Assembly: GCA_021851895.1 (NCBI GenBank)
Contig: JAJZQJ010000003.1
Span: forward strand, 1-63,420
Length of the DNA stretch: 63,420 nt
Direction of reading: 5' to 3'
DNA from: a bacterium
GTDB taxonomy: Bacteria > Patescibacteriota > Minisyncoccia > Phycocordibacterales > UBA6899
Shown: positions 1-63,420 of the stretch, one piece after another
Layout of the letters: every line of letters begins with the position of its first letter
Position numbering within the stretch: the stretch's first letter is position 1
Translations under genes and position numbers: made by a program
The notes under the pieces: generated by a model
Databases searched by the model: none
What the model was told of the DNA's origin: nothing
What the model saw: only the letters and a program-made list of their open reading frames with translations

Positions 1-68
1 CTTTAATGGAGAGACAACACTGAATGGAACAATTTCACATAACGATATAAGTAATCAACATCAAGCTC

Positions 69-410
69 ATGTCTAATCAGCAACTTACTTCGAGAGAGGG
101 TTCAATTAATTTTTGGACAAAAGAAAAAAGCCTCATAGATACAATAGTTGATGGAAGCCCACTTTCGACTTCATCAATTATCTTGGGGACTTTTGAGTTA
201 GCAGATGGAGGAATTCTTATTTCAGAATCAAGAGACGGACGAATCCAGGTTGCATTTGTGGTAAATAACGCAGGGCGAGTAAATTTAACCTCGGGTAGTA
301 GGGTAATGGGTAATGAGAAACACATGATTACACTGACTTGGAGGAAAGATGCAGACCTCATTAGTCTTTATATAGATGGTACCGTTGCTAATTCAGTTAG
401 TTTTCCCTAG
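69..410 (+). CDS. hypothetical protein, possible LamG/concanavalin-like beta-sandwich fragment
   Basis: 113-aa ORF. C-terminal ITLTWRKDADLISLYIDGTVANSVSF resembles LamG-type strands. Hairpin terminator follows. Confidence 0.3.
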   Translation: MSNQQLTSREGSINFWTKEKSLIDTIVDGSPLSTSSIILGTFELADGGILISESRDGRIQVAFVVNNAGRVNLTSGSRVMGNEKHMITLTWRKDADLISLYIDGTVANSVSFP

Positions 411-467
411 ATTTATATATTAATCAAGAAGATTGCAACGTAATTTGACTGCAAGGAATTGTCCAAA

Positions 468-497
468 AGAAAAGCACCACATTGAGTGCTTTTCTTA
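468..497. terminator. hairpin terminator between ORF 69-410 (+) and tRNA-Gln (-)
   Basis: aagcac-loop-gtgctt stem followed by a T-run, with an A-run on the other side (usable in both directions). Confidence 0.5.
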
Positions 498-502
498 TTT
501 TG

Positions 503-573
503 CTACGGGACTTGGAATCGAACCAAGATTAAAGGCTTCAAAGGCCTCTGTCCTACCTTTAGACGATCCCGTA
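503..573 (-). tRNA. tRNA-Gln (anticodon UUG)
   Basis: Manual cloverleaf on the reverse complement: acceptor TACGGGA/TCCCGTA, D-stem GTCT/GGAC, anticodon stem GAGGC/GCCTT, loop CTTTGAA, T-arm CTTGG-TTCGATT-CCAAG, discriminator G. No encoded CCA. Confidence 0.85.
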
Positions 574-746
574 AATTATTATGTGTTCAAATGAAATACG
601 AAGGCTCAAAAACACGCAGTCATAGGACAGAGGTTTACCTCTTTCCTACCCGTGAGCGACTGAACGTAGGGAAGGCGTGAGTTGATGAGGGTTGCGGTGG
701 CGACTCCTTATCGGGCAAGAATGCCTGGTGCCCGTAGGGCCATTCT

Positions 747-767
747 TACCTTTAGACGATCCCGTAA
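747..767 (-). repeat. exact 21-nt duplicate of the tRNA-Gln 5' end (acceptor 5' strand plus D-arm)
   Basis: tacctttagacgatcccgtaa at 554-574 recurs at 747-767. No T-arm or cloverleaf can be completed for the second copy. Confidence 0.8.
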
Positions 768-861
768 TGTTTGAACTGTACTGTTATATCATATATGTGC
801 ATTGTTTGCTAGATTGGTAAAATAACATATAAGTGAGTAGAAGAAGTGCTATACTTTATGC

Positions 862-1353
862 ATGAATCATAGACAAACACCTTTTGAGTTCTCAGAATCT
901 TTGGTTAAAGGAAAGATTGTGGAGACCGTATTTTTCAGAATGTTCAGTCATTCTGGTAATTATGTAGTACTGCCATTCGGATATGAGAATGTATTACCAG
1001 CAATAGCAGGTATTAGTTCAAACGGTAATGACGATGATGCTGTGAGTGCAATAAAAAGAGCGCCAGATTTTGTCATTATCGATAAAGAGGAACCACATGA
1101 TGTAAAGTTAGTTGAAGTAAAGTATATGAAGCATCCTTCCGCAGAAAAAGTGTTAGAAAAGGCGACATTAATACTTCAGTCTTGGAGGCCAGCATATTTA
1201 TTTCTCGCTACGCCAAAAGGATTTTATCTTGAAAAGGTTGCCGAGATAGTTAAAAACAAAGGTGCAATGAATTTGCTTGGAGAGGAAATTATCTCACGTG
1301 ACCTGCAGGCGGAATATGCCAATTTGGTAAATAAATACATAGAACCACTCTAG
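862..1353 (+). CDS. hypothetical protein, possible PD-(D/E)xK nuclease fold
   Basis: 163 aa. APDFVIID...VKLVEVKY resembles the D...(D/E)xK core of restriction-endonuclease-like proteins. Weak, motif-level only. Confidence 0.4.
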   Translation: MNHRQTPFEFSESLVKGKIVETVFFRMFSHSGNYVVLPFGYENVLPAIAGISSNGNDDDAVSAIKRAPDFVIIDKEEPHDVKLVEVKYMKHPSAEKVLEKATLILQSWRPAYLFLATPKGFYLEKVAEIVKNKGAMNLLGEEIISRDLQAEYANLVNKYIEPL

Positions 1354-1374
1354 TTCAAGTTTCTGACACTTCAA

Positions 1375-1383
1375 TGCTATAAT
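1375..1383 (+). promoter_or_regulatory. extended -10 box (TGCTATAAT) 6 nt upstream of ATG 1390
   Basis: tgctataat followed by caaaaa then ATG. Member of the leaderless-type promoter series. Confidence 0.6.
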
Positions 1384-1389
1384 CAAAAA

Positions 1390-2037
1390 ATGCAATCGAT
1401 TTCTGCTTTTATCTTCGACATGGACGGTGTGCTCTCTGATACCCAGCAGCTCCATTCTCGAATCGAATCCGAAGTGCTCGCTGAATATGGTATCATCATC
1501 AGTCCAGAGGAGATCTCACCACGCTTTGCGGGAACACGTACAGAGGAGATCTTCGCAAAGATCCTTGAGGAGCATCATTCCTCGTACAGTGTTGCTGACC
1601 TTCTTGAAGAAAAGTGGAGGAGGGTGACCGCGATGGCAGAGTCTGACGTTGTCCCGATCAAGGGGGCGATTGCTCTGCTTGAGCGGCTTACAAAGGAAGG
1701 CTATCCGCTCTCTGTCGCTTCATCCTCACGTACCGCATATGTAGAGCTCATACTCCGCTCGCTCGGTATCGAGAATCATTTTCAATATGTAGTGACAGGA
1801 GAAATGGTGAAAAGGGGGAAACCCGATCCTGATATCTTTCTTCTTGCAGCGGAAAAGATGCACTTCCCGCCTGAGGAATGTATCGTCATCGAGGACAGTC
1901 GGCTAGGAATGCTCGCTGCCCGCGATGCCGGCATGCGTTGTATTGGTCTCGTCGAGGATATTCATAGAGAGTATCCGACGCCGCATCTCGTACAGACCCT
2001 CGACGAGGTCACCCCAGAATACATCGCGAGTCTATAA
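1390..2037 (+). CDS. HAD-superfamily hydrolase, beta-phosphoglucomutase-like
   Basis: FDMDGVLSDT (DxDG motif I), SSS motif II, KPDPDIF and EDS motifs. 215 aa. Confidence 0.85.
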   Translation: MQSISAFIFDMDGVLSDTQQLHSRIESEVLAEYGIIISPEEISPRFAGTRTEEIFAKILEEHHSSYSVADLLEEKWRRVTAMAESDVVPIKGAIALLERLTKEGYPLSVASSSRTAYVELILRSLGIENHFQYVVTGEMVKRGKPDPDIFLLAAEKMHFPPEECIVIEDSRLGMLAARDAGMRCIGLVEDIHREYPTPHLVQTLDEVTPEYIASL

Positions 2038-2040
2038 CAT

Positions 2041-2063
2041 AAAACACCCAGAAGGGTGTTTAT
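2041..2063. terminator. bidirectional intrinsic terminator
   Basis: aaaacaccc-agaa-gggtgttt between convergent genes. Confidence 0.7.
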
Positions 2064-2077
2064 AATCATCAGGAAGC

Positions 2078-2605
2078 TTATTCTGCGATCGAGTACTGCT
2101 TGTGGAGTGCGATAGGGAGTCCCGCTGCACGTGCTTTGTCTATCGTATCTTGTGTCCCTGTGCTGTCGTTTGCTTGAAAGGCGTAGACTTCATCGGAGTG
2201 CGCTACCTCGTCATTGTGCCTGAGGTTGTAGTGCTGCTGAGTGATGTCTCCATCGTAGGGGAGCGCAAAAAGATGCTCTGGCCGTGCTGCTTGAAGCTTG
2301 CGCAAACAGACATCAAGTGCGTCGATGGATTGTGTTGTGACGGGTGGCTTACACCAGTTCGTTCTGTAGTCGTGAATATAGTTTTCAAGATTCGTCGGCA
2401 AAAACACTTTGAGGGACTTGCCGCTACTATCGTGCGCAAGCGCTTCGGTCATTGCGAAGTAGTCTACACCTGTTGCGCCTCCAGTGATGATGCCATCGCC
2501 ACGCTGTATCACTTCTTTTGCCATTGCGCGTACGTCATGCTCGACCCTCGCATCAGTTAATCTCCATGTGCCCGTGAATAGGATCCATTTCATACCTTCG
2601 AGCAT
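2078..2605 (-). CDS. SLOG/DprA-like Rossmann-fold protein (DUF2493-like)
   Basis: GIITGGATGVDYFAMTEAL matches the GGAxGxD nucleotide-binding loop of DprA/LOG/SLOG families. 175 aa. Confidence 0.5.
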   Translation of the reverse strand: MLEGMKWILFTGTWRLTDARVEHDVRAMAKEVIQRGDGIITGGATGVDYFAMTEALAHDSSGKSLKVFLPTNLENYIHDYRTNWCKPPVTTQSIDALDVCLRKLQAARPEHLFALPYDGDITQQHYNLRHNDEVAHSDEVYAFQANDSTGTQDTIDKARAAGLPIALHKQYSIAE

Positions 2606-2669
2606 AACGAGATTTTACCAGCTAGGCAAGGGGGGTACAATCATCAATGTTATCTGCTATAATAACTCC

Positions 2670-2927
2670 ATGAAACGCACCATCGTCATTTCTTCTTTAC
2701 TCCTTCTCCCTATGCTCGCATCGGCGCTCACACTCGCCGACGTGCAGAACTCCGACTTCTGGCCAGGATTCTGGCAGGGGCTCACACTTCCATTTCGCCT
2801 CTTCCTCAAGTTCTTCATGCATGACCTTACAATCTATGAGCCTACGCGAACGATCTGGTGGTACCATGTCGGATTTCTCGTCGGAGTCTTTGCGATTTTC
2901 ACCGGAGGGCATCATAGTGCGAAATAA
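2670..2927 (+). CDS. small secreted/membrane protein
   Basis: Internal start MKRTIVISSLLLLPMLASA (signal peptide) preceded by tgctataat plus 6 nt. C-terminal hydrophobic helix. 85 aa. Confidence 0.55.
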   Translation: MKRTIVISSLLLLPMLASALTLADVQNSDFWPGFWQGLTLPFRLFLKFFMHDLTIYEPTRTIWWYHVGFLVGVFAIFTGGHHSAK

Positions 2928-2950
2928 AAACGCCATTTGGCGTTTTTTTA
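2926..2950. terminator. bidirectional intrinsic terminator
   Basis: aaaaacgcc-attt-ggcgttttt. Confidence 0.7.
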
Positions 2951-3622
2951 TGCTTTATTTCGCTTCTCGATCCGATCGATCGTCACGGACTTATCCGGCA
3001 TGATCGTGTAATCGATTTCAAGATCCTTCGTATGGAAGACCATCGGAAGCGGTGCTTCGGAGAGTCGCTGCTCGCGACGGAGTTTCTTTGAGCGCAGGTC
3101 GGTCTGAATGCACTGCACGATCTCTGGTCGGACGGTGCATATTTTCTCTATCGCTGCATCTTTGAATGCAAATGGTCCAAGCGGTGTGTATTCCTGTATC
3201 CACTCAGGGACGCGCGCCTCAGGGTGCGCGTCATACATTGGTATGTAGGGTTTGATGTCGAGGACGGGTGTGCCGTCGAGGAGGTCCACGCCCTTTATGT
3301 AGATGCGAGGATAGGCAATACGTTCGATCTCTGCAACCGAAAGACTGATCGCATTCGCTCTATTTGGTGCGCGCGTTGCATAAACACCTTTCCATCCACC
3401 ATTTAAGCGGGGTGGTTGGACCATCGCATGTTTATTGAGTGACTGATGGAAGTCGCCGAGGATCCAGATGTGACTGTATTCGTCGAGGCCTATGAGGGCG
3501 TCACGCGCTGGGCCTGTAAGCTCAATATATGCCGTCATATTGGGTACGAGGCTCGACTGACGGGGAATCTGTCGCATATCTTTGAATGAGGAATGGATGA
3601 TACCGATGGGTTCGCAGTGCAT
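2948..3622 (-). CDS. trmO: tRNA (t6A37-N6)-methyltransferase TrmO (YaeB/TsaA family) with C-terminal extension
   Basis: PIGIIHSSF...IPRQ, GVYATRAPNRANAISLS, DLLDGTPVLDIKPYIP are hallmark YaeB motifs. Confidence 0.8.
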   Translation of the reverse strand: MHCEPIGIIHSSFKDMRQIPRQSSLVPNMTAYIELTGPARDALIGLDEYSHIWILGDFHQSLNKHAMVQPPRLNGGWKGVYATRAPNRANAISLSVAEIERIAYPRIYIKGVDLLDGTPVLDIKPYIPMYDAHPEARVPEWIQEYTPLGPFAFKDAAIEKICTVRPEIVQCIQTDLRSKKLRREQRLSEAPLPMVFHTKDLEIDYTIMPDKSVTIDRIEKRNKA

Positions 3623-3681
3623 GGGGCGATTATAGCAGAAAATGTTTTTATAAAAAGCGAGACTCCAATTGGAGCCTCGGT

Positions 3682-5607
3682 TTATTTACTTGTGGTTAGC
3701 GTGAGTCGCTTCAAGAGATTGCCTTTTACAATGAGGTCAGACGCTCTGATATTCTCCGCCTGTCGTTCATACAGTTCGTTACAGGACTGGATGGGTATGA
3801 TCTTCTTCGACATGATATCGAGGCAGGTGCCCTCAGGGAAGAGGCCACTGTCGCTGCTCGTGTAGGAGAGTGTAGGTGTAAGAATATTTGTGATGATATC
3901 AGTATACGGATCTCTGTGTGTCATGACCGCATGTTTTGGGTCGAGCAGGTCATTTCCGAATATCGTCTGCGGAATCTCAACACCGAGTAGGTTCGCGATA
4001 GTGGGGAAGAGATCAAGATGGCTACCTGGAGTTGCGTTTTTGCCGCGTAAGGTCTTATTGAGGTCCTTTGAGAGTATGATGAGCGGCACCTGGCTGTTCG
4101 TCAGTCCGCGAGGTGTTTTATTGAGTGCGATACTGCGCTGCGCCTCGGTGTCGGTAAAGCTCCCGTGGTCTCCGAAGATCGCGATCACTGAGTCATCATA
4201 GATACCACGTTTCTTTATATCTGCAATGAATGCACCGATTGCGGCATCGACGTAGTGGACGCTGTGTAAGTAGGCTTGCTGCTTCTCGGTGAGCGTCGTG
4301 TCTGCGGGAAACACGAGTTCGTGATACTTCTCGGGAACGATGAACGGGGTGTGCGAGCTTAGCGTGATCGCGGTGGCCATGAACGGGTGCGTGAACGTGC
4401 TCATTTTTTCGGCAGTCTCCCTGAGGAAGTCGTCATCGTCGAGTGTCTCAAATCCCTCCTCTGTTTCAGTGAAATCCGCTTTGCTTATTTGATTCTCATA
4501 GCCGAGACCAGGATAGATGTTCGCTCTGTTCCAGAAGTTCGGTACGTCGCCATGAAGCGCGTACGTATGGTATCCGTTCGCCACTAAGACATTAGGGAGT
4601 GAGTGGAATGTGTTATGTGCAAAATCGACGAATGCAACAGTGTTCGTGAGTGGGTAGAGTGAGGTGAGCGTCACGAATTCTGCATCAGCCGTATTTCCGG
4701 GGCCGATCTGGGTGTAGTAGTTGTCGAAATAGAGACCTTCCTTTGCGAGCTTATTGAGGTTCGGTGTAACTTCCTTATCGCCGATCTTTTGCCCGATGAC
4801 TCCTGCATCGAGGGATTCTATTTGAAGGAAAATAAGATTCTTTCCTTTTGCGATGCCTGTATATTTGTTTGGAGTATGCTGTGAGCGGCTTGCGATCCTC
4901 GTCTCTACGAATGCGATGTCCTCGGGGGTGATATGCGCACGACGAAGTGCGGAGCCGATAAGGTCTCCTATATAATAATTAGTGATACCGGTGCGCTGTA
5001 TCGTCTGATTTTGAGAAAAGACGAAACTATTGATGTCGTGCAGTGTTTGTGCGGGGTTCGAAAGTTTCTTCCAGAGGTCGCCGCCCATCGCAAGGAGCGC
5101 TCCATATCCGAGGAGAACGAAAATGATGATGATGCCGGCGGAGATGAATTTTGTGCGTGCAGAAAGACGGTCTTCGAATATTACTCGAGTCTTGTCGAAA
5201 AGTGCGAGCGCGAACACGGTGAGTGGCGCGAGGAAGAAGAACGCTATACGCGGCGTGATGAGCGTCAGTATCGTACTCCACTCCGCACCCACTTGGTGCG
5301 CATAGCGAAGCGCTGATGCTTGCATGAATCCACCATAAAATGAATGATAGATGTATTGGGATACGAAAATGAGCGACGTGAAGAATGTCGCGCTGAAAAG
5401 ATAGAAGAATCGTGTTCTTTTGCCGAGCAGCAGGGCGGGGCCATAGAGGAGTACTCCAAGTGTGAAACTCTCAAGAAGGAGGTAGCTAAATTCGGTACTA
5501 CGAGGGAGGTTTACCCAGGCATTGAAGATCACATTTTGAACGACGAGCAGCAGGGCGAGGAGTAGCGGAAACAGAGTATTGGTTTTGCCTTGGGAAAGCC
5601 ATTTCAT
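3682..5607 (-). CDS. LTA synthase family / sulfatase-domain membrane protein
   Basis: Five N-terminal TM helices plus alkaline-phosphatase-like domain (FLQIESLD, HGDHG). 641 aa. Confidence 0.8.
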   Translation of the reverse strand: MKWLSQGKTNTLFPLLLALLLVVQNVIFNAWVNLPRSTEFSYLLLESFTLGVLLYGPALLLGKRTRFFYLFSATFFTSLIFVSQYIYHSFYGGFMQASALRYAHQVGAEWSTILTLITPRIAFFFLAPLTVFALALFDKTRVIFEDRLSARTKFISAGIIIIFVLLGYGALLAMGGDLWKKLSNPAQTLHDINSFVFSQNQTIQRTGITNYYIGDLIGSALRRAHITPEDIAFVETRIASRSQHTPNKYTGIAKGKNLIFLQIESLDAGVIGQKIGDKEVTPNLNKLAKEGLYFDNYYTQIGPGNTADAEFVTLTSLYPLTNTVAFVDFAHNTFHSLPNVLVANGYHTYALHGDVPNFWNRANIYPGLGYENQISKADFTETEEGFETLDDDDFLRETAEKMSTFTHPFMATAITLSSHTPFIVPEKYHELVFPADTTLTEKQQAYLHSVHYVDAAIGAFIADIKKRGIYDDSVIAIFGDHGSFTDTEAQRSIALNKTPRGLTNSQVPLIILSKDLNKTLRGKNATPGSHLDLFPTIANLLGVEIPQTIFGNDLLDPKHAVMTHRDPYTDIITNILTPTLSYTSSDSGLFPEGTCLDIMSKKIIPIQSCNELYERQAENIRASDLIVKGNLLKRLTLTTSK

Positions 5608-5738
5608 TGGGCTCTATATTATCATGTATTCGTTCTCCTGTATCGCAGTTTATATTTGTCTTAACCTGCGATATGTGGGATGATTTATTTGAGGCAATGC
5701 GATAAAATCTGCCCTGTCTGCGTACTACTATAGACAAC

Positions 5739-6326
5739 ATGATCGACTCTGAAAAATGCAATGGAAAGACCGATGAAGAGCTCGTCACGCGCTCGCTCGA
5801 TGATTCGAGTTGGTTTTTCTGCTTGGCGAAAAGATATGAAGAAAAACTCATACGCTATATAAGGCGAATTTCTGGTGGCGAGAGAGAGGATCAAGAGGAT
5901 ATATTGCAAGATGTCCTCATAAGTGCCTATCAGCATCTACGAAGTTTTGATACGCGGTTGAAGTTCTCATCATGGATATACCGTATAGCGCATAACACCT
6001 CGATAAGCGCGATCAGGAAGAGGGCTATTCGGCCCACCGTTCACCTCGAGGAGGATGATATGCAGAAATTCGCGGATACTATCGATGTGGAAAAGGAAGT
6101 CGATGCGAACTTTGACCACGCGCTGATACAGGAGGTGCTTGCTCGCCTCAATGAGAAATACAGTGAAGTGCTCATCTTGCGCTACCTCGACGAGAAAGAC
6201 TATCTTGAGATCGCGGATATATTGCGAAAGCCCGTAAGTACTGTTGGGAATTTGATCAGCAGAGGAAAAAAGTTGTTCAAGGCCGAATATGAAAGAACGA
6301 TAATGAATAAACAACATGGAAAATGA
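5739..6326 (+). CDS. RNA polymerase ECF-type sigma-70 factor
   Basis: Region 2 (ILQDVLISAYQHLRSFD...FSSWIYRIAHNTSISAIRK) and region 4 HTH (YLEIADILRKPVSTVGNLISRGKK). Confidence 0.85.
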   Translation: MIDSEKCNGKTDEELVTRSLDDSSWFFCLAKRYEEKLIRYIRRISGGEREDQEDILQDVLISAYQHLRSFDTRLKFSSWIYRIAHNTSISAIRKRAIRPTVHLEEDDMQKFADTIDVEKEVDANFDHALIQEVLARLNEKYSEVLILRYLDEKDYLEIADILRKPVSTVGNLISRGKKLFKAEYERTIMNKQHGK

Positions 6327-7065
6327 TATAGCAAAAAAAGCCCTGCAACGGATTGTTGAGGGTGGCATCACACCAGAGTCGAAAACCGTTGCGAATTTAC
6401 GCAAGTTTGGTTTTTGGCTTCCGGTCATTCTTGCTCTTGTTTTTGGCTCACTCGCAAGTGCAGGAATGTTCTTTGTGCTGATGAACGGTGATTGGGATCT
6501 CCTTGGTCGTTTCGGTGCAGGATTCATCGTGCGCTCAATGCCATATTTCTGGTTGTTTTTCCTCGTCGTCTTTGTGCTCCTCGGTGAGTTTTCTTATGCA
6601 AAGACCACAATTGGCTATCGCTATGGCCCAGTAAAGGTCATCATCACCTACGTGCTTTCAACGATGCTTCTTGGTGGCGTATTCTTGTCACTCGGTGGTG
6701 GGGCTCTGTTCGAGCGAGCGATGTCCGTAAGAGGCATCATGCGTGACATCATGTTCAATCAAACCGAAGTCTGGTCACATCCCGATCAGGGCTTGCTCTC
6801 AGGTACGATAAAAGACATTGGAACATCTACACTACGGTTGGTTGATTTTAGCGGTGTTGAGTGGTCAGTTGATACACAGCACGCGCTTATAAGAGGGCGC
6901 GTGCAATTAGAAAATGGGGAGGCGGTCAAATTACTGGGCACCATGACCGCGAGCGGTTTTGCTGCAAGCGAGATACGCCCCTGGGTAGGAAATGGTTCTA
7001 TGCGAGGCAACGGTCTGCGCAATGGGAGTGGTGCTGGAGTAGGTCGACTTGGTGGAATGCGATAA
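6316..7065 (+). CDS. multi-pass membrane protein, candidate anti-sigma partner
   Basis: Start overlaps the sigma gene stop by 11 nt. 4-5 TM helices. The anti-sigma role is inferred from position only. Confidence 0.45.
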   Translation: MENDIAKKALQRIVEGGITPESKTVANLRKFGFWLPVILALVFGSLASAGMFFVLMNGDWDLLGRFGAGFIVRSMPYFWLFFLVVFVLLGEFSYAKTTIGYRYGPVKVIITYVLSTMLLGGVFLSLGGGALFERAMSVRGIMRDIMFNQTEVWSHPDQGLLSGTIKDIGTSTLRLVDFSGVEWSVDTQHALIRGRVQLENGEAVKLLGTMTASGFAASEIRPWVGNGSMRGNGLRNGSGAGVGRLGGMR

Positions 7066-7123
7066 AAAAGTTTTTGATGCGTATTAATAAGTGAAGGCCT
7101 TAATTAATATAAACTTCAAAACA

Positions 7124-7504
7124 ATGAATAAGACGATCATATCAGTTGGTGTCGCAACACTTATCGTTGCGGCTGCTGCAACTTCAGCATTCGCATATCA
7201 AGGCGATTCGACGAAGCGCGGTCCAAATTATACGCCTGAGCGCCATGCAGCAATGACTGCAGCGATTACGAGTGGGAATTATGATGCTTGGAAGAATTTG
7301 ACAGTAGCGGGTACTCGCGTATCCACGGTCATCACCAAGGACAACTTCCCAAAGTTCGTGGAGATGTGGAAGCTCGAGCAGGCAGGGAAGACCGCTGAAG
7401 CAAAGGTCATTCGTCAGCAGCTCGGACTCGGTGTTGGTGCGGGAATGCACACGGGCCGTGGCCAGGGTCAGGGAATGGGCAGAGGCGTACATCGCTCACT
7501 CTAG
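7124..7504 (+). CDS. small secreted protein, Gly-rich C-terminus
   Basis: MNKTIISVGVATLIVAAAATSAFA signal peptide. Third gene of the sigma module. Confidence 0.5.
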   Translation: MNKTIISVGVATLIVAAAATSAFAYQGDSTKRGPNYTPERHAAMTAAITSGNYDAWKNLTVAGTRVSTVITKDNFPKFVEMWKLEQAGKTAEAKVIRQQLGLGVGAGMHTGRGQGQGMGRGVHRSL

Positions 7505-7521
7505 CGATCGGAGAGTCACTA

Positions 7522-7550
7522 AAAGAACATGCCCGAGGCATGTTCTTTCT
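7522..7550 (+). terminator. intrinsic terminator
   Basis: gaacatgc-loop-gcatgttc followed by tttct. Confidence 0.65.
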
Positions 7551-7643
7551 GGTTTACAGATGTAAAGCTTTGGTGTATCATTCAAATGATGGTTTGAACG
7601 TTATTCATATACAAAATAGACTGTTCACACGATCATTAAATAA

Positions 7644-8075
7644 ATGCATATGGCTAAAAAAGACACCAAAGATTCAAAGTTTTATATTGTCATAGGTGCG
7701 CTTATCATCGCAGTCATCGCATTGTTCTTGTTCTTCCCAATGGCAAAAATGCAACTTTCCGGTGGAGAGTTCGTGCAGACCTATGAGAAGACGGCAAATG
7801 CTGTGGTGCTTGATGTGCGTACGCCGACTGAATTCGCAGCGGGTCATCTCGATAAAGCGATCAATGTCGATTATGAGAATCCTTCTTTCGAAACTGAGAT
7901 AAAGAAGCTCGATACTTCAAAGACATACTTCGTTTACTGTAGATCAGGTAATCGTTCTGGGCGATCCATAGAGATCATGCGCAGAGATGGCTTTGATCAT
8001 ATTTTCGAACTTAAGGGCGGTATCATTTCGAATGTCGGCTCGATCACGCTCGTTCCTTCGGGCGTAAATGGTTAA
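7644..8075 (+). CDS. membrane-anchored rhodanese-domain sulfurtransferase
   Basis: N-terminal TM helix. VLDVRTPTEFAAGHL and active-site loop YCRSGNRS. Confidence 0.8.
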   Translation: MHMAKKDTKDSKFYIVIGALIIAVIALFLFFPMAKMQLSGGEFVQTYEKTANAVVLDVRTPTEFAAGHLDKAINVDYENPSFETEIKKLDTSKTYFVYCRSGNRSGRSIEIMRRDGFDHIFELKGGIISNVGSITLVPSGVNG

Positions 8076-8101
8076 TTTTACTATGAATTAATATAATAAA
8101 T

Positions 8102-8449
8102 ATGCTTTACACAAATTTACATCACATCGAGTCGCTCGATGAACACAAGAAGGTACTTGCAGAGAATGAGAACGTTATGGTCATTTGTGGCCGTATGGGT
8201 CCAATGTGTATCCCTGTATACGGAATCGCCGAGGAACTCGAAGATGTCTATCCACACGTGAAGTTCTGTGATTTTGAATTCGATAATCCTGCAGCAGATG
8301 TCATCCGCGCTCTTCCTGAGGTGCAGGGATTCATGGGCATCCCATTCACCATCTACTACAAGAATGGAAAGGTAGTAAAGGCAACCTCGAGCATTCAGTC
8401 GAAGGCAGAGGTCACTGCGATACTCGACGCTGAGTTTGGTAAGAAATAA
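8102..8449 (+). CDS. thioredoxin-fold protein with atypical active-site region
   Basis: Trx-like length and layout, but CGRMGPMC in place of WCGPC. Immediately upstream of trxB. Confidence 0.6.
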   Translation: MLYTNLHHIESLDEHKKVLAENENVMVICGRMGPMCIPVYGIAEELEDVYPHVKFCDFEFDNPAADVIRALPEVQGFMGIPFTIYYKNGKVVKATSSIQSKAEVTAILDAEFGKK

Positions 8450-8457
8450 TATTTCTC

Positions 8458-9390
8458 ATGACGGGAGAAGCACATTTTGACACCATTGTCCTCGGAGGTG
8501 GGCCTGCTGGTCTTACTGCGGCGATATATCTTGCTCGTGCGAAATTGAAGACACTCGTCATCAATGAGGGCACTGTCGGAGGACAGATGATTCTCACTCA
8601 TGAGATCGCAAACTACCCTGGCGTTGAAAAGACGAGCGGTTATGCACTCTCTATGACCATGAAGAAGCAGGCGGAGTCATTTGGTGCAGAAGTGCTCGCA
8701 AATAAGACCGTTCTGTCTGTCGACATCGAGGGTGACGTAAAGAAGGTCATCCTTGAGGGCGACGTTACTTATACAGCGAAAAGCATCATTGTGGCGCCCG
8801 GAGGCCGTTCTCGAACACTCGGAGTGCCTGGTGAGGATGCGTTGAAGGGAAAAGGTATTTCTTACTGTGCGACCTGTGATGGCGATTTCTTCACCGATAA
8901 GGAGATCATCGTCGTCGGCGGTGGTAATTCTGCACTTGAGGAAGCTGTCTCTTTGACTAAATACGCAAAGCGTGTGACGGTGGTACACAAACTCGATCAT
9001 TTCGAAGCGCATAAACATGCAGTAGAAGAGGCAAAGGGACATCCCCGTGTCGATTTCATGATGGAGTCGGTGATCACCGAGTTCCATGGAAATGACAGGC
9101 TCGAGAGCGTCGATATCAAGGATCTCCATACGGGGAACACGCTCAATCGTAAAATCGATGGAGTATTCGTGTTTATCGGATACGTACCGAATACCGAGTC
9201 GTTCAAGGGCATGCTTGATTTGAATCAAGCAGGTGAGATAATGGTTACAGAGGGGATGGCTACAAACATCCCTGGTGTATTCGCAGCTGGAGATAGTACT
9301 GCGAAACGATTTAGACAGATCACGACCGCAGTTGCGGATGGCACCATCGCGGCGCTCTCCGCTGCGGAGTACGTCGAACGATCGCATTGA
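8458..9390 (+). CDS. trxB: thioredoxin-disulfide reductase
   Basis: GGGPAGLTAAIY FAD motif, redox CATCDG, GGGNSALEEA NADPH motif. 310 aa. Confidence 0.9.
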   Translation: MTGEAHFDTIVLGGGPAGLTAAIYLARAKLKTLVINEGTVGGQMILTHEIANYPGVEKTSGYALSMTMKKQAESFGAEVLANKTVLSVDIEGDVKKVILEGDVTYTAKSIIVAPGGRSRTLGVPGEDALKGKGISYCATCDGDFFTDKEIIVVGGGNSALEEAVSLTKYAKRVTVVHKLDHFEAHKHAVEEAKGHPRVDFMMESVITEFHGNDRLESVDIKDLHTGNTLNRKIDGVFVFIGYVPNTESFKGMLDLNQAGEIMVTEGMATNIPGVFAAGDSTAKRFRQITTAVADGTIAALSAAEYVERSH

Positions 9391-9416
9391 TCGATTATTG
9401 GGTAATATGAAAATAT

Positions 9417-10319
9417 ATGCATTTTGGAAAAAATGTCGGTAAGTGGGATAAGAAGATCCGGATCATACTTGCAGAAGTATTTGCGCTTCTCGCATTCTTC
9501 TGGTTCGGTGGTCTCTACGCTACGCTCTTCTGGGTGCTTGCGGCGATCATGATCGTCACTGCGCTCACAGGATTTTGCGGTATATATAAACTAATTGGAG
9601 TAAGTACTTATAAAGAGAATGAGGCGTGTCCTGCCGTTCCTGTACGCGTTGGGTTCATCTTATTCGCTCTTGTCGTACTTATTGCGGGAGGTTATTACAG
9701 CAATTTCTTCTCAAAGAAGTTCTATCTCGAAGATTTCAACCGCATGAACGATGCATATAAGCAGACATTGTTCTATACGGGTCAGGAGAAGCGTCAGGAG
9801 GCTGTAGAGAACTATCAGCGACTTATATTCCTCTATGCGCCATTCAGTGCGAAATATCGATCGTATCATCCTTACGCTTTACGAAACGATGCACAGCTTA
9901 ATGCCGATCTCATAAAGGCAGGTCAGATCATCGCAAGCGTTAATGATAAGGTGAACTCGGGTGACCTCAAATCTGCGCACACAGATCTCGAGCAGGTACG
10001 TCCTATCTTCCAAGAGATATTCAAGCGTAACGGATTCTCGATGCTCGCTGTCGCGCTCGTTGATTTTCATGATGCAATGGAGCAGATCATCGCGAAGGCA
10101 GATGCAAAGGACCCCGCTGGCGTCATCGCGATATATCCGTCAGTGAGTGAGAAGTTGAAGGCTGTTGAATCGGAAGATAACGATGCAGACATTCAGTCTA
10201 TTCGCCTGAAGCTCGACGAGCTTTTCGTGCTTGCACAGCGTGGAAGTGTCGACCAGCTCTCTCCAAAAGCAGCTGAGCTCAAATCAAGCTTTGTGAAAGT
10301 CTATCTCGTACGTGGATAG
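9417..10319 (+). CDS. DUF2892-like (YgaP-type) membrane protein with C-terminal helical domain
   Basis: N-terminal NVGKWDKKIRIILAE plus two TM helices resembles DUF2892. Remainder unknown. Confidence 0.5.
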   Translation: MHFGKNVGKWDKKIRIILAEVFALLAFFWFGGLYATLFWVLAAIMIVTALTGFCGIYKLIGVSTYKENEACPAVPVRVGFILFALVVLIAGGYYSNFFSKKFYLEDFNRMNDAYKQTLFYTGQEKRQEAVENYQRLIFLYAPFSAKYRSYHPYALRNDAQLNADLIKAGQIIASVNDKVNSGDLKSAHTDLEQVRPIFQEIFKRNGFSMLAVALVDFHDAMEQIIAKADAKDPAGVIAIYPSVSEKLKAVESEDNDADIQSIRLKLDELFVLAQRGSVDQLSPKAAELKSSFVKVYLVRG

Positions 10320-10325
10320 CCATAG

Positions 10326-10356
10326 AAACACCCGATGCTTATCACGGGTGTTTTTC
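10326..10356 (+). terminator. intrinsic terminator
   Basis: acacccg-loop-cgggtgt followed by ttttt. Confidence 0.65.
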
Positions 10357-10392
10357 ATTTTCTCTACACGCTCGACGTGTTATGCTGTTCTT

Positions 10393-11037
10393 ATGAGTCT
10401 CGGAATCGCCCTACTTCTCGTTGTCCTCCTCGGTTATTTCAGTAACTGGATCAATTGGAGATTTTTGAATTTTCGCATCATGCACGGTCTCTACTATATT
10501 GGAGCATTCGTGCATGAGTCCTCGCATGCACTTATGTGTTTGTTTACTCGTGCCAAGATAAGAGAATATGTCATATTCAGTGAACAGCCGCATGTTACTT
10601 ATGAACGTTCAAGATTTTCCTTCATCGGAGACATGCTTATCTCATCTGCGCCGGTATTTGGTGGATTGTTCTTCTTGTTTCTCCTGAATGTCGTCCTCTT
10701 TGATAAGGCGATCACCATACCAATACCCGAAGCGACGGTCGCCGGCTTACTGCTTTCTCCGTTGCGTATATTTGCAAGTATGCATGTATTCGAGTGGCAG
10801 AGCCTCGTGATGCTCATGCTATTTCTGAATGTAGGTGCGATGCTCGGTCCATCGATTCAGGATATGAAGAATATGTGGCTCATGCTCATTGTGCTCTTTT
10901 TCGTGCATATTCCGAGCCTCCTTGGCTTTGGCCTCATTGCGCTCTCTCTTGTGCTTGCGAATATATATCTCCAGCTCATTTTGATTCTCCTCGCTCGTCT
11001 CCTTTCTTGGTCTGTAGGTCTAATTCGCGGAGTTTAG
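10393..11037 (+). CDS. multi-pass membrane protein with HExxH motif (putative zincin peptidase)
   Basis: Start moved to MSLGIALLL downstream of the terminator. FVHESSHALM motif. 5-6 TM helices. Confidence 0.5.
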   Translation: MSLGIALLLVVLLGYFSNWINWRFLNFRIMHGLYYIGAFVHESSHALMCLFTRAKIREYVIFSEQPHVTYERSRFSFIGDMLISSAPVFGGLFFLFLLNVVLFDKAITIPIPEATVAGLLLSPLRIFASMHVFEWQSLVMLMLFLNVGAMLGPSIQDMKNMWLMLIVLFFVHIPSLLGFGLIALSLVLANIYLQLILILLARLLSWSVGLIRGV

Positions 11038-11070
11038 GTGGTGTTATAATTGTGCATATCCAATTCGGGC

Positions 11071-11481
11071 ATGAAAAAACACATTCCAAAGCGTTATCTT
11101 TATATCGTCTATGCGTCTATAGCGATACTCGTCGCGATACTTGTTTATCTCGCCTTTTTGCTTGCCATGCAATACCGTTATCTGGCACGCGAACAATTGG
11201 TTCATGGAAAGCACGTGCAGATAGCGAATTTTCGCAAGCAGCATGTTTTGACGATCAAGGATCTCTCCCTCATTGAATCATGGATGACGTTCGACTACAT
11301 AACCGTCGCGTTCAAGGTTCCTGCGACCGTACTCAAAGAGTCACTAAATATCGATGACTCACGATTTCCGCGTATCACTATATTCAGGTATGCGAGAAGC
11401 CATGGACTCAATGAATCTGAGTTCACACTACGCGTGATGGAGGCTGTGGGGAAGTATCTCATTGATACAAAGGTTAACTGA
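11071..11481 (+). CDS. membrane-anchored hypothetical protein
   Basis: ATG 11071 downstream of tgttataat (11043-11050). One TM helix. Confidence 0.45.
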   Translation: MKKHIPKRYLYIVYASIAILVAILVYLAFLLAMQYRYLAREQLVHGKHVQIANFRKQHVLTIKDLSLIESWMTFDYITVAFKVPATVLKESLNIDDSRFPRITIFRYARSHGLNESEFTLRVMEAVGKYLIDTKVN

Positions 11482-11487
11482 AAGACA

Positions 11488-12072
11488 ATGGATTACATAC
11501 TTTCCGTTTTGCTTTCATACTTGCTCCTGTATAAATACTTCGCGCTGTTTTCCGTGATGTATTTGGCTGGGCTCATCATTCCGTTTCCAATAAATACGCT
11601 CGTGTTTGCTGCGGGGGTATTCGCGAGTCAGGGATACTTCAATCTCTGGATGTCATTTATAGTGGCACTTTCCGGAAATGTCCTCGGCGATTATACCGGC
11701 TATTTGCTCACCGCCATTTGGAAGGAGCGCTATGTGAAGCGTCGTCACCTCGAGAAAGTCCCGTATCTGCCCGCTCTTGAGCGCTATTTAAGGCGCTATG
11801 CTGGGCTTACCGTTTTCTTTTCAAGATTTCTTGGTGTCGCAGGTTGTACGGTGAATTTCCTCTCCGGCCTTGCTGGCGTATCAAAGCGGCGCTTTCTCAC
11901 ATTTGACATACTCGGTAATGCGATTTCTTCGGGTGTATTTCTTCTTGGTGGGTATATACTAGGGACGTTCACCGAGACATTCTCGGATAGCATGAGCCTC
12001 ATTGGGCTGATGATCATGATCACTTTTGTTATCATAATCATCATTAACGTCATAAAAAGAAAAACATCATGA
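11488..12072 (+). CDS. DedA-family membrane protein
   Basis: SNARE-associated/DedA signature region GNVLGDYTGYLL. 4-5 TM helices. Confidence 0.8.
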   Translation: MDYILSVLLSYLLLYKYFALFSVMYLAGLIIPFPINTLVFAAGVFASQGYFNLWMSFIVALSGNVLGDYTGYLLTAIWKERYVKRRHLEKVPYLPALERYLRRYAGLTVFFSRFLGVAGCTVNFLSGLAGVSKRRFLTFDILGNAISSGVFLLGGYILGTFTETFSDSMSLIGLMIMITFVIIIIINVIKRKTS

Positions 12073-13010
12073 CGAAACACAGACACATCTTACTCGGCAT
12101 ATTTGCACTCTTCATCATATTTGCTGGAGTATATTTTGCGGTCGACATAAGGCAAGAAAGCGATTTATCGGTGCAGATAATGCCAAAAAGCCAAGAGCTG
12201 GGAAACATTGGCGCCGATGTGCGTGATGCGACTTTTATGTTTGATGATAAGCCAATCACGTTGAAGGACGGTGTTGCCTCCGAAGAGATCGTGCCTGGTG
12301 GGCAGTCGATGGCAGTGACGAAATATTTCGGCAATGAAGCAAAGGGAGATCTCAATGGGGATGGTAGGGAAGATGTTGTCTTATTGCTCACAAGAACAAT
12401 GGGTGGTTCAGGCACCTTCTATTATGTTGCCGTAGCGCTCGCAACTGATGGTGGGTATGTGGGGTCAGAGGCGTATCTCATAGGAGATCGCATCGCTCCA
12501 CAATCGACGAACATAGACCGTAATGGGGTTATCCTCGTCAACTATGCTGATCGCAAGCAGGGACAGCCTTTCTCTGTGCCACCAAGTGAAGGAAAGACAT
12601 TACGTTTGAAATTGGATCCAGAAACGATGCGTTTTGCGATCGTTGCTGATGGTACCGGTGAAGCTGATCCGTCATCGATGTCCCTTACGATGAAGTCGTG
12701 GAGCTGGCAGTACACAGCACTGAAAGATGATTCGAAGATCGTTCCGAAGCGTCAAGGAAAGTTCACTTTGAAGTTCGATGATTCCGGGAGGGTGTCTGTA
12801 GGAACAGACTGTAACACAGCTGGTGGAAAATATTCTGCCCTAGGTAAAGAACTCCACTTCGATGCATTCGTTTCGACAGAGATGTTCTGTGCAGGTTCTG
12901 AGGAGGGGTTGTTCGTGAAAGAGTTGCAATCCGTATTCCTTTATGATTTCAATGATAGAGGAGAGCTCATACTCACACTGCTTGATGGGGAGTCTATGCA
13001 CTTCAAATAA
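12069..13010 (+). CDS. membrane-anchored protein with C-terminal META (HslJ-like) domain
   Basis: ATGA overlap with dedA. C-terminal WSWQY...KFTLKFDDSGRVSVGTDCNTAGGKY...MFCAG typical of META domains. Confidence 0.7.
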   Translation: MTKHRHILLGIFALFIIFAGVYFAVDIRQESDLSVQIMPKSQELGNIGADVRDATFMFDDKPITLKDGVASEEIVPGGQSMAVTKYFGNEAKGDLNGDGREDVVLLLTRTMGGSGTFYYVAVALATDGGYVGSEAYLIGDRIAPQSTNIDRNGVILVNYADRKQGQPFSVPPSEGKTLRLKLDPETMRFAIVADGTGEADPSSMSLTMKSWSWQYTALKDDSKIVPKRQGKFTLKFDDSGRVSVGTDCNTAGGKYSALGKELHFDAFVSTEMFCAGSEEGLFVKELQSVFLYDFNDRGELILTLLDGESMHFK

Positions 13011-13031
13011 AAAATGCCCACAGGGCACTTT

Positions 13032-13433
13032 TTATTTTTTCCAGCGCTTGTAGAGCTCGTCATTCTCTTGTTGGCGTTCTGCGATTTCGAGATCGCGCAG
13101 ACGCTTGAATTCCTGCTCTGCGGCATCTGCGTCTTTTGTCGCTTGTGCGAGCTGCTCTTTGGTCATTTCGTCGTCAGGCCATACGCCGATCATCTCTTTA
13201 TACCTCGTTGCCATATCAATGAGGGTGGGCTCTGTGTTTACCGGAGCAGGATGAGATACTGTTTCTGTCGGATTAAAGACAGGAACGAGTGGCTGCGTGT
13301 TTGCCTCCTGCTGTTGCACACCCGGGAATGAGACGATGTTTTGATGAGTTTCTGCGGGTGATTCTGGGAGTCCGTCGAGTTCTTCTTGAGAGAAAAGTGG
13401 GGGATGCTCTTCCATATAGGGAAAGCATAGCAA
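13032..13433 (-). CDS. hypothetical protein
   Basis: 133-aa ORF with acidic/coiled C-terminus. No recognisable motif. Confidence 0.4.
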   Translation of the reverse strand: MLCFPYMEEHPPLFSQEELDGLPESPAETHQNIVSFPGVQQQEANTQPLVPVFNPTETVSHPAPVNTEPTLIDMATRYKEMIGVWPDDEMTKEQLAQATKDADAAEQEFKRLRDLEIAERQQENDELYKRWKK

Positions 13434-13474
13434 AGGTTACGCTGTGGTGCAATGAAAAACAGCCCGAGAGCTGT

Positions 13475-13849
13475 TTAGTGACTGTGTGTGCCACAATCTG
13501 CGCAGCCACCTTGAAGGAGGATCATTTGCCAGTGGTGCGCGTATTCGGTCATGCCTTGTTTTGCGAACCAGGCATAAAATGTAATGAATGAGGGTGTGTC
13601 CGCTGACGCTTCACTGTTCTCTTGTTCGAGTAAGGTGGCATAGCGCGTAACTGCTTGAGCAATATGCTTTTCTGCTGATTTTCTGAGTGATGTTGTTGGT
13701 ATCTCAAGCTTCGCAACATCCTCATCGGATTCGAATGCGCTGACAAGCGTATCGAGGCTCGGTCCGATATACGCAAGAAGAGGCTCGATGTCGTGCTCGA
13801 GAGCTTTTGCGATCAGTGTGCGTTCGTTTTCTTTTACTGTATCTGTCAT
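13475..13849 (-). CDS. hypothetical protein
   Basis: 124-aa ORF ending in GGCADCGTHSH. No recognisable family. Confidence 0.45.
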   Translation of the reverse strand: MTDTVKENERTLIAKALEHDIEPLLAYIGPSLDTLVSAFESDEDVAKLEIPTTSLRKSAEKHIAQAVTRYATLLEQENSEASADTPSFITFYAWFAKQGMTEYAHHWQMILLQGGCADCGTHSH

Positions 13850-13912
13850 GAAGTTTTCACATGATAACCCGATTATTCAGCATGTCAAGAGATCTTGTTG
13901 TATTCTATTCCG

Positions 13913-13921
13913 TGCTATCAT
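13913..13921 (+). promoter_or_regulatory. extended -10 box (TGCTATCAT) 6 nt upstream of ATG 13928
   Basis: Same geometry as the other leaderless-type promoters. Confidence 0.55.
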
Positions 13922-13927
13922 CGAGCA

Positions 13928-14434
13928 ATGAAATTGAGGGCTATCGAAGAAAAAACTCCGCTCGGCATCTTCTCGATACTATTCATCTCGGAAAGATCTG
14001 ACGAGTTTATCGCTTTGGTTTCTGGTTTTGCAAATACCCGGTCATTGCGCAAAAAACTGCCGTCTTTGTATCGTTCCCTTGAGCTCGAGGCTCATGAGGA
14101 AGGACATCCGCTTCGAGATGCCATAAAGTCATATTTCAATGGTGATCATCGTGCTTTCTCAAATGTCCCGCTGCAGATCGAGGGTACTCGGTTTCAAGAG
14201 GAAATATGGAATGAAATTGCGAAGATAAAACTAGGAGAGACGATCTCTTATCGTGAGCTTGCTGGTCGATCAGGTCATGCGTCAGCGATTCGAGCTGCTG
14301 CATCGGCGTGCGCATTGAATCGTTTGGTGCTTCTCCTGCCTTGTCATCGCATCATAAGAAGCGACGGCTCCATCGGAGACTATGCATTTGGAAAAAAGCG
14401 AAAGGAGGCCTTGTTGCGCCTCGAGAGGGAATAG
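13928..14434 (+). CDS. ogt: methylated-DNA--protein-cysteine methyltransferase
   Basis: YRELAGRSGHASAIRAAASACALNRLVLLLPCHRIIRSDGSIG (PCHR active site). Confidence 0.85.
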   Translation: MKLRAIEEKTPLGIFSILFISERSDEFIALVSGFANTRSLRKKLPSLYRSLELEAHEEGHPLRDAIKSYFNGDHRAFSNVPLQIEGTRFQEEIWNEIAKIKLGETISYRELAGRSGHASAIRAAASACALNRLVLLLPCHRIIRSDGSIGDYAFGKKRKEALLRLERE

Positions 14435-14717
14435 TAAGAGCCCTCAGTCACATTTTTGAAATGTGTATAGTAAGTGCATAATTTGTGCATTGCATGTCTC
14501 GATGCAAGTGTTACGATGATTGTAACGGATGACCACGATATAAGAAATGGATGAGGAAGGAAGACCATTCGCCATATCCTTGCAAGCAAGGAGGCTTCCA
14601 AAGTGGCACCGTTGTCGTGTTGAATATCGTAAGCCAAAGCAGACACAAAAGGAATGAATAGTGTTCACCTGTGCGTTGTCAGTGAATCTGAGAATTTAAG
14701 GTTTCCAGCGATATTCA

Positions 14718-14748
14718 CCGTGAAAATGACCCCAATGGGGTCATTTTC
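14718..14748. terminator. bidirectional intrinsic terminator
   Basis: aaaatgacccc-aat-ggggtcatttt. Confidence 0.7.
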
Positions 14749-14750
14749 AT

Positions 14751-15758
14751 TTAATTGATCTCGATGTCGACATAGGCAACCTCCGGAAATCGTTCCTTCA
14801 TGTTCTTCTCTATCTTGTCGATATGATTTCCGACGAGTCGCGGGATGCGGTCGAGCATTTTGAGCATAAGTTTTGCAAATTCACTGTAGTCGTCCTTCAC
14901 TTCATCGAATTCCTCGCGCAGATCACCGGCATCGTAAATCTCTTCATAGAGTGGTGATCCGTTCCATTCGACGGTTGCGAAGATGCGGTATTTGCCGACA
15001 TCGATCGCAGTTGATTTGAATTCGAGGATCTGTTCGATGCAGGGATCTTTGAGGAGAAAGTCCATGATGTCTTCTCGTGTGTCTTCGTCGAGCGGTTTCC
15101 CTATGAGGTACTGATGGTTCTTTATGATGAGAATGACCGCGAGCGTTCCGAGAAGTAAACCGACGATGATACCGCCTACTGCATCGTAAGAGGCATTTCC
15201 TGTTATGTAGACAAGTGCCTGCGCGAGCATTGCGATAAGCACGCCGAGTACCGCTGCGCCATCTTCGTAGACAACGGCGAGCGTTACGGGGTCGGCGTCT
15301 GCGAAGATCTTTCGAGAGAAGCGACGATCGCCTTTAACTTCTCGGATCGCAATCAAGAGCGTTGCTCCTTCGACGAGTAATGCGATGAGCAGGATGAGAA
15401 ATGAGAGATAACTGAATTCGGAGACGTTATGTCCGCTATTGCGCAATAGAGAATCGATCGAGTGATAGACGGTTACACCAGCACCGATGAATAAGATACC
15501 GCATGCGGAGATGAGCGACCAAAAGAATCTCTCGATGCCGTAGCCATAGCCACGTTCATCGTCCGCCGGACGCTTCGAGCGCTTGATGCCTATAAGCAGT
15601 AGGGATTGATTTAGTGTATCAGCGAAACTGTGGACGCTTTCTGCGAACATACTTGTTGAGCCGCTGATGATCGCAATTATCGTTTTGAGTACCGTAACGA
15701 GCGTATTACCGAGCAAGGCCGCAATTACTGGTATCTTGCCGTGGGTGTGTGAAGACAT
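14751..15758 (-). CDS. cation diffusion facilitator (CDF) family transporter
   Basis: FAESVHSFADTLNQ motif, 6 TM helices plus cytoplasmic C-terminal domain. Confidence 0.85.
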   Translation of the reverse strand: MSSHTHGKIPVIAALLGNTLVTVLKTIIAIISGSTSMFAESVHSFADTLNQSLLLIGIKRSKRPADDERGYGYGIERFFWSLISACGILFIGAGVTVYHSIDSLLRNSGHNVSEFSYLSFLILLIALLVEGATLLIAIREVKGDRRFSRKIFADADPVTLAVVYEDGAAVLGVLIAMLAQALVYITGNASYDAVGGIIVGLLLGTLAVILIIKNHQYLIGKPLDEDTREDIMDFLLKDPCIEQILEFKSTAIDVGKYRIFATVEWNGSPLYEEIYDAGDLREEFDEVKDDYSEFAKLMLKMLDRIPRLVGNHIDKIEKNMKERFPEVAYVDIEIN

Positions 15759-15871
15759 TAGCTAATGATAGCATGAATACAATGCCGAGGTGATAGGTCA
15801 TAGGGGATAGGTCATAGGAAATAATATGGTATTTCCTATGACCTTCCGCTTTTTTCTGCTACTATTTACCC

Positions 15872-16348
15872 ATGACATACGAACGTCCCGACTGGGATAC
15901 CTATTTTATGAGCATCTGCGAGGCGGTGGGTGCGCGCTCGACCTGTGATCGCGGTCGCGTTGGTGCAGTCGTCACTCGTGATAATCACATACTTTCAACG
16001 GGTTATGCTGGTGCTCCGAGAAAGCTTCCGTCGTGTGATGAGGTGGGCCATGAGTTCCATACGGTGCGGCATGCCGATGGGCATGAGACACAACACTGTA
16101 TTCGCACCGCGCACGCTGAGCAGAATGCGATCATTGAGGCGGCTCGTGTCGGTATCGCGCTCGACGGATCAACAATATATGTGCGCATGACCCCGTGCTA
16201 TGTCTGCGCGAAGATGATCGTGAATGCAGGAGTACGCCGCGTTGTCGCAAAGCAGGACTATCATGCCGCAGATAGATCCAAGGAGATCTTGGACGCTGCA
16301 GGAATTGAGCTTGTTGTTCTTGAAAATGCAGTTGTAAGTTACAAATGA
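15872..16348 (+). CDS. deoxycytidylate (dCMP) deaminase
   Basis: HAEQNAI and PCYVCAKMI zinc-binding motifs. TGCTACTAT plus 6 nt plus ATG promoter geometry. Confidence 0.85.
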   Translation: MTYERPDWDTYFMSICEAVGARSTCDRGRVGAVVTRDNHILSTGYAGAPRKLPSCDEVGHEFHTVRHADGHETQHCIRTAHAEQNAIIEAARVGIALDGSTIYVRMTPCYVCAKMIVNAGVRRVVAKQDYHAADRSKEILDAAGIELVVLENAVVSYK

Positions 16349-16381
16349 AAAAGCCCCTTGGGGGGCTTTGTTTATAGAAAA

Positions 16382-17269
16382 TTAGGCTTCAGTGCGATCG
16401 AGCGCGAGTTTGCGATCGGTCGCCTCGAGCAGTGATGCAAGCGCGTCGGCGAGCTTGTGCTTGTTAACACGCGAATGCGCGAACTTTCGCTGCTCTGGTG
16501 TGCCGCGCTGGAGAAGTCCTCCGGCGGGGGAGAGCGTCCATTCGCCCTTCTCTCCGGCCGCATCGATAAGATGGTCGATGCTCTCGTCGCCAAGCTGTGC
16601 CTTTTCGTTCGGGTGACGCAGGATTCCGAGATTGTAGCCATCGGTGAAGATGATAAAGCGGACGTTATAGTCCTGGAAGAGGACGCCATGCACAGGGCTT
16701 CCTGCACACCGGCCGTTTGAGATGGCGATCTTTCCATTATGGAAGAGGTCAGTCTTCTCGGCCTGGTCTTTGATCAAGATGCGGTTGCGCCCCGCCTTAA
16801 GGAGTCCGTCGAAGATTTCGGACATCCGCGAGTAGTGGATGTCGCCCCCTTGTGGATAGATCGCTTTGAGCGCGGAGAGGATCGCATCGAGGCTGGTGTG
16901 GCTGATGACGGACTGATTCGCCCTGGATGCACTCGGGGCAAGCGTGTGGCCGATCGACTTCGAGGGGTGCCACTGCTGGATGTAGCGCACGAGGTCCTCG
17001 AGCGCCGCACGATCTGCTTCGGTGGCATATCGCTTCACGATCGCGGGGAAGGTCTCGAGCATACGCCCGTTCATCATCGCCCGTTCGGTTCGGGTCAGCG
17101 TGTCCTCGCAACCTACGAAGAGGTCGTTCGGCTTCACATCTTTGAGATTCGGGAACCGCTTCAGGAATTTGATCTCCTCAGTGCTCCGGTCGGGGACGAA
17201 TAGTTTCGTCGCCCAGAGTGCTGCGAGGATGGGGAGGTTTGTCTTGCCGAGAACGAAGATGTTCGTCAC
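16382..17269 (-). CDS. hypothetical protein encoded in a visibly GC-richer segment
   Basis: 295-aa ORF. Many long overlapping shadow ORFs on both strands, typical of a high-GC insert. No recognisable motif. Confidence 0.55.
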   Translation of the reverse strand: MTNIFVLGKTNLPILAALWATKLFVPDRSTEEIKFLKRFPNLKDVKPNDLFVGCEDTLTRTERAMMNGRMLETFPAIVKRYATEADRAALEDLVRYIQQWHPSKSIGHTLAPSASRANQSVISHTSLDAILSALKAIYPQGGDIHYSRMSEIFDGLLKAGRNRILIKDQAEKTDLFHNGKIAISNGRCAGSPVHGVLFQDYNVRFIIFTDGYNLGILRHPNEKAQLGDESIDHLIDAAGEKGEWTLSPAGGLLQRGTPEQRKFAHSRVNKHKLADALASLLEATDRKLALDRTEA

Positions 17270-17406
17270 TGCTACTCCTTACGGGCTGAGTTGCCCTTGT
17301 GGTGGGAAAGAACAGAAATGCGCATGTGCGCAAGTAGCAATCGCTACTGTCTTGAAATACCATATTATATGGCTATAGTCAAGGGTATTCCTGTGTATTT
17401 GACTGG

Positions 17407-17420
17407 ACTACAAATGTAGT
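17407..17420. promoter_or_regulatory. 6-2-6 inverted repeat ACTACA-AA-TGTAGT, candidate ArsR operator
   Basis: Perfect palindrome 14-27 nt upstream of the arsR-like ATG (17434), overlapping a -10-like TAGTTT. Confidence 0.4.
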
Positions 17421-17433
17421 TTATCCTTCAAAT

Positions 17434-17712
17434 ATGCATTTGAACGAGCTTGCAAAACGTATGCGAACCGTGGGAGATGAAAATAGACTCCGGGTGCTTT
17501 GCCTTATTTTCGATGAGCAAAAGATCTGCGTATCGGAAATAGCAGCGAAACTAGGAATGAGCGTTGCTATCGTCTCACATCATCTTCGCGCCATGCAGAG
17601 CGAAGGTTTGCTTTTGCCGGTCCGTGAAGGAAAAAGAGTTTGTTATGTTGTTAGAGATGAAAAGTTCATGGATGATCTGAAGAAGTTCATCTGCACATAT
17701 AATGAGAAATAA
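17434..17712 (+). CDS. ArsR/SmtB-family transcriptional regulator
   Basis: ENRLRVLCLIF...ICVSEIAAKLGMSVAIVSHHLRAMQSEGLL winged-HTH signature. Confidence 0.85.
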   Translation: MHLNELAKRMRTVGDENRLRVLCLIFDEQKICVSEIAAKLGMSVAIVSHHLRAMQSEGLLLPVREGKRVCYVVRDEKFMDDLKKFICTYNEK

Positions 17713-17956
17713 GAATATGAATACAAAAGAAGTCATCGTTTATTCGACTCCAACATGTCCATACTGCGTCTATGCGAAACAGTTCTTCCGAGAGCATGGA
17801 GTTGCATTCAAGGACGTCGACGTGAGCATTGATCGCGCTGCGGCGATGGAGATGGTTAAGAAGTCGGGACAAATGGGCGTGCCGGTCATCGATATTGGCG
17901 GTGAGATTACCGTTGGCTATCGTCCAGACGTCTTTGCTCGCCAACTCGGTATATAA
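17702..17956 (+). CDS. glutaredoxin-like protein (CPYC)
   Basis: VIVYSTPTCPYCVYAKQFF...GVPVI. Alternative start at 17717. Confidence 0.8.
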   Translation: MRNKNMNTKEVIVYSTPTCPYCVYAKQFFREHGVAFKDVDVSIDRAAAMEMVKKSGQMGVPVIDIGGEITVGYRPDVFARQLGI

Positions 17957-17996
17957 CACCCTGTGGGGTGTTTTATCTTGGTGCTATAATCCTCAT

Positions 17997-18410
17997 ATGC
18001 AACAGTTCGTCGCGAATCTCAAGAAGAAGGCAGAGCTTCTCCGCATCATGCCCGATCTCTCTTTGCGCATAACATTTTCGGCGATCTCGATTATGCTCAT
18101 CGTGTCCGCTTTCTTGCTTGGCGAATTACACGGGCGAAGTGTCCGAGCAGAAGAGCAACTTGCAGTAGTTGGAGCACTTCCTTATGTGGATTATGGGGAA
18201 TATGGAGCGAAGGTACGCCCACTGAAGCAGGATGCTGCTGTGGTGAATACGCAGATGCGACTTTATGTCGCATCTCAGAATGGGAAGACCTATTATCCTG
18301 TGGGGTGTAAGTCAGCAGCAAGAATCAAGGAGGAGAATAGAATCTATTTTGGTTCAGTTGCGGAGGCTTCGGCAAGTGGTCTTACTCCGGCGAAGAACTG
18401 TACGTTTTGA
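17997..18410 (+). CDS. membrane-anchored protein with C-terminal Ada-like/sunset-type Cys motif
   Basis: Start MQQFVANL set by tgctataat plus 6 nt. C-terminal YYPVGCKSAARIKEENRIYFGSVAEASASGLTPAKNC. Confidence 0.55.
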   Translation: MQQFVANLKKKAELLRIMPDLSLRITFSAISIMLIVSAFLLGELHGRSVRAEEQLAVVGALPYVDYGEYGAKVRPLKQDAAVVNTQMRLYVASQNGKTYYPVGCKSAARIKEENRIYFGSVAEASASGLTPAKNCTF

Positions 18411-18450
18411 TCATCAAGACATTCATTGAGATAGGAGATATAATCAAAGT

Positions 18451-19554
18451 ATGGAGCGAATATCGAAAGCATTACTATTCTATTTGCGCTATCGGCACAC
18501 CTTCAGCCCGATCATTTTTGCATTGACCTTTATTATCGATGTCGTGACGTTTCCTCGTGTTGATTCGCCTAAAGCAATATTTCTCGCATCGCTATATGCT
18601 GCACTGACATGGGTGCTACTGCTACTGTTCGCGCGAAGCGCGGAGGGTGATATGTCTGATGAAAAACGTCGACGCTGGCATCCTACGACAAAATTGATTC
18701 TTGATATCGTGCTTCAATTCGCTTTTGGCGCGCTCGCCAGTGTGCTCTTCGTGTCTTATCTCAAGGGTGCAGATGCGATAAGTAGTATTCCATTTCTCGC
18801 AATACTCTTTATCTTTGTCACCGGAAATGAATTTGCGAATAATCATCGATCTCGTTTATGGGTTCGTTTTTCTGCGACCGTCTTTCTCTGTTACGCTTAT
18901 GCGCTGTATCTCGTTCCTTTGGCCCGAAACGTGCTCGGAAACAGTTCTTTGCTCATCAGTACTTTGGTTTCCGCTGTTCTTGCTGTGGTTATGTTGATCG
19001 CAGTGCGTACAGTTGCTCCTTTGGTGTTCTCAAAAACGAAGAAGGTCCTTATTGGTGCGACCACATTCATCTTGCTTGGCATGCCGCTTTTGATCGTCAC
19101 GGGAAGCATACCGCCGCTACCGATGATGCTTCGTGAGGGATCGGTGTTGCATGATATCGCACGTGTGAACTCGACTGACTATCTTGCTCGACAAGAGCAG
19201 CAGCCATTCTATGCACGTTTCGGCATTCCTGGTCTTTTACCGCACTATCACATAAGCGTTGGCGAAGGACTCACGTTCTTTACCGCGGTATATGCGCCTG
19301 CAGACATCAAGACGGGAGTGGTGCACCGCTGGGAGCAATATGATGAGCGAGCAGGGAAATACGTCCAACGCTCATTTGTGCCGCTTGCAGTTGCTGGTGG
19401 TAGAGAAAATGGCTATCGAACATATTCTATGGTTGCTCCCATCTCGCCAGGGAGATGGAGGGTGACTGCTGAGATCGGGGCGAGTCAGATCCTCGGTTAT
19501 CGTACGTTCATCGTCGATATCGGGACTCCGAGCCTTGTTGAGGTTATAAAATAA
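18451..19554 (+). CDS. DUF2914-like polytopic membrane protein
   Basis: About 7 TM helices plus C-terminal beta domain (HRWEQYDE...GYRTYS...GRWRVTAE...LGYRTFIV). Confidence 0.6.
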   Translation: MERISKALLFYLRYRHTFSPIIFALTFIIDVVTFPRVDSPKAIFLASLYAALTWVLLLLFARSAEGDMSDEKRRRWHPTTKLILDIVLQFAFGALASVLFVSYLKGADAISSIPFLAILFIFVTGNEFANNHRSRLWVRFSATVFLCYAYALYLVPLARNVLGNSSLLISTLVSAVLAVVMLIAVRTVAPLVFSKTKKVLIGATTFILLGMPLLIVTGSIPPLPMMLREGSVLHDIARVNSTDYLARQEQQPFYARFGIPGLLPHYHISVGEGLTFFTAVYAPADIKTGVVHRWEQYDERAGKYVQRSFVPLAVAGGRENGYRTYSMVAPISPGRWRVTAEIGASQILGYRTFIVDIGTPSLVEVIK

Positions 19555-19583
19555 AACACGCAACGATGGTAGTGCGTGTTTTA
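19553..19583. terminator. bidirectional intrinsic terminator
   Basis: aacacgca-loop-tgcgtgtt between convergent genes. Confidence 0.65.
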
Positions 19584-20843
19584 TGTTGCCGCTGCCGTTC
19601 CTGCGACGTGTCCGGTTGTCCAGCATAACTGCAAGCTATATCCACCAGAGGGTCGGTCGATGTCGAGCACATCTCCGGTGACATAAAGGTTTGCGTATCT
19701 ATCTGAGCGCATGCTTCTTGTATCGACTTCTTTGAGGGGTAGTCCACCTGAAGTGACAATAGCCTTATCTGCGCCGAGAAGGCCTGTTGGGGTAAGGCGG
19801 ATGTGTTTGAGTAGGTTGACGACCCGCTTGCGATCTTCTTTTTTCAGCTGATGTACTTTCATCGCTGGATCGAGTTTGAGTTTTCCGATGACAGCTTCAG
19901 CGAGTCGAGGTTCGAGGATCTCCGAAAGGGCGTTCTTTAGCATCCTATTTTGGGACGGAGCAAGCTTTGATTGAAATTCACGATCGAGCGCCCCTTCGTC
20001 GAGTTTTGGGAAGAGATCTATTTCGATGATGATCGGATCTTCTTTTTGCATCATCCATATCTCCTTGCTCATATTAAGAATGAGCGGTCCACTCAATCCA
20101 AAGTGCGTAAAGAGAATTCTGCCTGTTCGCTTTGTTGCTACTTTGCCATCACGTAACAGCGAGACCTTTGCTTCGGGGTGCGCAAAACCAAGCAGGGCAT
20201 GGGTCCAACGTTCTAGGGTGCGCACTGGAACAAGAGAAGGATTTGGGGCATGTATGGTGTGTCCAAGTGACTTCAGCCATATGAAGCCATCTCCGGATGA
20301 GCCCGTTTCTGGACGTGATGTTCCTCCGGTAGCAATAATGAAACGATCACCTGATATCGTTGTTCCATCTTCGAGCACCGCACCCGTTACTGTGTGACCA
20401 TCAGTGAGCAGTTCTGTCACGCGTGCGTCATTACGTATTTTGATGTGCTCGGCTTCCATGGCGTGCAATAGGGCTTCGAGTACGGATCGAGCACTCTCGG
20501 TTGCGGGGAACATGCGTCCGCCCGCTTCTTCTTTGAATTCTAGCCCAAGCGCAGCGAAGAAGTCGATAGTGTCTCGAACATTGAATTGAGCGAAAGCGGA
20601 GAAGAGGAACTCCTTAGCATCTTTGTATTTCAAAAGTAGTTTGCGATCATCAGTTTCGTTGTTCGTGATGTTGCATCTACCTCCACCGGTGATCAAGAGT
20701 TTTTCGCCGCAGCGGTGATTCCGTTCAAGAAGGAGCACTTCAGCGCCAGCTTTTGCCGCAGAAATCGCAGCCATCATTCCCGATGGTCCTCCGCCGATGA
20801 CAATGACTTTCAGGGCACTCGTGTTTTTTACCGCAATAGACAT
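19581..20843 (-). CDS. NAD(P)/FAD-dependent oxidoreductase, HI0933/BaiN-like flavoprotein
   Basis: VIVIGGGPSGMMAAISAAKAG...LITGGGRCNITN. Confidence 0.8.
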   Translation of the reverse strand: MSIAVKNTSALKVIVIGGGPSGMMAAISAAKAGAEVLLLERNHRCGEKLLITGGGRCNITNNETDDRKLLLKYKDAKEFLFSAFAQFNVRDTIDFFAALGLEFKEEAGGRMFPATESARSVLEALLHAMEAEHIKIRNDARVTELLTDGHTVTGAVLEDGTTISGDRFIIATGGTSRPETGSSGDGFIWLKSLGHTIHAPNPSLVPVRTLERWTHALLGFAHPEAKVSLLRDGKVATKRTGRILFTHFGLSGPLILNMSKEIWMMQKEDPIIIEIDLFPKLDEGALDREFQSKLAPSQNRMLKNALSEILEPRLAEAVIGKLKLDPAMKVHQLKKEDRKRVVNLLKHIRLTPTGLLGADKAIVTSGGLPLKEVDTRSMRSDRYANLYVTGDVLDIDRPSGGYSLQLCWTTGHVAGTAAAT

Positions 20844-20969
20844 CTAGACATACTACTGTATCTATTGCGCCACGACAAGGCGAATTGCAGTTACTACTAT
20901 ATATGTGATAATTGATATATAATAGTATAGTTAACAGTTGGACGCGCGCTGTTTCTTCAAGGTAAACCT

Positions 20970-21461
20970 ATGAAATATCATATTCCAATATCAAGAAGTT
21001 CGGATGACATGGATGAGCGTCCGGTGCGCATCAATCAGAACGGTGGAGTGACAATGCTCGCCGCAATATTCTGGACGCTGATGGTGCTTTCCACTGGAGT
21101 ATATGCGACATGGTATGTCGGTGCGCACAGGAAGGGGGCGCTTGCAACAGCAGGAGAGGCTTCAACAAGTGCCTCAACGGATGCATACATACAAGCGATA
21201 GCACGCAAGATGTTGCTTCCTGAGGATAATACACCTCCTCGAGTTGCGATCATTACCGATCCCGTATTGCTCACTGAAGAACAAGAGTTTTATCGTGGTG
21301 CAGAGGCTGGAGACGTGCTCGTTGTTTTTGAGGATTCAAGGAGGGCAATAGTGTATAGTCCGCGACGAGATATCATCGTAAATGTCGGTCCGATCGTTCC
21401 GAAGAGCATATCGATGAACGAAGGATCTGCAATTGATCCTAGGCTTAGCAGTGGTGAGTAA
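20970..21461 (+). CDS. membrane-anchored hypothetical protein
   Basis: 163-aa ORF with one TM helix. Confidence 0.4.
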   Translation: MKYHIPISRSSDDMDERPVRINQNGGVTMLAAIFWTLMVLSTGVYATWYVGAHRKGALATAGEASTSASTDAYIQAIARKMLLPEDNTPPRVAIITDPVLLTEEQEFYRGAEAGDVLVVFEDSRRAIVYSPRRDIIVNVGPIVPKSISMNEGSAIDPRLSSGE

Positions 21462-21472
21462 CTTAGAAAGTA

Positions 21473-21937
21473 ATGTATCCAGATTATCTTACGAGTCTGT
21501 GGATCATTCTTTCAGGACGAAGTGCGTTTGGAGTGAGCTGGACGTCTTTGCTCGCCGGTGAGGCGTTGATTGTAGTAATAGCGTTTCTCTCAGTGTATGC
21601 ATTTCGGTTCTTTCGTAAACTCACTTGCATTGTTTTTCCGGTCTTGCCTGACTATCTTGATGAGAAAAGGGAGGACCGCAAGTGGTTTCGACTTTCTAGC
21701 CAAATACTACTTTGTGCGGAGTGTGTCTCCGGGAAGCGGGTGAGGTCTTTGGTTCGCATGATTCCAGGCATTGCTCTTGATGAGCGCGGGGTATTCACGT
21801 CTCTGGGGCCAATTCCATTTGAGGGTTTGCTGCATATTGCAAGCACAATGAGGAGTGAAGTGGGCATATTCTCCATCATTCCACTATTTTTGCACAGGGA
21901 GACAAGGAAATTGGTATTTCAAATACACGGCAAGTGA
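21473..21937 (+). CDS. hypothetical protein
   Basis: 154-aa ORF with hydrophobic N-terminus. No motif. Confidence 0.3.
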   Translation: MYPDYLTSLWIILSGRSAFGVSWTSLLAGEALIVVIAFLSVYAFRFFRKLTCIVFPVLPDYLDEKREDRKWFRLSSQILLCAECVSGKRVRSLVRMIPGIALDERGVFTSLGPIPFEGLLHIASTMRSEVGIFSIIPLFLHRETRKLVFQIHGK

Positions 21938-21940
21938 TCT

Positions 21941-22366
21941 ATGGAGACTCAACATGAAATTCGTATATTACTCATCGATGAGAACCCTAAGGTGAGATGG
22001 AGTATCACCGCAGCTTTGGCGAGCCTCGGGATCCTATCGAAGGTGACTGTTGTCGATAGGGTGTGCTCAGTTAATGATCTTTTCATGGGAGAAGCTGAGT
22101 TCGATCTTGCTATCGTTGATCCGTTTGCACTTCTTGGTCACGGGGTTGAACTTTTTGCGAGCATGCATGCACATCCTATCGGGAAGCATCTTCCCGTGCT
22201 CATATATACTGCATCTCATAAAGAGAAGTGGAATGGCTCACATCTCCTTACAAAACCTGCACATAATGATGATCTTGCCATTGCCATCTTGCAGACCATT
22301 CCTCAGTCGAAGGTGAGTGAGCTCCCTGTTTCTGCAGTCCGTGCCTTGACGACAGCATCAGCATAG
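21941..22366 (+). CDS. receiver (REC)-like single-domain protein
   Basis: IRILLIDENP...DLAIVDPF...LTKP layout of CheY-like receivers. Divergent. Confidence 0.55.
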   Translation: METQHEIRILLIDENPKVRWSITAALASLGILSKVTVVDRVCSVNDLFMGEAEFDLAIVDPFALLGHGVELFASMHAHPIGKHLPVLIYTASHKEKWNGSHLLTKPAHNDDLAIAILQTIPQSKVSELPVSAVRALTTASA

Positions 22367-22371
22367 CGCAC

Positions 22372-24564
22372 ATGAGATCAATACGTACAAGACTTCTGCT
22401 TAACGCATCCATTGCGAGTGTCGCACTCTTCATGATCGGTGGAGGTATTTTCTACTTCATATTTTCCTCAGTAAGTGAGGATGCGGTTGGAGGCGCACTG
22501 CAGAGGGAGCTATCACTCACATTCAAACGAATCGATGAATTTCAGGCGGAGCGAGCAAAAGAGCTCGAAGTTTTTGCAGAGTCTGACAGTGTGGCGACGA
22601 TGCTCCTCGATGGTAACTGTGCTCGCCCTGATGATGTTCAAAGGATCGTCATTCCATTTCAGAGAAACGCATGGAATTCTATTGGAATATTCGATGCGAC
22701 TGGTGCAACTTGCGCATACTCAGGTGAGTCGTTTGAACTCTCGGACGTTGAAAAAGATGAACTCAAACGAACATTGAACGGGTCAAATGAGTTTTCCGAT
22801 GCGCTTCTCGATACAAAAACAGGTGCTGCGTATCAAACGGTCATGGTTCCCGTGATCGGAAGCGATATGAACGTATCAGGGGTGGTGTTCGGCCGATTAG
22901 GAGCTACCGCACTATCGAGGCCACTTGGAGACATCGGTACACCCGTACAGCTACTTAATGCTTCTGGGGTGGTCATTGAGAGTATTCGATCGGGTTCGGG
23001 GGTTAATAGAGACGTAGCGTTTCCAGACCCGGTCACGGTGTCCGGGTTTGCATCTACGCTTTCACTTGACGATCATGGAGTTATGCGTGTTGGGGCAAAA
23101 TCATATGTTGTCGCAGTTGCGAGTGAGCCGGGCGTACCAGGATATCAGGGGAAAGGCTGGCGCCTCGTCTCTGTCGATGGAAATAATATGCTTTTTGGTG
23201 ACCGATTTACATTACTCGGCGCTATCTTATTTGGCTTGATCGCAGTACTTGGTGGCCTCGTTTTCTTTGCGCGTATCCCATTTCGCTTGATTCGCGAGAT
23301 GAAGCGCATGGTGAGGTATGTGCAGCAGCGTTCAAGCGGTGCCGTGGCGTTCATTCCGAAAGATATCGATGGAGAGACTCGCGAGCTCTATGGGGCGATA
23401 GAAAAGCTTGCCACACGATATAACATACTCGCGCAGTCTCGAGATGACGGGGCGATCAAACTCGCGCAGGAAGTTTCGGAATGTAAGGACGATAGAGATC
23501 GCTATGCAGTGATGATCGGAGCAATGCGAGAGGGCGCATGCGCACTCGATAATCACGGAGAGATCACACTATGCAATAGCGCTGCAGCGAAGATACTCGA
23601 GAGGAACAGAGATGAGGTGATTGGAAAACACTATCATGACGTATTCCGTGTTTACTCGGACGAGGATATGCAGCGTGAATTCGATCCATTCGAGAAGGCG
23701 CTGCGCTCTGGTGGAATATTTGCAGAGGAGGGGCCGTATTATTTGCTTCAGGCGGGCGGAGGTGCACTTCCTGTGCGCATACAGTCCACGGTCATTCGTC
23801 GTGGTGTTGATCGGGCTTCAGCAGGTATATTCATACTTATTCGTGATGTTGCTAAAGAGGTTGCTGTTGAGCAGTCGAAGAACGAGTTCATTTCGGTGAC
23901 ATCACATCAGATGCGAACTCCGCTTGCGACGATGCGATGGCATATCGAGCGATTACTGAAACCTAGTGCTCCACCTAGTCCTGAAAAATTGAAAGATTAT
24001 CTCAGTCGTATCGAACGAAATAATAAGCGCATGATAAGGCTCACGGATGCATTGCTTGATGTCTCCCGCATCGACTTAGGTACCGCAAAAGAGAAGATAG
24101 AGGTCGTCGATGTTCCTGCTGTTGTAAGGGAAGTACTTGATGAAATAGATGAGGGCACGCTGAGTCAGCGAAAGATCCTTGAGAATTATAAGGGCATAGA
24201 GGGGCAGGTCGTTCGCTGTGATCCTTATCTCGTGCGTGTTGTATTCGAAAATTTCATAGAAAACGCTATCGCTTATACAAGACCAGGAGGCAGGGTCGAG
24301 ATCGTCGCCGCGATCGATGGTGACTCGTTGCGCATAGACGTGGAAGATGACGGGATAGGCATTGCGGCAGATATGAAGGACAAGATATTCTCAAAGTTCG
24401 TGAGAGGGAAAGACGCAACGTCATTGTCTCCAGAGGGCACAGGTCTTGGGCTCTATATAACGAAATCTCTCATTGAGCGTGCCGGTGGCAGGATATGGTT
24501 TACGAGTAATCGTAATGAGGGTTCGACCTTCTCAGTGCGATTTCCATTAGCAGAAGTTAAATAA
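22372..24564 (+). CDS. sensor histidine kinase (periplasmic sensor, PAS, HisKA, HATPase_c)
   Basis: Two TM helices flanking a ~270-aa extracytoplasmic domain. H-box FISVTSHQMRTPL. N, G1 and G2 boxes (ENAIAYT, DDGIGI, GTGLGL). Confidence 0.85.
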   Translation: MRSIRTRLLLNASIASVALFMIGGGIFYFIFSSVSEDAVGGALQRELSLTFKRIDEFQAERAKELEVFAESDSVATMLLDGNCARPDDVQRIVIPFQRNAWNSIGIFDATGATCAYSGESFELSDVEKDELKRTLNGSNEFSDALLDTKTGAAYQTVMVPVIGSDMNVSGVVFGRLGATALSRPLGDIGTPVQLLNASGVVIESIRSGSGVNRDVAFPDPVTVSGFASTLSLDDHGVMRVGAKSYVVAVASEPGVPGYQGKGWRLVSVDGNNMLFGDRFTLLGAILFGLIAVLGGLVFFARIPFRLIREMKRMVRYVQQRSSGAVAFIPKDIDGETRELYGAIEKLATRYNILAQSRDDGAIKLAQEVSECKDDRDRYAVMIGAMREGACALDNHGEITLCNSAAAKILERNRDEVIGKHYHDVFRVYSDEDMQREFDPFEKALRSGGIFAEEGPYYLLQAGGGALPVRIQSTVIRRGVDRASAGIFILIRDVAKEVAVEQSKNEFISVTSHQMRTPLATMRWHIERLLKPSAPPSPEKLKDYLSRIERNNKRMIRLTDALLDVSRIDLGTAKEKIEVVDVPAVVREVLDEIDEGTLSQRKILENYKGIEGQVVRCDPYLVRVVFENFIENAIAYTRPGGRVEIVAAIDGDSLRIDVEDDGIGIAADMKDKIFSKFVRGKDATSLSPEGTGLGLYITKSLIERAGGRIWFTSNRNEGSTFSVRFPLAEVK

Positions 24565-24570
24565 ATACTT

Positions 24571-24984
24571 ATGGCAGAATTCAAAACTAAGAAAATTCTC
24601 GTTGTTGAAGATGAGAAAGACATGCGCGATATCATCGTTGAGACGCTCACCGAAGTCGGATATCCTGTTGTGTCTGCGGCAGATGCTGATGAGGGCTGGA
24701 AGCTATACCGTGACGAGCATCCTGATCTGCTCATACTTGATATTCTTATGCCCGGGAAGAGTGGTCTCTCACTGCTCGACGATATCCGTAAAGAGAAGGG
24801 CGGGGATAAGTTGCACGTGATCATGCTCACGAATTACAACCCAACCAATAGCAATCTCATTGAGCCGATACTGAAGAATGATCCGGAGTACTATCTGATA
24901 AAAAGTGATATCTCCATGGATATATTGTTAGACAAAGTGCGCTCGAGCTTCGAAATGGAGTCGCAAAACAAAAACACCCCGTAG
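24571..24984 (+). CDS. response regulator, receiver domain only
   Basis: KKILVVEDEKDMR...DLLILDILMPGKSG...MLTN. Confidence 0.85.
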   Translation: MAEFKTKKILVVEDEKDMRDIIVETLTEVGYPVVSAADADEGWKLYRDEHPDLLILDILMPGKSGLSLLDDIRKEKGGDKLHVIMLTNYNPTNSNLIEPILKNDPEYYLIKSDISMDILLDKVRSSFEMESQNKNTP

Positions 24985-24999
24985 GAGAGGGGTGTTTAT
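24971..24999. terminator. bidirectional intrinsic terminator
   Basis: aaacacccc-loop-ggggtgttt. Confidence 0.7.
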
Positions 25000-25718
25000 T
25001 GTTCCTTCGTCGTCGTTGGTGTCGTTGAAGAAGCTGTATCAGATGCTGTTCGGAGTTTGTCGATATTCGGGATGAGCTTCTCTATCTGCTCTTGAGTTTT
25101 GAAACCGTAGTATGGCTTTCGGTTTATGATGAGAATCGGTGGATCAAAGTGCGTTCGGTATATCGATTTGAGGGTATCAATCGAAGAAAGTCCGAGATTG
25201 TAGTCGAACGCATAGATATGAAGACGGTCATATTGTTCGCGCATTTGCGTGAGGACGTGGCCCATCTTTATACAATCAGTACATTCTCCCGCATTCGAAT
25301 AGAAATAGATGATCGTGCTGGACATCTCGCCACACTGACGCTGTCTTTCGCGCAGAAGGAGATAGTCTTTGATCATGAGGAGTGAATAGTCCTTCTTGAG
25401 CGAGATCACCTCTTTATCATTGGTGCCACGCTGCTGTTCCATGTCATCGAGGCGACGTGCGAGCTCATTCATCTGTGGAATCTGAGAGCCAGCCGAGGTG
25501 GGCTCATCGCATGCAGCATCGGCGAGAAGCTGATATTGGATCTCTGTCTCGACGATTTGTCTATTGATTCCTGATTCGACATCTTTGATCGCTGCCGTGC
25601 GTAGACTATAGAAATAGTTCGAGGCAAGGAAGGCTACAGCAAAGATGCCTAGTGTGATGATGAATACCACGAGGAATTTACGCTTCGTAATGTTTTGTTG
25701 TGGGGTGATTGATGTCAT
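24996..25718 (-). CDS. membrane-anchored protein, possible thioredoxin-like fold (CxxC)
   Basis: N-terminal TM helix. IIYFYSNAGECTDCIKMGHVL resembles a Trx-fold CxxC segment. Confidence 0.4.
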   Translation of the reverse strand: MTSITPQQNITKRKFLVVFIITLGIFAVAFLASNYFYSLRTAAIKDVESGINRQIVETEIQYQLLADAACDEPTSAGSQIPQMNELARRLDDMEQQRGTNDKEVISLKKDYSLLMIKDYLLLRERQRQCGEMSSTIIYFYSNAGECTDCIKMGHVLTQMREQYDRLHIYAFDYNLGLSSIDTLKSIYRTHFDPPILIINRKPYYGFKTQEQIEKLIPNIDKLRTASDTASSTTPTTTKEQ

Positions 25719-25740
25719 AGTCGTTTATATTGCCACGCTT

Positions 25741-26994
25741 CTAGCGCCATGGGGCTTCTTTAGAAGTGATGAGGTTATAGAGCGATTTCGCAAGCCAGAA
25801 TGGCGCGATGAGACCATAGAGGAAGAGAAACGAGAGCGTTCCTCGAGCTATGGTGTATTGCTTTCGAACGAGACGCACACCGAAAAGGATGTAGAGAATG
25901 GTCCCAAGGAAAAGCACATAGATGATGAGGCGGTTGAAGGTGAGGTCGTACGAGAAGGGGTCGAAGTTCGTATTTGGCCAACCGAAGTGGAAGCCGACCG
26001 CCTGGCGATAGAGGATCTCTTCTCCTATAGATTTTATCACCGCTTTAATGTATGCGACAGTGAAGTAAAGTGCGGTGAAGATGGAGATGAATGCAAAGGG
26101 GAGAGAAAGTACGCCCAGGTACCCGTATTCACTCTTCATGAACATATGCCTATATGAGAAGTATGCGTTTTTGAGGAAGCCGGATACCCATCGGACACGT
26201 TGTTTATAGAGAGCGTAAAGTGTTTTCGGTGGAATTGTCCACACGATCGCAGTATGGGCATTCTCGATCTTCAGCTTATTTGACTGGATGCGAAGCGCCA
26301 TTTCCATGTCTTCGGTGTGGTATGCCGCTCTGAAGTTTCCGATCTTACCGAATAGGTCGCGTCGGAAGATGGAGAATGGGCCTGGAGTCACATAGAGGGC
26401 GTTGATGCGGGAGAGTACTTTTCTGGTGAATGCGCCGACCATGTATTCTATTGCTTGGATATGTCGAAGCCAGTTATCAGGTTTCCATATTTGCACCGAA
26501 GGGGTGACGGAGACGACTTCGGGATCCTTGAAATAGGGGATCATCTCTCTGAGGGCATCAGGCTCGACATAGGAGTCTGCGTCAAGACAGCCAATGAACG
26601 TGGAGTTGCTTTTCTCGATGCCGAGGTTCATGGCCGTGTGCTTCCCGCCGTTTTCCTTTGAAAATATGCGAACACGAGGATTATTGCCGAAGTGCTCATT
26701 TGCCACCTCTAGGGTGTTATCTGTCGATCCGTCATTAACGAAAAGGACGTCGAGCTTGTCTTTGGGGTAATCGAGGTCAAGTATCGAGTTTATCGTTCCA
26801 ACGATGGTTGTTCCTTCATTCCATGCGGGGACGATGATGGTCACCGTAGGGAGTTCCGCATCAGGGGTCCTTGGGTGGGGGACGAAATGCATCTGGTTAT
26901 ACTCCTCAATATAGGTCAGTAGCATGAAGACCTCAAAATAGGTCACCGCAAAGAGGATCGCTATGGTTACTGTTTGTCCGATGAGTTCTAACAT
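25741..26994 (-). CDS. family 2 glycosyltransferase, processive type (membrane-embedded)
   Basis: VTIIVPAWNEG, DAD, QRVRW motif (YKQRVRWVSGF), flanking TM helices. Confidence 0.85.
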   Translation of the reverse strand: MLELIGQTVTIAILFAVTYFEVFMLLTYIEEYNQMHFVPHPRTPDAELPTVTIIVPAWNEGTTIVGTINSILDLDYPKDKLDVLFVNDGSTDNTLEVANEHFGNNPRVRIFSKENGGKHTAMNLGIEKSNSTFIGCLDADSYVEPDALREMIPYFKDPEVVSVTPSVQIWKPDNWLRHIQAIEYMVGAFTRKVLSRINALYVTPGPFSIFRRDLFGKIGNFRAAYHTEDMEMALRIQSNKLKIENAHTAIVWTIPPKTLYALYKQRVRWVSGFLKNAYFSYRHMFMKSEYGYLGVLSLPFAFISIFTALYFTVAYIKAVIKSIGEEILYRQAVGFHFGWPNTNFDPFSYDLTFNRLIIYVLFLGTILYILFGVRLVRKQYTIARGTLSFLFLYGLIAPFWLAKSLYNLITSKEAPWR

Positions 26995-27440
26995 GATGAT
27001 TTCTGGGTTCCCTTAGGGTGGGGCTGTGCTCTCTATCCTATGCAAAATTTAGCCTTATGTAAAGCCCTTTTTTGAAATTTTCTGGGGAAGCGGCTATTGG
27101 GCGTATTTTGCCTTTGGTCGAAAAAACACGCAAAAATAAGGATTTCCAGCATATTTAATCACGATAAGTCAAATTGTCAATGTTTTTTATGGCTCTCAAA
27201 AGGGTCATTTTAAAAAAAGTCTGACGGTGTAGTTCGAAAATATGCCTATATTTAGCCATTATTTTGATATATTCGTAAAATGGTTGCATATTCGGGTGTC
27301 ATCAGTACAATAACCCAGTACTCTTAAAAAGCCTTAGGGGCCCTTCGGGGACCACCTATTGCATAGTTTCCGATCCGCTTCTTCGCACGTCCGTCAGACA
27401 GTTCGTCTGTCTCCACCAGAAGCAGAGTACAAAACTATAT

Positions 27441-28166
27441 ATGCCACAAGAAGTTCTTGAGGGTTCAGATGTTGGTGAACGTTCGGGGTTGCTTAACCTG
27501 CAGCCCCTTGCCCGATCCATCGTTGCGCTTATCGCTGTAGCCGTTATGGTTGCACCAGCAAGCGTATTTGCCGCAACACCCTCTCCCTTAGACGAGCATG
27601 ATGTAGACACGTATATCCAGCGCATTAATTCGCGTTATGGGGATCATGTCGACACCGCTGCAATGCTCGCAGATTATGATCGCGATATGATCGTTTCGGT
27701 CATCGCAGTCGAATCTGAAGGAAATCCCCGCGCAAAGTCGTCAGTAGGCGCACGTGGGTTGATGCAGCTTATGCCCGCAACTGCAAAGTTCTTTGGAGTG
27801 AAAGATCTCTCTGATCCATTCCAGAATATCCTTGCAGGCACGAAGTATCTTAAGGAGTTGCAGACCGATTATGGTTTCAAGACTCCCGAGGAGGCTTTGA
27901 TCGCCTACAATATGGGCCCCGCACGTGCACGTCGTTTCCTCTCTCAATATGATACTGAGGATCACTCGTACGTTCAGAAGGTAAAGTTCGTCTATAACCG
28001 CATCCAGGAGCAAAAGCATGATCTTGATCATGCAATTGCACTCAAGCAGTCTATCAATGATAGTCTCGCGAAGTCCGATGCAACAGCTAGCCCCATTGCC
28101 GTATCTGCGTTTGCTGCGAAGATACTCAACCCTATAAAGGTGGCAGAGGCGTCGACGAATAACTAA
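27441..28166 (+). CDS. lytic transglycosylase (SLT domain)
   Basis: VIAVESEGNPRAKSSVGARGLMQLMPATA...AYNMGP. Confidence 0.8.
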   Translation: MPQEVLEGSDVGERSGLLNLQPLARSIVALIAVAVMVAPASVFAATPSPLDEHDVDTYIQRINSRYGDHVDTAAMLADYDRDMIVSVIAVESEGNPRAKSSVGARGLMQLMPATAKFFGVKDLSDPFQNILAGTKYLKELQTDYGFKTPEEALIAYNMGPARARRFLSQYDTEDHSYVQKVKFVYNRIQEQKHDLDHAIALKQSINDSLAKSDATASPIAVSAFAAKILNPIKVAEASTNN

Positions 28167-28226
28167 ATACCCCATCGGGGTATTTTGTTTTTTTGTGGAT
28201 GAGTTGCATGTTGTTTACACTTTGCA

Positions 28227-28235
28227 TGCTATACT
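28227..28235 (+). promoter_or_regulatory. extended -10 box (TGCTATACT) 6 nt upstream of ATG 28242
   Basis: Leaderless-type geometry. Confidence 0.55.
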
Positions 28236-28241
28236 CAACGC

Positions 28242-28958
28242 ATGCTCGAAGTTTCTCTATTTTCTGCTTTTCTTGCTGGATTCCTGACCTTTCTTGCTCC
28301 ATGTACGCTTCCGCTCGTACCTGCTTATCTCGCTTTTCTTGCGGGGGGTACAGGGCCAGCAGAGGAGTCCAAGGTTTTTCAGCGCGCGCTCTCGTTCATG
28401 GCAGGTTTCTCTGCGGTGATCATACTGCTTGGCGTATTCGTCAACCAAATAGGTCGCTATGTCGCTACATATAGGGGAGTGCTGACGATGGCGGGAGGAC
28501 TGCTCTTTGTAGTGTTCGGCCTCATGCTTCTCGGGTTCATTCGTATACCCATGCAAACACGTGGACTGCCGAGCTATCTCCGTCCAACGAACAATTACAT
28601 CGCTGCAGTGCTCGGTGTTGTTTTCGCTTTTGGTTGGAGTCCTTGTGTCGGTCCGATCCTTGGGAGTATCTATGTACTTGCCGCACAGGCAGACACGGTG
28701 TTGCGTGGTACGCTCCTACTGACGCTCTATGCGCTTGGCCATAGTTTGCCATTTATATTGCTTGCATATTTTTACGATAAGTCATTTCGTGTGGTTTCCG
28801 TCCTCTCCCGCTATTCGGAACGCATTAGTCGTGGTGCAGGCGTCTTGATGATCGTTATCGGCCTATTCATGCTTTTTGGGCAGTACGGCTACCTCCTTTC
28901 GCTTTTTGGGAAGGTCATTGATGGAAATTGGCAGGAGCATTTACTTAATTATCTGTAG
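28242..28958 (+). CDS. ccdA: cytochrome c biogenesis/thiol-disulfide transporter CcdA (DsbD family)
   Basis: FLAGFLTFLAPCTLPLVPAYL and GWSPCVGPILG motifs. 6 TM helices. Confidence 0.85.
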   Translation: MLEVSLFSAFLAGFLTFLAPCTLPLVPAYLAFLAGGTGPAEESKVFQRALSFMAGFSAVIILLGVFVNQIGRYVATYRGVLTMAGGLLFVVFGLMLLGFIRIPMQTRGLPSYLRPTNNYIAAVLGVVFAFGWSPCVGPILGSIYVLAAQADTVLRGTLLLTLYALGHSLPFILLAYFYDKSFRVVSVLSRYSERISRGAGVLMIVIGLFMLFGQYGYLLSLFGKVIDGNWQEHLLNYL

Positions 28959-29001
28959 AACGGCCCATATGGGCTGTTTTTGCACATGGTATAATGCACA
29001 T

Positions 29002-29964
29002 ATGTCTCGACTGACGCGCATATTTTTATTCATGTTGTTGTGCCTGCCTTCGGCCGCAGCTGCAGTAACAAGCCCAGCGGGTATTCCTACTGGGGGTATA
29101 TGGTTCTCGAAAGAGCCGTTTTATGTTGGCGATCAAATAACCGTGAACTCATTGGTGTTCAATGCTTCGACGGTGGTTGTTCGTGGTTCACTTGAGTTGC
29201 TTGATGGTCCGACGATACTCCAACAAAAAGATGTCGTATTGAATCCAGGCGATTCAAAGATCATCAGTTTTCCATTGCAAGTGACGAGAGGAAAGCATGC
29301 GTATCAGATTCGAGTAGCAAACGGTGATTTCACTGATCAGGGCGGTCTCCCCGTAGTCTTAGGTTCGAGTGGAGACTATGTTGACCATACACTTGCGCTC
29401 GAACGTACTGCAATGGTTACTCCCGTACAGGCGGTACCCACAGGAGAAGACGTGTCGCAATCATCGACATCGACATTTGCCATAAATGCAGCTGATCCCA
29501 TAACCGCAAAAGATGCGCAGGGCGTTGCAAGCGCGGTTGAAAAGGTCATACCGCCATCTATCGTGCAGCCAGTGGTGAATGCTGCGGTGCCGGTCATTGG
29601 CGCTACCGAGTCATTTCGCGTGGGGGAAGCGAATGCAAATGCGAAGCGTATCGGTGTGACGATAGGGGATCTCGCAAGCGAGCTCGGCACGGCAAAGGTA
29701 CTTGGCGCATCGACAGAGGCAACGAGTTCAAAGAAGGGGATCATATCCGCAGTGATGGAGAAAATAAGCGCTTGGGGTGTATTTCGAAGAGGACTCACTA
29801 CGGGGAATTTCATACAATCACCATTTGGATACGTCAAATTATTCTTTTTCTTGCTTTATCACGCACTCATCAGCTCTGCGTGGGTGTTCTATGGGGTCGC
29901 AGCTGCAGCACTCATTAAGGCGCTATTCTATGTAAAAAACCTTATTTTCCCAAAGCCTGTATAG
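29002..29964 (+). CDS. secreted protein with C-terminal membrane anchor
   Basis: Start MSRLTRIFLFMLLCLPSAAAA (signal peptide) set by tggtataat plus 6 nt. C-terminal TM helix. Confidence 0.5.
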   Translation: MSRLTRIFLFMLLCLPSAAAAVTSPAGIPTGGIWFSKEPFYVGDQITVNSLVFNASTVVVRGSLELLDGPTILQQKDVVLNPGDSKIISFPLQVTRGKHAYQIRVANGDFTDQGGLPVVLGSSGDYVDHTLALERTAMVTPVQAVPTGEDVSQSSTSTFAINAADPITAKDAQGVASAVEKVIPPSIVQPVVNAAVPVIGATESFRVGEANANAKRIGVTIGDLASELGTAKVLGASTEATSSKKGIISAVMEKISAWGVFRRGLTTGNFIQSPFGYVKLFFFLLYHALISSAWVFYGVAAAALIKALFYVKNLIFPKPV

Positions 29965-30067
29965 ATATGAAACATGAACGCCTGGGCGTTCATTTTCATT
30001 ATTAAATAGGTTGACGAATCGCTACTATTTATGTTCCAGACATTTATGGCGAACATAACGTGCTAGT

Positions 30068-30619
30068 ATGGAAAACATTATTGAAAGCACGAACATAATC
30101 ATGGATAAAAAGACACAGATTAAGGTGGCTATCGGAACCGCCGTCCTCGTTGTGGTTCTCCTGCTCATCGCAGTATGGAGTAGCAAGAGCTCATCAAAGA
30201 CCGAGACTGTCGCGACCTCCACAGCAGCGACGACGACCATCACTAAGGCGTCGGTAACCCCAGGGACGACTGGCCTCCCAGATGCATCGCTCATACCAAA
30301 GAATGTCACGAATGGTCTTGCGGCTGCGGATCAGGTCACTGGCGAATTCGTCGCAGTTACCGATATGCACATCACTGCAGATACATGGGTCACTGTCTAC
30401 GACGATGTGAATGGACAGCCTGGGCGTGTTATGGGAGCTTGGCTTGAGCGTGCGATATCCGCATCTCCAAAGACCATCGTTCCGCTCCTTTCTCGTAAGA
30501 CGGAGTCTGGAAAGCGCTATTACGTCGCTCTTATAAAGGATGATGGTGATATGGAGTTCGATCTTTCGAAGGATCGTCCGACTGCCGATTCACCAGTCGT
30601 CTCATTCATCGCAAAGTAG
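30068..30619 (+). CDS. membrane-anchored hypothetical protein (Thr-rich linker)
   Basis: One TM helix then a beta-rich domain. Start may be 30101 (MDKKTQ). Confidence 0.45.
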   Translation: MENIIESTNIIMDKKTQIKVAIGTAVLVVVLLLIAVWSSKSSSKTETVATSTAATTTITKASVTPGTTGLPDASLIPKNVTNGLAAADQVTGEFVAVTDMHITADTWVTVYDDVNGQPGRVMGAWLERAISASPKTIVPLLSRKTESGKRYYVALIKDDGDMEFDLSKDRPTADSPVVSFIAK

Positions 30620-30632
30620 TTAACGAATCATA

Positions 30633-30657
30633 AAAAACACCGATTTCGGTGTTTTTT
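30633..30657 (+). terminator. intrinsic terminator
   Basis: aaaaaacaccg-attt-cggtgtttttt. A second, opposite-strand terminator lies at 30671-30690. Confidence 0.7.
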
Positions 30658-30693
30658 ACATGAAATGAAAAACGCACCGGAGGGTGCGTTCGA

Positions 30694-31110
30694 TCAGAGC
30701 TCATCGAGATGTTCATAGATGAGTTGCCAGTGACTGATGACACCAGCGAGTGCGACGAGGATGAAAGCTACTGCGACGACGCTCATGAGTATGCCGGAGC
30801 CGATCCAGCCCAAAGCCTCTTCGTGGTAGGCGAGTGGGAGGAGTCCGAATGCGACAGGCATCCCATGCAGGAAGTAAGCGTGCACCGATGGTGTCACATC
30901 ATCCATAATAGATAGACAATTCACGACGACGCCGAGGATGGCGAGCGCGAACGAAATCCAGAGGAGCACGTTGGGCCTGATGTTGAACAAGTGGGTAACG
31001 TACTGGAAGAGGTAAAGCAAGATGCAAATGATGAAGAGCGAAAAGAAGAGACTCTTGAGGGCATTCGTGGTGACCATGCTGCCTCCGTTTTGCTTATGTT
31101 GTTTTACCAC
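30694..31110 (-). CDS. small polytopic membrane protein
   Basis: 4 predicted TM helices. 138 aa. Confidence 0.45.
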   Translation of the reverse strand: MVKQHKQNGGSMVTTNALKSLFFSLFIICILLYLFQYVTHLFNIRPNVLLWISFALAILGVVVNCLSIMDDVTPSVHAYFLHGMPVAFGLLPLAYHEEALGWIGSGILMSVVAVAFILVALAGVISHWQLIYEHLDEL

Positions 31111-31171
31111 GTGCTTTCAAATTAGCAAGTGAGATCGGTGTATTTCATTGCGGAGAGAAAAAATGCGTGTA

Positions 31172-31180
31172 TGCTATACT
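31172..31180 (+). promoter_or_regulatory. extended -10 box (TGCTATACT) 6 nt upstream of uvrB ATG 31187
   Basis: Leaderless-type geometry. Confidence 0.55.
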
Positions 31181-31186
31181 TTTATC

Positions 31187-33295
31187 ATGTCATTCTCATT
31201 ACAACCCGAGTGGAAGCCAGCTGGCGATCAACCTCAAGCGATCGATGCACTCGTCGCGAATTTTGAGCAGGGCTCAGAGAGGCAGACCTTGCTCGGTGTA
31301 ACCGGGTCGGGAAAGACGTTTACCGCAGCGAATGTCATCGCAAGAATCGGAAAGCCGACTCTCGTCATCGCACACAATAAGACGCTCGCAGCTCAGCTTG
31401 CCCAAGAGTACAGGACTTTCTTTCCAAACAATGCGGTGCATTATTTCGTCTCGTACTATGACTATTATCAGCCAGAGGCATATATCCCGACGACGGATAC
31501 TTATATCGAGAAAGATGCTGCGATCAATGCCGAGATCGAGCGTCTTCGTCATGCATCGACCCAGGCGTTGCTTACCCGTGATGATGTGATCATCGTAGCA
31601 TCTGTTTCCTGCATCTACGGCCTCGGTTCTCCGGAGGAATATAAGAAGGTCAATATCAAGCTTGAAAAAGGTGCTGTACTTTCTCGTAACGATCTTATCC
31701 GTAGACTCGTCGGTGTCTATTTCACGCGTACGACCGCAGATCTCACCCCGGGCACATTTCGTTCCGTTGGGAATCATGTCGAGATCATGCCGACATCCGA
31801 GCTCACAATATATGAGATCTCGTTTTCTGGCGCCTCGATAGAGCGCATCATGCAAATCGACCCTATGACTCGTGCTGAAGTCCGTGAACATACTGCATTG
31901 TTCGTGTTTCCGGCGAAACATTTCGTCACCCCAGAGGATGAGCGACTTCGTGCTGTGGAGGACATCAAGCGAGAGCTCGGAGATCAATTGCAGCACTTCG
32001 ATCGCGAAGGGAAGATACTTGAGGCAGAGCGCTTGAAGAGGCGTACGAATTATGACCTCGCGATGATATCAGAGGTTGGTTATTGCTCGGGCATCGAGAA
32101 TTATTCAAGGCATTTCGACGGTCGTGGTCCGGGCGAGGCTCCAAGTACGTTGCTTTCGTATTTTCCACACAAAGCAGATGGGACACCTGATTTTTTGACG
32201 ATCATCGATGAGTCACATGTTACGATCCCCCAGTTGCGTGCGATGTTTGCTGGAGACCAATCTCGAAAGGAGACCCTGGTACAGCATGGTTTTCGTCTTC
32301 CTTCGGCAAAGGATAATAGGCCGTTGCGTTTTGAAGAGTGGAATGAACGCGTGGGAAAGATACTCTTTACCTCAGCAACCCCTGGTGAATATGAACGTGT
32401 TGAGTCAGAGAACATCGTTGAGCAAGTCATTCGTCCAACGGGCCTCCTTGATCCACTTATTGAAGTCCGGCCTGTCGTCGGGAGGGATGGTGCGCTCGGT
32501 CAGGTACAGGATTTTCTCGAGGAGGCGACGCGAGTGATCGCATCTGGCTCTCGAGTGCTCGTGACGACGCTCACGAAGCGTATGGCGGAGGATTTGTCTG
32601 GTTTCCTTATCGAAAGAGGGATGAAGGCAGCATATCTCCATAGTGACGTAAAGACGCTCGATCGAATTCAGATTCTTACTGATTTCAGAAAGGGTGACTA
32701 TGACTGTCTTGTCGGTGTCAACTTGCTCCGTGAGGGACTCGATCTTCCTGAGGTCGCCTTAGTTGCCATTCTGGATGCGGATAAAGAGGGTTTCCTTCGC
32801 TCAGAGACTGCACTCATTCAGACCATTGGTAGAGCAGCGAGAAACGTTGAAGGCCGTGTCATTGTTTATGCAGACAGGCTGTCGCAGGCGCTCGAGTTTG
32901 CTATCAAGGAAACATCGCGAAGAAGGGCGCTGCAGGAGGCATACAATAATGCGCACGGCATCACCCCCAAGACGATTTCCAAGCAAATTCACGATATCAC
33001 TGAGGGTATGGAAAAAACCAATAAGGAGGCACTCCGTGAGTTGATCTCTATCGACAGGGTACGCTTTGCTGAGGATCCGAATGCCCTGATAAAAGAAAAG
33101 GAAAAGGAGATGGAGGATGCAGTCGCTGCACTCGACTTCGAGACTGCTGCGTTTCTTCGTGATGAGATCGCCGCACTCGCAAATGAGCTTGGAATAAAAC
33201 ACAAAGCCGCAGCTGCATCGAAGAAGGTGAAAGATGAAGAAGACAAGCGTCCAGCAGGACGAACAAAGAGAAAGACCGTCCTACATAGAAAATAG
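31187..33295 (+). CDS. uvrB: excinuclease ABC subunit B
   Basis: PAGDQPQAI, GVTGSGKTFT Walker A, DESH, beta-hairpin region, C-terminal UVR domain (FETAAFLRDEI). Confidence 0.95.
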   Translation: MSFSLQPEWKPAGDQPQAIDALVANFEQGSERQTLLGVTGSGKTFTAANVIARIGKPTLVIAHNKTLAAQLAQEYRTFFPNNAVHYFVSYYDYYQPEAYIPTTDTYIEKDAAINAEIERLRHASTQALLTRDDVIIVASVSCIYGLGSPEEYKKVNIKLEKGAVLSRNDLIRRLVGVYFTRTTADLTPGTFRSVGNHVEIMPTSELTIYEISFSGASIERIMQIDPMTRAEVREHTALFVFPAKHFVTPEDERLRAVEDIKRELGDQLQHFDREGKILEAERLKRRTNYDLAMISEVGYCSGIENYSRHFDGRGPGEAPSTLLSYFPHKADGTPDFLTIIDESHVTIPQLRAMFAGDQSRKETLVQHGFRLPSAKDNRPLRFEEWNERVGKILFTSATPGEYERVESENIVEQVIRPTGLLDPLIEVRPVVGRDGALGQVQDFLEEATRVIASGSRVLVTTLTKRMAEDLSGFLIERGMKAAYLHSDVKTLDRIQILTDFRKGDYDCLVGVNLLREGLDLPEVALVAILDADKEGFLRSETALIQTIGRAARNVEGRVIVYADRLSQALEFAIKETSRRRALQEAYNNAHGITPKTISKQIHDITEGMEKTNKEALRELISIDRVRFAEDPNALIKEKEKEMEDAVAALDFETAAFLRDEIAALANELGIKHKAAAASKKVKDEEDKRPAGRTKRKTVLHRK

Positions 33296-33361
33296 CACAA
33301 GCGAAACCGCTTGCGCTATTTTTTCTGAGTTTGCACATCGTATTGTGCTATAATGGGACAA

Positions 33362-34546
33362 ATGATCTCCGTGAGTATCGGTGTTGGCAAGAATGATGAT
33401 GCGCGTCGATCAGGTGCCGATGCGGTGACGCAGGCGCTTGCGACGATGCCGGACAAGCATGCAGACTGCTTGGTCGTTTTCGGTTCTTCTCTCGTCGATC
33501 AGGATGCGCTTATGGCGGGCATAAAAGACGCAGCACCTATGGTTCCCATGGTCGGCTGTAGCACTGCCGGTGAGATCTCAAGTGATGGACTTGCTTCCGA
33601 GGGTGGTGTCGTCGTTGCTGCTTTCTCCTCCGATCAACTACAATTTGGTACTGGATTCGCAACGCACATGCAATGGAATGCGCGTCGTACTGGCGTAGAT
33701 CTTGCGCATTCGATACATGATGCAATGGAGGTACAGATGACCTCAGGACTCTTTTTTGGAAATGTGCTCTCGGGTGGAATGGAAGATGTCCTTCTTGGAC
33801 TCAGGGAGCAAGTGGGTACGGCGATCGATATCGTTGCGGCGGGGGCTGCGGACAATTTTTCTTATTATGAGACCAGTCAATATTACAATGACAGGGCATT
33901 CGGTGACGCCATGTCCGGTATTGGGTTTTCTGGTAGATATTCCTCTGCGAGTGCAATTCGTCACGGATTTTTGCCTGTTGGAGCATCTCGAAAGATAACG
34001 AAGGCAACTGAGAATGTCATCGAGGAGATCGATGGTATGCCCGCAATTCGTTTGTATGAGGATTACTTTGGTGAGCAGTACGCGACAATGCTTTCGGAGG
34101 GGAAGCTCACCGCATTCGCATCTTCGTACCCACTTGGAATCTATGTGGACGAACGTTCGAAGCCGGTATTACGTAGTCCTCTTCGTGTTGACGTGACAAG
34201 TGGGCACATTATTTGCGGAGGTAGCGTGAAAACTGGTAGCGCATTGAGGCTTATGATCTCTGATAAGCAGCAAGTCGTCTCGACTGCTCGTGATGCTGCA
34301 CGAGAGCTCATGGATAAACTTGGGGGCAAAAAACCGAAGATCGTTTTTATGTTCTCGTCTTCCTCACGAAAGAAGATACTTGGTCATTCAGCTCCAAGGG
34401 AAGTTCGTGCAGTGCAGGAGGAGATCGGCCTCGATGTTCCACTGCTGGGATTTTATAGTTATGGAGAATGTGTGGGTTCCGGAAATGAGAATGGTTCCAT
34501 GGTCTTTCATAATGGCTCGGTCATGCTCTTCGCAATTGCAGAGTAA
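33362..34546 (+). CDS. FIST-domain signal-sensing protein
   Basis: FIST_N/FIST_C layout (ADCLVVFGS..., GCSTAGEI, FYSYGE). tgctataat plus 7 nt plus ATG 33362. Confidence 0.7.
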   Translation: MISVSIGVGKNDDARRSGADAVTQALATMPDKHADCLVVFGSSLVDQDALMAGIKDAAPMVPMVGCSTAGEISSDGLASEGGVVVAAFSSDQLQFGTGFATHMQWNARRTGVDLAHSIHDAMEVQMTSGLFFGNVLSGGMEDVLLGLREQVGTAIDIVAAGAADNFSYYETSQYYNDRAFGDAMSGIGFSGRYSSASAIRHGFLPVGASRKITKATENVIEEIDGMPAIRLYEDYFGEQYATMLSEGKLTAFASSYPLGIYVDERSKPVLRSPLRVDVTSGHIICGGSVKTGSALRLMISDKQQVVSTARDAARELMDKLGGKKPKIVFMFSSSSRKKILGHSAPREVRAVQEEIGLDVPLLGFYSYGECVGSGNENGSMVFHNGSVMLFAIAE

Positions 34547-34551
34547 AAGTT

Positions 34552-36021
34552 ATGAGTGAAAACATCTCTACAAAGATCGCTCGTGAAGCATATGCATCAT
34601 CGCTTTGGGTTGTGCGCGCACGTTGGTACTATGTATTCCTCGCATTCATGCTGGGGGTCATTTCGATAACTCCGGAGTCATATGCGACGACACTTCCACT
34701 GCTTACGGGCATGTTCCTCTTCGCATTGATCGTCAATCTTATCCTCGCACTCTATCTTCATCGGAATTCTGCAGATGAGTTGGGGGAGATCAAGTTGTGG
34801 AGGATCAATGTCGGCCAGGTTGTGTTCGACATGCTCTATATATTCTTCTTCCTCGTTGCGACCGGTTCTGGACTCACCTCTTTCATACATGTTTTCTTTT
34901 TCGTCCCGATCATCATTTCAATGATCTTGTTCGGATTCCGTGGCGCGATGAGTGTCGCAGTGCTTTCTGGTGTATTCTTGCTCGTTTCCGAGTTCGCTGA
35001 AAACGGAATCATGCAGGCTGCACTGCTTCATCCGTCCGCACTCCCCGCACTCCTTCGTTCCCATGGCATCATCATGGATTTTGCTCAGTCGAGCGTCGTT
35101 GTATTGATCTACATCATCATTGGATTCTTCTCAGGTAACGTCGCGAGGACACTTGCTTCTCGCGAGGCTGACCTCCGAAGACAGTTCCTTGAAGAGGAAG
35201 CAATGGTGAATAAACTGAGTGATCTTACGAGGGATCTCGAGCAGAGTTCGCGTATGCTTGTACGCCGCGACATCGAGCTCACTATTGCAAATGAACACAT
35301 GCAAGCTTTGGATGCGATGAAGACAGAGATCATCTCTGTTGCTGCGCATCAATTACGCACTCCGCTTTCGGGTATGAAGTGGATGATGAAGATGCTCCTT
35401 GTGGGCGATGTCGGTGAAATTACCCCATCGCAAAGGGATCTTCTTGAGAGAGGTTTCGAGTCGAATGAGCGTTTGATACGCTTGGTAAATGACATGCTCG
35501 CTGTTGATAGGCTCGAGTCGGGTAGGGTGAAATATGTCTTCGTGCCTGTACAGATTCAAAGTCTTATTGAGAAGGTTGTTGCCGATCTTCTTGTACATGC
35601 AACTGAGAAAAATGTGCATATCATCACAAGGCTCGCGCCCGATGTTCCAAAACTCTATCTCGATCCTGAAAGGATCACTGATATGCTGAATAATCTCATT
35701 GATAATGCGATTAAGTACAGCATGACCGATGATGCAGTGGTCATTACGCTTACCAAAGATGGCGATACTGCGCAGCTCATGGTGAAGGATCAGGGCATCG
35801 GCATTCCCGAAAAGGATCAGTCAAGAGTCTTTTCGCGATTCTTTAGAGCCTCGAATGCAATGCAGTACCAAACTGAGGGCTCCGGGCTCGGTTTGCCAAT
35901 CGCGCAGAGCGTTGCGTTGCGCCATGGAGGAAAGATCTGGTTTGAGTCGAAAGAGGGAGAGGGGTCAACGTTCACTGTTCAATTACCGATCTCGAGAAAG
36001 AATTCAGAAATTGTACAATAA
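34552..36021 (+). CDS. sensor histidine kinase (polytopic N-terminal domain)
   Basis: About 6 TM helices. H-box ISVAAHQLRTPL. HATPase boxes DNAIKYS, DQGIGI, GSGLGL. Confidence 0.85.
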   Translation: MSENISTKIAREAYASSLWVVRARWYYVFLAFMLGVISITPESYATTLPLLTGMFLFALIVNLILALYLHRNSADELGEIKLWRINVGQVVFDMLYIFFFLVATGSGLTSFIHVFFFVPIIISMILFGFRGAMSVAVLSGVFLLVSEFAENGIMQAALLHPSALPALLRSHGIIMDFAQSSVVVLIYIIIGFFSGNVARTLASREADLRRQFLEEEAMVNKLSDLTRDLEQSSRMLVRRDIELTIANEHMQALDAMKTEIISVAAHQLRTPLSGMKWMMKMLLVGDVGEITPSQRDLLERGFESNERLIRLVNDMLAVDRLESGRVKYVFVPVQIQSLIEKVVADLLVHATEKNVHIITRLAPDVPKLYLDPERITDMLNNLIDNAIKYSMTDDAVVITLTKDGDTAQLMVKDQGIGIPEKDQSRVFSRFFRASNAMQYQTEGSGLGLPIAQSVALRHGGKIWFESKEGEGSTFTVQLPISRKNSEIVQ

Positions 36022-36085
36022 AGTATAGATACATTCGTTTTTGAGAGCAGTCTCGACTATTATATTGTGTTATAATACCAGAAAT

Positions 36086-36880
36086 ATGTCAGCAATCATT
36101 CTATTTACCGAACAGCAAAAGTTGATCGATGGTCTTAAAGATATACTTGCTCCGCAGGGTGTTTCCGTTGTACCCATCGCCGATCCAACACAGTTTCTTT
36201 CTACGGTTCTCTCAACGAAGCCCGCGTTGATCATTATCGATGTTGCGGTCGCGGGGAAGACCGGATTGCAGTATCTTGAAGAGCTTCGTAAGGCAGATGC
36301 TTCTGTCGCGAATACTCCGGTGATCATTGGTGAAGAAACAGGTGATCTTATGGTCATCTCAAGAGCATTACAACTTCAGATCGCGGATTACTTCGTTACG
36401 GGAAAGTTTGACGTCACCTCAACCCTTGCAAAGATATTCAGGCATCTTCCTGAGAGCGAAGGCGTGACACCTCCTCCTTCTGTTGTCATGCATGAGGAAA
36501 ATAAGCATTATACGCTTTTGCTCATCGAAGATGACCGATTTCTTCGCGATCTCGCGATACAAAAATTCTCCGCGGATAAAACACTGACAGTGATCACTGC
36601 AATGGATGGAGAGCAGGGAGTGATGCTTGCGGAAAAGCATATTCCGCATGTCATACTTCTCGATATTCTTTTGCCGGGAATAGATGGTTTCGAGGTATTA
36701 AAGAGGATCCGTTCGAAGCCACAATTCGGAAGGACGGTAATCGCTATGCTCTCGAATTTTGGACAGCGCGAGGATATCGATAAGGCAATGCAATTGGGCG
36801 CAAATCAGTTCTTCATCAAGGCTAATTTCACACTTGATGAAATCGTGGTGGAGGTCAAGAAAATGCTTGCAAAGTATTAA
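36086..36880 (+). CDS. response regulator with two tandem receiver domains
   Basis: Divergent first REC (ALIIIDV). Canonical second REC (LLLIEDDRFL...ILLDILLPGIDGF...LSNF). Start after tgttataat. Confidence 0.75.
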   Translation: MSAIILFTEQQKLIDGLKDILAPQGVSVVPIADPTQFLSTVLSTKPALIIIDVAVAGKTGLQYLEELRKADASVANTPVIIGEETGDLMVISRALQLQIADYFVTGKFDVTSTLAKIFRHLPESEGVTPPPSVVMHEENKHYTLLLIEDDRFLRDLAIQKFSADKTLTVITAMDGEQGVMLAEKHIPHVILLDILLPGIDGFEVLKRIRSKPQFGRTVIAMLSNFGQREDIDKAMQLGANQFFIKANFTLDEIVVEVKKMLAKY

Positions 36881-36962
36881 GCTCACAAAAAGGAAACCAG
36901 AAGTCGCACGTGTGTGCGACTTTTTGCGTCTTTAGGATGCTATACACTTTCCCTTGCGCATA

Positions 36963-36971
36963 TGGTAATCT
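36963..36971 (+). promoter_or_regulatory. extended -10 box (TGGTAATCT) 6 nt upstream of uvrA ATG 36978
   Basis: Leaderless-type geometry. Confidence 0.5.
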
Positions 36972-36977
36972 GGTGTG

Positions 36978-39587
36978 ATGGCAAAAGGAAAAGTAAAGGC
37001 GCAGGAAGATATCGTCATAAAGGGAGCCAGGACACATAATCTAAAAAACATTTCACTTTCTATACCGAGGAATAAGATGATCGTTTTTACCGGTCTTTCC
37101 GGGTCAGGAAAGTCTTCATTGGCCTTCGATACGATATTTGCTGAAGGGCAGAGAAGGTATGTTGAATCGCTTTCCGCATATGCTCGGCAGTTTTTGCATA
37201 CCATGCAGAAGCCTGACGTGGACGAGATATCAGGGCTTTCACCTGCGATCTCGATAGACCAAAAATCACATTCATCAAATCCTCGCTCAACTGTTGCAAC
37301 GATTACGGAGATCAATGATTATCTCCGCGTACTTTTCGCACGTATCGGAGTTCCGCACTGTCTGCTTTGTGGAAAGCCCATAAAACGTTTGACGAATGAG
37401 GAGATCCTCGCTTTTGCGTTTAAGCGTGCAGATGAGCTCATTTCGAATTCGTCTTCACGTGAGGTGATGGGCGTTAGTCTTTCTGATGGAAAGATAGGCA
37501 TTTATGCTCCAGTTGTGCGTGGAAGGAAGGGGGAGTATTACCAAATGCTCTATGACTACCTTGGAAAGGGTTATACGAAGGTTCGTGTCGATGGCGAGCA
37601 GAAAAGTCTGCGCGAGCGTATAACGCTTACAAAGACGAAGGTGCACGACATCGATCTTCTCGTCGATGAATTTTATGCTTCCGAATTCAAAGATGATGAA
37701 CGTGGTGTAAGAGAGAGACTCTCTGAAGCTGTCGAGCGTGCGCTCAATGAGGCTGAAGGCCTTGTGAAGCTCATCGTTGGTGATGAGGAGGTGCTGCTCT
37801 CTGCGAAATTCGCATGTCCTGACGATGGTTTTTCCTATCCCGAGATAGAGCCTCGACTTTTCTCTTTCAACTCTCCTGCGGGCGCATGTGCTACCTGTAA
37901 TGGCCTTGGAACAAAACATCTTTTTGGCGAGGAGGCGTGTGAGACGTGTAATGGTGCGCGTTTACGCGAAGAAGCCTTGCATGTGCGTATTGGTGAGAAA
38001 AATATCGTTGATATCACCGACATGTCTGTTGATGATGCTTTCGACTATTTCGCCTTACTCGAGCTGAGTCCTTTTGAGCAGCAGGTATCCGGTATCGTCA
38101 CGAAGGAGATCACCACGCGACTTACGTTCATGAGAGACGTTGGAATAGGCTATCTCACTCTCGGGAGAAGGGCGAATACGCTCTCCGGTGGGGAGGCGCA
38201 GCGCATTCGTCTTGCTTCTCAGCTTGGCTCGAGATTGGTGGGCGCTTTGTACGTTCTCGATGAGCCAACGATCGGACTTCACCAACGCGATAATGATAAG
38301 CTCGTCAAGACATTGCGTGATCTTTGTGACATTGGAAATACCATTATCGTCGTTGAGCACGATGAGGATACCATCTTCGCTTCGGACTATATCGTCGATA
38401 TTGGTCCTGGTGCCGGCGTCCATGGAGGCCATGTGATGACTAGTGGCTATTTAGAGGAGGTGCTCACCGATGATCGACAAAAATCTTTGACTTTAGATTA
38501 CCTCAGGGGCGAAAAATTTGTTGAGATCCCAGAGAAGCGCAGAGACGTAGAGATGGGAAAGCTCATCATTCAGGGTGGTACGATATTCACCATCAAAAAT
38601 CTCACCGCGGAAATTCCCCTTGGACGTCTCGTGTGTATCACTGGCGTTTCAGGATCAGGGAAGTCGACGTTCATGTATGAGATCGTTCATAAGAATCTCG
38701 AACATTCTTTCGATCGACACAAGAAATCAAATAAACCAGTGAACGCATCAGTCTTTTCTGGCACTGAATATATCAATCGCGTTGTGATGATCGACCAAAC
38801 CGCGATAGGGCGCACGCCAAGAAGTAATCCTGCTACCTATACAGGTTCATGGACCTTCATTCGTGACCTTTTTGCTGAAACCGAAGAGGCGAAGGCAAGG
38901 GGTTGGAAATCCTCTCGGTTTTCATTCAATGTACGTGGTGGACGCTGTGAGGCATGTGAAGGAAATGGGCAAATCGCAGTAGAGATGCACTTTTTGCCTA
39001 CGGTATATGTGATGTGTGAGGTGTGTCAGGGCAAGCGCTTCATGAAGGAAACCCTCGAAGTGAAATTCAGGAAGAAAAGCATTTATGACATTCTTGAGAT
39101 GACGATCGAAGAGGCCACGGTCTTCTTTAATGACATTCCGGCAATACATGATCGATTGCGCACGCTCGAGGAAGTTGGACTTGGATATCTCAAGCTTGGG
39201 CAGTCTGCTACAACACTTTCGGGAGGTGAAGCTCAGCGCGTGAAAATTGCCGCAGAGCTCTACCGGCCACATCAAGATCGTACACTCTATATGCTTGATG
39301 AACCGACTGTCGGCCTTCATTTCGACGATGTCCGAAAGCTCATCGAGATACTACAGACACTGGTGAAGAAGGGTAACAGTGTACTCATGATCGAGCATAA
39401 TCTCGACGTGATAAAGTCCGCCGATTGGCTCATCGATTTCGGCCCAGAGGGAGGCGTTGGTGGTGGTCGCATCGTCGCTAAAGGAACACCAGAGGATGTG
39501 GCTGCGAATACAAACTCCGCAACAGGTCAGTATCTTTCGAAGGTCCTCTCGAGATCAAGAAAATCGAAGAACAAGAAGTCGAAATAA
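36978..39587 (+). CDS. uvrA: excinuclease ABC subunit A
   Basis: Two ABC ATPase modules ([26 protein letters not shown] twice) and zinc-finger CxxC clusters. Confidence 0.95.
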
Positions 39588-39620
39588 AAAACACCCCACT
39601 TCGTGGGGTGTTTGATTTTT
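39586..39620. terminator. bidirectional intrinsic terminator
   Basis: aaaacacccca-cttcg-tggggtgttt. Confidence 0.7.
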
Positions 39621-39988
39621 CAATTGAGTGTGTATCGTGAACGAATCAGTGATTCGTGGAAGTTTATGAAGAAATGTTCCTTCAAATAGTGCTTGGTCGC
39701 TTTCGTGACCGAATCTCTGTATGCGGTAATGAGCACACGGAAGATGAGGCTTCGAGAAGCAACGCGTCCTTCGGGATCGCGATACGCACGCTTGTTGCGC
39801 GCTAAGACGAAAATGAAATGATCCGCACAGCGGATGAGGAGATCGAGCGGCTGAATGCTCGGGTCGTCCAATTCGCTAGGGGAGCTGCAGATGAGCTGAG
39901 TGAAAAACGTCAGCCATCGCTGCTCTTGTTCCGAGGGCGGAAGGGTATCTTTCGGATCGTGCTTTGCAAGGATCTCGAGCTCGTGCAT
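39620..39988 (-). CDS. hypothetical protein
   Basis: Start MHELEIL preceded by AAGGAGG Shine-Dalgarno. 122 aa. Confidence 0.5.
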   Translation of the reverse strand: MHELEILAKHDPKDTLPPSEQEQRWLTFFTQLICSSPSELDDPSIQPLDLLIRCADHFIFVLARNKRAYRDPEGRVASRSLIFRVLITAYRDSVTKATKHYLKEHFFINFHESLIRSRYTLN

Positions 39989-40127
39989 GGTGGCCTCCTT
40001 TGTCAAAAGGTTGGGCGAGGTGGGTCACCAATTGGTGCTGTGGTTGGGTATAGGCTGGATTTGAAAATATTTATCATCGCACGCTATACCGAAGTACAGC
40101 GTATCGGTGCCAACATAACCCATCTCC

Positions 40128-41405
40128 TTGCAAATTACCACCCGAACATGTTATCGTCAAGGAGTGAAACTGTCGGATTTCAAAGCAGGGAAATACCCCA
40201 TGAATCCCGGCGTTTATCGCTTCATCGACAAAGACGATAACGTGCTTTATGTGGGAAAGGCGACGAATCTGCGCCATCGTGTCCGCAGTTATTTTGACGA
40301 TGACCTTATTAAGAAAAGAGGGCGATTTATCGTTGATATGGTCGCGAAGGCTGTGCGGGTGACCACCGAAAGCTCACCATCGGTCCTTGATGCTTTGATT
40401 TTGGAGGCAGCATTGATCAAGGAGATCCAACCACCTTACAATACTCGAGAAAAGGATAATCGGAGCTTTACCTACATTGTCATCACCGAGGAGGAGTACC
40501 CAAGAGTTTTGGCGCTGCGTGAGCGTACTGTTGCGATGACTGGTGATGAGGAGAAAAAATATAAGCGCGTTTATGGTCCATTTCCAAGTGGAGCAACAGT
40601 GAGAACAATGCTGTCATTGATTCGAAAAATGATTCCATTTCGCGATCGATGTACACCACTTCAAGGAAAGCCTTGTTTTAATCGCCAACTTGGGCTTTGT
40701 CCTGGGGTGTGTGATGGTTCGATCACTTCAAGGGAGTATGCACAGAATATTAACGAGATCATCCTGTTCTTCGAGAGAAAGCGTGATCGGTTGATAAAAG
40801 AGCTTGAAAGAAACATGCGACACGCTGCGAAGGAAATGGCGTTTGAGAAGGCCTCGGAATATAAGAGGATCCTCTTTGCTTTGACTCATATCAATGACGT
40901 TGCGCTCATAAGCGATGAAACAAGATTGGCCTCACAGCGTTCTGCAAAGATCAGGAATAGGGCATTTCGTATCGAAGGATATGATATCGCGCACCTCTTT
41001 GGTACGTACACTGTTGGAGTCATGACCGTCATTCATGACGGGAGACCAGAGAAGTCGCAGTATCGGAAATTCAAAATACGAGAGCGTGAGGGTGCGATCG
41101 ATGACCTTGCGCGTCTTGAAGAGGTACTGAGGAGAAGGTTTGGTCATAAAGAATGGCAAGAACCAGATATCGTTGTCGTCGATGGAGGTAGAACACACCT
41201 TCTTCGCGCAAGGAAGGTTCTCGGTGCCCTTGGAGTTCGTTCGGCGGTCGTTGCGCTTGTAAAAGACGCGCACCATAAGGCGCGAGCGATCATCGGGAGT
41301 AAGGAGCTCGCAGAATCTTTTCGTCCTTCTATTGTACTCGTTAATCTTGAAGCACATCGATTTGCCGTCAATTATCACCGAGCATTGCGAGAAAAGCTCC
41401 CCTAG
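40128..41405 (+). CDS. uvrC: excinuclease ABC subunit C, short form lacking the C-terminal (HhH)2 domain
   Basis: GIY-YIG (PGVYRF...VLYVGKATNLRHRVRSYF), UVR domain (MAFEKASEYKRIL), endonuclease V-like domain (RIEGYDIAH). TTG start at 40128, or ATG at 40200. Confidence 0.8.
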   Translation: MQITTRTCYRQGVKLSDFKAGKYPMNPGVYRFIDKDDNVLYVGKATNLRHRVRSYFDDDLIKKRGRFIVDMVAKAVRVTTESSPSVLDALILEAALIKEIQPPYNTREKDNRSFTYIVITEEEYPRVLALRERTVAMTGDEEKKYKRVYGPFPSGATVRTMLSLIRKMIPFRDRCTPLQGKPCFNRQLGLCPGVCDGSITSREYAQNINEIILFFERKRDRLIKELERNMRHAAKEMAFEKASEYKRILFALTHINDVALISDETRLASQRSAKIRNRAFRIEGYDIAHLFGTYTVGVMTVIHDGRPEKSQYRKFKIREREGAIDDLARLEEVLRRRFGHKEWQEPDIVVVDGGRTHLLRARKVLGALGVRSAVVALVKDAHHKARAIIGSKELAESFRPSIVLVNLEAHRFAVNYHRALREKLP

Positions 41406-41452
41406 GGAGTTTTTCTCTCTGTGTATATGTTCGTAGCGAAGGGGGTTGGATG

Positions 41453-41461
41453 TGCTAGTAT
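41453..41461 (+). promoter_or_regulatory. extended -10 box (TGCTAGTAT) 6 nt upstream of ddl ATG 41468
   Basis: Leaderless-type geometry. Confidence 0.55.
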
Positions 41462-41467
41462 GTAGAT

Positions 41468-42436
41468 ATGTCATTGCATCGTAAACGAGTGGCGGTGGTA
41501 CGTGGTGGACCTTCCGCGGAATATAGCGTTTCATTGAAGACTGGTGAGGCCGTTCTTCGCCACCTCAATAGAGAGAAATATCAACCCCATGACGTCGTGC
41601 TCACACGCGATGGTGTTTGGTATATCAATGGTGTGCGCTCAACATTTGCAGACATCGCACAGCATTCGGATGTGATCTTCAACGCGATGCATGGTGAATT
41701 CGGTGAGGATGGTAAAGCACAGCAATTATTCCAATCATTCGGAATCCCTTATACAGGATCAGATGCGGTTGCTTCGGCGATCGGTATGCATAAGGGTCTC
41801 GCCAAAGAACGTTTCGCTGATGCTGGTTTAAAGGTCGCAAGAGGAGAGGTCATTCCAAGGGATGCAGAGATGTCTGGTGTTGCGTACCATCTTGCACAGG
41901 ATATGGGTTTTCCTCTTATCGTAAAGCCTGTTACTGGGGGATCTTCCGTTGCTACACGCATTGCGCGCAATGAGACGGATCTCGTCATCGCAATGGATGC
42001 AGCAGCGAAATACGGCGATGTGCTCGTCGAGGAGTATATTGAGGGTAAAGAAGGTACCTGCGCGGTTGTCGACACAGGAGACGGTGAGCATTTCGTTTTG
42101 TACCCAATAGAGATCAGGCCGCATGCTTCAAAGGAGTTGTTTGATTTCGATGCGAAGTACGATGGTAGCTCGGAGGAGATATGCCCGGGGAATTTCACGC
42201 TCGCTATGATGTCTCGGATGCGTGACGCGGCATCGCTCGCACATCGCGCGATCGGTGCTCGTCATTATTCTCGATCGGATTTCATTGTCACACCGTCAGA
42301 CGTATATATTCTCGAAATCAACACGCTTCCCGGTCTCACCGATTCATCACTACTTCCAAAGGCGCTTGAGGCAAGTAACGTTTCTATGTCAGAGTTCTTG
42401 GAGCATGTAATTGAATTGGCATTAAGGGGCAAATAA
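41468..42436 (+). CDS. ddl: D-alanine--D-alanine ligase
   Basis: VAVVRGGPSAEYSVSL, ATP-grasp motifs (IVKPVTGGSSV, EINTLPG). Confidence 0.9.
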   Translation: MSLHRKRVAVVRGGPSAEYSVSLKTGEAVLRHLNREKYQPHDVVLTRDGVWYINGVRSTFADIAQHSDVIFNAMHGEFGEDGKAQQLFQSFGIPYTGSDAVASAIGMHKGLAKERFADAGLKVARGEVIPRDAEMSGVAYHLAQDMGFPLIVKPVTGGSSVATRIARNETDLVIAMDAAAKYGDVLVEEYIEGKEGTCAVVDTGDGEHFVLYPIEIRPHASKELFDFDAKYDGSSEEICPGNFTLAMMSRMRDAASLAHRAIGARHYSRSDFIVTPSDVYILEINTLPGLTDSSLLPKALEASNVSMSEFLEHVIELALRGK

Positions 42437-42462
42437 AACACCATATTCTGGTGTTTTATTTA
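42435..42462 (+). terminator. intrinsic terminator
   Basis: aaaacacc-atattct-ggtgtttt. Confidence 0.7.
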
Positions 42463-42547
42463 TCTCTTTTGGGCGCCCTTTGTGGCCGCTATTGGGGATA
42501 TGATTCACTTGCAAATAATTTTTAATCGTGTATAGTTATTTCCACGC

Positions 42548-42620
42548 GGGCCCATAGCTCAGTTGGTAGAGCAGCGCATTTGCAATGCGAAGGTCGCAGG
42601 TTCAAATCCTGTTGGGTCCA
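42548..42620 (+). tRNA. tRNA-Ala (anticodon UGC)
   Basis: Acceptor GGGCCCA/TGGGTCC with the G3:U70 Ala identity pair, D-arm GCTC-AGTTGGTA-GAGC, anticodon loop TTTGCAA, T-arm GCAGG-TTCAAAT-CCTGT, discriminator A. No encoded CCA. Confidence 0.9.
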
Positions 42621-42665
42621 CAGAGGCAGAAAAAAGAGCGTAAGCTCTTTTTTCTTTTGCCTCTG
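42621..42665. terminator. A/T-flanked hairpin abutting the tRNA-Ala 3' end (bidirectional terminator-like)
   Basis: cagaggcagaaaaaagagc-gtaa-gctcttttttcttttgcctctg. Homologous hairpins at 61797-61840 and 63213-63257. Confidence 0.6.
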
Positions 42666-42832
42666 TGAGACCCAACAGGATTTGAATGGCGGAGGCCGCG
42701 AAGCCGGCCGCTGAGGCTCCCGGCCGAAGCGGCCGTGGCCGAGCCGGGGTCGCGAGCACTTAGCGCTTTTGGATGCAAAGCATCCAAAACGCTTTGTGAC
42801 TCGTGACCAAATCCTGTTGGGTCCTCCATTCC
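42666..42832 (-). ncRNA. candidate structured RNA unit A1: GC-rich core framed by inverted and direct copies of the tRNA-Ala 3' end
   Basis: 42669-42686 is the reverse complement of tRNA positions 42601-42618. 42807-42828 is a direct copy plus TCCA. Core 42687-42806 is homologous to 61530-61595, 61700-61775 and 63111-63190. Strand assignment is inferred. Confidence 0.45.
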
Positions 42833-43040
42833 ACTACAAGTATTTGTATTTTGATTTATGAGGTGACAGAGGGGCAAATCCTGTTGGGTCTCTCTGCTTA
42901 GGAGCGAAGCACCTATTTGCATTTTTGACTCGTGACCAAATCCTGTTGGGTCCTCCATTCTTCTATGAGTATTTGTATTTTTATTTAGTACGCTGAAGAA
43001 TACAAACTCACGTTCGGTTAATACATGCTCAAAACGCAAT
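42833..43040 (-). repeat. degenerate second unit (A2) and leader module of the tRNA-Ala-linked element
   Basis: Further tRNA-3'-end copies at 42875-42890 and 42936-42957. About 70-nt direct repeat 42791-42862 / 42919-42992. 42983-43011 resembles the leader at 61426-61454. Confidence 0.4.
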
Positions 43041-43064
43041 AAAAACACCTCTCGGTGTTTTTAT
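43041..43064 (-). terminator. intrinsic terminator of the small Cys-rich gene
   Basis: aaaaacacc-tctc-ggtgttttt. Confidence 0.65.
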
Positions 43065-43179
43065 TCGTACAACACATTCTCGTGTTTGTTCTACCTTGCA
43101 ACGTCATACGAGCAGGACACTATGAGCCGGGGAGGGCGTCCTCCTGAGATCATAGTGACCCAGTTTCATATAGAGAAAC

Positions 43180-43365
43180 CTAAGCTTCGTAAGCGAGCTC
43201 CTCTTCGAGGATGCTGCAATAGCAGTGTTCTGGGTTTGTCCATTCGCGTCCGCAACGCAAACATGGTTGCTTACCTGCTCGAGTGTTTTCTGACTCGAGC
43301 TCACGTGCGAGTGAGGCGATGGACGTGCAGAACGCACATTCACAATATGGTCGCTCGTTGGCCAT
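43180..43365 (-). CDS. small Cys-rich (zinc-ribbon-like) protein, 61 aa
   Basis: MANERPYCECAFC...QPCLRCGREWTNPEHCYC. Start set by tgttatact plus 6 nt plus ATG on the minus strand. Confidence 0.5.
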   Translation of the reverse strand: MANERPYCECAFCTSIASLARELESENTRAGKQPCLRCGREWTNPEHCYCSILEEELAYEA

Positions 43366-43371
43366 AGTGAT

Positions 43372-43380
43372 AGTATAACA
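43372..43380 (-). promoter_or_regulatory. extended -10 box (TGTTATACT, minus strand) 6 nt upstream of ATG 43365
   Basis: Leaderless-type geometry. Confidence 0.5.
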
Positions 43381-43504
43381 ATGGTAATATTCTATTGAAA
43401 ATGAAATATGTGCAAAACTTGTGCATAATATGTGTATAGTCGTGAAAAAGAGCAAAATATTGTGCTAGAATAGTGGATATGAAGGATAAAGCCACCGTAT
43501 AACC

Positions 43505-43699
43505 ATGACCGATAATTTCACATTTGAGGAGCAAAGAACTAAACTCACTGCCTTTGCTCAACCACGTGGTATGGTCGGATTCCTAATGAAGCATCTTGGT
43601 ATCCGTGATGAGCGCACTGCAAATGCGATCTTAGTCGCAGTTGCAGTCATCATTTTCATCATATCAGGGTTCATTTTTGCCAGTGCACTGAGGGTATAG
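43505..43699 (+). CDS. small membrane protein, 64 aa
   Basis: C-terminal TM helix. Followed by terminator aaaaaccgacgtc-loop-gatgtcggtttttt. Confidence 0.45.
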   Translation: MTDNFTFEEQRTKLTAFAQPRGMVGFLMKHLGIRDERTANAILVAVAVIIFIISGFIFASALRV

Positions 43700-43729
43700 A
43701 AAAACCGACGTCATATTGATGTCGGTTTT

Positions 43730-44017
43730 TTATCCACTGAGGTCGTTTTCCATTCCTGTTTCTTTCACACGCTGACGATAGGTGCAGAAGGAGCAGTGTC
43801 TGCTTGGCAGTGGCGGTCCCGCCTTGAGCGACTTCTCCATTCCTAGTTTGATGGATTTTTTTGTGACCCTAAGTGATTTTAGCGGCGAATCAAGCATAAG
43901 GCATTCGCTCGGACGAGAAACATTGTAGTGTTTTGCAAGGTAAAAACAACGAGGACAGTCGAGGAAAAGCGAGATGTCCGCATCTTCGATCTTCTTGTTT
44001 TCGCTTACTTTAGCCAT
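43730..44017 (-). CDS. small four-Cys protein (CPRC...CSFC), 95 aa
   Basis: Start MAKVSENKK set by tgctataat plus 6 nt on the minus strand. DCPRCFYL and CSFCTY resemble the Cys ligands of Cas4/AddB-type nucleases, but the nuclease core is absent. Confidence 0.5.
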   Translation of the reverse strand: MAKVSENKKIEDADISLFLDCPRCFYLAKHYNVSRPSECLMLDSPLKSLRVTKKSIKLGMEKSLKAGPPLPSRHCSFCTYRQRVKETGMENDLSG

Positions 44018-44023
44018 GGTGGC

Positions 44024-44032
44024 ATTATAGCA
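44024..44032 (-). promoter_or_regulatory. extended -10 box (TGCTATAAT, minus strand) 6 nt upstream of ATG 44017
   Basis: Leaderless-type geometry. Confidence 0.55.
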
Positions 44033-44158
44033 TACTTCCATTAAGTAAGTTACAAATTCTGCAGCTTGTGTATCATTATGTAAAACGCATGCTTGGATTC
44101 CTTTGTTCATCATAGTGATTCGCTTTTCGCTTCGGTCCTTTTCGTGTATATTACTGTT

Positions 44159-46645
44159 ATGAATAAAGGAAGATCAGAGCGCTATGATCATAAGCAAATA
44201 GAGGATAAGTGGCATGAACATTGGAATGCTATGTCGCTTTATCGTACTCAAGAAGACCCTTCGAGGCCGAAGTGTTATGTACTCGACATGTTTCCATATC
44301 CATCTGGAGACGGATTGCATGTCGGTCACCCGAAGGGCTACATCGCTACGGATGTCTATTCTCGATTCAAGCGTATGCAGGGTTTTAACGTTCTGCATCC
44401 TATGGGCTGGGACGCCTTTGGTCTTCCTGCAGAGCAGTTTGCGCTGAAGAATAAGGTGCATCCTAGTACTGCTGTCGCGAAGAATTGCCATCGATTCAAA
44501 GAGCAACTTGAGAAGATAGGTTTTAACTATGATTGGGAAAGAGAGATCAATACCACTGATCCTAATTATTACAAATGGACACAGTGGATATTTTTGCGTC
44601 TCTTTGAGCGAGGCCTCGCTTATCAGTCGAATGAGCCTATTAATTGGTGTCCTTCGTGTCTGACTGGCCTCGCTAACGAGGATCTTGATGGAGACCGATG
44701 TGAGCGCTGCGGTACAAAGGTTGAGAAAAAGCCTATAAGGCAATGGGTGCTCCGCATCACTGCTTATGCTGATCGCATGCTTGAAGATCTCGATTTGCTG
44801 GAGTGGCCAGCATCCATCAAGGAGAGTCAGCGCAATTGGATAGGGAAGAGCGAGGGTGCAATGATCGATTTTGTGCATGACGGTGCTACTACAAGCGTTG
44901 CGCCGCTTTCTGTATTCACGACGAGACCAGATACTTTATTTGGCGTAACCTATGTTGCAATCAGTCCCGAGCTCACTTTGCGCTACCTCGCTGAGAAGAT
45001 CATTCATGAAAACGCTGAGATCGAGGATTTCGCAAAGAATCTTATTGCAGAGGCGGCAGATGTCGAATATGGTGCTGTTACTGAAAAGAGGGGCGCTTTC
45101 ACTGGTGCATATGTCATTCATCCGATCACCCAGGCGAAGATCCCATTATGGGTCGCAAATTACGTGCTGAGTGATTATGGGACGGGTGCAGTGATGGGTG
45201 TTCCCGCACATGATGTGCGTGATTTCGATTTTGCAAAGCAGTATGGCATCGACGTGCTCACTGTAGTTTCGCCTCAAAAAGATACACCATCTGATACCCA
45301 TCTCATGGAAGCCTATGAGGGAGATGGATATCTCATAAATTCCAGGGAATTCAATGGACGAGAAAATAGGGAGGCGATTGTTGCAATTGTGAAAGCGGCA
45401 AAGGGAAAGCAGCAAACGCAGTACCGACTGAAGGATTGGGTATTTGCACGTCAGCGCTATTGGGGTGAACCTATCCCACTCGTGTTCGAGGGGGACTCTG
45501 ACGTCGCATATCCTGTCGATGAGAGTGATCTCCCTGTGCTCCTGCCTCAGGTGGAATTCTATGAACCTACCGGCACTGGGGAGTCTCCTCTTGCAGGCAT
45601 ACCTGAATGGGTGAATGTGAAGGGGTACATCACAGAGAGAGGGACATTCAAGCTCGTTACGAATGAGCATCCCGCACCAGTAGGCACGAAGGTAAAGGAT
45701 TTCCGCAGAGAGACAAATACAATGCCTCAATGGGCAGGTTCCTCTTGGTACTACTTACGCTATATCGACCCAAAGAATAATGAGAAACTCGTTGATCCGA
45801 CGCTAGAACACTATTGGTCTCCTGTAGATGTGTATGTCGGCGGAGCCGAGCATGCGACACGCCACCTTATTTATGCACGTTTCTGGCATAAGGTACTTTA
45901 CGATATCGGCGTTGTTTCAAAACCTGAGCCATTTGCTCGCTTACAGAATGTGGGATTGATCATGGCTTCGGATGGTCGCAAGATGTCAAAGCGCTATGGA
46001 AATGTGATCAACCCCGATGACGTTATTGAGACGTTCGGCGCTGATTCACTTCGACTCTACGAGATGTTCATGGGGCCATTTGATCAGTCGATCGCTTGGT
46101 CGACGGACAATATGGTGGGAGCGCGTCGTTTCGTCGAGCGCGTTTGGAAACTCGCAGATAAGGTTGGGGACATTGAGGAGGATAAGCTCACTGAGGTGCT
46201 CCTTCATCAGACGATCGCAAAAGTAGGTGCTGATATCGAAGCTTTCAAGTTCAATACTGCCGTTGCGCAATTGATGATTTGTCTCAATGGGCTTGAAAAG
46301 CTTGTCGCTGTTCCTTTGCGGTCCTATAGGGCATTCTTGCTTTTGCTCGCCCCTTTCGCGCCGCACATGACCGAGGAGGTCTGGCTGCGTTTTGAGGAAT
46401 CTGAGTCAATACATATTCAGCAGTGGCCGATATTCGATCCCGCAAAGACGGTAGGGAACACTGTGGCGATTGCGGTTCAAGTCGGCGGGAAGCATCGTGA
46501 TACGCTGCACCTCGAGAGAGATGCGTCGAAAGAGGATGTTGAAAAGACTGCCCGCGAACGCGATCTTGTGAAAAAGTGGATCGATGGTGTCGAGGTAAAA
46601 AAGGTAATCGTCGTCCCTAATAAGATCATCAATTTCGTCATATAG
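44159..46645 (+). CDS. leuS: leucine--tRNA ligase
   Basis: YVLDMFPYPSGDGLHVGHP (HIGH), KMSKR (KMSKS), CP1 editing domain. Start at MNKGRSERY after TATATT plus 6 nt. Confidence 0.95.
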   Translation: MNKGRSERYDHKQIEDKWHEHWNAMSLYRTQEDPSRPKCYVLDMFPYPSGDGLHVGHPKGYIATDVYSRFKRMQGFNVLHPMGWDAFGLPAEQFALKNKVHPSTAVAKNCHRFKEQLEKIGFNYDWEREINTTDPNYYKWTQWIFLRLFERGLAYQSNEPINWCPSCLTGLANEDLDGDRCERCGTKVEKKPIRQWVLRITAYADRMLEDLDLLEWPASIKESQRNWIGKSEGAMIDFVHDGATTSVAPLSVFTTRPDTLFGVTYVAISPELTLRYLAEKIIHENAEIEDFAKNLIAEAADVEYGAVTEKRGAFTGAYVIHPITQAKIPLWVANYVLSDYGTGAVMGVPAHDVRDFDFAKQYGIDVLTVVSPQKDTPSDTHLMEAYEGDGYLINSREFNGRENREAIVAIVKAAKGKQQTQYRLKDWVFARQRYWGEPIPLVFEGDSDVAYPVDESDLPVLLPQVEFYEPTGTGESPLAGIPEWVNVKGYITERGTFKLVTNEHPAPVGTKVKDFRRETNTMPQWAGSSWYYLRYIDPKNNEKLVDPTLEHYWSPVDVYVGGAEHATRHLIYARFWHKVLYDIGVVSKPEPFARLQNVGLIMASDGRKMSKRYGNVINPDDVIETFGADSLRLYEMFMGPFDQSIAWSTDNMVGARRFVERVWKLADKVGDIEEDKLTEVLLHQTIAKVGADIEAFKFNTAVAQLMICLNGLEKLVAVPLRSYRAFLLLLAPFAPHMTEEVWLRFEESESIHIQQWPIFDPAKTVGNTVAIAVQVGGKHRDTLHLERDASKEDVEKTARERDLVKKWIDGVEVKKVIVVPNKIINFVI

Positions 46646-46651
46646 ATCAAA

Positions 46652-46683
46652 ATCGAACGCTATTTCTGGCGTTCGATTTTTCG
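46652..46683 (+). terminator. intrinsic terminator
   Basis: aaaatcgaacgc-loop-gcgttcgatttt. Confidence 0.7.
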
Positions 46684-46835
46684 TTCCCCGTAAGACAATG
46701 GCCTAGGAGGGCCATAGATGGGTAATTTCCACCATGGAAATATACTTGACATCTTACCTATATATGATAGAAATAGTCATAACACGTATTGGAGGGAATA
46801 TGTCAATACTGTTTTATTTGTGTTAGTTTTTCATT

Positions 46836-47876
46836 ATGTCTACCACAGTTAACATAACTTTTAAGCCGAAGGCGGTCGTACGGCAGCTTCTTTCTGTCCC
46901 AAATGATCGCAATCAAGACGTGCTCATCCGTCGTTATGGGCTCGGCGCAGATCCCACCCGAATGACCCTTGAGGCAATCGGTGATCTTTATGGTATCACT
47001 CGTGAGCGCGTGCGTCAGATCGAAAACACCGCGCTTGCAGCAATTCGTAAATCTCCAACATATCGTGAATTGCTTCCCGCATTCAACGAACTCCGAGATG
47101 CTATGGTCGCACTTGGCGGCATTGTGCACGAACGTGATTTCCTCAATGCAATTTCGAGTGACCACGTGACTCAGCAGCACATCCATTTTCTCCTCGTTGT
47201 CGGTGATCTTTTCATCAAGCACAAGGAGAATGATGATTTTGAGCACAGCTGGACCATAGACAAGGAGCTCGCTGATCGCGTTCATGATTCCCTCCAAAAA
47301 CTTTATGCTTCACTCGGAAACGATGATCTCATTGAAGAGTCGAAGTTGATCGATCGTTTCTTGTCACATCTTCGTGAGGTCAATGCGGAATACGCTCGTG
47401 AAGAGGTCTACCGCCGCTGGCTCAATCTCTCACGCCGGCTCTCAAAGAATCCACTCGGCGAATGGGGACGTTCACAGTCACCAAACGTTTCTGCGCGTGG
47501 TATTCGTGATTACGCATTCCTCGTTTTACGCAAGCATGGCTCACCGATGCATTTCCGTGAGGTTGCTAACGCGATCGAACAGAATTTCCGAAGGGAAGCG
47601 CATATTGCTACTACACATAACGAGTTGATCAAGGATAAGCGTTTCGTACTTGTTGGTCGTGGCCTCTATGCACTCTCAGAGTGGGGATATTCGACTGGAA
47701 TCGTTCGTGACGTCATCCGTGATCTTCTTCAGAAGCATGGCGCATTGCACCGCGACGAAATCGTCGAGCGTGTCATGCGTGAGCGCTATGTGAAGGAGAA
47801 CACTGTTGTGGTTAATCTTCAGAATGTCCGCTTCTTCAAGAAGAACAAGGACGGCAAATACGAATGCCTTGCCTAG
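46836..47876 (+). CDS. sigma-70 region-4-like HTH fused to a C-terminal HARE-HTH domain
   Basis: N-terminal RYGLG...TLEAIGDLYGITRERVRQIENTALAAIRK. C-terminal MHFREVANAIE...KDKRFVLVGRGLYALSEW. Confidence 0.65.
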   Translation: MSTTVNITFKPKAVVRQLLSVPNDRNQDVLIRRYGLGADPTRMTLEAIGDLYGITRERVRQIENTALAAIRKSPTYRELLPAFNELRDAMVALGGIVHERDFLNAISSDHVTQQHIHFLLVVGDLFIKHKENDDFEHSWTIDKELADRVHDSLQKLYASLGNDDLIEESKLIDRFLSHLREVNAEYAREEVYRRWLNLSRRLSKNPLGEWGRSQSPNVSARGIRDYAFLVLRKHGSPMHFREVANAIEQNFRREAHIATTHNELIKDKRFVLVGRGLYALSEWGYSTGIVRDVIRDLLQKHGALHRDEIVERVMRERYVKENTVVVNLQNVRFFKKNKDGKYECLA

Positions 47877-47885
47877 GCAACAAAA

Positions 47886-47912
47886 TAAAAGACCCGCTCG
47901 GGTCTTTTATTT
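47886..47912. terminator. bidirectional intrinsic terminator
   Basis: aaaagaccc-gctc-gggtctttt. Confidence 0.7.
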
Positions 47913-48398
47913 TTTATTTTCAATAATATTTCGCTTGTACTCCTCACGCTCTTTGCATGCGGTGCAGAGACCAAAGTATTCAACCGTATGATACGTGATG
48001 CTATCGTAGTGGGGGATCTGTGCTTTAAGATGTGGCTCGAAGTCCTCGTAGAAGCATCCTTCGATGTCATCGTGTCGCTTACATCCAGTGCAAGTAATGT
48101 AGTGATGGTGTCGTTTGTCGTCGTGAAGTTCATAGTATGCGGCGTCTTCTCCAAAGTCATCTCTATGCACTATTCCTTTTTTAACGAAAGTCTCAATGGT
48201 ACGATAGATCGTGACCATATTCATATCTTCATCGGTCAATTGTATTCGCTCGAAGATATCTTTGACACGCAGTGGCTTTTTCGCGTCAGTAAGCACACGA
48301 AGGACCTTGCCGCGTGCTCCAGTTGCCTTAAGACCTGTCTCTCTGATTAGTTGAGACATCGTCTTCGACTCACCTTGACGATTTTTTGTTGCTTGCAT
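47907..48398 (-). CDS. Fur-family metalloregulator
   Basis: Winged HTH (RVLRVLTDAKKPLRVKDIFERI...VTIYRTIETFVKKGIV), HHHYITCTGCK...C metal sites. Confidence 0.8.
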   Translation of the reverse strand: MQATKNRQGESKTMSQLIRETGLKATGARGKVLRVLTDAKKPLRVKDIFERIQLTDEDMNMVTIYRTIETFVKKGIVHRDDFGEDAAYYELHDDKRHHHYITCTGCKRHDDIEGCFYEDFEPHLKAQIPHYDSITYHTVEYFGLCTACKEREEYKRNIIENKK

Positions 48399-48507
48399 GT
48401 ATAAATTGTATAGTAACTTACAATAACAACAATATCACAATTGTGGACAATGTGTGGATAGTTACTATACTCTATATACTAACAAAAAACATGCTTTTTG
48501 GCATGTC

Positions 48508-49329
48508 TTATTGCTGTGGCTCAGGCTCGGCCATTCTGATGTTCTCTTGCTCCGTGCGAACGGCTTCCTTGATGTCTTTACTGATATAACGTTCTATGGC
48601 GTTATAAGGAAGTATAAACTCGATCGAGCTTCTCGTCGCTGTATTGGGATCAGGATCCTTATCAACGCTTACGAGAAGTCCATCCCTTGATAATGCGTGC
48701 TGATCATCTCTAAGAAGTGCCTGGTTGATGGCAGCTGAGGATAGGCCTTTTGCATTCTCTTGCTTTGAAAGGAGAAGAGCGGTATTCATCATCGCGTCAT
48801 TTCCTGCGAAGAGATCCTTTGCCTCAAGCGCCTTCGCTTGCATGAGATCGAACGTAATGTAGCGCACATACTGTTCTGGGTGAGGGATTTGAGCGAGCAT
48901 TGTGCTTTCGGTGACTGCGATCGATATGATCCGTGGAGTTGCGAGCAGCACTTTGCTACTGAGTGTGAACGTATTCAGTGTCCCTATGGTCGTGCTTGCG
49001 TTGGTGTTGCCTCTTTTTGATTCAGAACGAAAGCGTCCTATGGCGTCATCGATGAAGCGTGCGATATATGCATTTGCTCTATCGGCTGCTACGGGATCGC
49101 TGTATATAAGAATCTTGGGAGTGTCATAATTTAACACGGTGAGCGTCGCAGGTTCATCTTTCGTCGTATGCGAAATAGTGATGAGCGGCACTTCCTTTCC
49201 AAGTGCCGTGCTCAGTGGTGTCGTGTGCGCACTCGCTTCCTCTTGCTCATTTCTTGACGTAATGACGTGGAAGGCGAGATAGACCCCAGCGAATAGTAAG
49301 ATTATTGTAAAAAGTGCGCGTAAGCTCAT
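48508..49329 (-). CDS. secreted/anchored hypothetical protein (possible DUF3298/RsiV-like fold)
   Basis: N-terminal signal anchor. Weak resemblance only. Confidence 0.4.
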   Translation of the reverse strand: MSLRALFTIILLFAGVYLAFHVITSRNEQEEASAHTTPLSTALGKEVPLITISHTTKDEPATLTVLNYDTPKILIYSDPVAADRANAYIARFIDDAIGRFRSESKRGNTNASTTIGTLNTFTLSSKVLLATPRIISIAVTESTMLAQIPHPEQYVRYITFDLMQAKALEAKDLFAGNDAMMNTALLLSKQENAKGLSSAAINQALLRDDQHALSRDGLLVSVDKDPDPNTATRSSIEFILPYNAIERYISKDIKEAVRTEQENIRMAEPEPQQ

Positions 49330-49341
49330 GTGTAAAAGGGT

Positions 49342-49776
49342 TTATATTTTGAGGCCGTCCTTCTTCTCGCGTCTCTTTGTGCATTTCTCACAACGACAGC
49401 CAAGAGGCTTTATGTGTACGTCAAAATACTCCTTACCATAATCGTAAGTTATTTCTTCTCCTTTCGCAATATGTTTTGTCGATACGATCCAGACATGACC
49501 CTTTTTAATGTCACTCTCAGCGTTTGGACCACAGGAGTGATTTGCATAGCGAGCGGTATTGTAACGAGGGCTTCCATCAATGTCGAGCTTTGAGCTAACG
49601 TTAAAGATGTATTTATTCGCATCTTCATCGGAGGAGGAACGTACGATGCCAATGTATTCAATTATTCGGGCTCCCTTGGGTATATCCTCGTCTGCGAATA
49701 ACCCAAGCCCTGCGGACGAACGTTTTACTTTCAGTTTGTAATTAGCGTGCGGCTCTGTGCGTGTTTCGATGATCAT
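49342..49776 (-). CDS. SET-domain protein (putative lysine methyltransferase)
   Basis: GARIIEYIG, ARYANHSCGPNA (NHSC), EEITYDYG, post-SET CRCEKC. Start MIIETRT with AAGAGG 6 nt upstream. Confidence 0.8.
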   Translation of the reverse strand: MIIETRTEPHANYKLKVKRSSAGLGLFADEDIPKGARIIEYIGIVRSSSDEDANKYIFNVSSKLDIDGSPRYNTARYANHSCGPNAESDIKKGHVWIVSTKHIAKGEEITYDYGKEYFDVHIKPLGCRCEKCTKRREKKDGLKI

Positions 49777-49891
49777 ACAGTGCCTCTTATCGTACTGAAT
49801 AAAGATAAACTGAGAAGGGGATAGGACTATTGACATATACTATATATGTGTTATTATCATTACTGGCAAAATAGCCTGAAAGGAGGTCCCC

Positions 49892-50323
49892 GTGTCACTT
49901 TCGATGCGTCATTTCATGTTGTTCTTCGTGTTCGCAGCAGTGTTGTCCGCGGGATCTCCGAGGAGGAGTACACAAGTTTATGTTCCTGGAAAGGAAACAG
50001 ACTTCTACCTCGCTGAAACCGGTGTTGCGTCGTGGTATGGTCCGGGGTTCGTCGGTAAGCTCATGGCTAATGGTGAACCTTATGATCCGATGCGGTATAC
50101 GATCGCGCATAGGACGATTCCTCTTGGGGAAGTCGTAACCATCTACTGCAAACGGACTGGAAAGACTGTGGTGGCGAGGGTGACCGATCGTGGACCCTAC
50201 GTCGACGGTCGCATAGCAGATATGTCCTATCTCGTCATGAGTACACTCGGACTGGTTCGCGATGGTGTCGGCGAGGTTGAGATCTATCGAACCGCTGACG
50301 CAATCGCACAATCGCGCAAATGA
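49892..50323 (+). CDS. RlpA-like double-psi beta-barrel lytic transglycosylase
   Basis: GVASWYGPGFVGKLMANGEPYD...VARVTDRGPY. AAGGAGG SD plus GTG start. Confidence 0.8.
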   Translation: MSLSMRHFMLFFVFAAVLSAGSPRRSTQVYVPGKETDFYLAETGVASWYGPGFVGKLMANGEPYDPMRYTIAHRTIPLGEVVTIYCKRTGKTVVARVTDRGPYVDGRIADMSYLVMSTLGLVRDGVGEVEIYRTADAIAQSRK

Positions 50324-50363
50324 GGATACCCAGTATCCTCATTTTTTACTACCCATACATGTT

Positions 50364-50392
50364 TTGACAATCACTTAATAGCATGTTACTAT
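50364..50392 (+). promoter_or_regulatory. canonical sigma-70 promoter TTGACA-N17-TACTAT (with TGt extension)
   Basis: ttgaca 50364-50369, tactat 50387-50392. Predicts a ~240-nt 5' UTR for the DEAD-box helicase gene. Confidence 0.6.
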
Positions 50393-50639
50393 AGACACAT
50401 CTCATCGTACTCCACGCTTCGCGTTCTGCTTTGTGCAGTTAAGGGGTTTGTGGGACGCGTAATGTACTCCGCATACTTTTTCAAAGTATGCACACCTCGT
50501 GGGCAACGCCCATTGTTTCAATATTTCTCCCGTGCTCTGGTATCACTGTTCCGAGAGATGCTCGAAATAAAGAGAAGTCACGTTCTTCTCGCTTTGTCGT
50601 GTTTTATTTTTTGCATTACGCAATAATTTCAATTCCAAA

Positions 50640-52103
50640 ATGGAACATAATAAAAATAATAATAATCAGCGTCGCGGACGCGCTTTTGCTCGCGGGCCTC
50701 GACGCGATGGTGCGCAGTCTCGCGCAAATACTGGAGGTTCTACAAGAGCACGTCATGATGTCCCTTTGCATGCGCAGAGAAAACAGCATGCTACTGTAGA
50801 CTCTTCACAGGCAACACATCGACGTCGCCCTATGGTGCTCGGTGGCATTGGTGGTGGCGGACGATACGAACCAAGTGAGCGTGAAATGAGGCGTGCACGA
50901 AAAGGACCGGAAGCGCTTGCTGCCGACGACGTCTTCAAGGAGGTCGTTGAGGGTAAGAAGCCAGCACGAACTACTGTGAAGAAATCGGGGCAGCCAGTTA
51001 TCGATGCAAGTCGATTCATCAATCGTGCCGTGACTGTTGAGCAAGATGCACCATATATGCCAACGCATCAATTCACGGATTTTAAGATCCATGAGCAGAT
51101 AAAGGCGAATATCGCCGCAAAAGGCTATGTCATCCCAACAGCTATTCAAGATCAGACCATTCCACAAGCACTTGAAGGAAGGGATGTGATCGGTATCGCA
51201 AATACCGGCGAGGGTAAGACCGCGGCATTCATTATTCCGATGCTCGACAAGCTTGTACGTCATCCGCAAGGGTCAGTGCTTGTCGTCACGCCAACGCGTG
51301 AGCTCGCAGTGCAGATCGAAGAGGAATATATGGGCTTTAGTAAGGGTATGCACATGCCCTCAGCATTGCTCGTGGGTGGACAGGCAATGGGTCATCAGAC
51401 CGATCGCTTGCGCCGTGGTGCTCGCGTCATCATTGGTACTCCAGGCCGTATAAAGGATCATATCGAACGAGGAAATCTTGTGATGTCTCGAGTGCATAAT
51501 TTTGTGCTTGACGAGGCGGATCGTATGTTGGACATGGGTTTCATCCATGACATACGTTTTCTTATTTCCAAGATGCCGGAAGTACGCCAGACATTGTTCT
51601 TCTCAGCAACTTTTGCCAAGGAGATCGAGGCACTATCGTCATCATTTTTGCGTGATCCCGTTCGCGTTTCAGTGAAGAAGCGCGAGACAGGAAAGAATAT
51701 CAATCAGGATGTCGTGTACGTCGCTGATAGGCAGGAGAAGTTCCAAAGATTGACCGAGATACTCGCACGTCCAGAAGTTGAGAAAGTCCTCGTCTTTGGT
51801 CGTACAAAGCATGGAGTGGACAAGCTCGGACGTATCCTCTTCCGTACTGGTTTCGCTGCAGTCGCTATTCATGGTGACAAGTCGCAGCGAGAGCGTCTGC
51901 GTGCATTGCGTGATTTCAAGGAGAATAAGGCAAAGATCCTCGTCGCAACCGATGTTGCGGCTCGAGGCCTTGATATCCCTGATGTTTCTCATGTCGTGAA
52001 TTATGATGCCCCAGAGAATTTCGATGATTATGTGCACCGCATCGGCCGTACTGGTCGTGCGGGCAAGAAGGGAACGGCATTTACGTTTGTAGAAAGACCG
52101 TAG
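50640..52103 (+). CDS. DEAD-box ATP-dependent RNA helicase with Arg/Gly-rich N-terminal extension
   Basis: Q motif, TGEGKTAAF, DEAD (VLDEADRMLD), SAT, HRIGRTGRAG. Confidence 0.9.
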   Translation: MEHNKNNNNQRRGRAFARGPRRDGAQSRANTGGSTRARHDVPLHAQRKQHATVDSSQATHRRRPMVLGGIGGGGRYEPSEREMRRARKGPEALAADDVFKEVVEGKKPARTTVKKSGQPVIDASRFINRAVTVEQDAPYMPTHQFTDFKIHEQIKANIAAKGYVIPTAIQDQTIPQALEGRDVIGIANTGEGKTAAFIIPMLDKLVRHPQGSVLVVTPTRELAVQIEEEYMGFSKGMHMPSALLVGGQAMGHQTDRLRRGARVIIGTPGRIKDHIERGNLVMSRVHNFVLDEADRMLDMGFIHDIRFLISKMPEVRQTLFFSATFAKEIEALSSSFLRDPVRVSVKKRETGKNINQDVVYVADRQEKFQRLTEILARPEVEKVLVFGRTKHGVDKLGRILFRTGFAAVAIHGDKSQRERLRALRDFKENKAKILVATDVAARGLDIPDVSHVVNYDAPENFDDYVHRIGRTGRAGKKGTAFTFVERP

Positions 52104-52133
52104 CCAGTATTACTGAACAACCATATTACATCT

Positions 52134-52859
52134 ATGCAAACTCGTTTAGACAAGCTTGTCGTTGAAAACGGAATCGCCCCATCACGTGCGCGTGCACAGG
52201 CGATGATAGAGTCTGGCAAGATCACGGTGAATGATATCGTTGTCGTTAATTCGTCGCGTATGTTCAGTGAAGGTGATATGGTGCGGGCACTAACGCCGGA
52301 TATTCCATGGGTCTCGAGAGCAGCCTTGAAGCTCATACATGCCCTCGATCACTTTGCATTAGACCCAAATGGTAGGATCGCTCTCGATATCGGTGCTTCA
52401 ACGGGAGGCTTCACTGAGGTGCTGCTCGAGAGGGGTGCAAAACACGTATATGCGATCGATGTCGGCACGAATCAGATGCATGAGCGTCTGATCAATGATG
52501 ATCGTATTACCCTCCGAGAAGGAGTACACATCCGAGACGTCAAGCGTGAGGACTTCGATGAATTACCATCACTCATTGTCATCGATGTGTCTTTCATCTC
52601 TCTTACGAAGGTTCTTCCTTTGGCGCAAGAATTACTTGCGCCTCATGGAGATGTCGTGGCGCTCATAAAACCTCAATTCGAAGTTGGAAAAGAGCATATA
52701 GGAAAGGGGGTTGTCCGAGATCCTACGCTCCATGCTGAGGTATGCGATCGTATCGTAGGACTATCGCAAGATCTTGGTTTTATCGTGCAGGGACCTATTG
52801 AATCGCCAATTGAGGGCGGGGATGGAAATGTAGAATTCCTGATTCATCTTTCGCGTTAA
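52134..52859 (+). CDS. tlyA: TlyA-family rRNA 2'-O-methyltransferase (S4 plus FtsJ domains)
   Basis: RLDKLVVENGIAPSRARAQAMIESGKITVN, DIGASTGGFTEVLL. Confidence 0.85.
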   Translation: MQTRLDKLVVENGIAPSRARAQAMIESGKITVNDIVVVNSSRMFSEGDMVRALTPDIPWVSRAALKLIHALDHFALDPNGRIALDIGASTGGFTEVLLERGAKHVYAIDVGTNQMHERLINDDRITLREGVHIRDVKREDFDELPSLIVIDVSFISLTKVLPLAQELLAPHGDVVALIKPQFEVGKEHIGKGVVRDPTLHAEVCDRIVGLSQDLGFIVQGPIESPIEGGDGNVEFLIHLSR

Positions 52860-52886
52860 AAAACTCCGCTTTTGCGGAGTTTTTTA
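52858..52886. terminator. bidirectional intrinsic terminator
   Basis: aactccgc-tttt-gcggagtt. Confidence 0.7.
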
Positions 52887-53864
52887 TTCGGTGTTTGATG
52901 ATGGAGGTCCGATGATCGCTTCCTCCTTTGCGATGCAGGCATTATACGATGCAACCTGACCGTTATAGGTGCTGATCACACCTTTGAGACTGTTGAGAAG
53001 GTCATTATGCTGTGATGCGAGAGCGTTATATTGCGCGATCATCGCATTGATCTCATCTCGATTTCCCATTTGTGCATCGATCTTTTGTTTCAGTGCAGTC
53101 AGCTCATTAGAAAGTGTATCCATAGTCGCCTCGCTATTCTTTATGGAAAGCTCCATGGTTGCGTCAGGGAGTACGCAGTTCGGCGGAGGTCGCCCAAACT
53201 CCTGCACTGCATACCAAACATCTCTCCCTTCATATGGTCCCTTAATTGCAGCAACGCCGATCTCTGTATATGTGGGCTTGAGGATGTTCGCTCGGTGTCC
53301 AGGAGAGTTCATCCAGCCATCCATGACGTCACGGCTATTTTTAAAGTCCCCAAGGGCAAGGTTCTCGCCGACAAGAGAATAGTCATATCCGTGTAATTTT
53401 GCGAGATCACTTACATTCACACCATCGGGTGATTTATGAGCAAAATACTGCTTCGCGATCATATCTTTCGCTTTTGCCATTGCAGCCTCGGAGAGCTTGG
53501 CGTTGAAGGTGAGTGGTGCGGCGCCGGTCTTTGCGCGTTCTTCATTCGTGATCATGATGATGGAGAGCGCATCGAGTGGTGCCACATCTCCATTGCTTGA
53601 AGTTGCAACTTTTAAGAGCGGCGTCGTTGCGAGTGCCTTTTGAGATTGGCGTGGTGTTGTCGTTATGGGCTGGATTCCCGACGCAGTATGCTCTTCTAGC
53701 GGAAGTGCCGTAGCTCGTGCTGTCGTGGTGGATTGTGTTACCGCCGGAGGCTCGTTTTGTGCAATATTGATTCGTTGGGGTGTCGCCGTGGGCACCGAAA
53801 AAAGAGCGGAAAGCGCGGTGAAAACGACGATAAAGCCTTTAACAATCGAATCCCATAGATTCAT
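52884..53864 (-). CDS. CAP/SCP (YkwD-like) domain secreted protein with C-terminal coiled-coil
   Basis: TNEERAKTGAAPLTFN...YFAHKSPDG...GENLA...GWMNSPGHRANIL. Confidence 0.75.
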   Translation of the reverse strand: MNLWDSIVKGFIVVFTALSALFSVPTATPQRINIAQNEPPAVTQSTTTARATALPLEEHTASGIQPITTTPRQSQKALATTPLLKVATSSNGDVAPLDALSIIMITNEERAKTGAAPLTFNAKLSEAAMAKAKDMIAKQYFAHKSPDGVNVSDLAKLHGYDYSLVGENLALGDFKNSRDVMDGWMNSPGHRANILKPTYTEIGVAAIKGPYEGRDVWYAVQEFGRPPPNCVLPDATMELSIKNSEATMDTLSNELTALKQKIDAQMGNRDEINAMIAQYNALASQHNDLLNSLKGVISTYNGQVASYNACIAKEEAIIGPPSSNTE

Positions 53865-53898
53865 GGAATCCAGTATAACATGTTATAATGCAAGCCAT

Positions 53899-54654
53899 AT
53901 GGCAAAGAATACAAAAGTATCCGCACCGGCAGTAGCAGTTTCCACAGAAGCGCCTGCACGAACAGTCATCAATAAGCCAGAATCTAAAGTGCCGCGAAAT
54001 CCCCATACGCACGAGGAGATTCTCACTGGTGCAAAGCACCATAACCGCACATCGCGTATTGCTTCGGAATTCGAGCGAGGACTCAATTTCATTAAGCGTT
54101 ACGAGAAGTCAGTGACGATATATGGCTCAGCGAGATTCAAGCAAAATAATGTGCACTACAAGGATGCTCGTGCGTTAGCAGCACGGTTCGCTAAGGAGGG
54201 CTATGCTGTGGTGACCGGAGGAGGTCCTGGAATCATGGAAGCCGGAAATCGCGGCGCTCGCGAAGCAGGTGGGGCATCGATCGGCCTCAATATCGAACTT
54301 CCTTTCGAGCAGATCATCAATCCTTATGTTACTGACTCGATGTCTTTCTACTATTTCTTCTCGAGAAAGACGACCATGTCATTTGCCTCTGAGGCATATA
54401 TCTATTACCCAGGAGGCTTTGGTACGCTCGATGAGCTTTTCGAGATATTGACTTTGGTGCAGACGGGAAAGATCCGAAAAATCCCTATTTTCCTCGTAGG
54501 CTCAGATTTCTGGGCACCACTCGAGGAATTCATCGAGAATGTGGTTATGCGTGATCACGGCGCGATCGATAAGAAGGACCTTCAGCTTTATACCGTTACT
54601 GATGACCACGATCTTATCTTGAAGACGATCTTGTCCTCACCGGTCTATAAATAA
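53899..54654 (+). CDS. LOG-family (TIGR00730) nucleotide phosphoribohydrolase
   Basis: VVTGGGPGIMEAGNRGA and PGGFGTLDELFE. Start MAKNTK after tgttataat. Confidence 0.85.
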   Translation: MAKNTKVSAPAVAVSTEAPARTVINKPESKVPRNPHTHEEILTGAKHHNRTSRIASEFERGLNFIKRYEKSVTIYGSARFKQNNVHYKDARALAARFAKEGYAVVTGGGPGIMEAGNRGAREAGGASIGLNIELPFEQIINPYVTDSMSFYYFFSRKTTMSFASEAYIYYPGGFGTLDELFEILTLVQTGKIRKIPIFLVGSDFWAPLEEFIENVVMRDHGAIDKKDLQLYTVTDDHDLILKTILSSPVYK

Positions 54655-54678
54655 AAAAACCGCCTTGGCGGTTTTTAT
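54655..54678. terminator. bidirectional intrinsic terminator
   Basis: aaaaaccgcc-tt-ggcggttttt. Confidence 0.7.
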
Positions 54679-55871
54679 AGTGTATCACGCAGTTTCGCGG
54701 TAAGTGCGATCATGCCGATGATCGCTACTCCTGAGACTGCAAGGAGTGAGGAGATATCGATGATTTGCAAGGTAAGCAGTGTCGCACCGATCGTCGGAAC
54801 GATCAGCCACGCAAGTGGTCGAGCACGACGATAGAATGCGATGAGTGAAGGATGTGCATATTCGATTCTTTTGAAGAAGAAAGCGTCGGCCATCGACTCT
54901 GTAGCTGTGGCTCCTATGCGCGATATGATCAAAAGGAGCGCCCAGAAGAAGAATGTCTGCTGCGTCTCAGCAAAGAATGGGATAGCGATGAGTGTCGCAC
55001 CCATGACGACCATACCTGTAATGATCATCTCCTTTTCGCCGATGAACTTGTCTGCGAGCCAACCGTAAGGTGTCGGGAGTATTACGAACATTGCTAGTGC
55101 CATGGTGATGATATATCCGAAACGATCATAGGTGAAGCCGATGTGTTCAACGAAATAGAGCGGGACATAGATCGTCATCATGACATAAAATGTCTGCAGG
55201 GCGAACTGCGCAGAGAAGACAGGGAAGAGGTCTGGTGTGAGCTCATGTAATCTCTTGCTGATGACCAGGGGGACATCATCATAATGAGGATCTTTGAAGC
55301 TCTTGAACGCATAGCGGATGAAAAACGGTATTGGAAGTGCTGACAGTGCTGCAGCGATATAGACATAGTGAAGGGCATAGCCGGAAGCGATATATCCACT
55401 GAGCGCTGGCGAAAGCATGAAGCCGAGTGATAAAATTGCAAAAAATACACCGTGAAGAACCCCCATCTTCTCTTCACTGACATAGCGAGAGATATAAATA
55501 TCGAGACCCGCATAGATCATCGTCGTATCGAGAGTCATCAGGAGGTAAGTGAGGATCTTGGGGATGATGTGTAGCGGCATCGAGATCGCAAAAAGGGCAA
55601 CAGGAAGCGTGCTCGCTGCAAAAAGCGTGACGTTCGTATTTCCGAATCTGCGGAGGATCTTTGGGGCGACAATGAAATAGAGTAAAGCGAGTGCTGCCGT
55701 AGCCGCAAAAATATAACCAACAAGACGATCGGGTGTGCTGGTATATTGAGAAAGCGCCCTAGAGAGATATGAAGAATCGATGTAGGTCGTAAAGCCTACT
55801 TCGAGTGATGTGAGAAAGCCAGTGATCGATAAGATCATGAGCGAACGTTTCCCTATTAGCGTATTTTCCAT
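54675..55871 (-). CDS. MFS transporter
   Basis: 12 predicted TM helices. 398 aa. Confidence 0.8.
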   Translation of the reverse strand: MENTLIGKRSLMILSITGFLTSLEVGFTTYIDSSYLSRALSQYTSTPDRLVGYIFAATAALALLYFIVAPKILRRFGNTNVTLFAASTLPVALFAISMPLHIIPKILTYLLMTLDTTMIYAGLDIYISRYVSEEKMGVLHGVFFAILSLGFMLSPALSGYIASGYALHYVYIAAALSALPIPFFIRYAFKSFKDPHYDDVPLVISKRLHELTPDLFPVFSAQFALQTFYVMMTIYVPLYFVEHIGFTYDRFGYIITMALAMFVILPTPYGWLADKFIGEKEMIITGMVVMGATLIAIPFFAETQQTFFFWALLLIISRIGATATESMADAFFFKRIEYAHPSLIAFYRRARPLAWLIVPTIGATLLTLQIIDISSLLAVSGVAIIGMIALTAKLRDTL

Positions 55872-55958
55872 TGACGCATTATAGCACGAGTGCCTTCTGG
55901 GGAGGCCATAAATGGGGATATTCCGTAATAGGCATATGATATACTAGGGGTAACGTCT

Positions 55959-57278
55959 ATGTTCGATTATTACGTACAGACCTATCAATCGTTTCTTGCG
56001 TCACCATACTACGAGCCCACGATGGTGCTTCTTGGATATGCTTATAACATCGTCACTGCTTTTGCGTTCATTTGGGCGCCTTTATGGATGTGGGAGGTTC
56101 TTGAGTCAACATTACAAAAGCAAAAAAGAGCGGCGTTTCTGCAGAAAATGGAATTCACTCTGCTTGAAATCAGGGTACCGAGAAATATTGATAAGTCTCC
56201 ACTTGCGATGGAGCTCGTACTCCATGCGCTACATCAGCCTTTTAAACCGACGAATCGATTGGAAAAGATCACTAAAGGGAAAGTAAACTCTTGGTTTTCT
56301 CTTGAGATGGTTTCCACGGAAGGAGCAGTACATTTTTATATTTATACTCCAAAGGAGTTCGTAAAGCATGTTACCAATCACCTATATTCGCAATACCCTG
56401 ATATCGAAGTGCGTGAAACTGTAGATTATGTGACGAAGGTGCCATTTGGACGAGACAAAGAAGAGTGGGATCTGCATGGCGCAGAGTTTATCCTCTCGAA
56501 GCCCGATCCGTATCCAATAAAGACTTACGTTGATTACGGGTTAGATAAGCTTGACCTTAAAGAGGAATTCAAGATCGACCCAATGACGGTTGTTCTTGAA
56601 TATCTCGGAGCGATAGAAAGGGGACAGCACGCATGGATACAGATCCTCATTCAGGCTCATGAGGAGCGTTATAAGGGGAAGCCAAAGGATAGAGAGTGGG
56701 ATAAGTTTTGGGGTGAATATTGGTGGAAGATCGGTAGCGAAGACTGGATGAAGTTCGTTACGAATAACTGGTGGACACCGCCAACTCAGGATTGGAAGAA
56801 GGAGGCCGATAAGGTCATTAAGGAGATAAAAGACAAGGCTGGTGACAAGATGTCGTCGATCCAGCGCAAAGAGATCGAGGCGATAGAGCGTTCTATCACG
56901 AAACTTGGTTTTGATGTAGGAATACGCGCAATCTATCTCGCCCGTAAAGATCGCTATGATACTGCGAATATTGCTGGTCTCATGGGAATCATGAAGCAGT
57001 TTTCCTCTCTTGAGTTGAATGGATTCAAAGATAATAACGTCACCAAGAAGGATGCAAAGCGAGACATAAAAACAGATGCTGATCTAATGAAAGCGAAGAA
57101 GAAGATGTTTGATGCCTATCTTCGAAGAGGATTCTTCTATGAAAAAGGAAAACCTTTTGTGCTTAACACAGAGGAACTCGCAACTATATTCCATTTTCCA
57201 GGAAGAGTGTCTGCGACACCTACATTCAGTCGTATCGAATCGCGCAAGGCGGAGCCGCCGAGCAATCTCCCTATTTAA
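55959..57278 (+). CDS. hypothetical membrane-anchored protein, Trp/Lys-rich central region
   Basis: 439-aa ORF with an N-terminal TM helix. No motif I can name with confidence. Confidence 0.5.
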   Translation: MFDYYVQTYQSFLASPYYEPTMVLLGYAYNIVTAFAFIWAPLWMWEVLESTLQKQKRAAFLQKMEFTLLEIRVPRNIDKSPLAMELVLHALHQPFKPTNRLEKITKGKVNSWFSLEMVSTEGAVHFYIYTPKEFVKHVTNHLYSQYPDIEVRETVDYVTKVPFGRDKEEWDLHGAEFILSKPDPYPIKTYVDYGLDKLDLKEEFKIDPMTVVLEYLGAIERGQHAWIQILIQAHEERYKGKPKDREWDKFWGEYWWKIGSEDWMKFVTNNWWTPPTQDWKKEADKVIKEIKDKAGDKMSSIQRKEIEAIERSITKLGFDVGIRAIYLARKDRYDTANIAGLMGIMKQFSSLELNGFKDNNVTKKDAKRDIKTDADLMKAKKKMFDAYLRRGFFYEKGKPFVLNTEELATIFHFPGRVSATPTFSRIESRKAEPPSNLPI

Positions 57279-57317
57279 TTTTTATAATAACGAGGAACCA
57301 AAAACAGTTCTTTTATC

Positions 57318-58367
57318 ATGGATAACGTCATCGTCGACCTCAAGCAGCAGGGTGATGCGAGCAATGGATCTCAGAATGTTTCTGGTGATCTACCTGAACA
57401 CAAGAAAACGCGCCGCCTTGGCATGATCATCTCAATCATACTGCTTCTTCTTTCATCGGCTCTTTTTGGGGTCGCATACGCTTATTTGTTCACTCCTCCG
57501 ATCGAATTCATTCCGAAAACGATCGTTCGTATCGATGCGGGCGAAAGTGTGCAGGGGATCGCAACGATATTAGCGAACGCGCATATCATCAAATCGCCCG
57601 AAGCATTTGCATTTTTGGTGCGTATAAAGGGGGCTGATACAAAAATGCATCAAGGAGCATATTATTTTGAAACTGCGCCCTCGCTTCCTGCGGTCATTGA
57701 TCGGATCATTTCGAGGGATTATGGAATCGAAAACGTTCGTGTATTGATCCCTGAAGGCTATACACGAAAGGATATGGCAAAAACCTTCTCATCAACTTTT
57801 CCTGACTTCTCTTCAGTCGACTTCATGAATGAGACTGAGAGTCTTGAGGGTTATCTCTTTCCTGATACGTATCGTTTCTTTCGAAATGCAACAAGTGGTC
57901 AGATCGTTCGTGATATGCGTAAAACTTTCAACCTGAAGACGGCTGATCTTCAGAATGAAGCTCTCGCGAAAGGGAAGGATTGGAAGACCATTATGATTGT
58001 CGCGTCGCTTGTTGAGCTTGAGGGTAAGACGAAGGAGGATCGAGGCATGATTGCGGATATCATTTACCGTCGTCTCCAGCAGAATATGCCCTTACAGCTT
58101 GATGCCCCTTTTGTTTACATTATGGATAAAGCCTCATTGCAGCTCACGCAAGAAGACCTGTTCGTACAGTCCCCATATAACACCTATAGAAATAAGGGAT
58201 TACCCCCGACTCCTATCGCATCGCCGGGTATTGAAAGTATAAATGCTGCAGTGAATCCGACGCCGAATGACTATCTCTACTATCTTTCGGATAAGAACGG
58301 TATCATTCACTACGCGAAGGATTTTGCAGAGCATCGCAAAAATAAACAACTTTATCTCGGTCAGTGA
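57318..58367 (+). CDS. mltG: endolytic murein transglycosylase MltG (YceG family)
   Basis: N-terminal TM helix, LysM-like lobe, LEGYLFPDTY, SPYNTY. Confidence 0.85.
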   Translation: MDNVIVDLKQQGDASNGSQNVSGDLPEHKKTRRLGMIISIILLLLSSALFGVAYAYLFTPPIEFIPKTIVRIDAGESVQGIATILANAHIIKSPEAFAFLVRIKGADTKMHQGAYYFETAPSLPAVIDRIISRDYGIENVRVLIPEGYTRKDMAKTFSSTFPDFSSVDFMNETESLEGYLFPDTYRFFRNATSGQIVRDMRKTFNLKTADLQNEALAKGKDWKTIMIVASLVELEGKTKEDRGMIADIIYRRLQQNMPLQLDAPFVYIMDKASLQLTQEDLFVQSPYNTYRNKGLPPTPIASPGIESINAAVNPTPNDYLYYLSDKNGIIHYAKDFAEHRKNKQLYLGQ

Positions 58368-58369
58368 AT

Positions 58370-58396
58370 CAAAAACGCCACCGTGTGGCGTTTTTG
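58370..58396 (+). terminator. intrinsic terminator
   Basis: aaaaacgccac-cgtg-tggcgttttt. Confidence 0.7.
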
Positions 58397-58441
58397 ATTC
58401 TGTGTATATTTCTCGATGCTATGTATGTTATAATTTACTAT

Positions 58442-59647
58442 ATGTCCTTCTTTAAAGGCCTTTTCTCTGGTGGGAAAAAATCCCATCATGTGCTTGTCGT
58501 TGATGTCGGGTCCGGGTCCATTGGAGCTGCTTTGGTGCGCCTCGATCATGGTGTAGAGCCTTTTATCGTTGCCACGTCAAGAGAAACGATACCTTTTCAG
58601 GAAAAGCTCAACGTTCAGCGCTTTGTGACGTTGATGCAAGAATCTCTAGACAAGGCTACGGATGGAGTAATGAAAGAACATGCAGAAATCATCCCGACTG
58701 AAGTCTTTTTTGCACTCGCATCGCCTTGGAATACATCGCAAACTCGTTTGGTTCACCTTGATCAGCCAGATGATTTTCTTATAACCGAGAAAGGGTTTCG
58801 TCAGATCATCGACAAGGAAAGTGCGCTTTTCACCACCACCCCGTTTGATCCGAGCGGCCCCAAGGAACTTCTCAAGAATATTTTGATCGAGTCCCGAGCA
58901 ATGCAGGTGAAATTGAATGGTTATGAAGTTGCTGCACCGATCGGACGAAAGGCGCAAGAGCTTGACATTGCACTTTACCTTTCTGTGATGCCTGAACGCA
59001 TACGCGATTCTTTTGTGCAAACAACGACTCGACGTTGGCCGCACATCACACCGCATTTTCATTCATTTATGTTTGCGGCATTCAATGCTGTTCGCGATAC
59101 GTTCGCAGAGAGTGCATCATTCATCATCGTCGACGTCGCAGGAGAGGTGACTGACGTCGCTCTCGTGCGCGATAATGTCTTGCTTGAGTCCCTGTCATTC
59201 CCATTGGGGTACCATGCGATTACGCGCATGACCATGCGTGAGCTCGGACTTCAGAATGCAGCAGCGATCTCGGAAGTACAACTTTACCTCGAGGGGAAGT
59301 CGGATGCAGGGCGCACCAAAGAGATGGAGGAGATCTTCGCGAAGGCAATTCGTGAGTGGAAGTTGCTTTTCATTGGAGCACTGACACAACTCTCGGAGCA
59401 GTATCCGATTCCGCACGTCATCTATCATTTCGTCGATGAAGACTACGTTGTTCATTATGGTGACGCGTTGCGCGAGTCCGCAGATAGAGTTTTCGGGGAG
59501 GATCAGGGTGAATTTGACGTGCATTCTCTTGATGAAGAGTTTCTTCTTCGCTTCATGAAGCTTGAGGAGGGGCAACGTGCAGATATATTCCTCTGTGTTA
59601 TTATTATGATATTAGAAAAGCTTCTCAATGCAGATGTGAAAGGCTAA
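58442..59647 (+). CDS. actin-like ATPase (ASKHA) fold protein, FtsA/PilM-like
   Basis: VLVVDVGSGSIGAALV (phosphate-1-like) and IIVDVAGEVTDVALV (phosphate-2-like). Start MSFFKG after tgttataat plus 7 nt. Confidence 0.45.
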   Translation: MSFFKGLFSGGKKSHHVLVVDVGSGSIGAALVRLDHGVEPFIVATSRETIPFQEKLNVQRFVTLMQESLDKATDGVMKEHAEIIPTEVFFALASPWNTSQTRLVHLDQPDDFLITEKGFRQIIDKESALFTTTPFDPSGPKELLKNILIESRAMQVKLNGYEVAAPIGRKAQELDIALYLSVMPERIRDSFVQTTTRRWPHITPHFHSFMFAAFNAVRDTFAESASFIIVDVAGEVTDVALVRDNVLLESLSFPLGYHAITRMTMRELGLQNAAAISEVQLYLEGKSDAGRTKEMEEIFAKAIREWKLLFIGALTQLSEQYPIPHVIYHFVDEDYVVHYGDALRESADRVFGEDQGEFDVHSLDEEFLLRFMKLEEGQRADIFLCVIIMILEKLLNADVKG

Positions 59648-59653
59648 TACGTT

Positions 59654-61351
59654 ATGATCAATCAATCGAACACACCAATTGAAAGCGGTGACTCGCCGCA
59701 GCCTAAACGACGAATCATCCGCCGTATCGTCAGAAGAGTTCCAAAACAGCATCCAAGCGCGTCGCCGATGTCTGCTGCTGATGCCGTAGTTGCGCAAGCC
59801 GAGCAAAAGAGGCGCACTCATGAGGAATCAGATGATACGTTACAAGCAGTGTCTGTGGTAAGGCAGCCTTCGAGTGGTAGGATTTTGGAGCCCAGCAAAG
59901 AAGCAGAAGCCTTTCTTTCTGGAGATGCCACTGAGCCTACAAAACAACAGCCGGTCATTGAATATCCTGCAATGCCTACGATCGAACCGAAAAAAATGGT
60001 TCTCGAGCAATTTGCCGCGCGTAAGGATAAGAATCGATCTGACAATCAACCGCCTGTAGGTGAGGATTCCTCGGAATCGGGAAGAAGCCCAATAGAGAGT
60101 ATCTGGCCTTATATCGCTGCAGCGAAACAGCATGCGGGGGAGGCACACGAGGATATACAGGGTGATTTTACTGATACTTCGAAGAAGACTCGTCCGACTG
60201 TATCAGAATTCGAGGAAGAGCATAATTATTTCTCTTGGATACCTTGGGTGCTTGGACCGATCATTTTATTGGTTCTCATCATTGGTGGAATTTCATATTT
60301 TTCAGGAGCAAATATCGTGATCACTCCAAAGACGGAGCAGGTGAGCTTGCTCGCTGATATCGAGGCTGTAAAAAATGGAGATCCTGCCAAGGAGTTCCCA
60401 CTCTCAGTGCTTACGATCGAAGATAAGGTTTCTGTAGACGTTCCTGCAACTGAGTCAAAGACATCTGTCGCGACCGCATCAGGAAAGGTCACACTTTTCA
60501 ATAAGCAGACTGTTGCTCAGAAGCTCATAAAGACAACACGTCTTGAGGCTGTCGATGGAAAGATCTATCGTATTCATGAGAATGTTACGATCCCAGCTGC
60601 AAAGTCAGGAAAGCCAGGAACCTTGGACGTTATGGTGTATGCTGAGTCTTCGGGTCCGGATTATAATCGTAAAGGGCCAGCAGAATTCACACTTCCAGGG
60701 TTTAAGGGTAAGCCCCAATTCACTTTGGTTGGCGCAAATCTTACCGGAGAGATCTCTGGTGGTTCAGCGGGGGTGAAGAAGACGGTTCCAAATGATGTGC
60801 TTGATGGGGTATCTCAGAAGCTTAAGATAGAACTTGAAAACAAGCTTCGCGCACGAGCTACCCAAGAGATTCTACCTGCGCAGGTAAGCTACGAAGGACT
60901 TTATCAGTTCTCATACAAGGATGTAACGCTTGAGGCATCTGATGCTCCTGAAAAGGCGCGCGCGGTACTTACAGGCACGCTCTCTGCGCCAGTGTTCGAT
61001 CGGGTATTGCTTACGAAGACTCTTGCTCGCTCAGCACTCAAGAACTATAACGACGAGGACATCACGCTTTCTCATATCGAGATGCTTCCAGTGACTTATC
61101 AGGAGGATCCGACGAAGGTTGATTTGCTCAATGCTGATAAGGTGGTCTTCCATGTTGAAGGGCAGGGTTCATTTATGTGGAAGGTGGATACTGATACATT
61201 CACAAGAGCGTTGCTCAACGTGTCAAAGGATGACGTGAAGAAAGTCATTATGCGATTCCCAAGTATAGATCACGTCGACGCGACACTTCGTCCGTTCTGG
61301 AAACAGTATTTCCCAGGCAGCGTGAAGGATTTCGTTGTAACAGTGAAATAG
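59654..61351 (+). CDS. large single-pass membrane protein, unknown function
   Basis: 565 aa. Disordered Pro/Ser/Glu-rich N-terminus, a TM helix near residue 210, beta-rich ectodomain. Confidence 0.5.
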   Translation: MINQSNTPIESGDSPQPKRRIIRRIVRRVPKQHPSASPMSAADAVVAQAEQKRRTHEESDDTLQAVSVVRQPSSGRILEPSKEAEAFLSGDATEPTKQQPVIEYPAMPTIEPKKMVLEQFAARKDKNRSDNQPPVGEDSSESGRSPIESIWPYIAAAKQHAGEAHEDIQGDFTDTSKKTRPTVSEFEEEHNYFSWIPWVLGPIILLVLIIGGISYFSGANIVITPKTEQVSLLADIEAVKNGDPAKEFPLSVLTIEDKVSVDVPATESKTSVATASGKVTLFNKQTVAQKLIKTTRLEAVDGKIYRIHENVTIPAAKSGKPGTLDVMVYAESSGPDYNRKGPAEFTLPGFKGKPQFTLVGANLTGEISGGSAGVKKTVPNDVLDGVSQKLKIELENKLRARATQEILPAQVSYEGLYQFSYKDVTLEASDAPEKARAVLTGTLSAPVFDRVLLTKTLARSALKNYNDEDITLSHIEMLPVTYQEDPTKVDLLNADKVVFHVEGQGSFMWKVDTDTFTRALLNVSKDDVKKVIMRFPSIDHVDATLRPFWKQYFPGSVKDFVVTVK

Positions 61352-61361
61352 GATATTCTAT

Positions 61362-61388
61362 TAAAAAAGACACAATGTGTCTTTTTTA
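61362..61388 (+). terminator. intrinsic terminator
   Basis: aaaaaagacac-aat-gtgtctttttt. Confidence 0.7.
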
Positions 61389-61399
61389 ATTTAGATGCA

Positions 61400-61796
61400 G
61401 GGCAAACGTAAAACCGTTTCGGTTTGAGTTTGAATGACGCTTCGCGTACTGAATCGGATTCAAGGACTCGTCCCTCTGTCACCTCCATATATTTCATCGC
61501 TTCGCTCGAAATCTATGGGGTGCAGGTGGGGCCAGGGCTCGGCCACGGCCGCTTCGGACGGGTCCTCAGCGGCCGGCTCCGCGGCCTCCGCCCTACGAGT
61601 CCTTGAGGGGGTGGCAACAAAAACAAAAAAGACGCTTTCGCGTCAAGCGAGGACTCGACACGGCTCACAAAGCATTTCATTGCGCTGCGCTTATGAAATG
61701 CTAAGTGGCCGTCGTCACGGCTCGGCGACCCTGCGCTGCGCGAAGACGCGCGAGCGAGGGTGCCCGCCTCCGCCTTTCGAGTCCTTGAGGGGGTGG
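61400..61796 (+). ncRNA. candidate structured RNA: conserved 34-nt leader plus two tandem units (B1, B2) framed by tRNA-Lys 3'-end-derived arms
   Basis: Leader 61400-61433 is near-identical to 62923-62956. Antisense arms at 61461-61470 and 61651-61658 pair with sense arms at 61596-61605 and 61777-61784. GC-rich cores are homologous to 42687-42760 and 63131-63190. Strand is inferred. Confidence 0.45.
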
Positions 61797-61840
61797 CAAC
61801 AAAAACAAAAAAAACGCTTTCGCGTCTTTTTTGTTTGTTG
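61797..61840. terminator. A/T-flanked hairpin abutting the tRNA-Lys 3' end (bidirectional terminator-like)
   Basis: caacaaaaacaaaaaaaacgc-tttc-gcgtcttttttgtttgttg. A truncated copy lies at 61613-61644. Confidence 0.6.
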
Positions 61841-61913
61841 TCCCCCCTCAAGGACTCGAACCTTGGACCGTCTCGTTAAGAGCGAGCTGCTCTACCAACT
61901 GAGCTAAGGAGGG
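61841..61913 (-). tRNA. tRNA-Lys (anticodon CUU)
   Basis: Reverse complement folds as acceptor CCCTCCT/AGGGGGG, D-arm GCTC-AGTTGGTA-GAGC, anticodon loop CTCTTAA, T-arm CAAGG-TTCGAGT-CCTTG, discriminator A. Has an unusual C1:G72 pair and a G27.A43 mismatch. Confidence 0.8.
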
Positions 61914-61995
61914 ATGGGGATATAGTACCAAATTTGCAAAATATTGCAAGCGTTTTGCATGAAAAAACACAACGCATGGTTGTGTTTGGGGGTGG

Positions 61996-62361
61996 TCATT
62001 CAGCTTCAGGAAATTCTTGAATTTTCCAAAAGTCATCACGCCGGAGCGAAACTGTCTTCATGCGATCGGGCTGGACGTGGCCATGCCTGTACTCGCCGAA
62101 CTTGTCTGTGCAGACGTTGTCGCCGGTCGTGCGGTTGATCCGATGCATTTTCTTGTTGGTGCAGGTACACTCGCCGATGTGGGGTTCCAGTATGTTCACG
62201 GTGAAGACCTCTTGAGGCTCATCATCTCCTTTGGTCTCCTCCTTCAGAATACCCGTAATCACTCCGACACGCCGCTTCGTGGTATGGTTCCTTTTTGCGG
62301 CCTTTCTGCTGAGAACCACGGTCATGCCTTTGGTGATCACTTCGGGGATGATGGGGGCCAT
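61996..62361 (-). CDS. small Cys/His-rich (zinc-ribbon-like) protein, paralog of 62481-62831
   Basis: AGGAGG SD 6 nt upstream of ATG. ECTCTNKKMHRINRTTGDNVCTDKFGEYRHGH aligns with the neighbour's CSRCNGPVRVNRTTGEAVCKNSDCNHRHGF. Confidence 0.6.
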   Translation of the reverse strand: MAPIIPEVITKGMTVVLSRKAAKRNHTTKRRVGVITGILKEETKGDDEPQEVFTVNILEPHIGECTCTNKKMHRINRTTGDNVCTDKFGEYRHGHVQPDRMKTVSLRRDDFWKIQEFPEAE

Positions 62362-62480
62362 CGATTTCCTCCTGATTTACTTTGTACAGAGCTCGGGGAA
62401 CAATAACATATAGTATAAAAAAGTCAAGTAATGAAAAAGGCTCGCGCATAACGCGAGCCGTGTGACTTGATGTGCTGGGC

Positions 62481-62831
62481 CTAGTACTCGTCCTGCATGG
62501 GGCTGAAGTCATCCTTCGCGAGATCGCTGAGGACGACGCCCTGGGGATGGGTGATGAACCCATGCCGGTGATTGCAGTCCGAGTTCTTGCAGACCGCCTC
62601 GCCGGTCGTCCGATTGACGCGGACGGGGCCGTTGCAGCGACTGCAGTTCTCCGCCGTACGGGGAAGCAGGAGCTTGGCCGTGTAGGTGACCTTGATCATG
62701 CCGCGCTCATCGCCGGTGCGATGGACGTCAGTGATCACGGCGGCCCTGAGGCCGGAGACCTTCTTCTTCTCGAGGGCCGACTTGCAGACGAGGATCTGGG
62801 AGCCCTTGGGGATTTCGAGAACTGTGGACAT
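62481..62831 (-). CDS. small four-Cys zinc-ribbon-like protein, strongly GC-rich coding sequence
   Basis: Start MSTVLEIPKG (alternative upstream ATG 62903). Own terminator ggctcgcg-ttat-cgcgagcc at ~62443-62462. Paralogous to 61996-62361. Confidence 0.6.
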   Translation of the reverse strand: MSTVLEIPKGSQILVCKSALEKKKVSGLRAAVITDVHRTGDERGMIKVTYTAKLLLPRTAENCSRCNGPVRVNRTTGEAVCKNSDCNHRHGFITHPQGVVLSDLAKDDFSPMQDEY

Positions 62832-62922
62832 GTGTCCCTTTCTTTGAAAGTGGAACGGGTTATCCGTCCGAAGATATAATAGCATATTTTTGGGGAAAGT
62901 CAATAGATACTATTTAATGCTT

Positions 62923-63060
62923 GGGCAAACGTAAAACCGTTCCGGTTTGAGTTTGATGGAGCGCAAAGCGCGCTGGTACAGATACTTCTAATACACAGGG
63001 AGCCGAAAAACCCTTTAGGTTTTTGACTCATTGAGTGCTCTGCACGCAGAATAGGATTCT
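62923..63060 (+). ncRNA. leader of the third tRNA-type element locus (conserved 34-nt 5' module plus variable hairpins)
   Basis: gggcaaacgtaaaaccgttccggtttgagtttga preceded by the -10-like TATTTA (62911-62916). A TATAAT also lies at 62875-62880. Confidence 0.4.
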
Positions 63061-63420
63061 GGGACTCGGTCACAAGTCACTAAGTCTTTAGCCAGCAGAG
63101 CTGTCAAAAGCCTAAGTGCTCGTGACCACGGCTCGGCTACAGCCGCTTCGGCTGGGAAGCCTTCAGCGGCTGGCTTCGCAGCCTCCGCCTTTCGAGTCCC
63201 GCCCCGGAGTCACAGTGGCATAAGAAAAAAGAGCTTGCGCTCTTTTTTCTGCCACTGTGCCGGAGAAACGAATCAGACGGGACTCGGTCACAAGTCACTA
63301 AGTCTTTAGCCAGCAGAGCTGTCAAAAGCCTAAGTGCTCGTGACCACGGCTCGGCTACAGCCGCTTCGGCTGGGAAGCCTTCAGCGGCTGGCTTCGCAGC
63401 CTCCGCCTTTCGAGTCCCGC
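63061..63420 (+). repeat. perfect 218-bp tandem repeat (1.65 copies visible, runs off the window) of the GC-rich core, tRNA-like 3' arm and hairpin
   Basis: 63061-63202 is identical to 63279-63420. Each unit has arms GGGACTCG / CGAGTCCC, a core homologous to loci A and B, and hairpin 63213-63257. Confidence 0.85.

Follow-up and report, generated by a model that had tools for sequence, protein, structure and literature searches.

Non-coding units with tRNA-copied flanks behind tRNA and tmRNA genes of Patescibacteria, a candidate gene-less mobile cassette

The segment behind the tRNA-Ala(UGC) gene in the 63,420-nt stretch of DNA analysed here (the window) was one member of a large and, so far, exclusively patescibacterial non-coding family situated directly behind tRNA and tmRNA terminators, a conclusion that we regard as well supported. 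We suggest, with slightly less than even confidence, that its members are gene-less cassettes copied or exchanged at junctions derived from the tRNA T-loop, probably as single-stranded DNA. Patescibacteria account for a considerable share of all bacterial diversity, and their tiny genomes contain little non-coding DNA. More tentatively, the family may represent either a new class of site-specific patescibacterial cassette without a protein gene, able to use any tRNA or tmRNA through its universally conserved T-loop, rebuilding the tRNA 3' end and terminator, passing through a folded tRNA-sense single-strand intermediate and served by a host or distantly encoded enzyme, or a structured nucleic acid that is coupled to tRNAs across the superphylum and serves a host function.

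All the pieces that the sequence-only reading had described at the tRNA-Ala locus were found, to within 1-2 nt (Table 1). The tRNA gene was called by both ARAGORN and Rfam, with T54 at 42601, C56 at 42603, C72 at 42619, A73 at 42620 and CCA not encoded. The hairpin behind it was present, with arms at 42619-42635 and 42651-42667 and an inner stem of 12 bp, and was kept at the orthologous tRNA-Ala in L029 and L031, with compensatory changes. Inverted-repeat analysis recovered the inverted copy of the tRNA end (a2') as an exact 18-nt match, and since this mirrors 42601-42618, the near-perfect palindrome claimed for tRNA end, hairpin and inverted copy covers 42601-42686. The segment noted as GC-rich had a GC content of 0.62 (42687-42807) against ~0.48 for the window, and the direct copy of the tRNA 3' end (a3) started at 42808, equivalent to tRNA position 56, matched the tRNA through 42824 and could pair with the inverted copy over 16 bp, as proposed. 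We call this unit A. Its junction between core and a3 fell exactly between tRNA positions 55 and 56, with T-CCA then at 42825-42828, and its core consisted of hairpin P3' (GGC-GGA-GGCC...GGCC-GA-GCC with a GCGAAGC mini-hairpin), then GG, then a long hairpin P1' (GGTCGCGAGCACTTAG...CTTTGTGACTCGTGAC), both hairpins being recovered by a DNA-parameter fold (z = -5.6). On the tRNA strand the order of parts at each locus reads tRNA (1-55), a1 (56-73), terminator, a2', core of ~125 nt and a3. No separate promoter for unit A was found on either strand in 42400-43100. Two additional direct copies, earlier assigned to a degenerate repeat, were present (42875-42892 and 42937-42952; 66-nt repeat, 129-nt spacing), but because the 3' remnant of an older, truncated core stands before each of them, they are decayed units and not a plain 129-nt repeat. 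The 15-mer AAATCCTGTTGGGTC had 5 exact occurrences; at up to 2 mismatches 0.2 were expected, and 0 of 100 shuffles reached 6. The units also gave rise to false ORF calls, 42602-43048 and 61434-61907 among them.

Table 1. Features of the three unit-bearing loci in the window
Feature	Positions	Strand	Basis
Promoter-like site of tRNA-Ala, TTGCAA-16-TATAGT	42509..42536	+	Sole sigma-70-like site, both strands of 42400-43100
tRNA-Ala(UGC)	42548..42620	+	ARAGORN; Rfam tRNA 71.4 bits; sequence
Bidirectional terminator-type hairpin (t), centre of 86-nt palindrome 42601-42686	42621..42667		Inverted-repeat analysis
a2', exact 18-nt inverted copy of tRNA positions 54-71; 5' strand of closing helix P0	42669..42686	+	
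Core of unit A (tRNA-sense)	42687..42807	+	Covariance-model match 42670-42822, 114.9 bits; covariation
a3, direct copy of tRNA positions 56-72, 17 nt; 3' strand of P0	42808..42824	+	
Decayed older unit: 3' end of B1-like core (..TATGAGGTGACAGAGGGG), then direct tRNA-end copy 42875-42892	42845..42892	+	
Second decayed unit: A-like core end (TTTGACTCGTGAC), then direct tRNA-end copy and T-CCA	42922..42957	+	66-nt repeat, 91%
Unit B1, distal in tRNA-Lys array; a2' 61596-61613, core 61471-61595, a3 61461-61470	61456..61610	-	Covariance model 85.6 bits; alignments
Remnant of duplicated tRNA-Lys terminator in B1/B2 interval, with deletion	61612..61648		Compared with 61794-61840
Unit B2, adjoining tRNA-Lys; a2' 61778-61793, core 61658-61777, a3 61649-61657	61643..61792	-	Covariance model 89.5 bits; DNA fold z = -6.0
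Terminator hairpin common to tRNA-Lys and unit B2	61794..61840		Sequence
tRNA-Lys(CUU)	61841..61913	-	ARAGORN; Rfam
Unit C1; a2' 63193-63209, core 63069-63192, a3 63060-63068	63054..63207	-	Covariance model 109.7 bits
Terminator-type hairpin in C2/C1 interval, ~90% identity to tRNA-Ala terminator	63211..63259		Sequence
Unit C2, cut by window end	63272..63418	-	Covariance model 99.9 bits

The homologous cores reported from elsewhere in the window proved to be four units, at 61456-61792 and 63054-63418, and the five window units scored 85-115 bits. Core identity was 76% between C1 and A, and only ~53-60% between B2 and each of B1, A and C1. Both the B and the C array terminate in a common hairpin module. 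The tRNA preceding unit C2 must lie beyond 63420 on the - strand; exact-protein look-ups for this tRNA or for strain variants returned just the same contig or repeat-bounded fragments. A promoter-like sequence, TTGACT-18-CAGAAT, was present just upstream of C1 on the convergent strand.

A pattern scan of genomes and a covariance model were used to find the family, and the model matched all three window loci and others beyond. The genome scan gave 21 Patescibacteria loci, and pattern scan and model together gave 48 units, all 48 in Patescibacteria. Apart from one separated copy, the units evaluable for placement lay 39-76 nt past a tRNA or tmRNA gene or were second or third in tandem; for the 39 units with upstream sequence the gene was on the same strand and the distance 41-76 nt, again unless the unit was second or third in tandem. 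In tandem arrays the oldest copy lay farthest from the tRNA. The sampled loci contained 41 tRNA genes, 31 of them with a unit, and more than 12 tRNA species and tmRNA (L005) were occupied, each with cognate flanks; the tRNA-Gln in the window had none, as was the case for many other tRNAs. At L049, a 2.7-kb insert that was AT-rich and carried genes of restriction-modification type separated tRNA-Pro from its cognate unit. The tRNA-Ala unit was kept in relatives with ~71% Ddl identity, which could reflect a host function rather than selfish persistence. The search pattern fixes GGCTCGGC.AC and GCCTCCGCC, so their invariance is partly by construction, and matches found by the covariance model only (L028, L031) varied in both. 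A metagenome scan without the T-loop requirement produced mostly chance matches in GC-rich DNA, the two real ones being L049 and L121. Breaks in contigs of the same organism fell within units (L027, L035), a sign that the units are hard to assemble and a feature suggestive of chance repeats or an assembly artefact; we give that explanation practically no weight, since assemblies produced independently in many studies, and from many phyla, showed the same architecture, one of them a closed 696-kb chromosome, and the repeats were far above chance expectation.

Throughout the family the core was composed of two hairpins with conserved GGCGGAGGC...GCCGAGCC and GCGNAGC tips. Pairing was retained in 95.6% of cells, compared with 75.8% in shuffles and 27-43% with partners slid, and double changes occurred at 20 of 26 pairs (245 cells), although the unit sequences are related and the shuffle statistics therefore overstate independence. 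All four strand tests agreed that the folded strand is the tRNA-sense strand and not the convergent one. Mean z of the shuffle-normalised stability was -4.9 for the tRNA-sense strand against -3.7 for the other, and in 21 of 22 units the tRNA-sense strand had the better value (p = 3e-6); G.U pairs numbered 48 against 22; one G.U pair was kept in 34 of 36 units and becomes a C.A mismatch on the convergent strand; and GCGNAGC stood at hairpin tips 47 times against 1 for its complement. The sequence-only reading had proposed a convergently transcribed antisense or mimic RNA, which would end at the common bidirectional terminator. A conserved single-strand fold with strong covariation did exist, and the convergent strand, too, beat shuffles (the mean z of -3.7), with the promoter-like site upstream of C1 and the bidirectionality of the terminator also in keeping with it. 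We nevertheless consider such an RNA very improbable, as the four tests, that of the conserved G.U pair among them, place the fold on the opposite strand and no promoter-like site was found for unit A.

When folded with DNA parameters, the tRNA-sense strand gave back both hairpins, and the tip loops were GNA triloops of the DNA mini-hairpin type, not GNRA or UNCG. GCGNAGC is the 'mini-hairpin DNA' motif, which is far stabler as DNA than as RNA and occurs at single-stranded-DNA priming sites (PMC13037366). The G.T wobbles and purine-rich loops did not discriminate between DNA and RNA. Internal loops GGA/GA and GGAG...GAAC were conserved across Saccharibacteria and Paceibacterota; this conservation of sequence and internal loops exceeds what is usual for DNA recombination sites and would suit a protein-binding RNA too.

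The flanks of the core followed the local tRNA. The inverted copy corresponded to tRNA positions 53/54 to at least 64, and in 28 first units it was 93-100% like the tRNA at positions 54-63 before a sharp fall. Only positions 54-64 were conserved, with identity of 20-50% in the acceptor part, where one-sided changes mostly left bases unpaired (182 vs 42). Because a2' and a3 pair as P0, the core forms the branched 'loop' of a hairpin whose stem is tRNA T-loop/T-stem sequence. Conservation of P0 extended over ~9-11 bp only (the 3' part of the T-loop plus the T-stem) and not over the whole 16-18 bp, so that the helix does not mimic the acceptor end, a further part of the convergent-RNA proposal that did not hold. 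A mimic of the tRNA acceptor-T minihelix, with a conserved 12-bp helix, was likewise contradicted by the decay of the acceptor part. The direct repeat, in turn, had one fixed end (after ..TCG, between positions 55 and 56) and a variable outer end, giving lengths of 9-71 nt; from position 56 it extended through acceptor and terminator in L001 (71 nt), L008 (55 nt) and others, being perfect in these two named loci, and in young copies a3 ran on through a duplicate of the terminator. Downstream of tRNAs without a unit, no inverted copy was found, which indicates that the flanks arise together with the unit. A 4-nt target-site duplication (CGAA) around the core was rejected, as it fails at non-palindromic T-loops such as TTCAAAT of tRNA-Ala, so that the flanks are true inverted copies. 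Also rejected were a retroviral-type primer-binding site, as the complement lacks positions 72-76 and CCA, and a TnpB/omega-RNA-type guide, for which an occupied site would still hold the target.

Comparisons between loci suggest that only the core moves and that it behaves like a gene-less, multi-copy cassette transferring between loci. In one genome bin, the units at tRNA-Ser (L019) and tRNA-Leu (L020) shared 98% identity only from CGGCGGAGGC to CTGCGGGTC, while tRNA, terminator, a2' and a3 were all locus-specific. Mean core identity was 0.645 within a genome at different tRNAs, as opposed to 0.549 between genomes at the same tRNA type. Units B1 and B2 combined unlike cores with the same tRNA-Lys spacer, and two strains whose ddl, tRNA, terminator and a2' were identical began to diverge exactly where a2' meets the core.

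A functional non-coding RNA co-transcribed with the tRNA is the alternative we take most seriously, even though we think it unlikely. Read-through from the strong tRNA promoter would yield a tRNA-terminator-unit RNA, in which P0 and the duplicated tRNA 3' end and terminator would give tRNA-like 3' processing and the core would bind a protein common to all units, acting perhaps as a tRNA-specific regulator, a sponge or a processing aid. Such an RNA is consistent with a fold on the tRNA-sense strand, the conserved G.U pair and the purine-rich internal loops, as it is with the copy of the tRNA's own terminator that closes young units, the hairpin module shared by the B and C arrays, the unit kept at the orthologous tRNA-Ala of relatives and the presence of units at about half or more of sampled-locus tRNAs. 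The gap between terminator and a2' offers no room for a promoter and contains none that is detectable, so expression would need the tRNA promoter, yet the unit lies behind an apparently efficient terminator. That many tRNAs, including the window tRNA-Gln, lack a unit indicates that it is not needed for tRNA function, and decayed, truncated and tandem copies together with core swapping are typical of selfish repeats. Moreover, the triloops at the tips are of the kind favoured by mini-hairpin DNA (PMC13037366), and the acceptor part of P0 is not maintained, which speaks against a tRNA-minihelix mimic. Only tRNAs passed the gathering threshold of Rfam 15, whose models cover ribozymes, Y RNA, tmRNA, HEARO and group II intron domains among others, and relaxing E up to 10 added only spurious miRNA-type matches on the palindrome, so the absence of a known family held; no description of the cassette was found in Rfam or the searchable literature. 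By-eye consensus comparison rejected hammerhead, HDV, hatchet, K-turn, box C/D-H/ACA, group II domain V and retron elements, with junctions too small, motifs absent or no adjacent reverse transcriptase.

Under the cassette reading that we favour, the core would be copied or exchanged between the tRNA 3' flanks of one genome, with the two T-loop-derived boundaries acting as switching or crossover points. Copying would exit the recipient at the a2' end, cross the donor core and re-enter the tRNA itself at position 56, generating a new tRNA-proximal unit and a direct repeat of the tRNA end and terminator, and hence tandem arrays with identical spacers but differing cores; were re-entry to take place at a3 instead, the core would simply be replaced. 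At a naive tRNA, a2' may arise by snap-back on the palindrome of the terminator, and the tRNA gene would stay intact throughout. This copy-choice scheme would account for the junctions in a formal sense, and at naive sites it needs up to three coordinated switches. The folded, selected form would be the tRNA-sense single strand, likelier as DNA than as RNA, and its conserved fold is presumably recognised by a candidate trans-acting enzyme (recombinase, HUH nuclease, primase or polymerase) or stalls replication.

Units of 170-260 nt, with one or more at a third to three quarters of sampled-locus tRNA genes, are covered by no annotation or RNA family. If mobile, they would represent a new mode of tRNA targeting, with flanks copied from the target, an exact insertion point in the T-loop and the gene left intact, and would point to an enzyme that reads a folded single strand; if RNA, they would be a major, hitherto overlooked partner of tRNA genes in organisms that lend themselves very poorly to study. 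They also break short-read assemblies (this organism's contigs, for example, end within units) and provide a sharp phylogenetic and strain-level marker, for the detection of which a covariance model is now defined.

The claim that the window holds no integrase, transposase or reverse transcriptase was upheld for the ORFs outside 57318-59647 that were scanned or had precomputed Pfam results. A few window ORFs had no Pfam match at all. Phage_integrase, recombinase and resolvase models had no match in scanned window ORFs or neighbour-ORF clusters, no linked integrase was present in 27 unit-bearing loci, and all-against-all ORF clustering (21 loci) returned ordinary synteny only, with no recurring neighbour gene family. 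TnpA(Y1), RAYT and TnpB were not found in the 63 kb of this genome, and neither the window nor the 27 loci yielded a related autonomous transposon sharing the same ends. Between loci B and C lay two small ORFs, paralogues of each other, whose products were orphans with 5 representatives in 1.8 billion proteins, and are thus no general factor. A viral-contig scan, phage BLAST and plasmid BLAST gave no match.

A CIME is an att-flanked element without recombination genes of its own, and the units might similarly be scars or miniature derivatives of integrase-bearing islands that enter the T-loop of tRNA genes by tyrosine-recombinase crossover, each being the attP-arm region beside attR and mobilised in trans. 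A T-loop sublocation class of tyrosine integrases was reportedly recognised by Williams in 2002. As in islands of this kind, the direct repeat of the unit begins in the T-loop, runs past the tRNA 3' end and restores it, tmRNA (L005) is among the hosts, tandem copies accumulate with the farthest being the oldest, and cargo can lie between tRNA and distal end (the 2.7-kb insert behind tRNA-Pro at L049). The att-site accretion proposed earlier was right in that units do stand in tandem, progressively decayed, and that tRNA end and terminator are directly repeated, but it leaves the inverted copy and the structured core unexplained, and no integrase is linked to the units in the window or the 27 loci. 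Unlike islands and CIMEs, the units have an inverted copy and a core conserved by structure, with compensatory changes that are foreign to double-stranded att arms, and the same core occurs at tRNA-Ser and tRNA-Leu with cognate flanks, in place of one specificity per lineage. An element-borne attP cannot explain near-identical cores with cognate flanks at more than 12 tRNA species and tmRNA, and with viral and plasmid collections also lacking a match, we judge an origin as island scars improbable.

MITEs and REPINs are multi-copy intergenic repeats that form hairpins, carry no genes and are mobilised in trans, in the case of REPINs by RAYT transposases. The units resemble them in being short, non-coding, multi-copy and extragenic beside terminators, with a single-strand hairpin and no gene of their own, and in having copies more alike within than between genomes; the earlier suggestion of a tRNA-targeting, MITE-like element was the closest of three, the core being a gene-less, multi-copy cassette that transfers between loci. 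Its 'terminal inverted repeats', however, are copied from the local tRNA, and we know of no MITE that does this: a2' and a3 are cognate to the tRNA of each locus and are unlike even where two loci have cores of 98% identity, and the duplication spans 9-71 nt of tRNA end and terminator in place of a short, fixed target-site duplication. Also unlike MITEs and REPINs, units are confined to tRNA/tmRNA 3' flanks in one orientation, with the junction at one T-loop nucleotide, and had no RAYT or transposase partner in the window or the 27 loci.

With integron attC and the CTXphi attP(+) site the units share a strand-specific fold and structure conserved more than sequence; as in the forked hairpin of attP(+), which is used by XerCD and mimics dif, the P0 stem has the sequence of the double-stranded target, and single-strand exchange between positions 55 and 56, as at folded single-stranded recombination sites, would yield the observed order of parts. 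Unlike attC, they lack the R boxes RYYYAAC/GTTRRRY, having G-TTCGAA or TTCAAA with C and not a purine at position 4, their junction lies between TT and C where the attC crossover lies between G and TT, and, with no integrase in any locus, there was no linked intI and attI. Unlike both attC and CTXphi, the stem is derived from the target and not borne by the element. Strand-specific hairpins and a fixed junction beside a T-loop pentanucleotide recall IS200/IS605, PATE or REP/REPIN elements, but IS200/605 has neither the target-derived inverted copy nor the long duplication. P0 with two hairpins is reminiscent of a retron ncRNA, unlike which no unit locus has an adjacent reverse transcriptase. 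The G4 complementary-strand origin and RSF1010 ssiA are single-strand initiation signals with mini-hairpin DNA (PMC13037366). The units are similar in carrying GCGNAGC mini-hairpins on one strand only within a ~120-nt branched structure, whereas a replicon has only one such signal, with no tie to tRNA genes. Quasipalindrome correction and related template-switch rearrangements proceed by copy-choice at inverted repeats, and they share with the units a perfect inverted copy beside a hairpin and junctions at microhomologies. Unlike such corrections, the events at the units are recurrent, site-specific and always accompanied by a conserved cassette.

Downstream of the window's tRNA-Ala(UGC), a repeat finder recovered each element that the sequence-only reading had described: a hairpin, an inverted copy of the tRNA 3' end, a direct copy able to pair with it, and two more direct copies. 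The segment between the inverted and first direct copies was as GC-rich as claimed (0.62 versus ~0.48 window-wide), and the 15-mer AAATCCTGTTGGGTC had five exact occurrences against a chance expectation of 0.2 at ≤2 mismatches. The reported recurrence at two further loci also held, with cores homologous to that of the tRNA-Ala unit (unit A) in two adjoining units at a tRNA-Lys array (B1 and B2, locus B) and two at the window end (C1 and C2, locus C). As the same reading had noted, none of the window ORFs scanned matched an integrase, transposase or reverse transcriptase. T-CCA followed the tRNA-Ala direct copies at 42825-42828 and 42954-42957, while the tRNA-Ala gene itself had no encoded CCA; this could be coincidence or the trace of an RNA stage. 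At other loci, the direct copy ran on into the tRNA's own trailer instead.

Positions of units and neighbouring features in the window
Feature	Position	Strand	Details	Source
tRNA-Ala(UGC)	42548-42620	+		ARAGORN and Rfam
Hairpin arms	42619-42635 / 42651-42667		downstream of tRNA-Ala	repeat finder
Inverted copy of tRNA-Ala positions 54-71	42669-42686		exact, 18 nt	repeat finder
Direct copy of tRNA-Ala end	42808-42823		16-bp complementarity with inverted copy	repeat finder
Two further direct copies of tRNA-Ala end	42875-42892, 42937-42952		within 66-nt repeat, 129-nt spacing	repeat finder
Homologous cores, locus B	61456-61792		two, adjoining tRNA-Lys	
Homologous cores, locus C	63054-63418		two	
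Array-end modules, loci B and C	61401-61440, 62923-62965		~40 nt	
Paralogous small ORFs	61996-62361, 62481-62831	-	28% identical, common R.NRTTG..VC...RHG motif	
ORFs through units, almost certainly spurious	42602-43048, 61434-61907, 61513-61851	-, +, -	148, 157, 112 aa	
tRNA-Gln(UUG)	503-573	-	no 3' unit	
tRNA-Gln 5' end and D-arm	551-577		24-nt direct copy at 745-768	

Two motifs common to the five window units gave a search pattern, GGCTCGGC.AC ... GCCTCCGCC.T.CRA, which we scanned against one genome per species for 185,579 species. It matched 25 loci, 21 of them in Patescibacteria (Saccharibacteria, Paceibacterota/Parcubacteria, Yonath-, Campbell-, Kaiser- and Lloydbacteria, and Minisyncoccia). 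The other four (Mesorhizobium, Streptosporangium, a gammaproteobacterium and a Zixibacterium) all fell within coding DNA and were rejected, scoring 10-24 bits under a covariance model compared to 31-131 for real units. This model, a check that the sequence-only reading had proposed, was trained on 22 units and found 48 in the window and 26 loci, many missed by the pattern (the family was seeded by a fixed pattern, its member sequences are mutually related and model E-values are rough). Every unit with upstream sequence covered lay 41-76 nt 3' of a same-strand tRNA or tmRNA gene, or second or third in a tandem array. Hosts were tRNAs for His, Leu, Gly, Ala, Arg, Ser, Ile, Gln, Trp, Tyr, Met, Lys and Pro as well as tmRNA, and the proposed look at other tRNA genes found at least one unit at 31 of the 41 in unit-carrying loci. 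Unit-less tRNA genes, including the window tRNA-Gln, had no inverted 3'-end copy downstream. A clean Rfam match had been named as an outcome that would count against the element; no Rfam family matched, even at E up to 10, nor did IMG/VR viral contigs, GenBank phages or PLSDB plasmids, and a full-text literature search found no description of the units. The units are an abundant, phylogenetically confined family, far from chance, whose identity and location are well supported; an artefact was ruled out by the same architecture in independent assemblies. By Ddl homologues, the window organism falls among Paceibacterota/Lloydbacteria-like bacteria.

On the tRNA strand, the order of parts was tRNA (1-55), a1 (the tRNA's own positions 56-73), terminator hairpin, inverted copy (a2'), core and direct copy (a3). 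The junction of core and a3 always corresponded to tRNA positions 55/56 (..GTGAC/CGAAT..), and the inverted copy extended 1-2 bases past this point, to tRNA 53/54. Across 28 tRNA-proximal units, the direct copy decayed gradually relative to the tRNA; the inverted copy retained 93-100% identity at positions 54-63 and 82% at 64, then dropped abruptly to 20-50%. Since the inverted copy is kept only to about position 64, the maintained part is a closing helix (P0, a2' paired with a3) of ~9-11 bp, comprising the 3' part of the T-loop and the 3' strand of the T-stem. In units A and B2 the helix spans 16-18 bp, at the long and presumably young end of the range. In young units a3 continued as a perfect duplicate of tRNA trailer and terminator (71 nt at locus L001, 55 nt at L008), and the inverted copy had already diverged in both. 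Three tRNA-Ser units (L017, L010, L021) carried an extra 26-30-nt hairpin splitting the inverted copy between its T-stem and acceptor parts. Arrays B and C shared, at their far ends, the module GGGCAAACGTAAAACCGTT(T/C)CGGTTTGAGTTTGA, which on the tRNA-sense strand reads as the hairpin AAACCGRAACGGTTT followed by T-rich sequence and is possibly a terminator closing the array. At L032 (2620-2971), convergent tRNA-Ala genes (UGC, GGC) ~230 nt apart each had an inverted copy behind them, separated by a short, degenerate core; CUGAUGAG occurs in this sequence, but no hammerhead could be drawn.

RNAalifold gave the cores a three-way junction of P0, a first hairpin (GGC-GGA-GGCG ... CGCC-GA-GCC, tip variable), two unpaired G and a long irregular hairpin. 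In the 48-unit alignment, 95.6% of cells were paired, compared to 75.8% in column shuffles and 27-43% with slid partners, and two-sided changes occurred at 20 of 26 pairs (245 cells). The helix of the 'invariant' motifs also showed compensatory variation in units found by the model only; covariation of P0 is trivial, as both strands copy one tRNA. The sequence-only reading had proposed, as one possibility, an RNA on the convergent strand; this was not borne out, the tRNA-sense strand being preferred by four independent measures. Without P0, mean z against shuffles was -4.9 on the tRNA-sense and -3.7 on the convergent strand, the former being more stable in 21/22 units (Wilcoxon p = 3e-6). Minimum-energy structures held 48 G.U pairs versus 22 on the other strand at near-equal G x U composition. 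One G.U pair beside the inner helix was kept in 34/36 units and its neighbour alternated between U.G and C-G; on the other strand, such wobbles would be mismatches. On the tRNA-sense strand, GCGAAGC formed the hairpin tip 30 times and GCGNAGC 47 times; their complements occurred 0 and 1 times. With every strand test against it, a convergent RNA is highly improbable.

GCGNAGC is the 'mini-hairpin DNA' motif, whose stability is extreme in DNA and far lower in RNA; it is a known feature of single-stranded-DNA priming sites (PMC13037366). Folded with DNA parameters, the tRNA-sense strands of units A, B2 and C1 gave exactly the two hairpins (z -5.0 to -6.0). Motif and fold lean towards single-stranded DNA as the active form, with RNA less probable. 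That the fold is kept across phyla implies that it is read by something. A functional RNA, produced when transcription from the tRNA promoter reads through, would suit the tRNA-sense fold, the conservation of internal loops, a second terminator copy at the 3' end and retention at orthologous loci, but is unlikely given DNA-type loops, a position behind the terminator, facultative presence, decayed units and swapped cores.

Mean core identity was 0.645 when units of a single genome at different tRNAs were compared, 0.549 for one tRNA type across genomes and 0.528 for unrelated pairs. In bin P_PACE1, units at tRNA-Ser (L019) and tRNA-Leu (L020) were 98% identical only from (A)CGGCGGAGGC to CTGCGGGTC, while tRNA, terminator, and inverted and direct copies were wholly locus-specific and cognate. 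B1 and B2 cores were 53-60% identical, with the tRNA-Lys end, its terminator and the inverted copy repeated between them, and the core of unit A was 76% identical to that of C1, whose tRNA differs. Two strains that matched fully in ddl, tRNA-Ala, terminator and inverted copy began to diverge exactly at the boundary of inverted copy and core. Relatives with ~71% Ddl identity kept the unit at tRNA-Ala, its hairpin sequences differing greatly; in one, the whole tRNA-Ala-terminator-unit module was inverted relative to ddl (L029 4040-4360 versus window 42437-42830). Retention together with core swaps suggests long persistence of units at a locus, with exchange or homogenisation of their cores within genomes. 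At L049 (4559-7445), AT-rich DNA of restriction-modification type (an HTH_3 gene, an N6/N4 DNA methylase fragment and a 337-aa ORF without match) separated tRNA-Pro from its cognate unit by 2.7 kb, so foreign DNA entered between them. This insert, the direct repeats and the use of tmRNA as host would fit scars of classical, CIME-like islands, an improbable reading that leaves the inverted copy and covariation unexplained, with many tRNA species occupied and integrases not found.

That one core occurs between flanks cognate to different tRNAs excludes an element with its own attachment sequence; either the flanks are made from the target or the core alone is exchanged. We infer template-switch copying at the T-loop-derived sequences bordering the core, a formal scheme that reproduces every junction. 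Copying would exit the recipient at the end of a2', take the donor core and re-enter at tRNA position 56, giving tRNA-terminator-a2'-new core-a-terminator-a2'-old core. The product would be units in tandem, their spacers identical and their cores different, with the newest lying next to the tRNA, matching locus B, or, at a single-unit locus, a long perfect direct repeat, matching L001 and L008. Re-entry at a3 would replace the core (L019/L020, L031/L032), and at a naive tRNA, snap-back on the terminator palindrome would yield a2'. No protein family was recurrent beside units.

The paralogous small ORFs lay in a GC-richer stretch between the tRNA-Lys and locus C arrays, each with a good promoter-like site; they had no Pfam or NCBIfam match and five representatives among 1.8 billion proteins, and may be cargo flanked by unit arrays. 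The public assembly calls genes at the long ORFs that span units (L026 5135-5581). The tRNA-Gln 5'-end copy, ~195 nt upstream, bounded a GC-richer, moderately structured stretch (z = -2.0, no Rfam match) and may represent a different, 5'-side tRNA-associated duplication. Short-read contigs of the window organism stopped inside units (L027, L034, L035 and the window end), and unit repeats fragment assemblies of such genomes.

We could not place the units in any known class: MITEs, att scars, attC sites, retrons and tRNA mimics each have defining features that the units lack. As an alternative to template switching, exchange of a folded single-stranded circle with the T-loop, in the manner of CTXphi and integron cassettes, would give the same order of parts; it would not make the flanks cognate, for which an extra step would be needed.

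Follow-up and report, generated by a model that had tools for sequence, protein, structure and literature searches.

Downstream of a tRNA-Ala(UGC) gene in this patescibacterial genome lie further copies of the tRNA 3' end, and two of them close with a CCA that the gene itself does not encode. The locus raises the question of whether this CCA records a mature, CCA-tailed tRNA, as the primer-binding site of a retroelement would, or whether the copies arose from the gene at the level of DNA. The window referred to here is the whole stretch of 63,420 nt that was analyzed, positions 1-63420 of contig C5, and all positions are counted from its first letter. The source genome (G000) comprises 1.10 Mb in 16 contigs and is 99.7% complete; all tRNA loci of two congeners, G001 and G002, were compared with it.

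Copies of the tRNA-Ala end and the units they frame

The tRNA-Ala(UGC) gene occupies 42548-42620 on the plus strand (ARAGORN; Rfam RF00005, 71.4 bits), with a D-Ala-D-Ala ligase gene before it and leuS after it. A consensus scan places a promoter-like site, TTGCAA-16-TATAGT, at 42509..42536 on the same strand, as a consensus match only. The gene has the G3:U70 pair and the discriminator A73 at 42620 and is followed by C-A-G, so no CCA is encoded. The description of the gene in the earlier note as free of a genomic CCA is accurate to that extent, but the tail A73-C-A-G is one C short of it rather than strictly CCA-free.

There are exactly two occurrences of the 22-mer CCAAATCCTGTTGGGTCCTCCA, 42807-42828 and 42936-42957; both end in T-CCA as reported. 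The gene and these two copies had been counted as three tail copies in all; both CCA copies are present, but a scan with the 16-nt core CAAATCCTGTTGGGTC returned five matches at the locus against 0.01 expected and none outside it in the 1.10-Mb genome. They lie in the gene (42603), in inverted orientation (42669-42684) and in direct orientation at 42808, 42875 and 42937. A 66-nt direct repeat (42793-42858 and 42922-42987, 91% identical) contains both CCA-bearing copies, which are therefore not independent and count as a single event. Only 17 nt of the 22-mer are derived from the tRNA (C56-C72; 42808-42824 in copy 1). Its first C, at 42807, mismatches U55 and is predicted to pair with G42749 of the scaffold described below, and the sequence 3' of the CCA (TTC...) is unrelated to the present tRNA-Ala trailer.

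The five core copies frame one complete cassette of ~205 nt and two truncated remnants. The complete unit, ~42603-42807, runs in the order trailer, terminator-like hairpin, inverted arm, ~120-nt scaffold and direct arm, the last at 42808-42824; the older truncated units span 42862-42892 and 42897-42957. Its first part is an 86-nt near-perfect, strand-neutral palindrome (42601..42686; inverted repeats I1, I7 and I10) composed of tRNA nt 54-73, the trailer, a hairpin loop and their mirror image. Trailer and hairpin (42621..42668, plus strand, like all features below unless stated) are supplied by the cassette, as the repeats and the movement of the hairpin between loci together with the trailer indicate. 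The hairpin core is AAAAAAGAGC-GTAA-GCTCTTTTTT (42630-42653). It is called terminator-like on account of its A-tract, GC stem and T-tract form only, and a simple terminator scan did not flag it.

The inverted, or left, arm (42669..42686; repeats and core scan) is the exact complement of tRNA-Ala nt 54-71. It is followed by the 5' domain of the scaffold (42687..42745), GGCGGAGGC...GCCGAGCC, of module type a, which is delimited by the minimum free energy (MFE) fold, 33 genome copies and covarying helices. The 3' domain (42746..42807), GGGGTC GCGAG CACTTAG - variable hairpin - CTTTGTGACTCGTGAC, rests on a 56-copy alignment and on MFE pairs. The direct, or right, arm of copy 1 (42808..42824; tRNA nt 56-72) is predicted to close a three-way junction with the inverted arm and carries the TCCA tail at 42825..42828.

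Beyond the complete unit lies an AT-rich spacer (42829..42861), the first 30 nt of which are the end of the 66-nt repeat unit (repeat family D1). The relic of a type-z scaffold end, GGTGACAGAGGGG, follows at 42862..42874; intact cassettes at tRNA-Tyr, Lys, Val and Arg close with this motif too. Direct arm copy 2 (42875..42892) consists of tRNA nt 56-71 plus TC and is an 18-nt perfect complement of 42667-42684 (repeat I2). The truncated 3' domain of an older type-y scaffold, CTTAG...TTTTTGACTCGTGA, occupies 42897..42935. It leads into the second 22-mer (42936..42957), made up of a scaffold C, direct arm copy 3 (42937-42953) and TCCA (42954-42957), after which a second copy of the AT-rich spacer (D1) extends over 42958..42987. 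The first terminator-like structure past the stack is a strand-neutral hairpin with a T-run, AATAAAAACACC-TCTC-GGTGTTTTTATT, at 43038..43065 (repeat I9). Between 42.4 and 44.1 kb, no open reading frame matched a protein family. This includes a minus-strand frame of 148 aa (42602-43048), which overlaps the cassettes and was treated as spurious.

Folded scaffolds behind most tRNA genes

Read as tRNA-sense RNA, 42665-42832 is predicted to form a three-way junction of -104.6 kcal/mol (z = -9.9, MFE), with a closing stem of 15-17 bp contributed by the inverted and the direct arm. The opposite strand folds 10 kcal/mol worse. Throughout the genome the tRNA-sense strand is the more stable one in 25 of 27 scaffolds, by 4.8 kcal/mol on average, and the relatedness of the 27 copies means that a per-copy energy test overstates significance. 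RNAalifold on the mixed class-A subtype alignment was uninformative because the modules differ, and per-copy energies and an alignment of the 3' domain were used.

Helices in the scaffold 5' domain covary, with GGCCG/TGGCC in one place matched by GGCTG/TAGCC and GCCGG/TCGGC in others. The consensus 3'-domain hairpin, built from 56 distinct copies from many Patescibacteria, shows compensatory double changes at 7 of its 17 pairs. One pair is G:U in 55 of the 56 sequences; another is found as GU (34), GC (16) or AU (5). On the other strand such near-invariant G:U pairs would be C:A mismatches, which indicates that the element folds on the tRNA-sense strand. Together with a bulged A, these strand-specific G:U (or G:T) pairs fit RNA and single-stranded DNA alike. 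As far as comparative sequence data go, the scaffold is shown to be a conserved nucleic acid folded on the sense strand, either RNA or single-stranded DNA. The stem of the trailer also carries compensatory changes across the genus, including G002 and G001 (CAGAGGCAG/CTGCCTCTG, CAGAGGTAG/CTACCTCTG and CAAAGACAAG/CTTATGTCTTTG); the palindrome is thus no accident but maintained.

When each tRNA gene was compared with its flanks, about 31 of the 46 tRNA genes proved to be followed by their own nt ~54-71 in inverted orientation. Most of these inverted copies lie 40-80 nt downstream and are joined directly to one of two conserved scaffolds, with the junction ..TCGAA-aGGCGGAGGC.. in class A and ..TCGAAC-GGGAAAGGGTCGGG.. 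in class B, and many of the genes also have a direct copy ~190-230 nt downstream. Iterated nhmmer searches found 33 class-A scaffolds in the genome, nearly all of them 88-130 nt after a tRNA gene and in the same orientation. The scaffold is built of modules, three for the 5' part and three or four for the 3' part, which occur in many combinations. Nearly all tRNA species share these scaffolds, and the arms match the tRNA in each case.

The order tRNA, trailer/terminator hairpin, inverted nt ~54-71, scaffold and direct copy is present in full at tRNA-Ala, and the scaffold there is homologous, with covariation, to copies in other Patescibacteria. A scan for the 3'-domain pattern over 185,579 species, one genome each, returned at least 115 loci. 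Among the matches listed, most of 80 are from Patescibacteria, including Paceibacteria and Saccharibacteria, and 62 of 118 lie no more than 400 nt behind a tRNA gene on the same strand. Rfam at E <= 1 gave only spurious miRNA-type matches on the long hairpin between 41000 and 44500, besides tRNA-Ala, and at the gathering score it gave tRNAs only in the window and three loci. A full-text literature search found no description of such a tRNA-linked family. The cassette family is uncatalogued and is without an Rfam family match.

The units turn over between sister species. At the tRNA-Ala locus, the three species of the genus have three different module combinations between conserved arms. The cassette class at a given tRNA often differs between sister species: Ala-cgc, Arg-gcg and Gly-ccc have class-A units in G000 but class-B units in G002. 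At tRNA-Arg(gcg), G000 has the tRNA, a class-A unit, a 19-nt direct arm, a class-B unit and an arm, and G002 has the tRNA and a class-B unit only. The distal G000 unit (243-465) aligns with the G002 unit (7-222) at 87.5%. The unit that makes the difference comprises nt 56-73, trailer, hairpin, inverted arm and scaffold and is bounded by direct repeats. Units are thus shown to be gained or lost as blocks bounded by direct repeats; at tRNA-Arg, either an insertion beside the tRNA body or the loss of a unit by deletion between repeats could be the cause.

The Gly-ccc and Ala-cgc loci of G002 repeat the layout of 42862-42957, with a proximal unit, a truncated older 3' domain and an arm. G002 tRNA-Gln(ttg) and G000 tRNA-Gln(ctg) have identical trailers but different arms; trailer and hairpin travel with the cassette. 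The tRNA-Gln(ttg) site is empty in G000 and filled in G002, with flanks that do not align and hence no readable boundaries. For tRNA-Ala, all three species of the genus are occupied and none offers an empty site. Insertion at this locus therefore has to be judged from other loci, and the ancestral trailer is unreadable.

Origin of the TCCA tails

The tails were compared in 228 distinct tRNA genes from the source genome and fetched loci, base 72 being located by acceptor pairing. After the discriminator, CCA is encoded in 15% of these genes (35/228) and CA plus another base in 69%; C74 is invariant among the twelve commonest tail trinucleotides, which account for 223 of the 228 genes. Direct copies were counted if they matched nt 59-72 with no more than 2 mismatches within 900 nt downstream (n=68). 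N-CCA follows 10 of the 68 arms (15%), the same share as in the genes. The gene's own first four tail bases are kept in 26 of the 68, and several arms extend to the far end of the trailer and hairpin. Since mature tRNAs lack a trailer, the 26 arms with the gene's trailer show that the arms are DNA-level copies of the tRNA gene end.

A copy with CCA next to a gene without it was found in 7 cases, which amount to 5 lineages since the two copies described here and the G002 copy form one lineage; a gene with CCA next to a copy without it was found in 5. The differences between gene and copy tails are mostly one-base changes, CA versus CCA. Gain and loss in such symmetry is expected from drift, the CCA-adding enzyme making the position neutral. 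The caveat in the earlier note that the match could be chance is partly borne out, the share of N-CCA being that of the genes, with the qualification that five CCA-copy lineages exceed the naive random expectation of 1.6%. This excess is explained only if the tails descend from gene tails reading N-CA or N-CCA. Within the genus, the G002 homologue of the second 22-mer reads GGGTCC-TCTGCATTC and lacks the CCA, which is therefore unconserved even at this level. The TCCA of copy 1 is retained in G002, and the predicted fold joins its T, C and C to A42668, G42667 and G42665. Weak selection on the TCCA is conceivable on these two grounds, namely its retention in G002 copy 1 and the predicted pairing of three of its bases with GTGA at 42665-42668.

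The 22-mers had been compared to the primer-binding sites of retroelements, with the minus strand complementary to a CCA-tailed tRNA-Ala 3' end at all of 22 nt except the discriminator. Complementarity holds at 20 of the 22 positions and fails at the discriminator (T against A73) as described, but it fails at U55 as well, leaving contiguous identity over nt 56-72 only. Priming by mature tRNA-Ala on a minus-strand site is hard to reconcile with the remaining evidence. No reverse transcriptase domain (RVT_1, PF00078) was found in the 99.7%-complete genome by a search that did match the control genomes, and no open reading frame in the region has a family match. The inverted arm ends at nt 71 without a complement to CCA, and arms at other tRNAs bear gene trailers, not CCA. 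In addition, the plus strand is the one that carries the structure, which argues against a functional site on the minus strand, where a primer-binding site would lie. We give a retroelement origin next to no credence, and the likeness to such sites does not survive.

In a second reading, a conventional phage or island with its own integrase would once have sat at tRNA-Ala, its att core from another host would have brought the CCA, and the copies would be what remains of attL/attR or attP. Integrase-bearing elements classically leave direct repeats of a tRNA 3' end on the downstream side of the gene, and such repeats are seen here. The T-loop is reportedly one of the sublocations of crossover within tRNA genes, and the identity between the copies starts in the T-loop. 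Against this, the repeats enclose only ~120-200 nt without coding capacity, and the same architecture with shared scaffolds stands behind most tRNAs. The genome encodes a single tyrosine recombinase (PF00589), which is Xer-like and located on another contig, in the 5626-6147 region of C1; the suggested search for an integrase, run for this family, yielded nothing else. This protein scores 246.6 bits with the XerD model, below the equivalog cut-off of 329.6, 236 bits with XerC, and 226.5 bits with XerA_Arch (cut-off 220), the only listed model for which it exceeds the cut-off. With integron-integrase models it reaches 136.6 bits (cut-off 265) and 91.7 bits (cut-off 435). A TnpB domain (PF07282) was not found in the genome, and the 20-mer is absent from 2.9 million viral contigs of IMG/VR, which gives a phage source no support. 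A phage or island origin is very improbable. Both the primer-binding-site and the conventional-prophage readings were rejected for want of a reverse transcriptase, of TnpB, of any tyrosine recombinase other than the Xer type and of a viral match. Of the fallback offered in the earlier note, capture by a mobile element, one part stands: the copy was made at the DNA level and is tied to an element at the tRNA gene, but that element is a gene-less cassette and not an integrase-bearing phage or island.

A third reading sees in TCCA the relic of an ancestral tRNA-Ala end that encoded CCA and was displaced when a cassette inserted in the T-loop and brought the A-CAG end; the discriminator of the old end would later have changed from A to T, and the end would then have been duplicated with its flank. 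Such ancestors are plausible, as 15% of the tRNA genes in these lineages encode CCA and tRNA-Ala(UGC) genes with A73 and an encoded CCA are found within the same family and order (L010, L011, L031 and L033). Stacking of units is directly supported at tRNA-Arg, and the sequence after the CCA is unlike the present trailer, as that of an older flank would be. An extra mutation is needed, however, given that U73 occurs in no tRNA-Ala gene of the genome or of 30 related loci; the proposed search for a tRNA-Ala gene with U73 and CCA thus recovered the CCA in relatives and not the U73. The T at the discriminator position is also common to the flank of the mirror arm (sense GGGTC-TCA) and to copy 2 (GGGTC-TC), which indicates that the copy came from the cassette side and not from an old gene. 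Moreover, the flank after TCCA contains no terminator-like hairpin, and no relative was found with an empty site and a CCATTC flank. The TCCA may be such a relic, and we consider this a real possibility, although a minority one.

The tail could finally be a functional, encoded 3' end, if tRNA-processing enzymes excised the cassette RNA by way of an acceptor/T-stem mimic. A predicted closing stem of 15-17 bp with TCCA as a 3' overhang would be shaped like a tRNA acceptor end, the sense strand is the one on which the scaffold folds, and G002 copy 1 has kept the TCCA. Arms elsewhere are followed by the tRNA's own trailer and terminator, for which the same processing would be expected. Yet CCA is no commoner after arms than after genes, the third copy in G002 has none, and the direct arm has decayed in many copies, so that no closing stem is possible there. 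In the MFE structure, moreover, T, C and C of the tail are base-paired and do not form a single-stranded overhang. Processing of this kind is unlikely.

Taken together with the family described above, we think it probable that each 22-mer is a right-hand arm in a stack of small structured cassettes without genes at the 3' end of tRNA-Ala(UGC), and that TCCA is sequence of their flank. Most likely the CCA is incidental; it belongs to a flank that happens to read N-CCA, and a mature tRNA was not its source. As a detail the CCA is ordinary and provides no evidence for tRNA-primed reverse transcription in Patescibacteria; the interesting part is the cassette family.

Known systems and possible routes of movement

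Integrative elements at tRNA genes (Campbell-type attL/attR, CIMEs and MITE-like relics) share several features with the cassettes. They insert inside the 3' part of a tRNA gene, the gene is restored by the element's own copy of the 3' end, a direct repeat is left downstream, repeated events stack units, and a unit can be present or absent between sister species. A direct repeat of the tRNA 3' end bounding inserted DNA next to an intact gene is found at both tRNA-Ala and tRNA-Arg(gcg). In contrast to these elements, the cassette measures ~200 nt and has no gene or integrase in or next to the unit. It brings a trailer and terminator and an extra, inverted copy of the tRNA end, and it has a conserved, strand-specific folded scaffold common to nearly all tRNA species.

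The RtT RNA and 178-bp repeats behind E. coli tyrT (RF00391) are alike in layout only, with tandem units behind a tRNA that carry its 3' end. RtT units of E. coli contain a copy of the tRNA 3' end including CCA and are transcribed with the tRNA and released by processing. RtT lacks an inverted arm and is confined to one enterobacterial locus, whereas the cassettes are found behind most tRNAs of a phylum-level group. RF00391 was neither among the Rfam matches at E <= 1 in 41000-44500 nor among those at the gathering score in the window and three loci.

The attC sites of integrons and the CTX-phage attP(+) used by XerCD may be comparable in shape: the lower stem of their imperfect hairpin is conserved, some bases bulge out and the apex varies, an outline that the scaffold 3' domain would share, whether as RNA or as single-stranded DNA. 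In the cassettes too, a target-like duplex could form from two inverted half-sites, no recombinase gene lies in the element, and the order of the cassette would be the product of inserting a folded circle cut in the T-loop. Unlike in these systems, no integron integrase (IntI) is found in the genome, which has one Xer-type enzyme only; the T-loop sequence GTTCGAA does not fit the GTTRRRY core of attC, and the cassettes have no cargo gene and are known here from genome sequence, not from circular or single-stranded forms. To the primer-binding sites of retroviruses and LTR retrotransposons the likeness consists in ~18-22 nt related to a tRNA 3' end. The cassettes have neither reverse transcriptase nor LTR, their complement is interrupted at the discriminator, the conserved structure lies in the opposite sense, and the copies come from the gene and not from mature tRNA.

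For the cassettes as we read them, a complete unit consists of a replacement tRNA 3' end, trailer and terminator-like hairpin, an inverted arm, a ~120-nt two-domain scaffold and a direct copy of nt 56-72, and units would enter or duplicate by exchange centred on the T-loop. In the order A - trailer - loop - trailer' - A' - scaffold - A, both arm boundaries fall in the T-loop. Two routes can be envisaged. A circular or folded single strand might open at its T-loop and join the T-loop of the gene, with a stem formed by A/A' and the trailer resembling attC/CTX-type sites and with a host recombinase, the only candidate being the Xer-type tyrosine recombinase. Alternatively, replication might fold back at the terminator hairpin and so make the mirror arm from the local gene, followed by a template switch at the self-complementary TTCGAA. 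Template switching would account for the constant match of the arms to the local tRNA alongside scaffolds shared between loci.

A putative scaffold RNA could arise from read-through of the tRNA terminator. More broadly, and only tentatively, the cassettes could be protein-less self-propagating elements that enter the T-loop, either as a folded strand with Xer or by template switching, or else their scaffold RNA could act as a tRNA-addressed guide. A self-propagating element would combine the folded scaffold with a mirror of the host tRNA end, and its entry would rewrite the gene's 3' end, trailer and terminator. A guide would pair through the 5' 18 nt of the scaffold RNA with the 3' half of the tRNA. 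Judged from sequence, the cassettes may be either a selfish element or a functional RNA made by terminator read-through.

Gene-less, folded cassettes of ~200 nt occupy the 3' flank of about two thirds of the tRNA genes in a streamlined genome of 1.1 Mb, where they supply gene ends and terminators and turn over between sister species. Understanding them would reveal either a new way of moving DNA without an enzyme of its own or a new kind of RNA linked to tRNA genes, in a group to which a large part of bacterial diversity belongs and on which hardly any experiments have been done. For annotation, fragments of tRNA ends in these genomes should not be taken for prophage att sites.

A minor observation concerns the decay of the units. 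At the tRNA-Ala locus of G001, the direct arm is decayed and the trailer copy that follows it is almost intact, which is not the pattern that simple neutral decay predicts.

Modular composition of the 3'-side cassettes

Behind the tRNA-Ala genes of genus g2 relatives (loci L010, L011, L018, L019, L020 and L025), a third scaffold class was found, reading ..TCGAAG-AGCTTTT..TATTTGTGAAGAG..GGTGTACAGAAGC..; ahead of the scaffold, an additional hairpin separates the terminator from the inverted arm. The arm architecture of this class is the same as in the other cassettes, and one insertion logic is therefore common to unrelated scaffolds.

At the tRNA-Ala locus, the window (42687-42807) and its two congeneric species G002 (L007) and G001 (L008) exhibit three differing combinations of scaffold modules between conserved arms. 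Since all three combinations occur within one genus, modules are quickly swapped between copies. Decay has affected the direct arm of G001 (6/19 positions), while the copy of trailer plus hairpin that adjoins it on the 3' side is almost intact.

A 45-nt stretch comprising trailer and terminator hairpin is identical at L189, the tRNA-Gln(UUG) locus of G002, and at 16818-16862 of contig C14 in the genome of the window, G000; its bearers are two tRNA-Gln isoacceptors in two species. As arms and scaffold classes differ between these two loci, the trailer/terminator is a mobile module by itself.

Direct-arm end and open reading frame at tRNA-Ala

The direct arm behind tRNA-Ala(UGC) at L083, from a distantly related genome (a Parcubacteria MAG), has the end GGGTC-TCTCAGC, very close to the GGGTC-TCTCTGC of copy 2 in the window (tail region 42886-42896).

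An ORF of 148 aa (42602-43048, minus strand) spans the whole cassette stack and gave no Pfam match. Probably it arises spuriously from the GC-rich repeats, and automatic gene prediction may therefore list a hypothetical protein here.

A second cassette family 5' of tRNA genes

Distinct from the 3'-side cassettes, a second family is located 5' of tRNA genes. In the window it occupies 574-766 on the minus strand, upstream of tRNA-Gln(UUG) (502-573). There, tRNA nt 1-20 are duplicated without mismatch at 747-766; a ~170-nt element containing ..CCAGGCATTCTTGCCCGATAAGG..CATCAACTCACGCC.. comes next, and the intact gene after it. Related elements lie after tRNA-Arg(CCU) on contig C13 and within a partial tRNA-Ile(GAU) copy on contig C9, and 5' partial copies were found 160-290 nt upstream of several other tRNAs.

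Encoded 3' tails of tRNA genes

N73-C-A is the near-constant tail of tRNA genes in these Patescibacteria, as exemplified in the window by tRNA-Ala (42620-42622), tRNA-Lys (61840-61913) and tRNA-Gln (502-573). Among 228 distinct tRNA genes from G000 and all fetched loci, 69% end in CA plus another base and 15% in full CCA, with C74 near-universal; for G000 itself the numbers are 38/45 (N-CA) and 6/45 (CCA). The genes thus encode CCA minus one C, a sequence pattern that may point to a distinctive mode of 3' processing or CCA repair.

What the first reader, a model, noticed from the sequence alone, without database searches (positions are those of the whole stretch)
61400..61913. Second copy of the element at tRNA-Lys: conserved core, but arms re-written to match tRNA-Lys
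This locus lies convergent to tRNA-Lys(CUU) (61841-61913, minus strand) and mirrors the tRNA-Ala locus.

Components:
- A hairpin at 61797-61840 abuts the tRNA 3' end.
- It is preceded by TTCGAGTCCTTGAGGGGG (61776-61793), an inverted copy of the tRNA-Lys T-loop/T-stem/acceptor.
- Further upstream is the GC-rich core ending in the conserved GCCTCCGCC.
- A complementary arm GGACTCGA (61651-61658) can pair with 61777-61784.

A second unit upstream repeats the pattern. Its arms are CAAGGACTCG (61461-61470) and CGAGTCCTTG (61596-61605), and its terminal hairpin (61613-61644) is truncated.

The framing arms share no sequence with the tRNA-Ala locus arms, yet in both loci they equal the adjacent tRNA's 3' end. 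Core blocks are conserved across loci: CTAAGTG, CGGCTCGGC, GCCGCTTCGG, GCCTCCGCC. So the arms act as a locus-specific address around a constant core. This is hard to explain by chance or by simple duplication.
Basis: seen in the sequence. Interest (0 to 1): 0.85.

Follow-up and report, generated by a model that had tools for sequence, protein, structure and literature searches.

The report
tRNA-end-matching structured cassettes in Patescibacteria
Next to many tRNA genes of the tiny "candidate phyla radiation" bacteria sits a previously undescribed ~200-base folded element whose conserved core is framed by two arms copied from the end of whichever tRNA gene it faces, which suggests a new kind of tRNA-addressed RNA or mobile cassette.

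Summary
The window holds five units with one conserved core: two at tRNA-Lys, one at tRNA-Ala, and two in tandem at the window end. A core-only pattern carrying no tRNA information found 12 loci in 185,579 species genomes. Eleven are named Patescibacteria lineages and one is an unnamed MAG. In all 12 the core faces a convergent tRNA gene 58-75 nt away, and the tRNAs have eight different identities. A covariance model found further units at other tRNAs. All 33 units with a downstream tRNA converge on it. In 19 of 23 units, at least one arm matches its own tRNA better than any other tRNA. The core helix shows strong compensatory change. There is no Rfam, phage or plasmid match, and no linked protein gene. 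Cores, 3' arms and terminators are swapped between tRNA loci within genomes. Units also form tandem arrays and truncated stacks, and they break assemblies. My best reading, at moderate confidence, is a non-autonomous cassette installed at tRNA gene ends, with arms made from the target. A host riboregulator that mimics or pairs with the tRNA end is the main rival. The transcribed strand and the machinery remain unresolved.

The parts
61400..61458 (+). Conserved leader box upstream of the tRNA-Lys array. It has a small hairpin (AAAACCGTTTCGGTTT) followed by a weak promoter-like stretch that ends 1-2 nt before the 5' arm.
   Evidence: Repeat family D3. Alignment with the Unit C upstream region and with orthologous loci L162 and L161. 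No sigma-70 hit under the strict scan.
61460..61471 (+). LysA 5' arm (X), TCAAGGACTCGT. It is the reverse complement of the T-stem and T-loop part of the tRNA-Lys 3' end and pairs with 61595-61606.
   Evidence: I9 is 12/12 complementary; D6 matches the tRNA at 61848-61863. Fold.
61472..61592 (+). LysA core. The 5' domain is the variant "type 2" form (CCCTCTGTCACCTC...). The 3' part is the GC-rich domain GGCTCGGC...GCCGCTTCGG...GCCTCCGCC.
   Evidence: Covariance model hit 61455-61610, 54.9 bits, E = 2e-14..
61593..61644 (+). LysA 3' arm (CTACGAGTCCTTGAGGGGG), a sense copy of the tRNA-Lys 3' end with a mutated T-loop. It is followed by a truncated terminator hairpin with no T-run.
   Evidence: D2 is a 95% copy of 61766-61826; I5 is a 16-nt perfect inverted repeat with the tRNA.
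61650..61659 (+). LysB 5' arm (AGGACTCGAC). It pairs with 61777-61785.
   Evidence: Sequence. Fold.
61660..61774 (+). LysB core. It comprises helix P2 (CAC-AAAG..hairpin..CUAA-GUG), the P3 hairpin, and the single-stranded GCCUCCGCC.
   Evidence: Covariance model hit 61641-61792, 93.9 bits. Alignments A1 and A2. Covariation.
61775..61793 (+). LysB 3' arm (X'), TTTCGAGTCCTTGAGGGGG. It is a sense copy of the T-loop, T-stem and acceptor 3' strand of tRNA-Lys.
   Evidence: I4: 18/18 inverted repeat with 61843-61860.
61797..61840 (.). Bidirectional terminator hairpin shared by LysB and tRNA-Lys, with an A-run, a stem and a T-run on both strands. The loop is the GNRA tetraloop GAAA on the tRNA strand.
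   Evidence: I2. One search lists the homologous LysA copy as a minus-strand terminator. Sequence.
61841..61913 (-). tRNA-Lys(CUU) gene. CCA is not encoded.
63023..63052 (+). Sigma-70-like promoter match (TTGACT-18-CAGAAT), placed so that transcription would start at the Unit C 5' arm.
   Evidence: It is the only unit-strand promoter match; 20 other loci show no general signal.
63053..63278 (+). Unit C. It has a 5' arm GGGACTCGG (63061-63069), a core, a 3' arm TTTCGAGTCCCGCCCCGGAGTC (63190-63211) and a terminator hairpin (63211-63259). The arm matches the 3' end of a tRNA that is not in the window.
   Evidence: Covariance model hit, 105.6 bits. Fold. (I7, I10).
63279..63420 (+). Unit D, a 100% tandem copy of Unit C that is cut by the window end. 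Public contigs also end here.
   Evidence: D1.. (L160 ends at the same place).
42548..42665 (+). tRNA-Ala(UGC) gene (42548-42621) and its terminator hairpin, which has a GUAA loop on the tRNA strand.
42661..42835 (-). The tRNA-Ala unit. It has a 5' arm GGAGGACCCAACAGGATTTG (about 42807-42830), a core, and a 3' arm ATTCAAATCCTGTTGGGTCTC (42661-42687). Helix P1 is 16 bp perfect.
   Evidence: Covariance model hit 42670-42823, 112.5 bits. Fold z = -8.3.
42836..42960 (-). A stack of truncated 5' fragments of further units, each starting with a copy of the tRNA-Ala-derived arm. Direct copies of CAAATCCTGTTGGGTC lie at 42873-42892 and 42927-42948. Two copies end in ...GGGTCCTCCA, a CCA that the gene does not encode.
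   Evidence: Sequence..

Best explanation
**What it is.** A family of ~190-220-bp cassettes specific to Patescibacteria (CPR) sits immediately downstream of tRNA genes, in convergent orientation.

**Layout of each cassette:**
- 5' arm X, the exact reverse complement of the tRNA gene's last ~19 nt (T-loop C56 to C74). In one sub-lineage it instead copies the last few tRNA bases plus the trailer.
- A conserved folded core. It contains helix P2 with a bulged U and an A.A mismatch, hairpin P3 closed by GGC/GCC, and a single-stranded UCCGCC.
- 3' arm X', a sense copy of the same tRNA segment, usually with one small imperfection.
- A bidirectional terminator shared with the tRNA.

**How I think it works.** The cassette is a non-autonomous insertion or recombination module, and its arms are made from the target at the DNA level.
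- X is a direct duplicate of the tRNA end. The original tRNA end and its flank were pushed distally when the module (core + X' + terminator) was installed right after C74.
- X' extends the terminator palindrome into the tRNA end.
- X and X' can pair to close the core. In single-stranded form this would rebuild a duplex copy of the target site.
- An unidentified trans-acting machinery most probably recognises the conserved core.

**Shown:** the architecture, the strict tRNA association, arm tracking, covariation, module swapping between tRNA loci, tandem and truncated arrays, and the absence of a linked protein gene.

**Inferred:** that installation duplicates the target, that base-pairing of the arms provides the address, and whether the intermediate is RNA (SINE- or R2-like target-primed copying) or folded ssDNA (CTX-phage-like).
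For: **Association and arm tracking**
- All 12 genome loci found with a tRNA-blind pattern converge on tRNAs of eight identities. 33 of 33 model hits with a downstream tRNA are convergent.
- Arms track the own tRNA in 19 of 23 units.

**The 5' arm is a DNA copy of the tRNA end**
- X is a perfect 14/14 copy in 10 units, even where X' is foreign or decayed (L003, L013, L010).
- Its inner boundary is always at the T-loop TCG|, and its outer boundary is at C74.
- X complements the tRNA 3' strand rather than copying the tRNA 5' strand. G3.U70 of tRNA-Ala becomes A-U, which points to a DNA-level copy rather than tRNA mimicry.

**Module movement between loci**
- L004 and L010 lie on one contig and share an identical ~200-nt stretch of core + X' + terminator. 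One is at tRNA-Gly(GCC) and the other at tRNA-Gly(UCC). In L010, X' is GCC-type while both X copies are UCC-type.
- L156 is the closest relative (Ddl 93% identical). Its tRNA-Ala is followed by the window's tRNA-Lys-type terminator, with the junction exactly at the tRNA 3' end.
- L154 and L155 encode identical Ddl proteins but diverge exactly at the arm/core junction. In L152 the tRNA-plus-unit module is inverted.
- Units within one genome resemble each other more than units at orthologous loci do.

**Array structure and assembly behaviour**
- Tandem arrays, and truncated 5' fragments stacked distally.
- Public contigs end inside units.

**Original tRNA end pushed distally**
- The distal copies are followed by CC or CCA in 7 of 14 cases. 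Unit-bearing tRNA genes encode CCA in only 1 of 22. This fits the original gene end having been pushed outward.

**Non-autonomous**
- No recurrent neighbouring protein family.
- No integrase, transposase, reverse transcriptase, TnpB or IscB domain in 63 window ORFs.

**A real, constrained fold**
- The core helix covaries: 76 cells changed on both sides against 25 +/- 4 in shuffles (0 of 500), and 8-35 in slid controls.
Against: - No excision product, empty site or mobilising enzyme was found.
- L010 could also arise by gene conversion between two resident paralogous units.
- Some units have a local X' but a foreign X (L019, L004, L008). A simple target-duplication model does not predict this, although recombination between dispersed units would explain it.
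- The core has been conserved with compensatory change across a whole phylum, in highly streamlined genomes. That fits a host function at least as well as a selfish element.
- How X' comes to match a new tRNA is not explained by any observed step.
- The strand that matters is unresolved. G.U-type cells number 18 and A.C-type cells 34 in model pairs. The tRNA-sense strand folds better in 17 of 24 units. Terminators and one promoter-like site fit the unit strand. There is no general promoter signal.
Confidence: 0.45

Rival explanations
1. The units are host small-RNA genes, one or more per tRNA gene, that act on the neighbouring tRNA or on its enzymes. There are two versions. In the first, the unit-strand RNA carries a 5' segment antisense to the tRNA's last ~19 nt. 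The internal 3' arm masks this segment until it is needed. In the second, the tRNA-sense read-through RNA ends in an exact tRNA 3' end, sometimes with CCA. Helix P1 then forms an acceptor/T-stem-like minihelix that RNase P, RNase Z and the CCA-adding enzyme could process. Under either version, selection keeps the arms matched to the tRNA, and copies spread by ordinary recombination.
For: - Strong covariation and near-invariant motifs across the phylum.
- The units persist in genomes that are otherwise streamlined.
- Orthologous loci keep a unit across genomes (L005/L008 at tRNA-Tyr, L011/L029 at tRNA-Val).
- Units are terminator-bounded, and Unit C has a promoter-like site placed to start at its 5' arm. 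A conserved leader is shared by several arrays.
- The 5' arm of L003 is complementary to 22 nt of the mature tRNA including CCA, which the gene does not encode.
- The tRNA-sense strand folds better in 17-20 of 24 units.
Against: - Tandem arrays, truncated fragment stacks, and the swapping of core and terminator between unrelated tRNA loci are not expected of fixed regulator genes.
- The arms are often partial. At the Lys locus they cover only 9-12 nt.
- In some lineages the arms match the trailer rather than the tRNA.
- The 5' arm does not reproduce tRNA identity elements: G3.U70 is lost.
- 20 loci show no general promoter.
- A.C cells are as frequent as G.U cells, which is unusual for an RNA read from one strand.
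Confidence: 0.3
2. The units are scars of classical integrase-mediated integration at the T-loop of tRNA genes, the T-loop sublocation described for P4-like integrases. The direct repeats are attL and attR, and the core is a leftover attP arm region of a prophage or island that has since been deleted.
For: - Direct repeats run from the T-loop to the tRNA 3' end, as in T-loop-type att sites (established knowledge; repeats seen).
- Tandem accretion occurs at tRNA genes.
- The distal copy sometimes retains CCA.
Against: - The "element" is only ~190 bp in every one of more than 35 cases, and no integrase lies nearby.
- The core is a covarying structure conserved across the phylum, not decaying DNA.
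- The inverted copy X' is not a feature of att sites.
- In L010 the tRNA keeps its own acceptor strand while X' and the terminator are foreign. A T-loop crossover cannot produce this.
- Trailer-type arms do not involve the T-loop at all.
- Phage, plasmid and viral collections contain no copy.
Confidence: 0.07
3. The units have no function of their own. They are over-grown bidirectional terminators, or REP-like palindromic repeats. Template-switch ("quasi-palindrome correction") extends them into the tRNA end, and recombination spreads them.
For: - The 3' arm plus terminator plus tRNA end form one long, nearly perfect palindrome (I2, I4).
- The palindrome always copies whatever lies just before the terminator, whether tRNA end or trailer.
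- The mismatch pattern is strand-symmetric.
Against: - A ~130-nt non-palindromic core with near-invariant motifs and compensatory changes is conserved from Saccharibacteria to Paceibacterota.
- Terminators of protein-coding genes and of unit-less tRNAs in the same loci lack these features.
- The association is exclusive to tRNA genes.
Confidence: 0.07
4. The region encodes a protein. The ORF at 61434-61907 (157 aa) is called as a gene in a public assembly.
For: An ORF exists and is annotated in L160 as a 157-aa product without Pfam hits.
Against: - The ORF runs through two units, a terminator and, antisense, into the tRNA.
- Units differ by indels that are not multiples of three, and they covary as helices.
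- Homologous units sit on either strand relative to any ORF.
Confidence: 0.01

Closest known systems
Genomic islands and prophages integrated at the T-loop of tRNA genes (tyrosine integrases, attL/attR)
   Same: The target is the 3' part of a tRNA gene. Direct repeats run from the T-loop to the tRNA end. Elements pile up in tandem at one tRNA.
   Different: The unit is ~200 bp rather than kilobases, and no integrase is present. It carries an inverted copy of the target and a conserved covarying core. Its arms differ for every tRNA, whereas a given integrase and attP serve one tRNA.
CTX-phage-type (IMEX) integration of folded single-stranded DNA by host XerCD
   Same: An inverted pair of target-like sequences can fold into a hairpin that mimics the duplex target site. 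After integration, one end of the element carries target, short loop and inverted copy, which is the layout seen here (tRNA end, terminator, inverted arm). No recombinase is encoded in cis. Tandem arrays form.
   Different: The target here is a variable tRNA end, not dif. The element would be only ~200 nt. No ssDNA form or Xer involvement was shown.
SINEs and site-specific non-LTR retroelements (R2 in rDNA) using target-primed reverse transcription
   Same: Short and non-autonomous, with a structured RNA and a target-site duplication of about 15-20 bp. The unit is linked to tRNA sequence, may be co-transcribed with a host RNA gene, and forms truncated copies.
   Different: No reverse transcriptase partner was identified and there is no A-tail. 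This is a bacterial host. The duplication coincides exactly with tRNA positions 56-74. An additional inverted target copy is present.
Guide RNAs of IS200/605-family elements (IscB/TnpB omega RNA, Rfam HEARO) and IS110 bridge RNA
   Same: A constant structured scaffold is joined to a segment identical to the DNA flanking the insertion site, so the "address" automatically tracks the locus.
   Different: There is no Rfam match and no adjacent nuclease or recombinase gene. There are two mutually complementary arms rather than one free guide or two internal loops.
tRNA-like ends of RNAs (tmRNA, YrlA/Y RNA-like, viral tRNA-like structures, mascRNA-type processing signals)
   Same: A larger RNA carries a copy of a T-arm/acceptor 3' strand that can form an acceptor-like helix with the RNA's other end.
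   Different: The copy is specific to the neighbouring tRNA. The T-loop bases are paired, not looped. The 5' strand is a perfect complement, so identity elements such as G3.U70 are lost. ARAGORN and Rfam find no tmRNA or tRNA-like family.
REP/BIME/REPIN palindromic intergenic repeats
   Same: Abundant, intergenic, hairpin-forming and terminator-like repeats that are mobilised in trans and break assemblies.
   Different: REPs are ~35-bp palindromes without a large conserved asymmetric core. They are not tied to tRNA genes and do not copy their neighbour's sequence.

Membership tests
Any Rfam RNA family (including tRNA-like, tmRNA, HEARO/omega RNA, ribozymes, riboswitches) | A match to a curated covariance model at or near the gathering score | tested here: not met
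   Gathering-threshold scan of the whole window found only the three tRNAs. E-value scans of 61350-63420 and 420-860 gave only chance microRNA-type hits below threshold.
tRNA-integrating genomic island or prophage (tyrosine integrase) | Direct repeats of the tRNA 3' segment flanking the element | tested here: met
   The 5' arm duplicates C56-C74 of the adjacent tRNA, with 14/14 identity in 10 units.
tRNA-integrating genomic island or prophage (tyrosine integrase) | An integrase gene within the element, or a kilobase-sized element | tested here: not met
   The repeats lie ~190 bp apart. There is no recurrent neighbouring protein and no integrase domain in 63 window ORFs.
tRNA-integrating genomic island or prophage (tyrosine integrase) | After a T-loop crossover, the element supplies the tRNA's new 3' end | tested here: not met
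   In L010 the tRNA-Gly(UCC) keeps its own acceptor 3' strand, although the adjacent 3' arm and terminator are those of the tRNA-Gly(GCC) locus.
MITE / DDE-transposon derivative | Constant terminal inverted repeats and a short (2-14 bp) target-site duplication | tested here: not met
   The inverted arms differ at every tRNA, and the duplicated segment is 15-25 bp.
IscB/TnpB omega RNA or IS110 bridge RNA | Encoded next to its nuclease or recombinase gene, or within an IS end | tested here: not met
   No such gene lies near any of ~25 loci or in the window. Non-autonomous copies served in trans cannot be excluded.
SINE-like / target-primed retroelement | Target-site duplication of variable sequence and ~7-20 bp length flanking a non-coding structured unit | tested here: inconclusive
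   A duplication-like direct repeat of 15-25 bp is present, but gene conversion between resident units could give the same pattern.
SINE-like / target-primed retroelement | A partner reverse transcriptase and an RNA intermediate | not testable with these tools
The 63-kb window holds no RT domain.
Folded-ssDNA integrating element (CTX-phage/IMEX-like) | Inverted target-like sequences able to form a duplex mimic of the target site | tested here: met
   X and X' pair: 16 bp perfect at tRNA-Ala, 12 bp in LysA. The layout of target, loop and inverted copy lies next to the tRNA (I4).
Folded-ssDNA integrating element (CTX-phage/IMEX-like) | A single-stranded circular form, and use of a host recombinase | not testable with these tools
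   This needs read-level or experimental data.
tRNA-like aminoacylatable minihelix (tmRNA-type mimicry) | An acceptor helix reproducing the tRNA's identity pairs, plus a T-loop | tested here: not met
   The 5' arm is the perfect complement of the 3' strand. G3.U70 of tRNA-Ala becomes A3-U70, and G2.U71 of tRNA-Glu becomes A-U. The T-loop bases are paired in P1.
Structured RNA gene (generic) | Helices supported by compensatory substitutions | tested here: met
   86% of cells are paired, against 33-45% when partners are slid. 76 cells changed on both sides against 25 in shuffles (0 of 500). Pairs 23-77 and 24-76 show three pair types and no unpaired cell.
Structured RNA gene (generic) | A defined transcribed strand, with a promoter, a terminator and G.U outnumbering A.C | tested here: inconclusive
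   A terminator lies 3' of each unit, and Unit C has a promoter-like site. However, 20 loci show no general promoter signal. A.C cells number 34 and G.U cells 18. The opposite strand folds better in 17 of 24 units.

The most novel reading that the evidence does not exclude
The unit is a self-addressing element that encodes no protein in cis. A conserved folded core, in RNA or single-stranded DNA form, carries two arms that base-pair with, or rebuild, the end of a tRNA gene. The arms direct its installation exactly at position 74 of that gene and duplicate positions 56-74. This would be a bacterial counterpart of SINE/R2-type or CTX-phage-type integration, with an address that is reprogrammed for each tRNA and that is used throughout the Patescibacteria. 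A second, equally novel reading is a phylum-wide set of per-tRNA riboregulators, each carrying the sequence of its own tRNA's end.
Probability: 0.3. Interest if true: 0.9.

Novelty: categorically new. Interest (0 to 1): 0.8.

Why it matters
- CPR/Patescibacteria make up a large share of bacterial diversity, yet almost nothing is known about their non-coding repertoire.
- A structured element that accompanies many of their tRNA genes and carries the tRNA's own end sequence in both orientations would be one of two things. It could be a new class of programmable, sequence-addressed insertion element, of interest for genome engineering in the way bridge RNAs and omega RNAs are. Or it could be a new layer of tRNA-specific RNA biology in organisms with minimal genomes.
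- There are practical consequences. The units break metagenome assemblies at tRNA loci. They also generate spurious ORF calls in public annotations and mediate rearrangements.
- The covariance model built here gives a direct handle for annotating the units.

Tried and rejected
- **Rfam.** Gathering-score and E-value scans of the units and of the tRNA-Gln locus found nothing.
- **Loose pattern in viral contigs.** It gave 120 hits, all chance GC-rich matches lacking the flanking motifs. The specific pattern gave 0 viral hits.
- **GenBank phage and PLSDB plasmid collections.** No match.
- **Linked protein genes.** All-against-all comparison of ORFs within 4 kb of units in about 25 loci showed no recurrent family. 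The two small paralogous ORFs between the Lys locus and Unit C have no homologues at other loci and no Pfam hit. A Pfam scan of 63 window ORFs found no integrase, transposase or reverse transcriptase.
- **Extending the window to find Unit D's tRNA.** All public contigs end inside the units.
- **Empty or filled sites in close relatives.** Contigs break at the tRNA or unit, so only junction polymorphisms could be seen.
- **Deciding the transcribed strand.** Free energies, z-scores, G.U versus A.C counts and promoter scans gave conflicting answers.
- **Classical T-loop integrase scar.** Rejected on L010 and on the conserved covarying core.
- **Aminoacylatable tRNA mimic.** Rejected because the identity pairs are lost.
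- **Protein-coding reading of ORF 61434-61907.** Rejected.
- **Literature.** Six full-text searches found no description of such elements.
Full report
**1. The observation**

- tRNA-Lys(CUU) lies at 61841-61913 on the minus strand.
- On the plus strand, TTCGAGTCCTTGAGGGGG (61776-61793) is a perfect 18-nt inverted copy of the tRNA's own 3' end at 61843-61860 (I4).
- A hairpin with an A-run, a stem and a T-run (61797-61840) lies between them.
- GGACTCGA (61651-61658) can pair with the start of that copy.
- The upstream unit has 12-nt perfectly complementary arms, at 61460-61471 and 61595-61606 (I9).
- Its terminal hairpin is a truncated 95% copy of the downstream one (D2).

The 9-mer GCCTCCGCC occurs exactly five times in 63 kb, and always in a unit. 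The four distinct units align with 67% mean column identity. Each folds far better than shuffled sequence, with z from -4.3 to -8.3. All share one architecture:

- a closing helix P1 made by the two arms;
- a helix P2 carrying a variable hairpin;
- a GC-rich domain P3;
- a single-stranded GCCUCCGCC(U)UU;
- the 3' arm and a terminator.

**2. Where the window comes from, and how far the element reaches**

The window is cellular DNA. It encodes LeuRS, UvrA, UvrB, UvrC, Ddl, YceG, sigma factors and two-component systems.

I scanned 185,579 species genomes with a pattern made only of core blocks (CTAAGTG..GGCTCGGC..GCCTCCGCC), which carries no tRNA information. It returned 12 loci. Eleven are named Patescibacteria, Paceibacterota, Parcubacteria or Saccharibacteria, and one is an unnamed MAG.

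In all 12 the core points at a convergent tRNA gene 58-75 nt beyond GCCTCCGCC, or about 220 nt in one tandem case. The tRNAs are Phe, Leu x2, Gly x3, Tyr x2, Lys, Glu, Val and Ala.

A metagenome scan gave 13 more real loci with the same layout. It also gave five chance hits in GC-rich coding DNA, which lack every flanking feature.

Viral contigs, GenBank phages and PLSDB plasmids contain no copy. No Rfam family matches. Six full-text literature searches found no description.

**3. The core is a constrained fold**

In an alignment of 24 units (A2), helix P2 reads CAC-UAAG...CUAA-GUG. It has an invariant A.A mismatch and a bulged U. A 3-bp stem follows that takes the forms AGC/GCU, AAG/CUU, GAG/CUC, GAA/UUC, GCG/CGC, CGG/CCG, GGC/GCC, GAC/GUC and AAA/UUU.

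The formal count gave these results:

- 86% of cells are paired, against 33-45% when partners are slid;
- 76 cells changed on both sides, against 25 +/- 4 in 500 shuffles (none reached the observed value) and 8-35 in slid controls;
- two pairs show three pair types and no unpaired cell.

A covariance model built from A2 finds only the five units in the window. In the fetched loci it finds units that the pattern had not selected: at tRNA-Leu and tRNA-Arg in L025, two at tRNA-Glu in L011, and at tRNA-Ala in L152 and L154. These show that the "invariant" blocks can drift (GGCTCGCC, GGCTTCACC, CTGCGCC).

Inspection by eye shows still more divergent units behind other tRNAs (L151 tRNA-Ala(GGC), L027 tRNA-Val and tRNA-Arg, L012 tRNA-Val). 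The family is therefore larger than the model sees. In some loci most tRNA genes carry a unit, while others have a plain terminator (tRNA-Gln in the window; several).

**4. The arms really track the tRNA**

Of 36 model hits, 25 sit directly against a convergent tRNA and 8 reach one through a tandem array. The rest are cut by contig ends, apart from L014, which has no detectable tRNA. Every downstream tRNA found is convergent: 33 of 33.

I scored each arm against the last 14 nt of 23 tRNAs, excluding the shared T-loop. The own tRNA ranks first for the 3' arm in 14 units, for the 5' arm in 14, and for at least one arm in 19 of 23.

The geometry is precise.

- The 5' arm (X) is the reverse complement of tRNA positions C56 to C74.
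- Its inner end is always at the T-loop ...TCG|, and its outer end at the base after the discriminator.
- X complements the 3' strand rather than copying the tRNA's 5' acceptor strand. G3.U70 of tRNA-Ala and G2.U71 of tRNA-Glu become Watson-Crick pairs. This argues against aminoacylation mimicry and for a copy made from the DNA or RNA of the tRNA end.
- The 3' arm (X') is the sense copy. It usually carries one small indel near the acceptor end. In a recurrent variant its T-loop reads TTCTCG, or it is split by a conserved hairpin (GCAAAGCAGTTTGC).
- In one sub-lineage both arms copy the last bases of the tRNA plus its trailer (TCACAAATCGC), that is, whatever lies just before the terminator.

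**5. The loci are dynamic**

- *Module copied within a contig.* L004 and L010 lie about 6 kb apart on one contig. They share an identical ~200-nt block of core + X' + terminator, behind tRNA-Gly(GCC) and tRNA-Gly(UCC) respectively. In L010, X' is GCC-type while both copies of X are UCC-type.
- *Terminator swapped in the nearest relative.* In the closest relative of the window (Ddl 93% identical), tRNA-Ala is followed by the terminator that follows tRNA-Lys in the window. The junction is exactly at the tRNA 3' end.
- *Strain-level breakpoints.* Two strains with identical Ddl proteins diverge exactly at the arm/core junction. In another relative the tRNA-plus-unit module is inverted.
- *Within-genome homogeneity.* Units within one genome resemble each other more than units at orthologous tRNAs of different genomes do (L001~L011; the P3 domains of L006~L008; window Ala~LysA~Unit C).
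- *Arrays and fragments.* Units form tandem arrays (window Lys; Units C and D at 100% identity; L026 x3; L029 x2). At tRNA-Ala, truncated 5' fragments stack distally, each beginning with the arm.
- *Assembly breaks.* Public contigs of relatives, and of this genome, end inside the units.
- *Encoded CCA.* tRNA genes bearing units encode CCA in 1 of 22 cases and unit-less ones in 4 of 20. The distal copy of the tRNA end is followed by CC or CCA in 7 of 14 cases. This fits the distal copy being the original gene end pushed outward.
- *No protein partner nearby.* No protein family recurs near the units. The window has no integrase, transposase, reverse transcriptase or RNA-guided nuclease domain.

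**6. What could not be settled**

The functional strand is open.

For the unit strand:
- each unit is followed by its own terminator;
- Unit C has a sigma-70-like site placed to start at its 5' arm;
- a leader box is conserved at three arrays;
- some loops are C(UUCG)G.

Against the unit strand:
- 20 loci show no general promoter signal;
- the unit strand is C-rich;
- the tRNA-sense strand folds better in 20 of 24 units by energy and 17 of 24 by z-score;
- in model pairs, A.C cells (34) outnumber G.U cells (18), with site-specific patterns.

This symmetry would also fit a structure that matters in single-stranded DNA, or on both strands.

**7. Interpretation**

The simplest description covering all the shown facts is a non-autonomous cassette (core + X' + terminator) installed immediately after C74 of a tRNA gene. 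Installation duplicates positions 56-74, and the duplicate is the 5' arm. The 3' arm prolongs the terminator palindrome into the tRNA end. Dispersed copies then recombine and homogenise.

Two known mechanisms give this layout:

- target-primed copying of an RNA (SINE/R2-like, with a ~20-bp duplication);
- integration of a folded single strand whose paired arms mimic the target duplex (CTX-phage-like, which leaves target, loop and inverted copy at one end).

Neither was demonstrated. I put 0.45 on the cassette reading.

The main rival, at 0.3, is a host RNA family acting on the neighbouring tRNA or on tRNA-processing enzymes. Phylum-wide conservation in streamlined genomes supports it.

A classical T-loop integrase scar gets 0.07. 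It is contradicted by the constant 190-bp size, the covarying core, the inverted arm, L010 and the trailer-type arms. A function-less terminator or REP-like repeat also gets 0.07; the large conserved asymmetric core and the exclusive tRNA association contradict it. The annotated 157-aa ORF is spurious.

**8. Novelty and verdict**

No family I could test fits: Rfam as a whole, integrative islands, MITEs, omega or bridge RNAs, tRNA-like ends, and REPs. In each case at least one defining feature is not met. The closest functional analogies are listed with their differences.

Its kind appears new, and interest is high (0.8). The caveat is that function and mechanism are inferred from sequence alone.

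Noticed in passing
window 549-573 and 745-767 (minus-strand tRNA-Gln locus, 502-573): The first ~25 nt of tRNA-Gln (TTACGGGATCGTCTAAAGGTA) are repeated 172 nt upstream of the gene, with a GC-richer stretch (600-745) between. There is no Rfam hit and the fold is only weak (z = -2.1). This tRNA has a plain terminator and no unit. It could be a 5'-side counterpart of the phenomenon, or a rearrangement scar.
   Followed up: partly
window 61996-62361 (-) and 62484-62831 (-): Two paralogous small ORFs (~120 aa, 29% identical, with a CxxC...C zinc-ribbon-like motif) lie between the tRNA-Lys array and Unit C. Each has a strong sigma-70-like promoter (TTGACT-16-TATTGT/TATTAT). They have no Pfam hit and no homologues at other unit loci.
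   Followed up: partly
window 61400-61433, 62923-62956, 62997-63030; L162 6755-6830; L161 6755-6793: A conserved ~60-nt leader box (GGGMRNMCG-AAAACCGTTYCGGTTT-GAGTYT...CGCTTCGCG...) precedes the first unit of the Lys and Unit C arrays and the orthologous position in two relatives. It may be a promoter or leader for the array, or a terminator for the upstream gene.
   Followed up: partly
window 42808-42835 and 42927-42952: Two distal copies of the tRNA-Ala 3' end read ...GGGTCCTCCA, with a CCA that the tRNA gene does not encode (the gene reads ...GGGTCCACAG). L003 and L025 show the same extra CCA. Either the ancestral gene ends encoded CCA, or the copies derive from mature tRNA.
   Followed up: partly
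L001, L002, L007, L011, L015, L026 (3' arms): A conserved small hairpin, AAAGCAAAGCAGTTTGCTTT, is inserted between the T-stem copy and the acceptor copy of the 3' arm, or between tandem units. It occurs in several unrelated genomes and may be a second portable module.
   Followed up: no
L160 11781-12254 (= window 61434-61907); window 42602-43048 (-): Public annotation calls a 157-aa protein across the two Lys units and into the antisense of the tRNA. A similar 148-aa ORF spans the Ala unit. These are almost certainly spurious gene calls caused by the GC-rich units.
   Followed up: yes
L156, L157, L158, L159, L160, L161, L162, L163 (contig ends): Short-read contigs of this genome and its relatives terminate inside or right next to the units or tRNAs. 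This indicates that the units behave as dispersed repeats and fragment CPR assemblies at tRNA loci.
   Followed up: yes
L155 2760-2800: Between two convergent tRNAs there is a short non-canonical filler containing CUGAUGAG...GAAC, reminiscent of a hammerhead core. It sits flanked by arm-like copies of both tRNA ends. It is probably chance, and the model does not recognise it.
   Followed up: no
window 1-63420: GC skew is positive in nearly every 2-kb bin across the whole window (the cumulative skew rises almost monotonically), so the window appears to lie on one replichore. Units occur on both strands relative to this skew, so their orientation follows the tRNA, not replication.
   Followed up: partly
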